A stretch of DNA of 64,000 nucleotides from positions 29,822,001 to 29,886,000 of the forward strand of contig NC_091291.1 in assembly GCF_032444005.1 (NCBI RefSeq), given 5' to 3'. Numbering within the stretch: position 1 is the first letter of the stretch; every line of letters starts with the position of its first letter. The position numbers and the translations under genes are program-made. Of the stretch, positions 1-64,000 are shown one piece after another. Under the pieces are notes generated by a model, which was given only the letters and a program-made list of their open reading frames with translations, made no database searches and had not been told where the DNA came from. This DNA comes from Ranitomeya imitator. Taxonomy: Eukaryota.

Positions 1-3000
1 GTCCTCTCTCTCCTGTAGAGTGTAAGCTCTTATGGTCAGCGGAGTCCTCTCTCTCCTGTAGAGTGTAAGCTCTTATGGTCAGCGGGGTCCTCTCTCTCCT
101 GTAGAGTGTAAGCTCTTATGGTCAGCGGAGTCCTCTCTCTCCTGTAGAGTGTAAGCTCTTATGGTCAGTAGGGTCCTCTCTCTCCTGTAGAGTGTAAGCT
201 CTTATGGTCAGTGGGGTCCTCTCTCTCCTGTAGAGTGTAAGCTCTTATGGTCAGTGGGGTCCTCTCTCTCCTGTAGAGTGTAAGCTCTTATGGTCAGTGG
301 GGTCCTCTCTCTCCTGTAGAGTGTAAGCTCTTATGGTCAGTGGGGTCTTCTCTCTCCTGTAGAGTGTAAGCTCTTATGGTCAGTGGGGTCCTCTCTCTCC
401 TGTAGAGTGTAAGCTCTTATGGTCAGTGGGGTCCTCTCTCTCTCCTGTAGAGTGTAAGCTCTTATGGTCAGTGGGGTCCTCTCTCTCTCCTGTAGAGTGT
501 AAGCTCTTATGGTCAGTGGGGTCCTCTCTCTCCTGTAGAGTGTAAGATCTTATGGTCAGTGGGGTCTTCTCTCTCCTGTAGAGTGTAAGCTCTTATGGTC
601 AGCGGGGTCCTCTCTCCTGTAGAGTGTAAGCTCTTATGATCAGTGGGTCCTCTCTCTCCTGTAGAGTGTAAGCTCTTATGATCAGTGGGGTCCTCTCTCT
701 CCTGTAGAGTGTAAGCTCTTATGATCAGTGGGGTCCTCTCTCTCCTGTAGAGTGTAAGCTCTTATGATCAGTGGGTCCTCTCTCTCCTGTAGAGTGTAAG
801 CTCTTATGGTCAGTGGGGTCCTCTCTCTCTCCTGTAGAGTGTAAGCTCTTATGGTCAGTGGGGTCCTCTCTCTCTCCTGTAGAGTGTAAGCTCTTATGAT
901 CAGTGGGTCCTCTCTCTCCTGTAGAGTGTAAGCTCTTATGGTCAGTGGGGTCCTCTCTCTCCTGTAGAGTGTAAGCTCTTATGGTCAGTGGGGTCTTCTC
1001 TCTCCTGTAGAGTGTAAGCTCTTATGGTCAGTGGGGTCCTCTCTCTCTCCTGTAGAGTGTAAGCTCTTATGGTCAGTGGGGTCTTCTCTCTCCTGTAGAG
1101 TGTAAGCTCTTATGGTCAGTGGGGTCCTCTCTCTCTCCTGTAGAGTGTAAGCTCTTATGGTCAGTGGGGTCCTCTCTCTCCTGTAGAGTGTAAGCTCTTA
1201 TGGTCAGCAGGGTTTTCTCTCTCCTGTAGAGTGTAAGCTCTTATGGTCAGTGGGGTCCTCTCTCTCCTGTAGAGTGTAAGCTCTTATGGTCAGTGGGGTC
1301 TTCTCTCTCCTGTAGAGTGTAAGCTCTTATGATCAGTGGGGTCCTCTCTCTCCTGTAGAGTGTAAGCTCTTATGATCAGTGGGGTCCTCTCTCTCCTGTA
1401 GTGTAAGCTCTTATGGTCAGTGGGGTCCTCTCTCTCCTGTAGAGTGTAAGATCTTATGGTCAGTGGGGTCTTCTCTCTCCTGTAGAGTGTAAGCTCTTAT
1501 GATCAGTGGGGTCCTCTCTCTCCTGTAGAGTGTAAGCTCTTATGATCAGTGGGGTCCTCTCTCTCCTGTAGAGTGTAAGCTCTTATGGTCAGTGGGGTCT
1601 TCTCTCTCCTGTAGAGTGTAAGTTCTTATGGTCAGTGGGGTCTTCTCTCTCCTGTAGAGTGTAAGTTCTTATGGTCAGTGGGGTCTTCTCTCTCCTGTAG
1701 AGTGTAAGCTCTTATGATCAGTGGGGTCCTCTCTCTCCTGTAGAGTGTAAGCTCTTATGGTCAGTGGGGTCCTCTCTCTCTCCTGTAGAGTGTAAGCTCT
1801 TATGGTCAGTGGGGTCCTCTCTCTCCTGTAGAGTGTAAGCTCTTATGATCAGTGGGGTCCTCTCTCTCCTGTAGAGTGTAAGCTCTTATGGTCAGTGGGG
1901 TCCTCTCTCTCCTGTAGAGTGTAAGCTCTTATGATTAGTGGGGTCTTCTCTCTCCTGTAGAGTGTAAGCTCTTATGGTCAGTGGGGTCCTCTCTCTCCTG
2001 TAGAGTGTAAGCTCTTATGGTCAGTGTGGTCCTCTCTCTCTCCTGTAGAGTGTAAGCTCTTATGGTCAGTGGGGTCCTCTCTCTCCTGTAGAGTGTAAGC
2101 TCTTATGGTCAGTGGGGTCTTCTCTCTCCTGTAGAGTGTAAGCTCTTATGATCAGTGGGGTCTTCTCTCTCCTGTAGAGTGTAAGATCTTATGATCAGTG
2201 GGGTCCTCTCTCTCTCTCCTGTAGAGTGTAAGCTCTTATGGTCAGTGTGGTCCTCTCTCTCCTGTAGAGTGTAAGCTCTTATGGTCAGTGGGGTCCTCTC
2301 TCTTCTGTAGAGTGTAAGCTCTTATGGTCAGTGGGGTCCTCTCTCTCCTGTAGAGTGTAAGCTCTTATGGTCAGTGGGGTCCTCTCTCTCTCCTGTAGAG
2401 TGTAAGCTCTTATGGTCAGTGTGGTCCTCTCTCTCCTGTAGAGTGTAAGCTCTTATGGTCAGTGGGGTCCTCTCTCTCCTGTAGAGTGTAAGCTCTTATG
2501 GTCAGTGGGGTCCTCTCTCTCCTGTAGAGTGTAAGCTCTTATGGTCAGTGGGGTCTTCTCTCTCCTGTAGAGTATAAGCTCTTATGGTCAGTGGGGTCCT
2601 CTCTCTCCTGTAGAGTATAAGTTCTTATGGTCAGTGGGGTCCTCTCTCTCTCTCCTGTAGAGTGTAAGCTCTTATGGTCAGTGGGGTCCTCTCTCTCCTG
2701 TAGAGTGTAAGCTCTTATGGTCAGTGGGGTCCTCTCTCTCTCCTGTAGAGTATAAGCTCTTATGGTCAGTGGGGTCCTCTCTCTCCTGTAGAGTGTAAGC
2801 TCTTATGGTCAGCGGGGTCCTCTCTGTCCTGTAGAGTGTAAGCTCTTATGGTCAGCGGGGTCCTCTCTGTCCTGTAGAGTGTAAGCTCTTATGGTCAGTG
2901 GGGTCCTCTCTCTCCTGTAGAGTGTAAGCTCTTATGGTCAGTGGGGTCTTCTCTCTCCTGTAGAGTGTAAGCTCTTATGGTCAGTGGGGTCTTCTCTCTC

Positions 3001-5563
3001 CTGTAGAGTGTAAGCTCTTATGGTCAGTGGGGTCCTCTCTCTCTCCTGTAGAGTGTAAGCTCTTATGGTCAGTGGGGTCCTCTCTCTCTCCTGTAGAGTG
3101 TAAGCTCTTATGGTCAGTGGGGTCCTCTCTCTCCTGTAGAGTGTAAGCTCTTATGGTCAGTGGGGTCCTCTCTCTCCTGTAGAGTGTAAGCTCTTATGGT
3201 CAGTGGGGTCTTCTCTCTCCTGTAGAGTGTAAGCTCTTATGGTCAGTGGGGTCCTCTCTCTCTCCTGTAGAGTGTAAGCTCTTATGGTCAGTGGGGTCCT
3301 CTCTCTCTCCTGTAGAGTGTAAGCTCTTATGGTCAGTGGGGTCCTCTCTCTCCTGTAGAGTGTAAGCTCTTATGGTCAGTGGGGTCCTCTCTCTCTCCTG
3401 TAGAGTGTAAGCTCTTATGGTCAGTGGGGTCTTCTCTCTCCTGTAGAGTGTAAGCTCTTATGGTCAGTGGGGTCTTCTCTCTCCTGTAGAGTGTAAGCTC
3501 TTATGGTCAGTGGGGGTCCTCTCTCTCCTGTAGAGTGTAAGCTCTTATGGTCAGTGGGGTCTTCTCTCTCATGTAGAGTGTAAGCTCTTATGGTCAGTGG
3601 GGTCTTCTCTCTCATGTAGAGTGTAAGCTCTTATGGTCAGTGGGGTCTTCTCTCTCCTGTAGAGTGTAAGCTCTTATGGTCAGTGGGGGTCCTCTCTCTC
3701 CTGTAGAGTGTAAGCTTTTATGGTCAGTGGGGGTCCTCTCTCTCCTGTAGAGTGTAAGCTCTTATGGTCAGTGGGGTCTTGTCTCTCATGTAGAGTGTAA
3801 GCTCTTATGGTCAGTGGGGTCTTCTCTCTCCTGTAGAGTGTAAGCTCTTATGGTCAGTGGGGTCCTCTCTCTCTCCTGTAGAGTGTAAGCTCTTATGGTC
3901 AGTGGGGTCTTCTCTCTCATGTAGAGTGTAAGCTCTTATGGTCAGTGGGGTCCTCTCTCTCCTGTAGAGTGTAAGCTCTTATGGTCAGTGGGGTCTTCTC
4001 TCTCCTGTAGAGTGTAAGCTCTTATGATCAGTGGGGTCCTCTCTCTCTCCTGTAGAGTGTAAGCTCTTATGGTCAGTGGGGTCTTCTCTCTCATGTAGAG
4101 TGTAAGCTCTTATGGTCAGTGGGGTCTTCTCTCTCCTGTAGAGTGTAAGCTCTTATGGTCAGTGGGGTCCTCTCTCTCCTGTAGAGTGTAAGCTCTTATG
4201 GTCAGTGGGGTCTTCTCTCTCCTGTAGAGTGTAAGCTCTTATGGTCAGTAGGGTCCTCTCTCTCCTGTAGAGTGTAAGCTCTTATGGTCAGTGGGGGTCC
4301 TCTCTCTCCTGTAGAGTGTAAGCTCTTATGGTCAGTGGGGGTCCTCTCTCTCCTGTAGAGTGTAAGCTCTTATGGTCAGTGGGGGTCCTCTCTCTCCTGT
4401 AGAGTGTAAGCTCTTATGGTCAGTGGGGTCTTCTCTCTCCTGTAGAGTGTAAGCTCTTATGGTCAGTGGGGTCCTCTCTCTCTCCTGTAGAGTGTAAGAT
4501 CTTATGGTCAGTGGGGTCCTCTCTCTCCTGTATAGTGTAAGCTCTTATGGTCAGTGGGGTCTTCTCTCTCATGTAGAGTGTAAGCTCTTATGGTCAGTGG
4601 GGTCCTCTCTCTCCTGTAGAGTGTAAGCTCTTATGGTCAGTGGGGTCTTCTCTCTCCTGTAGAGTGTAAGCTCTTATGATCAGTGGGGTCCTCTCTCTCT
4701 CCTGTAGAGTGTAAGCTCTTATGGTCAGTGGGGTCTTCTCTCTCATGTAGAGTGTAAGCTCTTATGGTCAGTGGGGTCTTCTCTCTCCTGTAGAGTGTAA
4801 GCTCTTATGGTCAGTGGGGTCCTCTCTCTCCTGTAGAGTGTAAGGTCTTATGGTCAGTGGGGTCTTCTCTCTCCTGTAGAGTGTAAGCTCTTATGGTCAG
4901 TGGGGTCTTCTCTCTCCTGTAGAGTGTAAGCTCTTATGGTCAGTGGGGTCCTCTCTCTCCTGTAGAGTGTAAGCTCTTATGGTCAGTGGGGTCTTCTCTC
5001 TCCTGTAGAGTGTAAGCTCTTATGGTCAGTGGGGTCCTCTCCCTCCTGTAGAGTGTAAGCTCTTATGGTCAGCGGGGTCCTCTCTCTCCTGTAGAGTGTT
5101 AGCTCTTATGGTCAGTGGGGTCCTCTCTCTCCTGTAGAGTGTAAGCTCTTATGGTCAGTGGGGTCCTCTCTCTCCTGTAGAGTGTAAGCTCTTATGGTCA
5201 GTGGGGTCCTCTCTCTCCTGTAGAGTGTAAGCTCTTATGGTCAGTGGGGTCCTCTCTCTTCTGTAGAGTGTAAGCTCTTATGATCAGTGGGGTCCTCTCT
5301 CTCCTGTAGAGAGTAAGCTCTTATGATCAGTGGGGTCCTCTCTCTCTCCTGTAGAGTGTAAGCTCTTATGATCAGTGGGGTCCTCTATCTCCTGTAGAGT
5401 GTAAGCTCTTATGGTCAGTGGGGTCTTCTCTCTCCTGTAGAGTGTAAGCTCTTATGGTCAGTGGGTCCTCTATCTCCTGTAGAGTGTAAGCTCTTATGAT
5501 CAGTGGGGTCCTCTCTCTCCTGTAGAGAGTAAGCTCTTATGGTCAGTAGGGTCCTCTCTCTCC
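1..5563. repeat. Tandem minisatellite/satellite, ~43-bp unit (GTCCTCTCTCTCCTGTAGAGTGTAAGCTCTTATGGTCAGTGGG), roughly 125-130 copies, runs off the left edge
   Basis: Unit directly visible; length varies 41-47 bp through the (CT)n tract. Confidence 0.98.
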
Positions 5564-6059
5564 AAATTTATTCGCCACAATTCAAATTTTTTGTGAAAAT
5601 TCTGCAAATTTGAATTTCAAAAGATCTGCTCATCTCTTGTGAAAATATTTTTTTTATTTTTTTGAGACTGCAAATTTCTACCAGTGAAAAATCTTAAACA
5701 GAACCTGTTATACAAGTTTCCACCACTAGGTGTCACTTTATACTGGTAAATGCAGCGCAGCTCCCTTTACAGCACATTGGATCTCCGGGATTTCACACTA
5801 CTCTGTAGCCGCATCTTTCCCCAAAACCCCACTAAAAGCATCAAATTTAGAAGTTTTGGAAAATAGATAACACGTCCATTAAAGATTAATCATAACTGGG
5901 AGCAAGGTGGCAGCACGGAGTGTGGACTCACTGACTGGTTACTATGGAAACACTGCTCCCCTGTACTAAGAAATTGAACTTTGACTATTTCTGGCCCAAT
6001 GCGGCACCCGTAGTTCCGGCGGAGTGTATAAAGGCGTTGCTTGGCAACACAATTATCAT

Positions 6060-6290
6060 CTGGTGACCCGCCCCTGTCCGGCGCGTCTACACCCACACAA
6101 GACAGGCAGAAACACGTGGTCGTGTCAACGTGGCGAGCACTGACCAATGGGAAGCAAGAGCTCAGTCCAGAACTTTCTCTGACCACGCCTCTCTAGGGCG
6201 TTCCGATATTCTAATTTGCTTAGGACCCGCCCTTTCCACGCCTACTTGCTGCGAGCATTTTAAAGGGACCGCGCAGCTGAGACACAGATG
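6060..6290 (+). promoter_or_regulatory. Probable rcn3 promoter (CpG-rich; GC boxes, CCAAT box, TATA-like element)
   Basis: CCCGCCC at 6067 and 6226, CCAAT at 6144, TTTAAA at ~6259, ACGTGG/CCACG cores at 6113, 6128, 6183 and 6236; lies just upstream of a candidate non-coding exon. Confidence 0.6.
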
Positions 6291-6331
6291 CAAACTGCGA
6301 TCACTGGCAGAGGCTGGAGGAGCAGCACGAG
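6290..6331 (+). other. rcn3: Predicted non-coding exon 1 of rcn3 (5' end approximate)
   Basis: Donor GAG|GTAAAG at 6331/6332. The first coding exon is preceded by an acceptor 6 nt before the ATG, so an upstream UTR exon is required. Confidence 0.55.
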
Positions 6332-6404
6332 GTAAAGCGGCGGGTGCGGGGGGACCATCAGCTGCAGGAACGGACTCCATCCCGTGCACTCTGCTGTGCT
6401 CTCC

Positions 6405-8815
6405 CAGCATCCCCCACAGCTCTGGGCATGGCAGAACCACAACTCCCAGCATCCCCCATACACTGGGCATGGCAGAACTACATCTCCCAGCATCCCCCAT
6501 ACACTGGGCATGGCAGAACTACATCTCCCAGCATCCCCCATACACTGGGCATGGCAGGACTACATCTCCCAGCATCCCCCACAGCTCTGGGCATGGCAGG
6601 ACTACATCTCCCAGCATCCCCCACAGCTCTGGGCATGGCAGAACTACATCTCCCAGCATCCCCCACAGCTCTGGGCATGGCAGAACTACATCTCCCAGCA
6701 TCCCCCACAGCTCTGGGCATGGCAGAACCACAACTCCCAGCATCCCCCATACACTGGGCATGGCAGAACTACATCTCCCAGCATCCCCCATACACTGGGC
6801 ATGGCAGAACTACATCTCCCAGCATCCCCCCATACACTGGGCATGGCAGAACTACATCTCCCAGCATCCCCCACAGCTCTGGGCATGGCAGAACCACAAC
6901 TCCCAGCATCCCCCATACACTGGGCATGGCAGAACTACATCTCCCAGCATCCCCCACAGCTCTGGGCATGGCAGAACTACATCTCCCAGCATCCCCCACA
7001 GCTCTGGGCATGGCAGAACCACAACTCCCAGCATCCCCCATACACTGGGCATGGCAGAACTACATCTCCCAGCATCCCCCATACACTGGGCATGGCAGAA
7101 CTACATCTCCCAGCATCCCCCACAGCTTTGGGCATGGCAGAACCACAACTCCCAGCATCCCCCATACACTGGGCATGGCAGAACCACAACTCCCAGCATC
7201 CCCCATACACTGGGCATGGCAGAACTACATCTCCCAGCATCCCCCATACACTGGGCATGGCAGAACTACATCTCCCAGCATCCCCCCATACACTGGGCAT
7301 GGCAGAACTACATCTCCCAGCATCCCCCACAGCTCTGGGCATGGCAGAACTACATCTCCCAGCATCCCCCATACACTGGGCATGGCAGAACTACATCTCC
7401 CAGCATCCCCCACAGCTCTGGGCATGGCAGAACCACAACTCCCAGCATCCCCCATACACTGGGCATGGCAGAACTACAACTCCCAGCATCCCCCACAGCT
7501 CTGGGCATGGCAGAACCACAACTCCCAGCATCCCCCACAGCTCTGGGCATGGCAGAACCACAACTCCCAGCATCCCCCATACACTGGGCATGGCAGAACT
7601 ACAACTCCCAGCATCCCCCACAGCTCTGGGCATGGCAGAACTACATCTCCCAGCATCCCCCACAGCTCTGGGCATGGCAGAACCACAACTCCCAGCATCC
7701 CCCATACACTGGGCATGGCAGAACTACAACTCCCAGCATCCCCCACAGCTCTGGGCATGGCAGAACTACATCTCCCAGCATCCCCCACAGCTCTGGGCAT
7801 GGCAGAACCACAACTCCCAGCATCCCCCACAGCTCTGGGCATGGCAGAACTACATCTCCCAGCATCCCCCACAGCTCTGGGCATGGCAGAACTACATCTC
7901 CCAGCATCCCCCACAGCTCTGGGCATGGCAGAACTACATCTCCCAGCATCCCCCACAGCTCTGGGCATGGCAGAACCACAACTCCCAGCATCCCCCATAC
8001 ACTGGGCATGGCAGAACTACATCTCCCAGCATCCCCCATACACTGGGCATGGCAGAACTACATCTCCCAGCATCCCCCACAGCTCTGGCCATGGCAGAAC
8101 CACAACTCCCAGCATCCCCCATACACTGGGCATGGCAGAACTACATCTCCCAGCATCCCCCACAGCTCTGGGCATGGCAGAACTACATCTCCCAGCATCC
8201 CCCACAGCTCTGGGCATGGCAGAACCACAACTCCCAGCATCCCCCATACACTGGGCATGGCAGAACTACAACTCCCAGCATCCCCCATAGCTTTGGGCAT
8301 GGCAGAACTACATCTCCCAACATCCCCCATACACTGGGCATGGCAGAACTACAACTCCCAGCATCCCCCACAGCTCTGGGCATGGCAGAACCACAACTCC
8401 CAGCATCCCCCATACACTGGGCATGGCAGAACTACATCTCCCAACATCCCCCATAGCTCTGGGCATGGCAGAACTACATCTCCCAGCATCCCCCATACAC
8501 TGGGCATGGCAGAACTACATCTCCCAGCATCCCCCCATACACTGGGCATGGCAGAACTACAACTCCCAGCATCCCCCATAGCTCTGGGCATAGCAGGACT
8601 ACATCTCCCAGCATCCCCCATAGCTCTGGGCATAGCAGGACTACAACTCCCAGCATCCCCCATAGCTCTGGACCTTGCAGAACTACAACTCCCAGCTTAT
8701 CCTGTAGCTCTTGACCTTGCAGAACTACAATTCCCAGCCCGTCCTGTAGCTCTGGACGTGCCCTGCATCTCCCTTATGCTTTGTTGTGTCAGGACTACAG
8801 CTCCCAGCATGCTCT
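6405..8815. repeat. Tandem minisatellite, mixed 41/42-bp units (CTCCCAGCATCCCCCA[CAGCT/TACA]CTGGGCATGGCAGAAC[C/T]ACA[A/T]), ~55 copies, in predicted rcn3 intron 1
   Basis: Directly visible; degenerates toward 8650-8815. It accounts for all the repetitive ORFs from 6130 to 8663. Confidence 0.97.
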
Positions 8816-8862
8816 GTAGAGGCGGGTGGGCGCGCAGTGACTTTTGGCTTTTGCAGGGCAGA

Positions 8863-9104
8863 ATGATGCGGGCGCGCTGCTGCTGCGTCTTCTCCGTTCT
8901 CCTCGCTCTGGGGGTTTGCGCCTTGCTGGTGACGTCCAAACCGGCCCAGGAGAAGAAAGACCGCGTCCACCACGGCAAGGACCTGAGCGAGCACGCGCAC
9001 GACGACAGCAAGGACTTCCAGTACGACCACGAAGCCTTTCTGGGCAAAGAAGAGGCCAAGACGTTTGATCAGCTCACCCCCGAGGAAAGCCAGGAGCGGC
9101 TGGG
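8863..9104 (+). CDS. rcn3: rcn3 first coding exon (signal peptide + pro region)
   Basis: Acceptor TTTTGCAG ends at 8856, ATG at 8863, donor GG|GTAAGA; [27 protein letters not shown]...ERLG. Confidence 0.95.
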
Positions 9105-12100
9105 GTAAGAGCGCCACGGCTAACCCTCCCGTACTACAACTCCCAGCATGCTTGGCCATGTTCGGAGGGTTGTGCTGTAGCCTGATCGGACCATGCACAT
9201 ATACCATGGGTGTCAGCTGTCACATGCACAGGATTTAGGCGACCCCCCCCCCCCCCATCCACGCCTGTGCCCCATAGTGCTGACTTTCTTTTAGGGTCCC
9301 GTTCTAATACATAGAATTAGGAAGTTACCGATTCCAGACTTTAAAGGTCACATAAATCCCCTAAAGTTGTGACCCTCCAAACATTGGGGCTCAGTCTGCA
9401 AAGAAACGCCCGGTGTCCAGTGTGGGTGTACAGGGTGGATGGCTGACACTCCCACAGAGGAGCGCTCCCCACCGTATCCCACCCACAGAAAGCCTGGAGG
9501 GGCCGGGAACATTCCAGGCTGTTAACGTGGCAGGATCCAGATTTTTTTTTTTTTTCTTGAGGTAGGAGGGATAAGAATGGGAAACCGTGTCTGGCCCCTT
9601 GTAAGGATGCAGAAGACTCTCGGCACCAAAGTCCGCTCCGCCAGCGCTGATCGCTGCCGTTCTGGATTGCAATGCACTTCCACATTCTTCTCCCCCCGGG
9701 TGCGTGGACAGCAGTGAGGCTGCCGGGACCGGTCGCTTCTGACCCATTTTCTGACCCATAGAAAATTTTAAAAAAAGTCTGCTTTTGTATTTGATCCTCC
9801 TTTTCCCTCCAGGCATGGACATTTTGGTTTAGATGGCCCCTTTCTCATGGTTTGGGGTCTATGAGCAGGTACTTGCTCTGGAGGACCCCGACCATCAGTG
9901 TTGCAAGAAAAGTCGCTCCGTATAGTCATGTAATACAGGACCGGGATATGCAACGTAAAGGTCGACTAGCATGGGTCTGTGGTCAGGTGAGGGTCTGCAC
10001 CATCGGTACAGATGCCATGTTAACGCTTCACAAACTTTGCAGATCTATCAACATCAAGATTTATCAGTGGGTAAACCAGACCCCCCAAAATTAAGGCCCA
10101 CACAAAAATTAACTCTGACCCAAGCCAGACCCCTAAAATGAATGGGACCCAAGACCAGTTTCCCTAAATCAAATGAATGGGACCCAAGACCAGTTTCCTT
10201 AAATCAAATGAATGGGACCCAAGACCAGTTTCCCTAAATCAAATGAATGGGACCCAAGACCAGTTTCCTTAAATCAAATGAATGGGACCCAAGACCAGTT
10301 TCCCTAAATCAAATGAATGGGACCCAAGACCAGTTTCCCTAAATCAAATGAATGGGACCCAAGACCAGTTTCCCTAAATCAAATGAATGGGACCCAAGAC
10401 CAGTTTCCCTAAATCAAATGAATGGGACCCAAGACCAGTTTCCCTAAATCAAATGAATGGGACCCAAGACCAGTTTCCCTAAATCAAATGAATGGGACCC
10501 AAGACCAGTTTCCCTAAATCAAATGAATGGGACCCAAGACCAGTTTCCCTAAAATAAAATGGGACCCAAGACCAGTTCCCCTAAAATGAATGAATGGGAC
10601 CCAAGACAAGGTTCCCCTAAACTCATTCAAACCTCAGTGCAGACACAAAAATGAACTCTGACCCAAGACCAGCCCCCTAAACTAAGTCCGACTCCTAGCA
10701 AGACCTAGACTAAATCCCTCTAAAATGACTAAGACCCCTTAACTTAAATGCGACCTTCCCGGTTCTGCTGCGCACAAGCTCTGAGCTGTGACCAGTCCAC
10801 GATCTTGTGTGCCAGACCTCCATACCCCATGCTTCTATGATGGAAGGTGTGAGGGGTCCGGATAGCGGAGCAGCCCCTGATCTAACGCTTGCTGTGTTAC
10901 TGACCGGCGCAGGACACGGCGCTCCGACATTAATCTCTCCAGTTTTTGGTTTGTTGCAGGAAGATAGTTGATAAGATTGACAGTAATAATGACTCCTATG
11001 TCACAGCGCCGGAGCTCTTGGCCTGGATGAAGTTTGTGCACGGGCGCTTTGTTTCCGAGGATGTGGATAAGCAGGTGCTGCTGTGTGATAAGAACCGTGA
11101 CGGATCGGTGTCTTGGGAGGAGTACTCCAAACAGACGTACTCCCATCCCATAGGTACGGCCCTGGTGCAATCTCCGCTTAATCGTTGTTTGTTTCCTTTC
11201 TGTCTCCTGCAGGAAGATAGTAGATAAGATAGACAAGAATAAAGATGGCTTCATTACTGGCGAGGAGCTGAAAAATTGGATCACGCACTCCCAGAACCGA
11301 TACATCTATGACAATGTGAATAAGCACTGGGCAGATTACGATAAGGACAAGGACAATGCCATCTCCTGGGAGGAGTACAAGAACACCACGTATGGGTATG
11401 CCGCAGGTAAGGGGGTGAGAGCATGGCCTGTCGGAGGGGAGGGCCCCTGTCAAACTGCCGCTTCTTAAAGACCACCTAAATGTTCTCCAGAAAAGCCCGG
11501 CGTCTCCCTGCCAGGTGTCCGAACTAATCAGACTCGGGTTGGATACTATGGCCGACCCCCACCGGATAGGTGAGGACTAAATGTGTGGGGTCTGACCACT
11601 GGGACTCGCTCAACTTAAGGATTCTTGTAGTGAGCATACTCTGCCATCACCAAAACTGCCGTGGTCACATGCTCACTGCCATTCCCAAAGACCCACAGAA
11701 GTGGAAAAAAACTCCTAATTTCCCCTTTCCCAAAGCATTATTTCCATGATCACAGTTTAGGAGCGCACTGCTCCCCTGCCTCCTGCTTGTTCGGGAGAGG
11801 GTGCGCTCCTGATGATTGACAGTTCGAACAAAGCTACCTTGTGCAGCAAGCAGGGGCAGCTCTACCTGTGCAGCATCTAGCGAGCAGTCATGGCGTTCAT
11901 TGCCCAGGAAGCCGACCACCTCTTATAGACTGCAGCGCTGGCCGGTAACCTACACACCCTTTACAATTACAAGTCTTGGGAACGGAGAGGGTAAATTGCA
12001 AAGTTGCTCGTTTCTACAATTTTACCCCTTAAAATGGGAGTATAATGTCCTCTGTGTGAATGGAGCAGCTCTCTTGTGGCAGCGCCAACAAATTACATGT

Positions 12101-13907
12101 CTTTATAAGCGGTTTGCATCGCTTTCACCCATATCGATGGCACATTGGCTTTCTTGGCGGTCTCGGGTGCAGTTTGGGGGCACAGTGCTGGCTCCGGGCA
12201 GGATTATGCTTTCATTCCCTTATTGTGCATGCTCTGGTGGAGTAATAAAATACGGAATAGATAAAAGTTTAGGAACAAAACTGTCCCGGCCGCAGGGGGT
12301 GGACATGACACCGGGATTAAGAGCGAATGTGTCATGTCCGACCCCCCCCCCCTAAGGCCCTGCACCGTTTTGGTGTCGACACCGTGAATTTCTTGGTTTG
12401 ATCAATGTTAAAACCAAGCGAAGACAAGTAACGTCCGTCTCTCGTCCTTCTCAGGAGAAGTCGAGTTCTACGACATTCCCGATAAAGAAACCTACAGGAA
12501 GATGATGAAACGCGACGAGAGACGATTCAAGCAAGCCGACAAAAATGGCGACCTGATCGCCACCAGGGAGGAGTTCACGGCGTTCCTGCACCCGGAAGAG
12601 TTTGACTATATGCAAGACCTCGTGGTCACGGTAAGACTCCGGCGTTCATGGTGATATTCCCATCTCTCACGGTGGGGGAAGGGGTTCAGGATGTTGTCGT
12701 TGTTCATTTCTAAACTTTACCTTACTGGCTTTTGTAGGAAACCATCGAGGACATCGATAAAAACGGAGACGGTTCAGTGGATGTTGACGAATACATTGGT
12801 GAGTTATATTATTAAAACACCTGGGCTTCATAAAGGGGGTCTTCCTTCTGGCTGTTAAAGATTGGGTCATTTACTCTGAAGAACCCTCCCAATAGAAAAC
12901 CTGTTTTTCATCAGGACAGCTTTGATGGAGAAAAATAGTTTAAGGACAATCATGTCCTTAATATTGACTTTCGCCCCTCTTTAGGCGACATGTTCACTCC
13001 TGAAGCCGAAGAACCTGAGCCCGAATGGGTTAAAACAGAGCGCCAGCAATTCAAAGATCACCGCGACCTAAATAAGGACGGAAAGTTGGACCGGTCCGAG
13101 ATCAGCCACTGGATCCATCCACATGACTATGACCACGCAGACCTGGAAGCCAAGCATCTCATCTACGAGTCTGATAAAGACAAGGTAAGCGGTCGCGTAA
13201 GGAGGAAACCCGACGATCATCCAAAGTCCATAGAAGAAGAAGAAGCCCCTTTTAGCAACTTAAACTTTCCAAAAAAAAACAATATCTTCCCATTCCACAT
13301 ATTCCTCTGCATTGATGTTTCAGGAAATAATTACAGAACCGCTGTCAGACACAGCCAGACTCCACAAAGAAAAGGCAGAAACTGCTTAGAACCACTCCTG
13401 CCTTCCGGATTTCTGAGCGAGTGCCACATGCACAGTGTCAGGTTGTAACTTGCCTTTCCTCTTCCGGACACAGCCATCATATGATTGTCTGGAGGAGAGA
13501 ACAAGGACTTATCAAGCCCAGATCGGCTCTGCAGTGCAGAAAGGAGGCAGAATTTGCCCTGTAATGAGGTAGTGGCAGCAAAAGTGGATGACTCTTCACG
13601 AAAGCCTCATGCACATGCTGCCTGAAACCATCATCTCTGCAAAAAAGTCAGTGCAGATTTTGGAATCCGTCTCATTATAACTTCTGCTGCAGAGTCCGAA
13701 CTCTATGGGGAAAATGTAAGACTAGCGCCCCCCAGTGGCCAAAAAGTGAATGCATAAAGGAGTAGTGTTTGTAGATATATTTGTATTTATTTTTTTTAGG
13801 ATGACAAACTGACCAAGAAAGAAATCCTGGACAACTGGAACATGTTTGTGGGCAGTCAGGCGACAAACTACGGTGAAGATCTGACGAGGCGGCATGATGA
13901 ATTTTAG
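8863..13907 (+). CDS. rcn3: Reticulocalbin-3 (CREC-family multi-EF-hand ER protein), 326 aa
   Basis: join(8863..9104, 10960..11153 OR 11213..11406, 12455..12630, 12738..12798, 12985..13184, 13800..13907) = 981 nt, all GT-AG and in phase. It has a signal peptide, [43 protein letters not shown] and [18 protein letters not shown], and is adjacent to nosip as in human. Confidence 0.92.
10141..10620. repeat. 35-bp tandem repeat (AATGGGACCCAAGACCAGTTTCCCTAAATCAAATG), ~13 copies, rcn3 intron 2
   Basis: Directly visible. Confidence 0.95.
10960..11153 (+). CDS. rcn3: rcn3 alternative exon 3a (EF-hands 1-2, divergent version)
   Basis: TTGTTGCAG| acceptor, G|GTACGG donor, 194 nt, open frame [64 protein letters not shown]. 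Confidence 0.8.
11213..11406 (+). CDS. rcn3: rcn3 alternative exon 3b (EF-hands 1-2, canonical-like version)
   Basis: TCTCCTGCAG| acceptor, G|GTAAGG donor, 194 nt, [64 protein letters not shown]. Confidence 0.93.
12455..12630 (+). CDS. rcn3: rcn3 exon 4
   Basis: [58 protein letters not shown]; AG/GT boundaries. Confidence 0.95.
12738..12798 (+). CDS. rcn3: rcn3 exon 5 (61 nt)
   Basis: [20 protein letters not shown]; TTTGTAG acceptor, GTGAGT donor. Confidence 0.95.
12985..13184 (+). CDS. rcn3: rcn3 exon 6 (200 nt)
   Basis: [42 protein letters not shown]...ESDKDK; GTAAGC donor. Confidence 0.95.
13800..13907 (+). CDS. rcn3: rcn3 last coding exon
   Basis: [35 protein letters not shown]. Confidence 0.95.
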
Positions 13908-14007
13908 GACGTTTCGGTCTTTTTCTGCTCCCGAACGAGCGTACATCACCCAGCACATTGCTGGTAACTGACAAGGGGGGGACTGGAGGGGATGGAAAAT
14001 GTGGGTA

Positions 14008-14038
<31 letters not shown>

Positions 14039-14621
14039 CTGAAGATTACTCATTCAAGAAATAGGACTGCTGCCGTCAGGGAAATGAAGCCAGCCATGCT
14101 GTCCTATATTTCTAAAACTTTTTTTTTCTCTTCTTGTCTTCACAAAAGCTATATGTGATACGGAAAACCTGAATACCATTATTAATAAGGGGTCCGCGCC
14201 ACTAAGCAATAACATGTCTGAAAACTGCGAAGTGGTCATGGAAGCAGATCAGATCACTAAGGGTTAAGCCTCATTTAGACATGAGAATACGTATCGGCCA
14301 TGGGACCACCCCCACCACCACAACTTGGGTCTGAAGACTTGCAGCCGGTCTGTACTCTGATGTGTGGGTCAGGCTTGTCCCATCACGATAAACATACATG
14401 ATCTTCTCCGAAATCAGGACTTTAAATCCTCATTAACTATCAGTATTGGGGTCTCCAAGCCCCCCTATAGGATACAACTGCCTTTACGATCTTGCTATCC
14501 CCCTTGCCCAGGGTCGGATCCTAACATTGCAAGTTCTTGTGTCTCATTTTTACAACTGACCTAATGTTTTTGTATTTTTAGACATTTTTTTTTTTTTTAT
14601 TGAGACCATTTCCAACAAATC

Positions 14622-14627
14622 AATAAA
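14622..14627 (+). terminator. Candidate rcn3 polyadenylation signal (AATAAA)
   Basis: First canonical AATAAA I found after the stop, ~715 nt downstream, in AT-rich 3'UTR-like sequence. Confidence 0.5.
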
Positions 14628-16597
14628 TTATAAAAAAAAAAATTCTATATTTTTTTTCTTAAAGTAATTAAGAGAGTGTAAATGCAATTGATGACAAGTT
14701 TCTGCTAACCTGATGTTAAAACATAAAAATTACATGACATCTGCAATTAAAATTAAGTGTTCAGATAAAAGGAATTGTCCCCAAATATTATACATTATCC
14801 CCCCTACCTTATCAATATGATAGGGTGGATAACTTTTTGGCCAAAGAAGGGGGGGGGGGGGGTCTGACCACCGATCCAGTTTCAAAGGGAGACTCTGTTC
14901 CATTGTCAACAAAACTACCGGAAATAGTCGAGCGCTGTAATCTGCTTTCGCCGAACGTTCCGCCAAGAATGGATGGAGCGAAGGTTGAACGTGCGCCAAC
15001 TCCGCTCGGTCCAAGATGCAGCTCTACAGAGACTGATTCTTAAGATCCTGGCACTCAGACCAGCAAGTTTTCATTCCCCTATCAGATAAATAACTGATAA
15101 CTTCTGCCATTTGGGAAAAATGAGGGTTTTTTGCTACTCGCCGTAAAGTCTTTTACTTGTAACCTTCATGGTTTTCTGCCCCCTACCCCCCCCCCCCCCC
15201 ATCCCCAATGAAGCAATAGAGAAATGAGGATTTTGGGTACTCACCGTCCAGATTTTTACTTGTAGCCTTCATGGTTTTCTATCCCCCCTTCCCCATGGAG
15301 GACTTTTCTCCTGAAGGCCTCTGCTTACATCAGGTCTAGCCTGTAATGCTTGGAGAACGTATGGACCGAGGACCAAGTAGCAGCTCTGCCTATCTGCTCA
15401 GCTGAAGCACTGGCTTTCTCAGCCCAGGAGACAGATGTTGCGGTGGAAGGCCCTTGATGTGATATGACTCAGATTGCTCTATTGATACAGTTGGCAATCG
15501 TGGATCTGGAAGTCTTCTTCCCTTTATTCTGTCCTCGAAGATGAACAAACAGGTTTTGATCCTTCCAAGTTTTTTCTGTCTCCTGAAGATAGTGGAGCAC
15601 CGTTCTCCGAACGTCCAGAATGTGGAACTCCTTTTCTTTACTTCCCGGGTCTTAATAGGAGGGAAGAATTATTTCCTGAGACCGCTTTGAGAAGAAAAGA
15701 GAGGTCCAGTCGCAGAAAAAGTCGGTTCTGTAAGATTCTCATGTAGGGCTCGTTGATCGAGAGAGCCTGAAACTTGTCATCCCTCCTGCCTATAGTTATC
15801 GTTACCAGACAGGCTGCTTTCCAGGAGAGTCTGTCTATGGATGACAAGTGCTCAAAGGGTGGTAGTGTGAGCCCCTTTAGGACCACAATGAGGTCCCAGG
15901 ACAGTACTAAATTTGTAGCTCTTGGATGTAGGTGAGATACTGCCGTCATAAATCTTCTGATCCATCGGTGGTCGGCTAATGTCTGGTCAAAATATGAACT
16001 TACAGTCGTCACCTGAACTTTGAGGGTGCTAGGTCTGAGACCCTTCTCTAGTACTTGCAGAAAAGCCAGGATCTGTGCCATGTTTGGTTGGTATGGGTCA
16101 GGCTGTTCGGGTACACTCCATGAGATAAAGGTCTTCCATATCTTCTGGTATATAAAATGTGTTGCTTTTCTGCTCCTCAGTAGTGTCCTAATGAACCTTT
16201 CTGACAATCCTCTGGTCTACAGGATTGAGAACTCAGAAGCCAGGCAATTAGATGTAACCTCTTGGGATCTGGATGGAAGATTGGTCACTGGTGGAGGAGG
16301 CTTCTGACCGGGTGTAGTGCTACCGGTTCCTGTATACTCAAGCTGAAAAGGGTACCGAACCAACTTCTTTTGGGCCAGAATGGTGCTACCAGAAATATCT
16401 TGACCTTTTCCAATCTTATCATCTGTAGAACTCTTGGTAGGATTCGTAAAAAGGAGGGAAGGCATAAGCCAGTCAATCTCCATGGGTGGGCTAACGCCTC
16501 TACACCTAAGCAAGGATCAGTTGGATTTAGTGAAGAATATTGATCCACTTTTGCATTCTGTCCACTTGCAAAGGGATCTACCTCTGGGCAGCCCCAC

Positions 16598-18922
16598 TTT
16601 ACTCGGACTCCCATGACAGCACAACGAGAGAGGGGATCCGCCCATTAGGAACAGGAAACCTACAGATACAAAAGGGCGGTACCTCTCCCTTGCCTCAGTT
16701 GTCACAGGTAACACGTGTTGTAACGACAGACGCTAGCCCTACGGGTTGGGGAGCACACATGGATGACATGATGGTTCAGGGTCTATGGTCCCCTCCCCTA
16801 ACATCAGCCTCCTCCAACCAGAAAGAGTTAATGGCAGTAGAGCTTTCAGTGAAAAAATTCCTCATATATCTGCAGGGTCATCATGTCAAGATCCTATCGG
16901 ACAACCAGGTGGCGGTCGCATACATAAATCATCAGGGTGGAACTCATTCCGAGTCACTGATGAGAGTGGCGGATCGTCTGTTCCAGACAGCAGAAAATCA
17001 CTTCTTATCCCTAACTGCTCTACACATAAGAGGAAAAGAAAACATCAAAGCGGACTTTCTAAGCCGCAACACCTTGAGACAAGGGGAATGGTCCCTAAAC
17101 AATTACGTGTTCGATCAGATTGTCCACAAATGGGGACATCCAGAAGTAGACTTATTTGCTACCAGGGACAACCGGAAGACAACAAGATTTTGTTCCCTAA
17201 ATCCCAGAGAAAATCCTCTGTCGGTAGACGCTTTTCTGATCAGATGGGATTTTCAACTGGCACATGCATTTCCTCCACTAGGCCTGATACCCTTAGTAGT
17301 CAGGAAGATAAGAGAAGATCGAGCCAGAGTTATATTGATTGCCCCATTCTGGCCCAGAAGGGCCTGGTTCACTTGGCTCAGGATCATGTCAGTGGAGGAC
17401 CCCTGGGTACTTCTGGACATTCCAGATCTGCTCTACCAGGGGCCGATCAGCCATCCTCAAGTAAAGAATCTCCATTTAACGGCATGGATTTTGAAAGGGC
17501 GTTACTAAAAAGCAAAGGGTTCTCCCCGAGTCTAATTGAGACCCTTATGAAAAGTAGAAAGCAGATAACCACAACAATCTACGCTAGGACCTGGCGGAAA
17601 TTTCTGGCCTCTTCTGATTTTAATTTAGAAGAGGGATTACCTATTAAACAAATCTTAGAATTTCTGCAAAAAGGCCTAGAACTAGATCTATCCACTAGTA
17701 CTCTAAGGGTACAGGTCTCGGCCCTAGGGGCTCTATTTTCATGTAACATCGCCAATAATTATTGGATCTCAAGGTTCATTAAAGCTTCTATTAGATCTAG
17801 ACCCATACATAAAGATAGATCTATGCCTTGGGATCTCAACCTAGTCCTGTCAGCATTGACTAGAGAGCCGTTTGAACCATTACAATCAGCTTCAATTAAG
17901 GCCCTATCTCTTAAGACAGCCTTTCTTGTGGCAATTACATCTGCTCGTAGAGTTGGAGACATACAAGCGCTCTCCAGAGTATCCCCTTATACAGAGTTTC
18001 TACCAGACAGAGTAATCCTCAGACCGGACCCAGCCTACTTACCAAAAGTGTCATCACAGTTTCACAGGACACAGGAGATCGTTTTACCATCCTACCTTCC
18101 CAATCCCTCCAACCCTAAAGAAGAACTACTCCATACATTAGATGTTAGGAGATGCCTGCTAGAATACATCTCTATTACTGACACATGGAAGAAAGATAAT
18201 GCGTTGTTTTTATCTTTCCAAAACCCTAGAAAGGGACTTAGGGTATCAAAGTACACTAGCAAAGTGGATTAGGGAGGCTATCTCTTTGGCTTACACTGCA
18301 GGTGGGGGTCCGGCTCCGCAGAATCTGAGGGCACATTCCACCAGGGCCATGGCTACATCCTGGGCGGAAAAGTCTGGAGTATCAATCGACCAAATATGTA
18401 AGGCGGCCACATGGTCATCCCCGTCCACCTTCTTTAAGCACTATAGGTTGGATTTGGGGGCTTCCTCTGATCTCACATTTGGGTTAAGGGTGCTACAGGC
18501 CATAGTCCCTCCCTAAGGAAGTTTACATCTCTGTAATTCTCTCGTCGTGCTGTCATGGGAGTCCGAGTAAAGCATTAAGCTACTTACTGGTAGCGGCATT
18601 TCTCGGAGGCCCATGACAGCACCCTTAGTTCCCTCCCTATTCACTGGGGGTTGCACTCCATATAAATGTATATATTTCACAATATGATACCAGTCCCAAT
18701 AGATGTCTGCTATTTTTGTATATAATCTGTATATAGTGTATATTTTTGTGTACCACTAACCGCGGTAATCCTCTCAAGACTCTGAAATACAACTGAGGCA
18801 AGGGAGAGGTACCGCCCTTTTGTATCTGTAGGTTTCCTGTTCCTAATGGGCGGATCCCCTCTCTCGTCGTGCTGTCATGGGCCTCCGAGAAATGCCGCTA
18901 CCAGTAAGTAGCTTAATGCTTT
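16598..18922 (+). mobile_element. Internally deleted DIRS1 element (element 2): ITR - RNase H/MT - YR - ICR - ITR, no gag/RT
   Basis: Begins and ends with TTT. Left ITR 16598-16703 is inverted at ~18790-18885. ICR ~18540-18625 is complementary to both termini. Motifs TDASPTGWGA, SDNQVAVAYINHQGG, APFWPRRAWF, SARRVGDIQAL, HSTRAMATSWA. The host reading frame rejoins across the insertion. Confidence 0.92.
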
Positions 18923-19630
18923 CCGGTCAGTATCTGAAAGACCTCAGTCTAGACTCCATTCCCCTGGAAGAATCTCTGTTCTGCTCAGAAAGTCGAGCTG
19001 TATGTTTACCGCACCCTTTATATGCAGAACGGACAGGGAGAGGGTGTTCTTCGGACCATGAGAATATTCTGGTTGATGTTGCCTTCAGGTCCTCATGCCT
19101 TGTACTACCTTGATAACGAAGGTGGGCAACTGTTGTCTGAACATATTTTGACATGAGTGTCCTGAACTAGGGCTCCTGCAGCTCTGAGTAATTCCTCTAC
19201 TGCCTTCAGTCCCCTGAAGTTTGAGGATTGTTGGCTTATCTCACCTGATCAGTATCCCTGGAACACGTGTTGGGAGACCATGGTTCCCCATCCTTTCCTG
19301 CTAGCGTCCACCTTTATAATGATTGCTGGGTCTTGTGTTCAGGGGTCCCGCCTGCTCAAATTCTTTGTCTTTACCACCATGTCAATAAGGTTTTTATGCG
19401 AGATGGCATCAAGATCTTCCTGTCTAAGGATTCCGATGATCTGTCCCAGTTTGCCAGAATGAAGCGTTCTGGTATGTGCCTGTGCCTGTTACCATCTGGA
19501 TACAGGACGTCATGGATCAGTGAACCAACATGGCCCATCTTAATGACGACACCACTTTCTAGCGCTGTAGCATCTTTATCTTAGATGTTTTTGTTTGGGC
19601 AAGAAAGATGTTTGGCTGTGTGAGTCTAGT

Positions 19631-21094
19631 AATAATAATAAATAATAATTTTTATTTATATAGCGCCAACATATTCCGCAGCGCTTTACAAATTATAGAG
19701 GGGACTTGTACAGACAATAGACATTACAGCATAACAGAAATACAGTTCAAAACAGATACCAGGAGGAATGAGGGCCCTGCTCGCAAGCTTACAAACTATG
19801 AGGAAAAGGGGAGACACGAGAGGTGGATGGTAACAATTGCTTTAGTTATTCGGACCGGCCATAGTGTAAGGCTCAGGTGTTCATGTAAATCTGCATGAAC
19901 CAGTTAACTGCCTAAGTATGTAGCAGTACAGACACAGAGGGCTATTAACTGCATAAAGTGAATGAGAACATGATGTGAGGAACCTGATAGTTTTTTTTTT
20001 TTTATAAATAGGCCACACAGGGATAGTTAGGTTAATGCTTTGAGGCAGTAGGCCAGTCTGAACAAATGAGTTTTTAGGGTACGCTTAAAACTGTGGGGAT
20101 TGGGGATTAATCGTATTAACCTAGGTAGTGCATTCCAAAGAATCGGCGCAGCACGTGTAAAGTCTTGGAGACGGGAGTGGGAGGTTCTGATTATTGAGGA
20201 TGCTAACCTGAGGTCATTAGCGGAGCGGAGGGCACGGGTAGGGTGGTAGACTGATACCAGGGAGGAGATGTAGGGTGGTGCTGAGCCATGGAGTGCTTTG
20301 TGGATGAGGGTAGTAGTTTTGTACTGGATTCTGGAGTGGATGGGTAGCCAGTGTAATGACTGGCACAGGGTAGAGGCATCGGTGTAACGGTTGGTGAGTA
20401 ATATGATCCTGGCAGCAGCATTCAGGACAGATTGGAGCGGGGAAAGTTTGGTAAGAGGGAGGCCGATTAGTAGAGAGTTACAATAGTCCAGACGAGAATG
20501 AATGAGTGAAACAGTAAGAGTTTTTGCAGAGTCGAAAGTAAGAAAAGGGCGAATTCTAGAAATGTTTTTGAGATGCAGGTAAGAAGAGCGAGCCAGTAAT
20601 CGGATGTGGGGGGTGAATGAAAGGTCAGAATCAAGGATGACCCCAAGGCAGCGGGCATGTTGCTTTGGAGTAATGGTGGAACCGCACACGGAGATGGCAA
20701 TGTCAGGCAAAGGTAGGTTAGTAGAGGGAGAGAACACGAGGAGTTCAGTTTTTGACAGGTTAAGTTTCAGATAGAGGGAGGACATGATGTTAGAGACAGC
20801 GGTAAGACAATCACTGGTGTTTTCTAAAAAGGTCGGTGTGATATCAGGAGAAGTGTATAATTGGGTGTCGTCAGCATAGAGATGGTACTGGAAAACAAAT
20901 CTACTGATTGTTTGTCCAATAGGGGCAGTATACAACGAGAAGAGGAGGGGGCCTAGGACTGATCCTTGAGGAACCCCAACAGTAAGGGGAAGGTGAGAGG
21001 AGGAGGAACCAGCAAAACATACAGTGAAGGATCGGTCAGAGAGATAGGAGAACCAGGAGAGAACGGTGTCCTTGAGGCCGATGGAGCGGAGTCC
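19631..21094 (-). mobile_element. 5'-truncated L2/CR1-type LINE inserted in DIRS element 1
   Basis: RT ORF 20027-21094 ([28 protein letters not shown]); 3' end TGTAAAGCGCTGCGGAATATGTTGGCGCTATATAAATAAA with an (ATT)n tail. Confidence 0.93.
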
Positions 21095-24000
21095 TAGTAG
21101 GACTCCTAAGAATGTCTTTGTTGTTGCGGGAACCATATGTGACTTCTTGAGGTTCATTAACCAACCTAGAGATAAGATCTGCGTTGTTATCTGTAGATGT
21201 TCCTGTAGCATGGGTACTAAAGGAGCCACCTACAGAAAATCGTCAAGGTATGGAACTATGGATATGCGTTGACCTCTGATGTATGCCATGACCTCTGACA
21301 TGATCTTTGTGAAGATCCGTGGGGCCAAGGATAGACCAAATGGGAGGACATTGAACTGATAATGAATCGTGCGTTCTCCCTGGGCAATTGCAAACCTTAA
21401 GAATTTCCAATAAGTTGGATTGATTGGGACGTGGTAATATGCATCCTGTAGGTCAATTTTTGCCATGACAAAATCCTGCCCAATCACAGGTACTGTTGAC
21501 CTGACAGATTCCATCTTGAATCTTCTGTATGTTATGGATTGATTCAGGGGTTTCAAATTGATTATAACTCGATGGGCCCAGTTTTTTTTTTTTTTTTTTT
21601 AATCAGGAACAGGTGTGAATAATGTCCACTGTTTCTTTCCCCTTATGGGACTATGGAGACTACCTTTGTAGATAATAGGCCCCTTACTCCCGCTATCAAG
21701 GTGGACTGTAGCTCCAGAGAGGAGAGTTGCTTTGTCTTTGGAGGATACGAGGCAAACTATCTTTATCCCTTCCCTGACGGATGTTAGAGTCCATTGGTCT
21801 GAACGGATCTTGTGCCACTGTGGAAGGAAGTTTCACCTCCTGCTTTGTTGGCGTCATGGTTTCTTTTTTTTCTCTGGGAGTGGGGAAGGAAAAGATTCCG
21901 GTCTTTTTCCCCTTTTCGGGCCGCACCAGACACCTGATTTTTCCTTTCCCTTGTACTGAGGTGTATGTCCTTGCGGGGGTGCTGGGTTTGGCGTAAAGGC
22001 CTCTTCCTAGTATTCCTAGGTTCAGGTAAGGTCTTTTTATCTGAAGCCTTCTCTAGCAGCTCGTCAAGGGCAGGGCAAAACATGTACTTCCCCTTCAAGG
22101 GGATAGAACACAACTTCATTTTTGATGTCATGTCCCCCAGAGTGCTCGTCTCACAGAGTTTGATAACCCTAATGATCTTGCCGCTATTCTTACGGATTCT
22201 GCAGAGGCATCTGTTAAGAACCGTTGCCTCCTGGAGGAGCAGTAGAGAAGCCAGGATGTCTTCTCTAGGAGTACCCATGGACAGGTGTTCCTCCAGCTGT
22301 CGCAGCCAACAGTAAGTCGATCGAGCCACAAGTGGACATGGCGTTTGTTTTTAAAAAAGATGTCGAGGTTTCCCATGATTTCCTCAGAACATCCATTTTG
22401 CTTTCCAGAGGGTCCTTCAACTGTGAGGCATCCTCGAATGGTAGTGTTATTTTAGCTACCTGCACAATCTGGACATCGACCTTTCAGATCTCTGACCAGC
22501 ATGATGCAGTCTCGTCACCCACAGGGAACCTGTCCATCTCAGCAGGAGTGGTTAGCCTCTTTTCTGGAGACTCCCACTCCTCCAGCACCAGGTCCCGGAT
22601 GTTTTAATGAATAGGAAACACCTGCTTCTTCCTAGAACGGAGACCCCCCGAACATATTTTCCTGTACCGTCTGGGCAGTCTTCTCTCCTCCATGGTCCTT
22701 CTTACTGCCATGAGGAGTTCCTCTATATTCCTCGAGGAGAAATAATATCTCTCCTGTTGGGAGACCTCTGGGTCCAGGATTAATTCGCCTTCTTCCAGAG
22801 GTTCTTCTGGGATCAATGTTTCAGCCTGAGAGTCATCATTCCCTTCCTCCTCTAGATTATGCTTCCTCCTTTTAGCTTCTGGAGGGACACTGGGAGAGGG
22901 CGAGGGGTGGGAAGTTTTTATCTCCTGTTGGATCAGGCCCTTAATTTCTTCCATTAAGGAAGGTTGCTCTTCCCTGATGACTTTCTCAGTGCACTCTTTA
23001 CACAATGTGAAGAGGTCAGCCGGTTTGTACAGACTGCACATTTCCGTTGAAGTCTTGGACTTGCTTCCTGGTGCAGGTTCCTTTTCCCCCTACAAGAAAG
23101 GGGAGAAAGAATAATAAGGCTCTGAACCTGCAAACAGGGAATGAACACCCAGTGCCATAGTACTTACTGGGACTGGGAGGGTGCTGGGATCTTCAGACGC
23201 AGAGCGAGAGGAACCCGACATCTCTATGCCACTACCACACAGTGGTCCTACCTTTAGACGTCTTCCTCGTCCAGGGCTCCTATATAGACGACCAGACTTC
23301 CAGCACCCATCCTCTAATTAGAGGACCTCCTCCCTCCCAATGTCCAAGTGTGTGTGTGTGGGGGGGGAGGCAGCTGACACTATCTGCGCTGTTTTTCTGA
23401 GGTATTCCAGCGTGGAAAACAAGAATCCCTGCACCCGGTATACTGAAGCCGGCTTATGATGTCACTTCCTGCCGCCGGCTCCAGACCCGGAAGTCCTCTC
23501 GCGCACACCAAGTACGAAACACTGCCTGGATACAGCAATGCCGGAGGAGGCTTGAGAGCTCGGAGACGGCTTGAGAGCTCGGAGACGCCTCCAGCCGAAG
23601 ACTCCCCTAGACCTTGCCCGAAAGTGCGGACTGGAGGGGGGTCCTGAGTCCAGACGGAGATGGGAGCAGCGCTCGGGGAGGAGAGGTAAGCCTACTCGGT
23701 CCCCTGCTACCCAGCTTGACTATTTCCCCCCCTCCCCGGTGACTGTTGCTGGCACAGCACGCTGTGGATGACCTCTTCATCCCTAGTAAGGACAGGAGAG
23801 AACACTGAGGTGGAGGATGTGGGAGAGGTTATTTAACCTGGGATATTTCCTGTCCTTATTAGGAAAGGGGTAACATCCTCCTCTGGTGTGCGGTCGTGGG
23901 GGGTTACTAGAGAAAAGTGTATTTTTGGTGCTCACCGTAAAGTCTTTTACTTGTAACCTTCATGGCTTTCCTGTGTCACCCTCCCACCAATGAAGGGGCA

Positions 24001-24836
24001 GAGAAACCCTTTTAAATACAAAAATCAGAGCAGCGATTTTGAGGTTTGTGCAATGCTTACTTTTCTCAGCGGAGGCGCTGCAGGAAAACCGAACACCTGG
24101 ATCTGTGGAACCCCCAAAAGTTAGATCTAGGCAGCTGAACATGGAATCATCCAATTTGATGGAAGCAATAGACTCCAGTTTAGGCAGATTATAATAGACA
24201 GATGCATTACATGTACACACACCAAGAAATTCCTCGGAGGATGCAACATAAAGAAGAAAATATTTTTTTTTTGTCTTTGTATTGAAGCTCTTGATCCGTG
24301 TTCAATAAATTGTAATAACTCAATGACAGATATTTTTTTCACCATAATTAGGAGGGATAAAATATGAACAGGAGAAAAGAAGAGTTTAATGGGGTTGTCC
24401 AGAATTTAAAAAAAATAAAATGTACTATCAAAGTCGTCTCGATCTCCAGTTATTGGTGTCAGCCGCCTCCATACACACAAACTAAAATGTGATATTATAA
24501 CACAAACACATCCAAACATTTTTTTTTTCAACCCCCTTTAAAGGGATTTTTCTGGTTTCGCAAAAGCCCTTGTGGTTTATTCACCCACCTCGGGTCCAAA
24601 GCAGGGTCTCTGCCGCTGCTCCCGCTATCTTATTGTCAAGTTGATATTAATTAATTCATCCAATCACTGAGCGTATTGATTGGCTACAGGTGACCCAGAC
24701 TCAGTGTTGGACCTGGGTAAGGCGAGTAAAGAATAATTTGATTGTTTCACAAACTGCAGTTTTCTAAAAACGGAAAATCCTCTTTGTAAAAATGAAAACT
24801 TTTACCACTTCTATACAAACGGAAGGGTGTGATTCG

Positions 24837-24842
24837 TTTATT
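24837..24842 (-). terminator. Candidate nosip polyadenylation signal (AATAAA on minus strand)
   Basis: TTTATT on +, ~350 nt beyond the nosip stop. Confidence 0.45.
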
Positions 24843-25187
24843 AATGTGGATGTGATACCGATTAGCTTGGGGTGTCTCCATTTTCAACAAAACAGACGAA
24901 GCTTTACGGCGTACCATCTGTTCTTACCAGGCCGATGCAGCACTGGAGCAAACGTGATAAATGATAGAACTCAAAAAAATACCAATAAAGTAACGTTATA
25001 CGTAGCTCACAAGAAAACTAGAAGGACGCGTCAACGGAAAGAATAAGGAAACGGCCCATTATCCGGCATCTTGACAATTTACGTTGCGGATTTGCTCCTC
25101 CACGTGTGCATGAGATTTTCAACACCTCGTGCACACACCCCGCAGGGACCTGACTGTCCAAGAATCCTTTTTGCTCACGAAGCCGTA

Positions 25188-48783
<23,596 letters not shown>

Positions 48784-48834
48784 TTTGTACCTTTATGCAT
48801 GTAACTCTGTAAAAACAAGAAATACATATATGTT

Positions 48835-49400
48835 ACTCGAACTTTCCGAGCATGCTCGGGCGTTCTTTTGATTATCTTGGGCGTGCTCGTAGATTATGTT
48901 TGATTCCCCGCAGCTGCGAGACCTGCGGCTGTTAGACAACCTGAACACAGGGATTGCCCGTTTGTTAGGGAATCCCCACAGTATTCAGGCTGTCTAGCAG
49001 GCGCAAATGATGCAGCTGCAGGGACTCAAACATAATCTACGAGCACGCCCAAAATACTCGGGAGAACACCCGAGCATGCTCGGAAAACCCAAGCACACTC
49101 ACTCATCACTAGTATTAAAACAAAAAATTACAGTAAAACATAGCAAGTAGTGATGAGCGGGCATGCTCAGATAAGGTGTTATCTGAGCATGCTCAGGTGC
49201 TAACCAAGTGTCTTCGGCGCTTGAATAATATGTTCTAGTCCCCGCGGCTGCATGTCGCGCCGCTGTTCAAGTGCGACTGTCTAAGAGCCACGAGACATGC
49301 AGCCGCGGGGACTAGAACATATTTTTCGAGCACGCTGAAGACATTCAGTACCCGAGCATGCTCAGATAACACCTTATCCCAGCACGTTCGCTCATCACTA
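48835..49400. mobile_element. Two hAT-like palindromic MITE copies (TAGTGATGAG termini); complete copy 49148-49400
   Basis: TAGTGATGAGCG...CGCTCATCACTA; flanking 8-mers match 5/8 (old TSD). Confidence 0.7.
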
Positions 49401-49899
49401 GTGGTAAGGTCGTGACATTATAGCATGGAGTGATCTCCGAGGCGGACAGAAGAGGAAAAGACAACAAGCAGGAAGGCGGCCGGAGAAGGGTTACGTTTTT
49501 GGTGATGGCATGGCCGCACCGCTTCCCGGACCTGTGCGCTCTCTAAAGCCGATAGCAAAAGTTGTTTTGGCTCTGCAGAATCGGAGGAGCACGGGGGAAA
49601 CGAAGAAAAGGGCTTCAAACTACTGCCCTTGTTGCTTAGGAGACCGGCTACCGCTGCAGAGGTGGCCTGTAACCAAAGCAACAACAATAAAATTCCAAAT
49701 TTGTCCATTTTCAGGGACAAAAAGGAGTTTTAATAAGAAATAAAAGTTTCCTTAACAAAACAATTGGCATTTGTCTCCTCTTTAAGTGATTAAAATGTCT
49801 AGAATCCAAACAAAGTGGAAGATTTTTCCACTAATACAGTTGTTGCCATAGAAACGTGTCACCTCCGAGGTCACGGAAACAGCAGCAGAACTACAAGTC

Positions 49900-50230
49900 T
49901 CAGCATTCCGTCTCCGCCAAGAGCTGCTGGACGTTCATCTACGGCAGTACACAGATATGAGGAGAGACCGATAAGCAGGCGCTCACCGCACCGTGCGCCA
50001 CACGGCCGCCGTGTTTACCTGGGTAACGTCGCTCTGTACGGAAACCAGGGAGTCGCACCGTGATGACGTAGCGGCGCTGCCAGTAGCTGACACGTGATCA
50101 GGAGAGGCGATGGGGTAAGGCGTCATTGTTCTGATGACGTCATTTGGGCGGGAAAGGGAAGCGTAGGTTTTCAGTGACTACTTGGGCTGTGGGCTCTGGG
50201 CCGGCTGAGCCTCAGGCATGAAGTGACAGA
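49900..50230. promoter_or_regulatory. CpG-rich nosip promoter / 5'UTR exon region, possibly bidirectional
   Basis: Perfect CRE TGACGTCA at 50135, TGACGTAG ~50064, CACGTG ~50090, GGGCGG ~50146; minus-strand donors CAG|GTAAAC (~50019) and CG|GTGAG (~49986). Confidence 0.65.
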
Positions 50231-50568
50231 GTTGTGTGCTGGGCCTCCATACACATAAATCACGCAATAAAGCTTGTTACTTATGGTGGAAATACGTCAC
50301 TACAGACATATATTAGAGCTATATGTTAGTTCAGTACAATAATTCATAAATTTTCTGTCAGGTTCCACATCCGGGCCACCTGAGGGCCCTCTTTTTATCC
50401 CATTATTTTTTTTATTTTTTTTATTAAAATGCAATAAAATACGTATTAGGCCTTAGAGATGAGGTGTAAGGCACAGATATTTGTCAAATGTGCGTTTGTA
50501 GCCTCGTTCCCAATAAACCACCCATGTAAACATGCCGGTGATGACCTGACGAATAACAGAAGCGTATC

Positions 50569-52356
50569 CAGGGCCGGCTCCAGGTTTTCGAGGGCCCCGG
50601 GCGAAAGAGTCTCAGTGGGCCCCCCCCCCCCTTTAACACATACCCCGATTTATGATGCACAGATACGGCAGAGAAATGTATAGTACAATGCCAGATTTCA
50701 CTTCTTACATGAGTGACAGCTATTGTAGATTCTGCAGTGTATATATACAGGAGGAAGGTGCTGTGCAGTGTATATATACAGGAGAGGTGCTGTGCAGTGT
50801 ATATATACAGGAGGAAAGGTGCTGTGCAGTGTATATATACAGGAGAGGTGCTGTGCAGTGTATATATACAGGAGGAAAGGTGCTGTGCAGTGTATATATA
50901 CAGGAGAGGTGCTGTGCAGTGTATATATACAGGAGGAAAGGTGCTGTGCAGTGTATATATACAGGAGAGGTGCTGTGCAGTGTATATATACAGGAGGAAA
51001 GGTGCTGTGCAGTGTATATATACAGGAGAGGTGCTTTTCTGTTTAGAATTTTTCTATGAAACAAAGACTTTTCTACATAAACAACGTTGTTTGGTTTTGC
51101 AGCCCCAACAGATCTGTGCTACAAAGTAACAGGCGGCTCGGGCATTAATGAGGGACCTGATGCTGAATCCTTTCCACAAACCCTAATGACCCAATTAGTG
51201 CCCCGCCATTAGAAGCTCATTAAGCGCCTCCCTGTCCCGAGCAGTCATGTACAGTATGGGGGGATCCTGCAGCCCACCCCCTGACTGCTCCATACCATAC
51301 ACTGCCCTCTGTCGCTCTCACTATTATCCTGTGCATTTCTCTGTCACCGTTACCCCATGTTACACTTGTCACCCCCCACTACAGAGTAGCAGGGCAGCCA
51401 ATGTCACCCCGTCCCGGATCCTAATGGCACCAGGAAATGTCTGCTCCTCTATTGGGTTGGAACCTGATTTAATCAAGGAATAATGTGGATTTGTTGCCGG
51501 TGGCTGCAGGGGAAGGGTTAAGTGATGCCATGTCCTTGGTGGGAGCAGTGGCAGCTGCTGGGACCTGGACAGACACAACCAATGTTGCTGTGACTGCACA
51601 GTGTGATGTGGAGGAGAGAAGCTGAGACTCCGGAGCAGAAATCACCCACATGCCAGCACTGGGCAGAGTCCCTCCAGTCACCAGCATGGGGCCACGGGCC
51701 CCAACCTACAGCCCACATGGCAGCAGCTCCCCTTCCTCCTGGCATCTGGTTAACCCCATTTATGCGGGTCGGATTGTTATCTTGAAGGTTCAGCAATAAC
51801 CTTCATACAGATGGGAAGGGGTTAAGCTTCTTCCTACCCCACTGGTGCAGGTTTGGTGCAGCATGCATGTATTCTGGGAGAGCTGGGTGGCTACAGGCTG
51901 CACCCCACCAGCTGCTCCTCCAGACATCACCCACATTTTTAGGCAGCGGAGACAGACAGCAGCAGACTGAGCCACAACTGCAACCACTGCTGGATACCAT
52001 AGCACTCACTCAGTCACTGGTAGGACGGAATCTGCCTGATAAACTTCAGCACTGTCTGCAGCCACCCAGGGGGAGAGCAGAGAACGTGCTCTCTCCGCCC
52101 ACAATGTCACACTGGCTGCCTTCTCTTAACCCCTATGTGTGCCTGCCTGGCTGCACTGACTGAGTGAGAAGATGCTTTTGTCAGAGCTGGCACATAGGGG
52201 TTAAGAGAACGCAGCCAGCAGTGACTTTGTGGGGGGAGAGAGCAGTTATCTCCTGCTCTGCTCTCCCAGCTGTATCTATGACAGCATGAGTGGGCCCCCC
52301 TCTCTCCCCAGGGCCCCGGCATTTGCCCGGTGTGCCGGGTGCTGACGCCGGCCCTG
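50569..52356. mobile_element. Non-autonomous hAT element (1788 bp) with a perfect 8-bp TSD; internal 29/33-bp minisatellite at 50735-51030
   Basis: TIR CAGGGCCGGC...GCCGGCCCTG; AGCGTATC at 50561-50568 and 52357-52364. Confidence 0.9.
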
Positions 52357-52362
52357 AGCGTA

Positions 52363-53751
52363 TCTATATATATATAAGCTCCGTAATCCCCTCCACTCCC
52401 CGCTCACACGGGGTTAATGGCAGCGGTAACGGGCCACGGGTACCGCACTCCGTAACCGCCGCTATTAACCCTGTGTGTCCCCAACTTTTTTTACTATTGA
52501 TGCTGCCTATGCGGCATCAATAGTAAAAAGATGTAATGTTAAAAATAATAAAAAAACAAAAAACCTGCTATTCTCACCTTCCGTCGTCCGACGATGCGCT
52601 CGCGCCGGCCGCCATCTTCCGTTCCCAGAGATGCATTGCGAAATTACCCAGAAGACTTAGCGGTCTCGCGAGACCGCTAAGTCATCTGGGTAATTTCGCA
52701 ATGCATCATGGAAACGGAAGATGGCGGCAGCTGCGCGCGCATCGCCAGAGTTTCGCTGGATCCCAGGGGGTGAGTATATAACTATTTTTTATTTTAATTA
52801 TTTTTTTTTAACAGGGATATGGTTCCCACCCTGCTAAATACTGCGTGGGCAGTGTTATATACCGCGTGGCTGCTATGTACTACCTGGGCAGTGTTATATA
52901 CTCCGTGGGCTGTGTGATATACTCCGTGGGCTGTGCTATATACTATGTGCCCTGTGTTATATGTTACGTGGGCTGTGTTATATACTGCGTGCCTGCTATA
53001 TACTGCGTGGGCTGTGTTATATACTGCGTGGCTGCTATATACTGCGTGGGCTGTGTTATATAGTACGTGGGCTGTGTTGTATACTCCGTGGGCTGTGTGA
53101 TATACTCCGTGGGCTGTGCTATATACTATGTGCCCTGTGTTATATGTTATGTGGGCTGTGTTATATACTGCGTGGCTGCTATATACTGCGTGGGCTGTGT
53201 TATATAGTACGTGGGCTGTGTTGTATACTCCGTGGGCTGTGTGATATACTCCGTGGGCTGTGCTATATACTATGTGCCCTGTGTTATATGTTATGTGGGC
53301 TGTGTTATATACTGCATGCCTGCTATATACTGCGTGGGCTGTGTTATATACTGCGTGGCTGCTATATACTGCGTGGGCTGTGCTATATACTAGGTGCCCT
53401 GTGTTATATACTGCGTGGCCTGTGTTATGTACTACGTCGCCTGTATTATATACTGCGTGGCTGCTATATACTGCGTGGGTTGTGTTATATAGTATGTGGG
53501 CTGTGTTATATACTGTTTGGGCTGTGTTATATACTGCATGGCCACTGTTATATACTGCCTGGCCTGTATTAACGCATCGGGTATTCTACAATATGTATGT
53601 ATGTATATAGCAGCCACATACTATATAGCACAGGCCACGTAGTATTTGCTATGTACTACGTGGCCTCTGCTATATACTATGTGGCTGCTATATATGTACA
53701 TACATACATATTCTAGAATACCCGATGCGTTAGAATCGGGCCACCATCTAG
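52363..53751 (+). mobile_element. Non-autonomous Helitron with an 18-21-bp minisatellite (52840-53570)
   Basis: 5' TCTATATATA; 3' hairpin CCCGAT-8nt-ATCGGG followed 7 nt later by CTAG|T. Confidence 0.8.
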
Positions 53752-53755
53752 TATA

Positions 53756-54387
53756 TCTATATACATAATTGTCTAAGGGTCACTTCCGTCTGTCTGTCCT
53801 TCTGTCACGGTTATTCCTTCGCTGATTGGTCTCGGCAGCTGCCTGTCATGGCTGTCGCGACCACTCAGCGACGGGCACAGTCCGATTAGTCCCTCCCCTA
53901 CTCCCCTGCACTCACTGCCCGGTGCCCGCTCCATAATCCCCACCGCTCACACAGGGTTAATGGCAGCATTAATGCAGCATCAATAGAAAAAATAGGTCAT
54001 GTTAAAAATAATTAAAAAACCAAAAAACCTGCTATACTCACCCTCCGTCGCCTTTCTTGCTCCTCGCCACGCTCCCTGGATCGCTCCATTGCAAGCGGCA
54101 GCTTCCGGTCCCGTCCCAGGGCTGGTGTGCGGCAAGGACCTGCCGTGACGTCACGGTCATGTGACCGCGACGTCATCATAGGTCCTGCTCACACCAGCCC
54201 TGGGACGGGACCGGAAGCTGCCGCTTGCAATGGAGCGATCCCGGGAGCGTGGCGAGGAGCGAGAAAGGCGGCGCAGGGTGAGTATAGCAGGACTTCAACG
54301 GGCTATAGGTGAGTATATGTTTTTTGTTTTTTTTAAGTCTCTATACTACGTGGCTCTGTGCTGGCCAATATACTACGTGACTGGGCC

Positions 54388-54420
<33 letters not shown>
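53756..54420 (+). mobile_element. Second adjacent Helitron-like copy, truncated by Tc1
   Basis: A|TCTATATACATAATTGTCTAAGGGTCACTTCCGTC start; same core motifs. Confidence 0.7.
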
Positions 54421-54422
<2 letters not shown>

Positions 54423-54425
<3 letters not shown>

Positions 54426-56047
54426 TTAGGGCCAGAAATATTTGGACAGTGACACAATTTTCGCGAGTTGGGCTCTGCATGCCACCACATTGGATTTGAA
54501 ATGAAACCTCTACAACAGAATTCAAGTGCAGATTGTAACGTTTAATTTGAAGGGTTGAAGAAAAATATCTGATAGAAAATGTAGGAATTTCTTTACAAAC
54601 ACTCCACATTTTAGGAGGTCAAAAGTAATTGAACAAATAAACATAACCCAAACAAAATATTTTTATTTTCAATATTTTGTTGCAAATCCTTTGGAGGCAA
54701 TCACTGCCTTAAGTCTGGAACCCATGGACATCACCAAACGCTGGGTTTCCTCCTTCTTAATGCTTTGCCAGGCCTTTACAGCCGCAGCCTTCAGGTCTTG
54801 CTTGTTTGTGGGTCTTTCCGTCTTAAGTCTGGATTTGAGCAAGTGAAATGCATGCTCAATTGGGTTTAGATCTGGAGATTGACTTGGCCATTGCAGAATG
54901 TTCCACTTTTTGGCACTCATGAACTCCTGGGTAGCTTTGGCTGTATGCTTGGGGTCATTGTCCATCTGTACTATGAAGCGCCGTCCAATCAACTTTGCAG
55001 CATTTGGCTGAATCTGGGCTGAAAGTATATCCCGGTACACTTCAGAATTCATCCGGCTACTCTTGTCTGCTCTTATGTCATCAATAAACACAAGTGACCC
55101 AGTGCCATTGAAAGCCATGCATGCCCATGCCATCACGTTGCCTCCACCATGTTTTACAGAGGATGTGGTGTGCCTTGGATCATGTGCCGTTCCCTTTCTT
55201 CTCCAAACTTTTTTCTTCCCATCATTCTGGTACAGGTTGATCTTTGTCTCATCTGTCCATAGAATACTTTTCCAGAACTGAGCTGGCTTCTTGAGGTGTT
55301 TTTCTGTCTATTTTTGGTGTTGATGAATGGTTTGCATCTAGATGTGAACCCTTTGTATTTACTGTCATGGAGTCTTCTCTTTACTGTTGACTTAGAGACA
55401 GATACACCTACTTCACTGAGAGTGTTCTGGACTTCAGTTGATGTTGTGAACGGGTTCTTCTTCACCAAATTAAGTATGCGGCGATCATCCACCACTGTTG
55501 TCATCCGTGGACGCCCAGGCCTTTTTGAGTTCCCAAGCTCACCAGTCAATTCCTTTTTTCTCAGAATGTACCCAACTGTTGATTTTGCTACTCCAAGCAT
55601 GTCTGCTATCTCTCTGATGGAATTTTTTCTTTTTTTTCAGCCTCAGGATGTTCTGCTTCACCTCAATTGAGAGTTCCTTTGACCGCATGTTGTCTGCTCA
55701 CAGCAACAGCTTCCAAATGCAAAACCACACACCTGGAATCCACCCCTGACCTTTTAACTACTTCATTGATTACAGGTTAACGAGGGAGACGCCTTCAGAG
55801 TTAATTGCAGCCCTTAGAGTCCATTGTCCAATTACTTTTGGTCCCTTGAAAAAGAGGACGCTATGCATTACAGAGCTATGATTCCTAAACCCTTTCTCCG
55901 ATTTGGATGTGGAAACTATCATATTGCAGCTGGGAGTGTGCACTTTCAGCCCATATTATATATATAATTGTATTTCTGAACATGTTTTTGTAAACAGCTA
56001 AAATAACAAAACTTGTGTCACTGTCCAAATATTTCTGGCCCTAACTG
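54423..56047 (-). mobile_element. Tc1 transposon, frameshifted transposase
   Basis: TIR CAGTTAGGGCCAGAAATATTTGGACAGTGACACAA at both ends, TA at the right flank; [22 protein letters not shown]. Confidence 0.94.
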
Positions 56048-57829
56048 TATATATATATAAAACGTGTCTGTGTTTCCGTTCGGACGGACGGTGACACCCG
56101 TACTCTGGTACTCATGATCCGTTCTTGGCTTAATGGGTTTCGGGCAGGAGCTTAAAATCCTTATCGGCTGCTCATTACCCTTTATACACAGGATGTGCTG
56201 CCGATAAAACGGCGCTGTGAGGGGAAAGAACGATCATGTTGGTAAAAGACCAGCAGACGATTTGTTTTATAGGTGATCGGCGCTCGATGGCCAAAATTGT
56301 AGAAACACTCGTTTCCAATCAAATGACGGTGTAAAAATGCAGACGTTCACCCTCCGAAAAAGCAAAACGTTTGTTCCTCAGGTGATCTGATCATTTAGGA
56401 TCACTATCGGCAGCACGTCGTCCGGTGAAAACTTGAGGTGCGCTGCTCACAACAAGAGGCGTATAAGGACAGAACGGTCTTATTATCGATAGTTCTGCCT
56501 CCACCATTGTCAGTCAGAGTAAACAGGCGCCCGAAGACTGAGGATAGCTGTCGGCCGATGGCAGTTATCTCCCACAAATCCTCCATACACAAGAAAGAGC
56601 ATTGACACTTTCTACGAGAGCGCCGCTTACAGACTTCTCCGATGGTCGATCTTGCTGAAAGCAAAGGGATGTTATGTCTTCATCATTGTTGGTCCGTGTA
56701 AACAGGCGCCTAGACTAAGGGGCCCCATACACAATAGATCGCTGTCGGCTGATGGCAGCTATCTTTCCTGACATCTCCATTCACAGGAAGGAGCGTTTGC
56801 ACTCTTTACGATAGAGCCCCTGACATACTCCGCTGATGGTCGACCTCGCCGAGAACAAAAGGATCGGCAGTCCAAAGTTGGACTTACCATACTGTTCTAT
56901 CACCTGACATGTCAAGAATCGAGAGGCCTCCTTAGACTTTCGGCTGATGCCGCCGATATCAGTCTAATGTGAATGGGAGTCTTTAGGCAAGTTTCACATT
57001 TCCCAACAAGAATCACAATGATTGGGCCGGCCATTGGTCTCAGAAGTCACACAGGCATATATGAATTCTGGTTAGGAGACTTGCAGCCAGATCATACACC
57101 GTGTGCTCAGACCATGAATGTCGGAAGCGAAAAACCAACTTATATATGGTCCATCAGTGCCCATTTAGTGGCCTGAAATCAGATGGAGAAAAATGCACCT
57201 AAGGTTCGTAGAGGATGTAAATAAACAGTGAAAAATTGGGTGACAGGCTGACCACTTCAACACAGAGTGACCGCCAGTGTACTCCCTCCATAAGTATTGA
57301 TAGCTGGACTGGTCACCATTAAAGTATTCCTCCACTACGTTTATATTGATATCCTATCCCTAGGACCCTCTGCCGCCACCGGCCGGATGAAAACTGTACG
57401 GTGCGGAACAGCACAGCTCCATTAACTGTGTTCCTTCAAGTAGGAGCTGATCTTCAGTACCCAGCAGTGGACACTACATAGTTGAAAGAAATGTGCTTTT
57501 CCGCTGCACATCTGACTGCCACCAAAAATGAGAACACCTGATCGGTGACCAGAGGGCCGGACCCCCACTGCTCTGATACTGATGATCAATACAAGGCTGC
57601 TCACATGTGGATTCCCCTCCTAGTGCTGATGCCCTGCAGCAGAGGAGTGTACTGGCCCAATGGGTGCTGATAACTCTTGGGAGATTGAGGAGGGTTAACG
57701 AGTGTAATTTGCAAGCGAATAAAAAAATAATTAATTTTATTTATATATTTAAAAAAAGAAATGTAAAGTCCATAAGAATGATAGTGCCATAGAAAAAATG
57801 TCCGATATGCAGAGTACACGTCTGCACAG

Positions 57830-58100
57830 TAGAGATGAGCAAGTTATTTCGCACTACCCCTTGCCCAGCGCCCACCTCAGTATTCCGTGAACCCCAGACT
57901 GGGGCTCGGCATACCACCGCCTTCTTGCCGGCATACCCAACTTCGGATTAGCGGGTCTGACACAATGTCATGCGTACGCTAAGCTGCAACAATTAAGTCT
58001 AACCACACCGTCAAGTCAAACGAGGCATCAGGGATCCCATCAATGAACGTCTGATGTTTCCACATGACCAGCTTCTGGCAAATATATTTGCTTATCTCTA
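57830..58100. mobile_element. hAT-like MITE
   Basis: TAGAGATGAGCAA...TTGCTTATCTCTA; flanks CTGCACAG / GTGCACAG (7/8 TSD). Confidence 0.75.
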
Positions 58101-58771
58101 GTGCACAGCCCAAGTGAAGAAGAGGATCTGGACCTTTTTTAACAGTCGTAGAAATGGATGCAGTAGACCCATGTGGTTAAGATGGCGGCAACACAGGTGC
58201 AGAAATACCGATGAGGCAGGCACTCACAACCTACCAAATTAATGGAGGGGGCGGCTGCTTGGCATATGACTTCGCATAAGAGACTTGTATGTGGCGCTGT
58301 TCACACAATGGGAAAGCACAGCATTTTTGCATTTTTTCGGGGTGCAGTTGGGCCCATTCTGTCTTGTAAACTGTGGTTCCATCAGGAAAGAGAAGGATCC
58401 GGCCTGTTTAATTTTAATGGCTGATTTTTTTTGTTCAGCACAACATTTTTTTTTTTTTCACAAATACGCATTGTAAAAAAATCACCAAAAGCTTGTTGTT
58501 GGAACGTTTCCATAGAGAGCATAGGAATGCCCTTCCGACTGGTCTGGTGTTTGGGGGAGTCAGGAGAGACAGCTGTCAGCCGAACAATCGTTCAGTCTAT
58601 AGCTATGTAATGTGTATGGGGCTATTACACAATCATAATATAACACAGCCTTGAATATGATTAAAATAGAATCCAGCCCTAGGAATTAGAAGAAGCCTAA
58701 AGGTACCGTTACACTAAACGACTTACCAACGATCACGACCAGCGATACGACCTGGCCGTGATCGTTGGTAA

Positions 58772-59175
58772 GGCTACTTTCACACTAGCGTCGGAATCTC
58801 CCCGTCGCAATGCGTCGGGCAGAGATTCCGACGCTAGCGTTTAACGCACTGCACAACGGAGGCAGCGGATGCATTTCTCCGGCACATCCGCTGCCCCATT
58901 GTGAGGTGCGGGGAGGTGGGGGCGGAGTTCCGGCCGCGCATGCACGGTCGGAAAAAGCGGTCCGTCAGGAGCAAACAACGTTACATGTAGCATTTTTTGC
59001 TCCCAACGGTCCGCCAAAGCACGACGGATGCGACATGTGGCAATCCGTCGCAATGCGTCGTCAATACAAGTCTATGGGGAAAAAACGCATCCTGCAAGCA
59101 CTTTTGCAGGATGCGTTTTTTCTGCAAAACGACGCATTGTGACGGATTGCAGAAAATGCTAGCGTGAAAGTAGCC
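58772..59175. mobile_element. PIF/Harbinger (Tourist-like) MITE nested in another MITE
   Basis: TIR GGCTACTTTCAC...GTGAAAGTAGCC, TAA TSD on both sides. Confidence 0.85.
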
Positions 59176-61899
59176 TAAGTTGTTGTGTGGTCGCTGTGAC
59201 AACATCAAAAAAGACCACAGTCAACATACAGACAAACATCATTGAGACATCATTTCCATACAACATAGAATGGAGACCAGCAGTCACATCACATCATCAA
59301 AGTAAAATGCTGACAAACATCAGAGTGATACCATCCATACAATGCAACAATGGAAATTAGGACAAACCCAATTGTGATATCATCACAATAGAACACAAGC
59401 GTAGCAACGAAGATAAACACTATCGTGACATCAGAGAGAAGGGCTTCTCAATCTATTCCACTGGGGTCTCATCAGACAGCTCAATAATGCCTTATCAGGA
59501 ACACCCAAGTCTGGGCCTCACTATCTGTAGTGGAAGTCCATGCTCAAATGAAAAATAGTCCTCAATTTTTTGGCCTCCTAAACCCAATTTGGTATTAGAA
59601 TAAATGCAAAATTAATCCCTTATGTTGCTAAACTAAATATTTCTGAAGCCATAGAAAGGGCTGGGCAGCATATGATCATTTTTAGTCATTCGAACCCATC
59701 AATATTGGTAGTCCAATGTGTGCGTGGGCCTCCTGACTCTCATCTGACAGGCAATGTTGAGTAAAAGAAGTATCCGGTGGGTGAATTTCCTACTGCGGGA
59801 GATATAGGAGCCTGGCAGCGGCTTTCTCAAAGAGAACTCAGAGAGCTCAACCTTCCTATGCATGGGGCAGACAGAGGAGAGGGGTGGACGTATCACTGGT
59901 GCAACGAGCTGCACAGGGGCCCAAAAATATCTCCAAAACTGGTGGAATTTTGCATTATGACGAGCTATGGAACTGCATCCAGGTTACCGCTGTCTTCACT
60001 GCTCATATATCAGCACAGTTTCTATTCTGTACTTATTTCCTCTTCCTTCCTTTACTCTAGCTGTTTTCTCTGCCCACCCAGGCTGTGGAGATCTTTGTAC
60101 ACCCCTTTCCTTGCTGCTATCTCTACACTGAGGAGGAGGAGGAGAAGAGGAGCAGAGAGAGCTGTCAGAACCAGGAGCTCTGATGGACTTGTAACATTTT
60201 TGAAGATCACTCAGCTAGATAAAGGACTAAGGCTCCATTCATATGTCCAGTTATCCTGGATCCTGGTTATCCTAAACTGGATCCTTTACAAATGATGCAA
60301 AATATACGTACCCTTAACGTATATTAGATCCACACTGTCATATCTAGAAGAACCGCTCTTCTAGTATTAATGACTATTTCTGAACTTACTGCACCTGTTA
60401 CTGACATCATTATATAATAATCTCAGTTATAGTCCTGACCTGTAATACTTTGCATGTACTTACAGGATCATTCCACACAAAATATCTCTATAACTGCTTG
60501 GTCTACTGATGAGGGATCCATTTAGATCAGGAGAACAGTCATGGAGGATGTGAGTTGGATATATTCTTCAGGCTCAGGGTTTCACACTGACTAGTTGCCG
60601 TAAATTCACAGGTTACAGTAGTCGTCCCTCAACCTCAATATTTCCTTCTGCAGGAAACAGTTACGTATTAGTCGTAAGAATTCTCACATGGATAAAATTC
60701 TTGCAATTGGCCCACAACTTGGAATATTCACCATAGAGCTATTGTGTGGACCTAGATCACCGTCTTACTTAAGGCTATGTTCACATCACAAAGTCTCGAA
60801 AAAAGGGATTCGGGCATATCTGCCAATGGGGCCATTGTCTTTTATAAAGAAGTCATTTTGTGCTCAGTCTGACCTCATTTTTGGCAACATTTGCCAAATA
60901 TTAAAAGTCAAGGGCCAAGTCGGCGGATATGCCTGAATCACATTTTTGAGGAATTCACTCGGAGCCACTGACGTGTGCCAAAATGTTATGTAAACATAGC
61001 CCAAGTTATACCCATGCTGTTTGGTAAAAAAAAATGCTCACCCATTACCACTTATTTCTTACAAAAGCAACCCTCGGATTTGTACTTTAGGCTGAGTTTA
61101 CATGTCTAGTAATCGGCCATGGAAAAGCAAAAAAACGGGCCAGTTTCAAATCGAAGAAAAAAACGATGGCTATTTAAAGGATCCGTTTTTTCATAGACTT
61201 CAATGTTAAAAAAACTGGATCCAGTCGTAATCTATTTTTTTTTTTTAGTTGGAGAAAAAAGTGTCTGTACAACTTTTTTGTCCTGCTAAGACTGAGTTCA
61301 AATGTCCATCAATCATCCATTGGAAATGGATCCATCAGCAATCAGTTGAAAAAAGTTGTGCAGACGTAACTGTGCAGCTAAAAAAAATGGATTGCGACTG
61401 GATCTGTGTTTTTTAACATTGAAGTCTATGGAAAATGGATCTGTAAAATAGCCATTTGTTTGTTGTCTTTTTTTTTTTTGCTTACTGGATCTGTCTCAAA
61501 CAGAGGATTATTGGACATGTGAACTGTTCAAAGCACAATCTGTGTTTGAAGAGGAGATGGAATTTGAAAGGTAGATTTTCCACCTCAAGCTAATTAGATC
61601 TTTATCTCTGTTCTCATTCCTGTCTAAAGACTGGATTAAAAATTACACAAAAACTGGTGATTAACATGCAAACGATTCAGGCAGAGGAGAAAATAGTGTC
61701 ATAAATATCCACTGTGCTCAAGGTTTTGGAATTCGTCAATAAAGTCGCTTGACCAAAGCAGGTCTGAAAAAAAAAACCTACAAACCAGTTTTTCATCTTA
61801 GTGAAACCGCCCCCGTAATGGAGAGTAAAGTCAGAGAGTAAAGTATCAGACCAATGCTGTGGGTGACTCCGTAGTGTTACTATATACGGTATTTATATA

Positions 61900-63118
61900 T
61901 TCATCCTGCTCGATCTCGAGCCATGACAACTTGATGGATGACCTGTCTGCAAGAAAAATGATCTTGTGCAAGCCTAGATAGGTCCATCAGTGTCTTCTCC
62001 TCCATTATCTTGATTAACAGAAGCCATCGGGTCGCTGGTCTTCCTCTTCGCCTTGAACCTTCTACTGTATTCTTCCAACCATGATGTCCTTCTCCAGTGA
62101 TTGCTTTCTTCGCATGATGTGTCCAAAGTAGGCAAGTTGTAGCTTGGTGATCCTTGCTTCCAGTGACATGGCTTGATTTACTCCAGAATTGATTTGCTTG
62201 TTCTTCCTTCTATCCATGGTATTGAAAAAATCCTTTTCCAGCACCACATTTCGAAGGCTTTGATTCATCTCCTGTTTTGTTTCTTTATCGCCCAGGTATG
62301 ACATCTATAAGTTACCACAGAAAAGCCGCGTCTTCATTGCTTGAGAAATGTTCCTCGATTTGAAGACCTTGTCCAGTGACATCATTGTTGATTTGCCCAT
62401 AGCTATTCTACTATTTACTTCCAGTGTCATCACTGCATCTCAAATTGAAGTCTTTTACAACTTCCAGTTCATCGCCGTCCATCTCAAATGTGTCCACGTC
62501 GTACCTGGCACTAGTCAATATCTTTTTCTAATTTGTCTAGAGTAGCAGTCCCACGTTCAAACTTTCCATCTTGACACTCCGTAATAAGTACTTCATTCCA
62601 TCTACGCTTGTTGCTATCAATGTTGTATCGTCTTCGTATTTAAGATTGTTGATAATTTGTTCAGCAATTTTGATTCCTTCTTATTTTTCCAGAAGTACAG
62701 CCTTCCTGAAAATGACTTCTGCATATAAATTGAAGAAAACTGGTGACAGGATGTACCCTTGTCTGACAGCTCGCTCTACGTTGATCCATGCTGTGTCACC
62801 ATTCCATTCTGACTGTTGCTTTTTGGTCGATGTAAAGGTTCCTAATGAAGCTAATCAGATGGTTCAGCACACCCTTATCCTTCATGCTATTCCAATGTTT
62901 CCGGTGATCAGCACAGTAGAAAGCTTTGCTGTCGTCGTTGAAGCAAAAATAGATCTCCTTGTTGTATTCTTTGACCTTTTCTATTATCCATCTAATATTA
63001 ACAATAACATCTCTTGTTCCTCTGCCTTTTCTGAATCCTGCTTACTTCTCTGGCAGCTCTTTTTCAAAGTGAGGCTGTAACCGTCTTTGTAGGATCTTCA
63101 GTAGTATTTTTCTGGCAA
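61900..63118 (-). mobile_element. RTE (BovB-like) LINE fragment
   Basis: GCQTRVHPVT..F; NNLKYEDDTTL; LQLAYFGHIMRR; RTE-type 3' end near 61900-61930. Confidence 0.88.
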
Positions 63119-64000
63119 GAGGTACCACCTTTATGCTGATGACACTCAGATCAACCTCTCTGGCCCAGACATCACCTCTCTGCTGTCCAGAATCCCGGAG
63201 TGTCTATCAGCCATATCCTCCTTCTCTTCTCGCTTCCTCAAACTCAATGTGGACAAATCTGAACTCATCGTCTTTCCTCCTTCTCATAGATCTTCCTTAC
63301 CTGACTTATCTATCGCAATTAACGTCATCATGCTTTCCCCCGTACTGGAAGTCCGCTGCCTCGGATTAACCCTTGACTCTGCCCTGTCCTTCAAACCGCA
63401 CATCCAAGCTTTCCACCTCCTGTCGCCTCCAGCTCAAAAATGTTTCCAGAATCCGTCCTTTCCTCAACTGTCAATCTAATAAAATGCTTGTGCGTGCCCT
63501 CATCCTCTCCCGCGTCGACTACTGCAACATCCTTTTATGTGGCCTCGCTGCTAACATCCTTGCACCTCTCCAGTCCATCCTTAACTCTGCTGCCCGACTA
63601 ATTCATCTCTCTCCTCGTTACTCCTCTGCTTCCCTCCTCTGCAAATCTCTTCACTGGCTCCCATTCCCTCAGCGTATCCAGTTCAAATTGCTATTACTGA
63701 CCTACAAAGCCGTCCATAACCTGTCTCCTCCATATATCTCTGAACTAATCTCCCGATATCTTCCCTCACATAATCTCCAGTCCTCCCAAGACCTCCTTCT
63801 CTTCTCCACACTTATTCGCTCCTCCCCCTAGCACTTCCAAGACTTCTCCTGAATATCCCCCATCCTCTGAAATTCTGTGCCCCAACAGGTCCGACTATCA
63901 ACCACATTCGGATCCTTCAGACGGAACCTGAAAACCCACCTCTTCAGGAAAGCCTACAGCCTGCACTGACCCCGCTGCCTCCTCACCACTACCGGAGATA
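63119..64000 (+). mobile_element. 5'-truncated L2/CR1-type LINE, runs off the right edge
   Basis: [64 protein letters not shown]. Confidence 0.92.

What the first reader, a model, noticed from the sequence alone, without database searches (positions are those of the whole stretch)
10960..11406. Duplicated, mutually exclusive exon 3 in frog rcn3 that maps one-to-one onto calumenin's two alternative exons
Seen: two tandem exons, each exactly 194 nt, with the same phase (2 to 1), the same start (G AAG ATA GT. GAT AAG AT.), open frames and GT-AG sites. Including both or neither shifts the frame. Recalled, to verify: human CALU has a mutually exclusive 194-nt exon pair, with one variant reading ..WIKFAQKRWIYEDVERQW..DLNEDGLVSWEEY and the other ..WIKHAQKKYIYDNVENQW. 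I know only one such exon in mammalian RCN3/RCN1. Here exon 3a carries the KF / EDV / Q / DG.VSWEEY signature and exon 3b carries the H.Q..YIYDNV signature. Inference: the exon duplication predates the CALU/RCN3 gene split and was kept in amphibians, giving an unrecognised second RCN3 isoform with swapped EF-hands 1-2.
Basis: partly seen in the sequence, partly recalled or inferred. Interest (0 to 1): 0.85.

Follow-up and report, generated by a model that had tools for sequence, protein, structure and literature searches.

The report
Alternative EF-hand exon pair in frog rcn3
The poison frog's reticulocalbin-3 gene has two tandem 194-base copies of one exon, used one at a time to give two versions of its first calcium-binding module; the pair is real and at least as old as jawed vertebrates, public gene models already include it, and its link to calumenin's similar pair is likely but unproven.

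Summary
Window 10960-11153 (3a) and 11213-11406 (3b) are two 194-nt, same-phase, GT-AG-flanked exons 59 nt apart. The gene is Ranitomeya imitator rcn3, shown by a gene tree and by NOSIP next door.

Exon 3a is functional. dN/dS against another frog is 0.10. It forms one strongly supported clade across sharks, coelacanth, lungfish, salamanders and more than 20 frogs. Annotated isoform pairs in 10 gene copies (9 species) differ only in this exon.

Using both exons gives a stop codon 7 nt into 3b. Using neither gives a stop at codon 91. The 50-79 nt intervening intron is probably too short to be spliced out.

- "Unrecognised" is wrong: RefSeq XP_069598323.1 of this species is the 3a isoform, and Xenopus tropicalis NP_989389.1 ("calumenin precursor") is too.
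- "Kept in amphibians" is too narrow. The pair is ancestral to jawed vertebrates. 3a is absent from the alligator, bowfin and sawfish loci that I read.

The one-to-one match to calumenin's pair is the best tree (93/84). It vanishes when one column (Trp/Tyr at position 30) is removed, and the data do not reject independent duplication. I found no paper describing the RCN3 pair. Interest is moderate.

The parts
6288..6332 (+). Upstream coding start used by the RefSeq X2 model (15 extra residues ahead of the conserved Met-Met-Arg start). It is probably 5' exon 1, and its coding use is doubtful.
   Evidence: The first 15 residues of P0154 map here. Other frog RCN3 proteins start at the exon-2 Met.
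6400..8738 (.). 42-nt minisatellite (56 copies) filling most of intron 1. It is not coding.
   Evidence: Tandem Repeats Finder. It creates the spurious 992-aa ORF listed.
8862..9104 (+). rcn3 exon 2: start codon at 8863, signal peptide and acidic N-terminal region. It ends in phase 2 (GG|G).
   Evidence: It is 100% identical to P0154.
10960..11153 (+). Exon 3a, 194 nt, the alternative EF-hand 1-2 module. The EF1 loop has Ser instead of Gly at loop position 6. The EF2 loop is canonical. The donor TAG|GTACGG is weaker than that of 3b.
   Evidence: It is present spliced in XP_069598323.1. dN/dS is 0.10 against Mixophyes.
11154..11212 (+). 59-nt intron between 3a and 3b, with a candidate branch point TTAAT about 28 nt from the donor. 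It is too short for a donor and a branch point to be engaged together.
   Evidence: Sequence. Homologous introns are about 50 nt in Rana (inferred from ORF P0002), 60 nt in Mixophyes, about 79 nt in X. tropicalis and 69 nt in the shark Heptranchias. The ~50-nt steric threshold is taken from PMC7969005.
11213..11406 (+). Exon 3b, 194 nt, the EF-hand 1-2 module shared with all other vertebrate RCN3 and closest to the RCN1 exon 3. It has a strong donor, CAG|GTAAGG.
   Evidence: The 3b isoform is 322/326 identical to R. variabilis X1.
12455..12630 (+). Exon 4 (EF-hand 3).
12738..12798 (+). Exon 5 (EF-hand 4 loop).
12985..13184 (+). Exon 6 (EF-hand 5 and the start of 6).
13800..13907 (+). Last coding exon, ending RRHDEF and a stop codon.
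25191..28492 (-). Exons of the neighbouring gene NOSIP, tail to tail with rcn3. This is the synteny marker for the RCN3 locus.
   Evidence: The ORF pieces 27582-27839 and 25191-25568 match PDB 8c6j chain CN 'Nitric oxide synthase-interacting protein' at 1.7e-23 and 2.8e-20. Rcn3-Nosip linkage in shark, frog and lizard is described in PMC3554528.

Best explanation
Exons 3a and 3b are a mutually exclusive homologous exon pair of the reticulocalbin-3 gene. Each encodes a complete alternative EF-hand 1-2 pair (64 residues, 41% identical). The gene therefore makes two 326-residue ER/secretory Ca2+-binding proteins that differ only in that module.

Shown here:
- Both exons are intact and under purifying selection.
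- Annotated isoforms contain one or the other.
- Joint inclusion or joint skipping shifts the frame into an early stop. The conserved exon start G AAG ATA G reads as TAG when entered from 3a.
- The pair, with 3a upstream and an intervening intron of only 50-79 nt, is conserved from sharks to frogs.

Inferred:
- The intron is too short for U1 at the 3a donor and U2 at a branch point to assemble together, so 3a cannot be spliced to 3b. This is the mechanism accepted for tropomyosin and OGDH and is compatible with CALU's 73-nt intron. Nonsense-mediated decay removes any leak-through.
- The weaker 3a donor and the Gly-to-Ser/Thr change in its first Ca2+ loop suggest that 3a is the regulated, lower-affinity variant in amphibians.

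Evolution: the RCN3 pair existed in the last common ancestor of jawed vertebrates. 3a is absent from the three loci I could read in amniotes (alligator), ray-finned fishes (bowfin) and batoids (sawfish). I put about 0.6 on the pair descending from the same single duplication as calumenin's pair, before the CALU/(RCN1+RCN3) gene split, with RCN1 losing the A-type copy. That step is inferred, not shown.
For: Anatomy and frame.

Gene identity: in a tree without the exon-3 columns, RCN3 is a clade at 96/87*, RCN1 at 100/99*, and RCN1+RCN3 stand against CALU at 100/100*. Frogs have a separate RCN1. NOSIP is adjacent.

Use of 3a: P0154 (XP_069598323.1) contains the exact 2-3a-4 splice product. Isoform pairs are identical outside exon 3 in Ascaphus, Discoglossus, Leptobrachium, Pelodytes, Pelobates, X. 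tropicalis, X. laevis L and S, Dendropsophus and Pleurodeles. X. tropicalis NP_989389.1 is the 3a form and X. laevis MGC80480 is the 3b form.

Selection: dN/dS is 0.10 for 3a and 0.06 for 3b, Ranitomeya against Mixophyes. The 64-codon frame is intact in every species seen.

Age: the 3a clade scores 100/99* and 99/94* and includes two sharks, coelacanth and lungfish. The shark locus L006 has 3a, a 69-nt intron, then 3b.

Short intron elsewhere.

Losses: 3b alone is present in Alligator L004, Amia L007 and Pristis L001.

Link to CALU: the ML tree groups 3a with CALU-A and 3b with RCN1 and CALU-B. The order and the tiny intron match those of CALU.
Against: - No RNA-seq junction counts could be examined. 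Expression of 3a in this species rests on a RefSeq model, and in Xenopus on an NP_ record.
- Steric exclusion is inferred from intron length alone. Branch points were picked by eye. The 79-nt Xenopus intron is near the limit, and ultra-short introns can sometimes be spliced.
- The CALU link is weak. Support is never starred. The AU test does not reject 3a+3b (p 0.34 and 0.43). The grouping is lost when column 30 is removed, and 3a+3b is then marginally better. At consensus level only 2 sites favour the A/B partition, against 1 for the gene partition and 1 for the crossed partition.
- 3a sits on a long stem branch (0.83), so its placement is inherently unstable.
- RCN1 shows no A-type isoform in 119 proteins, and there is no relic in the elephant-shark locus.
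Confidence: 0.85

Rival explanations
1. Parallel origin. Exon 3 was tandemly duplicated twice, once in RCN3 after it split from RCN1 and once in CALU. The shared Trp-30, the exon order and the tiny intron are then convergent, with the intron kept short in both genes by the same selection for exclusivity.
For: The AU test does not reject a 3a+3b clade (p 0.34, 0.43). Without column 30 that tree is as good or slightly better. No A-type exon or relic is found in RCN1. Counting events, two gains equal one gain plus one loss.
Against: The ML tree with all columns groups 3a with CALU-A in two taxon sets. 3b groups with RCN1 to the exclusion of 3a at 86/84. Both pairs must then have arisen in the short interval before the jawed-vertebrate crown. 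Exon loss is commoner than repeated identical duplication, and three lineages lacking 3a were found here.
Confidence: 0.38
2. Exon 3a is a decaying or unused duplicate that gene predictors include only because its frame happens to be open.
For: 3a evolves faster than 3b: 51/64 against 55/64 identity between two neobatrachians, and it is very divergent in Xenopus. Its donor is weaker and its first Ca2+ loop lacks the usual Gly. No read-level data were seen here.
Against: dN/dS is 0.10. The 64-codon frame and splice sites are intact from sharks to frogs. Ca2+-ligand positions are kept in both loops. X. tropicalis has an NP_ record of the 3a form. Where 3a is absent (alligator, bowfin, sawfish) no trace of it remains, so an unused copy does not persist.
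Confidence: 0.02
3. The gene is really calumenin (or rcn1), so the pair is simply the known CALU pair.
For: NCBI names the products 'calumenin-like', 'calumenin-B-like' or 'reticulocalbin-1-like' in several frogs. The protein ends in HDEF like calumenin.
Against: The gene tree places it in RCN3 at 96/87*, apart from CALU and from frog RCN1. NOSIP is the neighbour, as in other vertebrate RCN3 loci (PMC3554528). HDEF is shared by all amphibian RCN3 proteins examined.
Confidence: 0.01

Closest known systems
CALU (calumenin) mutually exclusive homologous exons 3a/3b, also called 3/4, giving calumenin-1 and calumenin-2/crocalbin (Abascal et al. 2015, PMC4494069; PMC7969005)
   Same: It is the same exon of a paralogous CREC gene, with the same 194-nt length and phases. 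It is a tandem pair with an intervening intron of about 58-73 nt. The Trp-30 type lies upstream and the Tyr-30 type downstream. Each copy encodes the EF-hand 1-2 pair. It is also ancient, dated to jawed vertebrates.
   Different: It is a different gene: RCN3, sister to RCN1 and linked to NOSIP. 3a is far more divergent than CALU-A (41% identical to 3b, on a long branch) and lacks the loop Gly in amphibians. 3a is absent from the amniote and ray-finned-fish RCN3 loci examined, whereas mammals and birds keep the CALU pair, and teleosts split that pair between calua and calub. Orthology of the two pairs is not demonstrated.
Steric-hindrance mutually exclusive exons (alpha-tropomyosin exons 2/3; OGDH exons 4a/4b, PMC7969005)
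   Same: The intervening intron is so short, or the branch point so close to the upstream donor (under about 50 nt), that the two exons cannot be joined. Frame incompatibility and decay act as a back-up.
   Different: No branch-point mapping or minigene data exist for rcn3. Here the whole intron is 59 nt, rather than a longer intron with a distant branch point.
Mammalian RCN3 (single exon 3; ER chaperone-like Ca2+-binding protein ending in HDEL)
   Same: It is the orthologous gene with the same exon-intron plan and six EF-hands. Frog exon 3b is the counterpart of the single exon 3 seen in all amniote RCN3 proteins examined here.
   Different: The frog gene keeps the second exon 3a and ends in HDEF rather than HDEL.

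Membership tests
Mutually exclusive homologous exon (MXE/MEHE) pair | Adjacent exons of common origin with the same length and phases | tested here: met
   194 nt each, phase 2 in and phase 1 out. They share 110/194 nt and 26/64 aa, and there is a 49-nt direct repeat at 80% identity.
Mutually exclusive homologous exon (MXE/MEHE) pair | Mature transcripts carry exactly one of the two | tested here: inconclusive
   Annotated isoform pairs differ only by this exon in 10 gene copies from 9 species. P0154 contains the exact 3a splice product. One GenBank model (P0155) wrongly fuses parts of both exons. No read-level data were available.
Mutually exclusive homologous exon (MXE/MEHE) pair | Both copies are maintained by purifying selection | tested here: met
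   dN/dS is 0.10 for 3a and 0.06 for 3b. The 3a clade spans sharks to frogs at 100/99*.
Mutually exclusive homologous exon (MXE/MEHE) pair | A mechanism that forbids joint inclusion or joint skipping | tested here: met
   Frame: including both gives TAG 7 nt into 3b, and including neither gives a stop at codon 91; both stops lie far upstream of the last junction. Intron lengths are 59 nt here and 50-79 nt in four other species. That the short intron is unspliceable is inferred, not tested.
RCN3 orthologue (CREC family) | Groups with RCN3 of other vertebrates rather than with RCN1 or CALU | tested here: met
   In a tree without the exon-3 columns, RCN3 scores 96/87*, RCN1 100/99* and RCN1+RCN3 100/100*.
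RCN3 orthologue (CREC family) | Conserved linkage to NOSIP | tested here: met
   NOSIP exons lie at 25.2-28.5 kb on the minus strand. The linkage is described in PMC3554528.
RCN3 orthologue (CREC family) | Signal peptide, six EF-hands and a C-terminal HDEL-type retrieval signal | tested here: met
   There is a hydrophobic N-terminus, and EF-hand loops occur in exons 3-6. The C-terminus is HDEF, a variant shared by all amphibian RCN3 proteins examined.
Same exon pair as CALU 3a/3b (one duplication before the gene split) | The exon tree pairs 3a with CALU-A and 3b with CALU-B | tested here: inconclusive
   This is the ML topology at 86/97.5 and 93/84, never starred. The AU test does not reject the alternative (p 0.34-0.43). 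The grouping is lost without column 30.
Same exon pair as CALU 3a/3b (one duplication before the gene split) | Same order of types and a comparably short intervening intron | tested here: met
   The Trp-30 type is upstream in RCN3 (window, L002, L003, L006) and in CALU (P0001, P0003, P0270). Introns are 50-79 nt against 58-73 nt.
Same exon pair as CALU 3a/3b (one duplication before the gene split) | Trace of the A-type copy in the third paralogue RCN1, or both types in a pre-duplication outgroup | tested here: not met
   No A-type exon is found in 119 RCN1 proteins. The Callorhinchus RCN1 locus has no relic. Cyclostome and invertebrate loci could not be fetched.

The most novel reading that the evidence does not exclude
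The exon-3 pair arose once, before the two rounds of vertebrate genome duplication separated CALU from RCN1/RCN3. That would make it older than the 'jawed vertebrate' date given for CALU. The three paralogues then record three different fates of one ancestral splicing switch: kept (CALU), lost early (RCN1), and kept in sharks, lobe-finned fishes, salamanders and frogs but absent from the amniote, ray-finned-fish and batoid loci examined (RCN3).
Probability: 0.55. Interest if true: 0.5.

Novelty: new member of a known kind. Interest (0 to 1): 0.35.

Why it matters
It adds a second CREC-family gene with the calumenin-type EF-hand exon switch. It shows that the switch is ancestral for jawed-vertebrate RCN3 and is missing from the one amniote RCN3 locus examined, which would explain why work on mammals has not met it.

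It offers a natural comparison of how one ancient alternative-exon pair is kept, split or discarded among paralogues. That is the question studied by Abascal et al. 2015 for CALU alone.

It also explains the muddled database names, where amphibian rcn3 products are called calumenin, calumenin-B-like or reticulocalbin-1-like.

For frog biology it predicts two RCN3 proteins with different Ca2+ handling in the first EF-hand pair. The practical impact is modest, because the isoforms are already in RefSeq.

Tried and rejected
- Scaffold alignment. I aligned window exon peptides to an RCN1 scaffold to make a full-length profile query. MAFFT stacked the EF-hand repeats on one another, so I abandoned it. 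Instead I queried with the long spurious ORF that runs into exon 2, restricted to the exon-2 residues, and that worked.
- Database search with the shark 3a exon as the region. It found only 2 proteins because too few exact words are shared. It says nothing about the distribution of 3a.
- Locus look-ups. Heterodontus X2, Pleurodeles X1 and Polypterus X1 are not on record. Rhinatrema and Scyliorhinus have no DNA available. Caecilian, salamander, bichir and catshark loci are therefore unchecked.
- NOSIP by Pfam. Pfam did not recognise the NOSIP exon pieces. The PDB sequence search did.
- Teleost 'calumenin-A-like' genes (P0018, P0023). Their first loop resembles that of 3a, and I suspected they were RCN3-3a descendants. 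The gene tree puts them with CALU, so I dropped the idea.
- The second Megalops rcn3 copy. Its EDVDKQ motif looked 3a-like, but it nests inside the 3b clade. Its X1 and X2 isoforms differ in the last exon, not in exon 3.
- Invertebrate outgroups in the exon tree. They attached erratically as long branches, so rooting was not attempted.
- RNA-structure control. There are no inverted repeats around the pair, so nothing suggests control by RNA structure.
Full report
**What is in the window**

- There are two 194-nt segments, each preceded by a pyrimidine tract and CAG and followed by GT.
- Both begin G AAG ATA GTn GAT AAG ATn.
- Both are open for 64 codons in the frame that joins the exon ending at 9104 to the exon starting at 12455.
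- They share 110 of 194 bases and 26 of 64 residues.
- The repeat finder reports a 49-nt direct repeat at 80% identity with a start-to-start spacing of 253 nt, which is 194 + 59.
- Each segment alone scores as an EF-hand pair in Pfam and matches CREC-family proteins at 1e-11 to 1e-23 by tblastn.

The window holds one CREC gene on the plus strand. Its coding exons are 8862-9104, 3a or 3b, 12455-12630, 12738-12798, 12985-13184 and 13800-13907. Either choice of exon 3 gives a 326-residue protein ending RRHDEF.

**Which gene and which organism**

A database search with the exon-2 peptide returned a 100% match to 'calumenin-like isoform X2 [Ranitomeya imitator]', XP_069598323.1 (P0154). NCBI names the same gene calumenin-like, calumenin-B-like, reticulocalbin-1-like or reticulocalbin-3 in different frogs, so I tested orthology directly.
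- I built a maximum-likelihood tree of 78 proteins with the exon-3 columns removed. The window's protein falls in a clade with RCN3 of sharks, lobe-finned fishes, ray-finned fishes, reptiles and other amphibians (96/87, starred).
- RCN1 is a separate clade (100/99). It includes RCN1 of the congener Ranitomeya variabilis.
- RCN1+RCN3 stand against CALU at 100/100.
- Exons of NOSIP lie tail to tail at 25.2-28.5 kb. They match PDB 8c6j chain CN at 1.7e-23 and 2.8e-20.
- Rcn3-Nosip linkage is the conserved arrangement in elephant shark, Xenopus and lizard (PMC3554528).

The gene is rcn3.

**Is exon 3a used and maintained?**

- P0154 contains the exact product of splicing 2-3a-4. The 3a isoform is therefore already a RefSeq model in this species.
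- Among the returned proteins, 3a-type isoforms are annotated in more than 20 frogs from Ascaphus to dendrobatids. They are also annotated in three salamanders, a lungfish, the coelacanth and two sharks.
- In ten gene copies from nine species the two isoforms are identical outside exon 3. These are Ascaphus, Discoglossus, Leptobrachium, Pelodytes, Pelobates, X. tropicalis, X. laevis L and S, Dendropsophus and Pleurodeles.
- X. tropicalis NP_989389.1, named 'calumenin precursor', is the 3a isoform of rcn3. X. laevis 'rcn3.L precursor / MGC80480' is the 3b isoform. NP_ records are built on deposited mRNAs (my knowledge of RefSeq practice), so this is indirect transcript evidence.
- Between Ranitomeya and Mixophyes, dN/dS is 0.10 for 3a (dS 0.90) and 0.06 for 3b.
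- In the exon tree all 3a exons form one clade at 100/99 (99/94 in a larger set), and that clade includes the sharks.
- The locus of the sevengill shark Heptranchias has 3a, a 69-nt intron, then 3b.

The RCN3 pair therefore predates the split of cartilaginous and bony vertebrates, and 3a has been under selection throughout.

**Where 3a is missing**

- The rcn3 loci of Alligator (L004), the bowfin Amia (L007, where intron 2 is only 406 nt) and the sawfish Pristis (L001) contain 3b only. No 3a-like remnant is detectable.
- Among the listed RCN3 proteins, every one from a reptile, a caecilian or a ray-finned fish has the 3b type.
- So 3a is absent from these three lineages, most simply through separate losses. 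The caecilian, bichir and catshark loci could not be read.
- 'Kept in amphibians' is thus too narrow. The pair is ancestral, and salamanders and frogs are among the keepers.

**How exclusivity works**

- Shown: including both exons puts a TAG 7 nt into 3b, because the conserved start G AAG ATA G is read as GGA AGA TAG. Including neither gives a stop at codon 91. Both stops lie hundreds of bases upstream of the last exon junction, which is the usual condition for nonsense-mediated decay.
- Shown: the intervening intron is 59 nt here and 60 nt in Mixophyes. It is about 50 nt in Rana, inferred from the read-through ORF P0002. It is about 79 nt in X. tropicalis, where the 3a donor has moved 6 nt and the exon is 200 nt. 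It is 69 nt in the shark.
- Literature: human CALU has a 73-nt intron between its pair. About 50 nt between donor and branch point is the proposed steric limit for engaging U1 and U2 together (PMC7969005).
- Inferred: in a 59-nt intron any usable branch point is under about 45 nt from the donor. A TTAAT lies at about 28 nt. 3a therefore cannot be spliced to 3b.
- Other observations: the 3a donor (TAG|GTACGG) is weaker than that of 3b (CAG|GTAAGG). No inverted repeats suggest control by RNA structure.

**What differs in the protein**

Each exon encodes the loops of EF-hands 1 and 2.
- In 3b the first loop is canonical and the second has Asn at the Gly position.
- In frog and salamander 3a the first loop keeps all liganding positions but has Ser, Thr or Lys at the Gly position. 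Sharks, coelacanth and lungfish keep Gly there. The second loop of 3a is canonical.
- A change in Ca2+ affinity of the first pair is a reasonable inference, but it is untested.

**Relation to calumenin**

CALU's pair is a known case, dated to jawed vertebrates, and RCN3 is not mentioned in that paper (PMC4494069).

Evidence for a shared origin:
- With all 64 columns, the ML exon tree puts 3a with CALU-A, and puts 3b with RCN1 and CALU-B. Support is 86/97.5 with 66 exons and 93/84 with 82 exons.
- The order of the two types matches in both genes, and so does the tiny intron.

Evidence that this is weak:
- Support never reaches the starred level.
- The AU test does not reject a 3a+3b clade (p 0.34 and 0.43).
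- When column 30 alone is removed (Trp in 3a and CALU-A, Tyr elsewhere), the grouping disappears and the 3a+3b tree is marginally better.
- At consensus level only positions 30 and 50 support the A/B partition. Position 37 supports the gene partition and position 31 the crossed one.
'KF' is shared with CALU-A only by neobatrachian frogs. The D of EDV and the Q also occur in invertebrate CREC proteins and are probably ancestral. DG.VSWEEY occurs in both CALU types.
- RCN1 shows only the B type in 112 of 119 proteins, and the other 7 lack or truncate the exon. The elephant-shark RCN1 locus has no relic.

A single duplication before the gene split, followed by loss in RCN1, is the more economical story, because loss of 3a is evidently easy. 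I put it at about 0.55-0.6. Parallel duplication remains open at about 0.4.

**Novelty**

Full-text searches for RCN3 or reticulocalbin together with mutually exclusive exons, exon duplication or Xenopus isoforms found no description of this pair. The isoforms themselves are in RefSeq, Ensembl/UniProt and GenBank. The finding is therefore a real, undescribed-in-print member of a known kind, not an unrecognised isoform. It modestly extends the known history of the calumenin exon switch.

**Limits**

- No read-level expression data were examined.
- Branch points were chosen by eye.
- Several key loci were unavailable: caecilian, salamander, bichir, coelacanth, cyclostomes and invertebrate chordates.
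- The exon alignment has only 64 columns.

Noticed in passing
window 13800-13907; proteins: Every amphibian RCN3 protein examined that uses the common last exon (frogs, salamanders, caecilians) ends RRHDEF, which is calumenin's C-terminal motif. RCN3 of sharks, lobe-finned and ray-finned fishes and reptiles ends HDEL. An amphibian-wide change in the ER-retrieval signal may affect retention versus secretion, and it probably contributes to the 'calumenin-like' names.
   Followed up: partly
L006 12777-12884 and 16224-16331; L001 13930-14040 and 15253-15357; P0300/P0301: RCN3 has a second duplicated exon pair: two alternative last exons ([19 protein letters not shown] type and NYTRFVGSA..DYGE.MMV.HDE[LF] type). 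They occur in a shark and a sawfish. Matching alternative C-termini are annotated in a newt, a gecko and teleosts. Only the first type was found in this window.
   Followed up: partly
window 1-5563 and 6400-8738: There are two large tandem arrays. One is a 43-nt satellite (128 copies, 95% matches) at the window start. The other is a 42-nt minisatellite (56 copies) filling rcn3 intron 1, and it creates a spurious 992-codon open frame running into exon 2. Similar short-period arrays recur near 29.5-30.0, 36.0-36.6, 40.4-41.2, 50.5-51.1 and 52.8-53.6 kb.
   Followed up: partly
L002 6644-6843 (X. tropicalis): The Xenopus 3a exon is 200 nt, not 194. The ancestral donor position reads GC, and a GT 6 nt downstream is used, which adds Gly-Lys. 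Xenopus 3a is also much more divergent than other frog 3a exons, on a branch of length about 1.
   Followed up: yes
P0155 (GenBank model of this locus): An older 432-residue 'unnamed protein product' of R. imitator joins all of 3a to the second half of 3b through an invented splice, and it runs past the true stop. It is a mis-prediction caused by the duplicated exons.
   Followed up: partly
window 15.6-18.5 kb, 20.0-21.6 kb (-), 37.1-38.2 kb (-), 45.1-46.2 kb (-), 54.7-55.6 kb (-): Long open frames that look like transposable-element genes lie between rcn3 and NOSIP and further downstream. They resemble a retroelement with a tyrosine-recombinase-like ORF, a reverse-transcriptase ORF and three transposase-like ORFs. 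I judged this from the translations only and did not search them.
   Followed up: no
P0018, P0023 (teleost 'calumenin-A-like'): Some teleosts have a third, fast-evolving calumenin-clade gene whose first EF-hand loop lacks the Gly, as frog 3a does. By the gene tree it belongs with CALU, not RCN3.
   Followed up: partly
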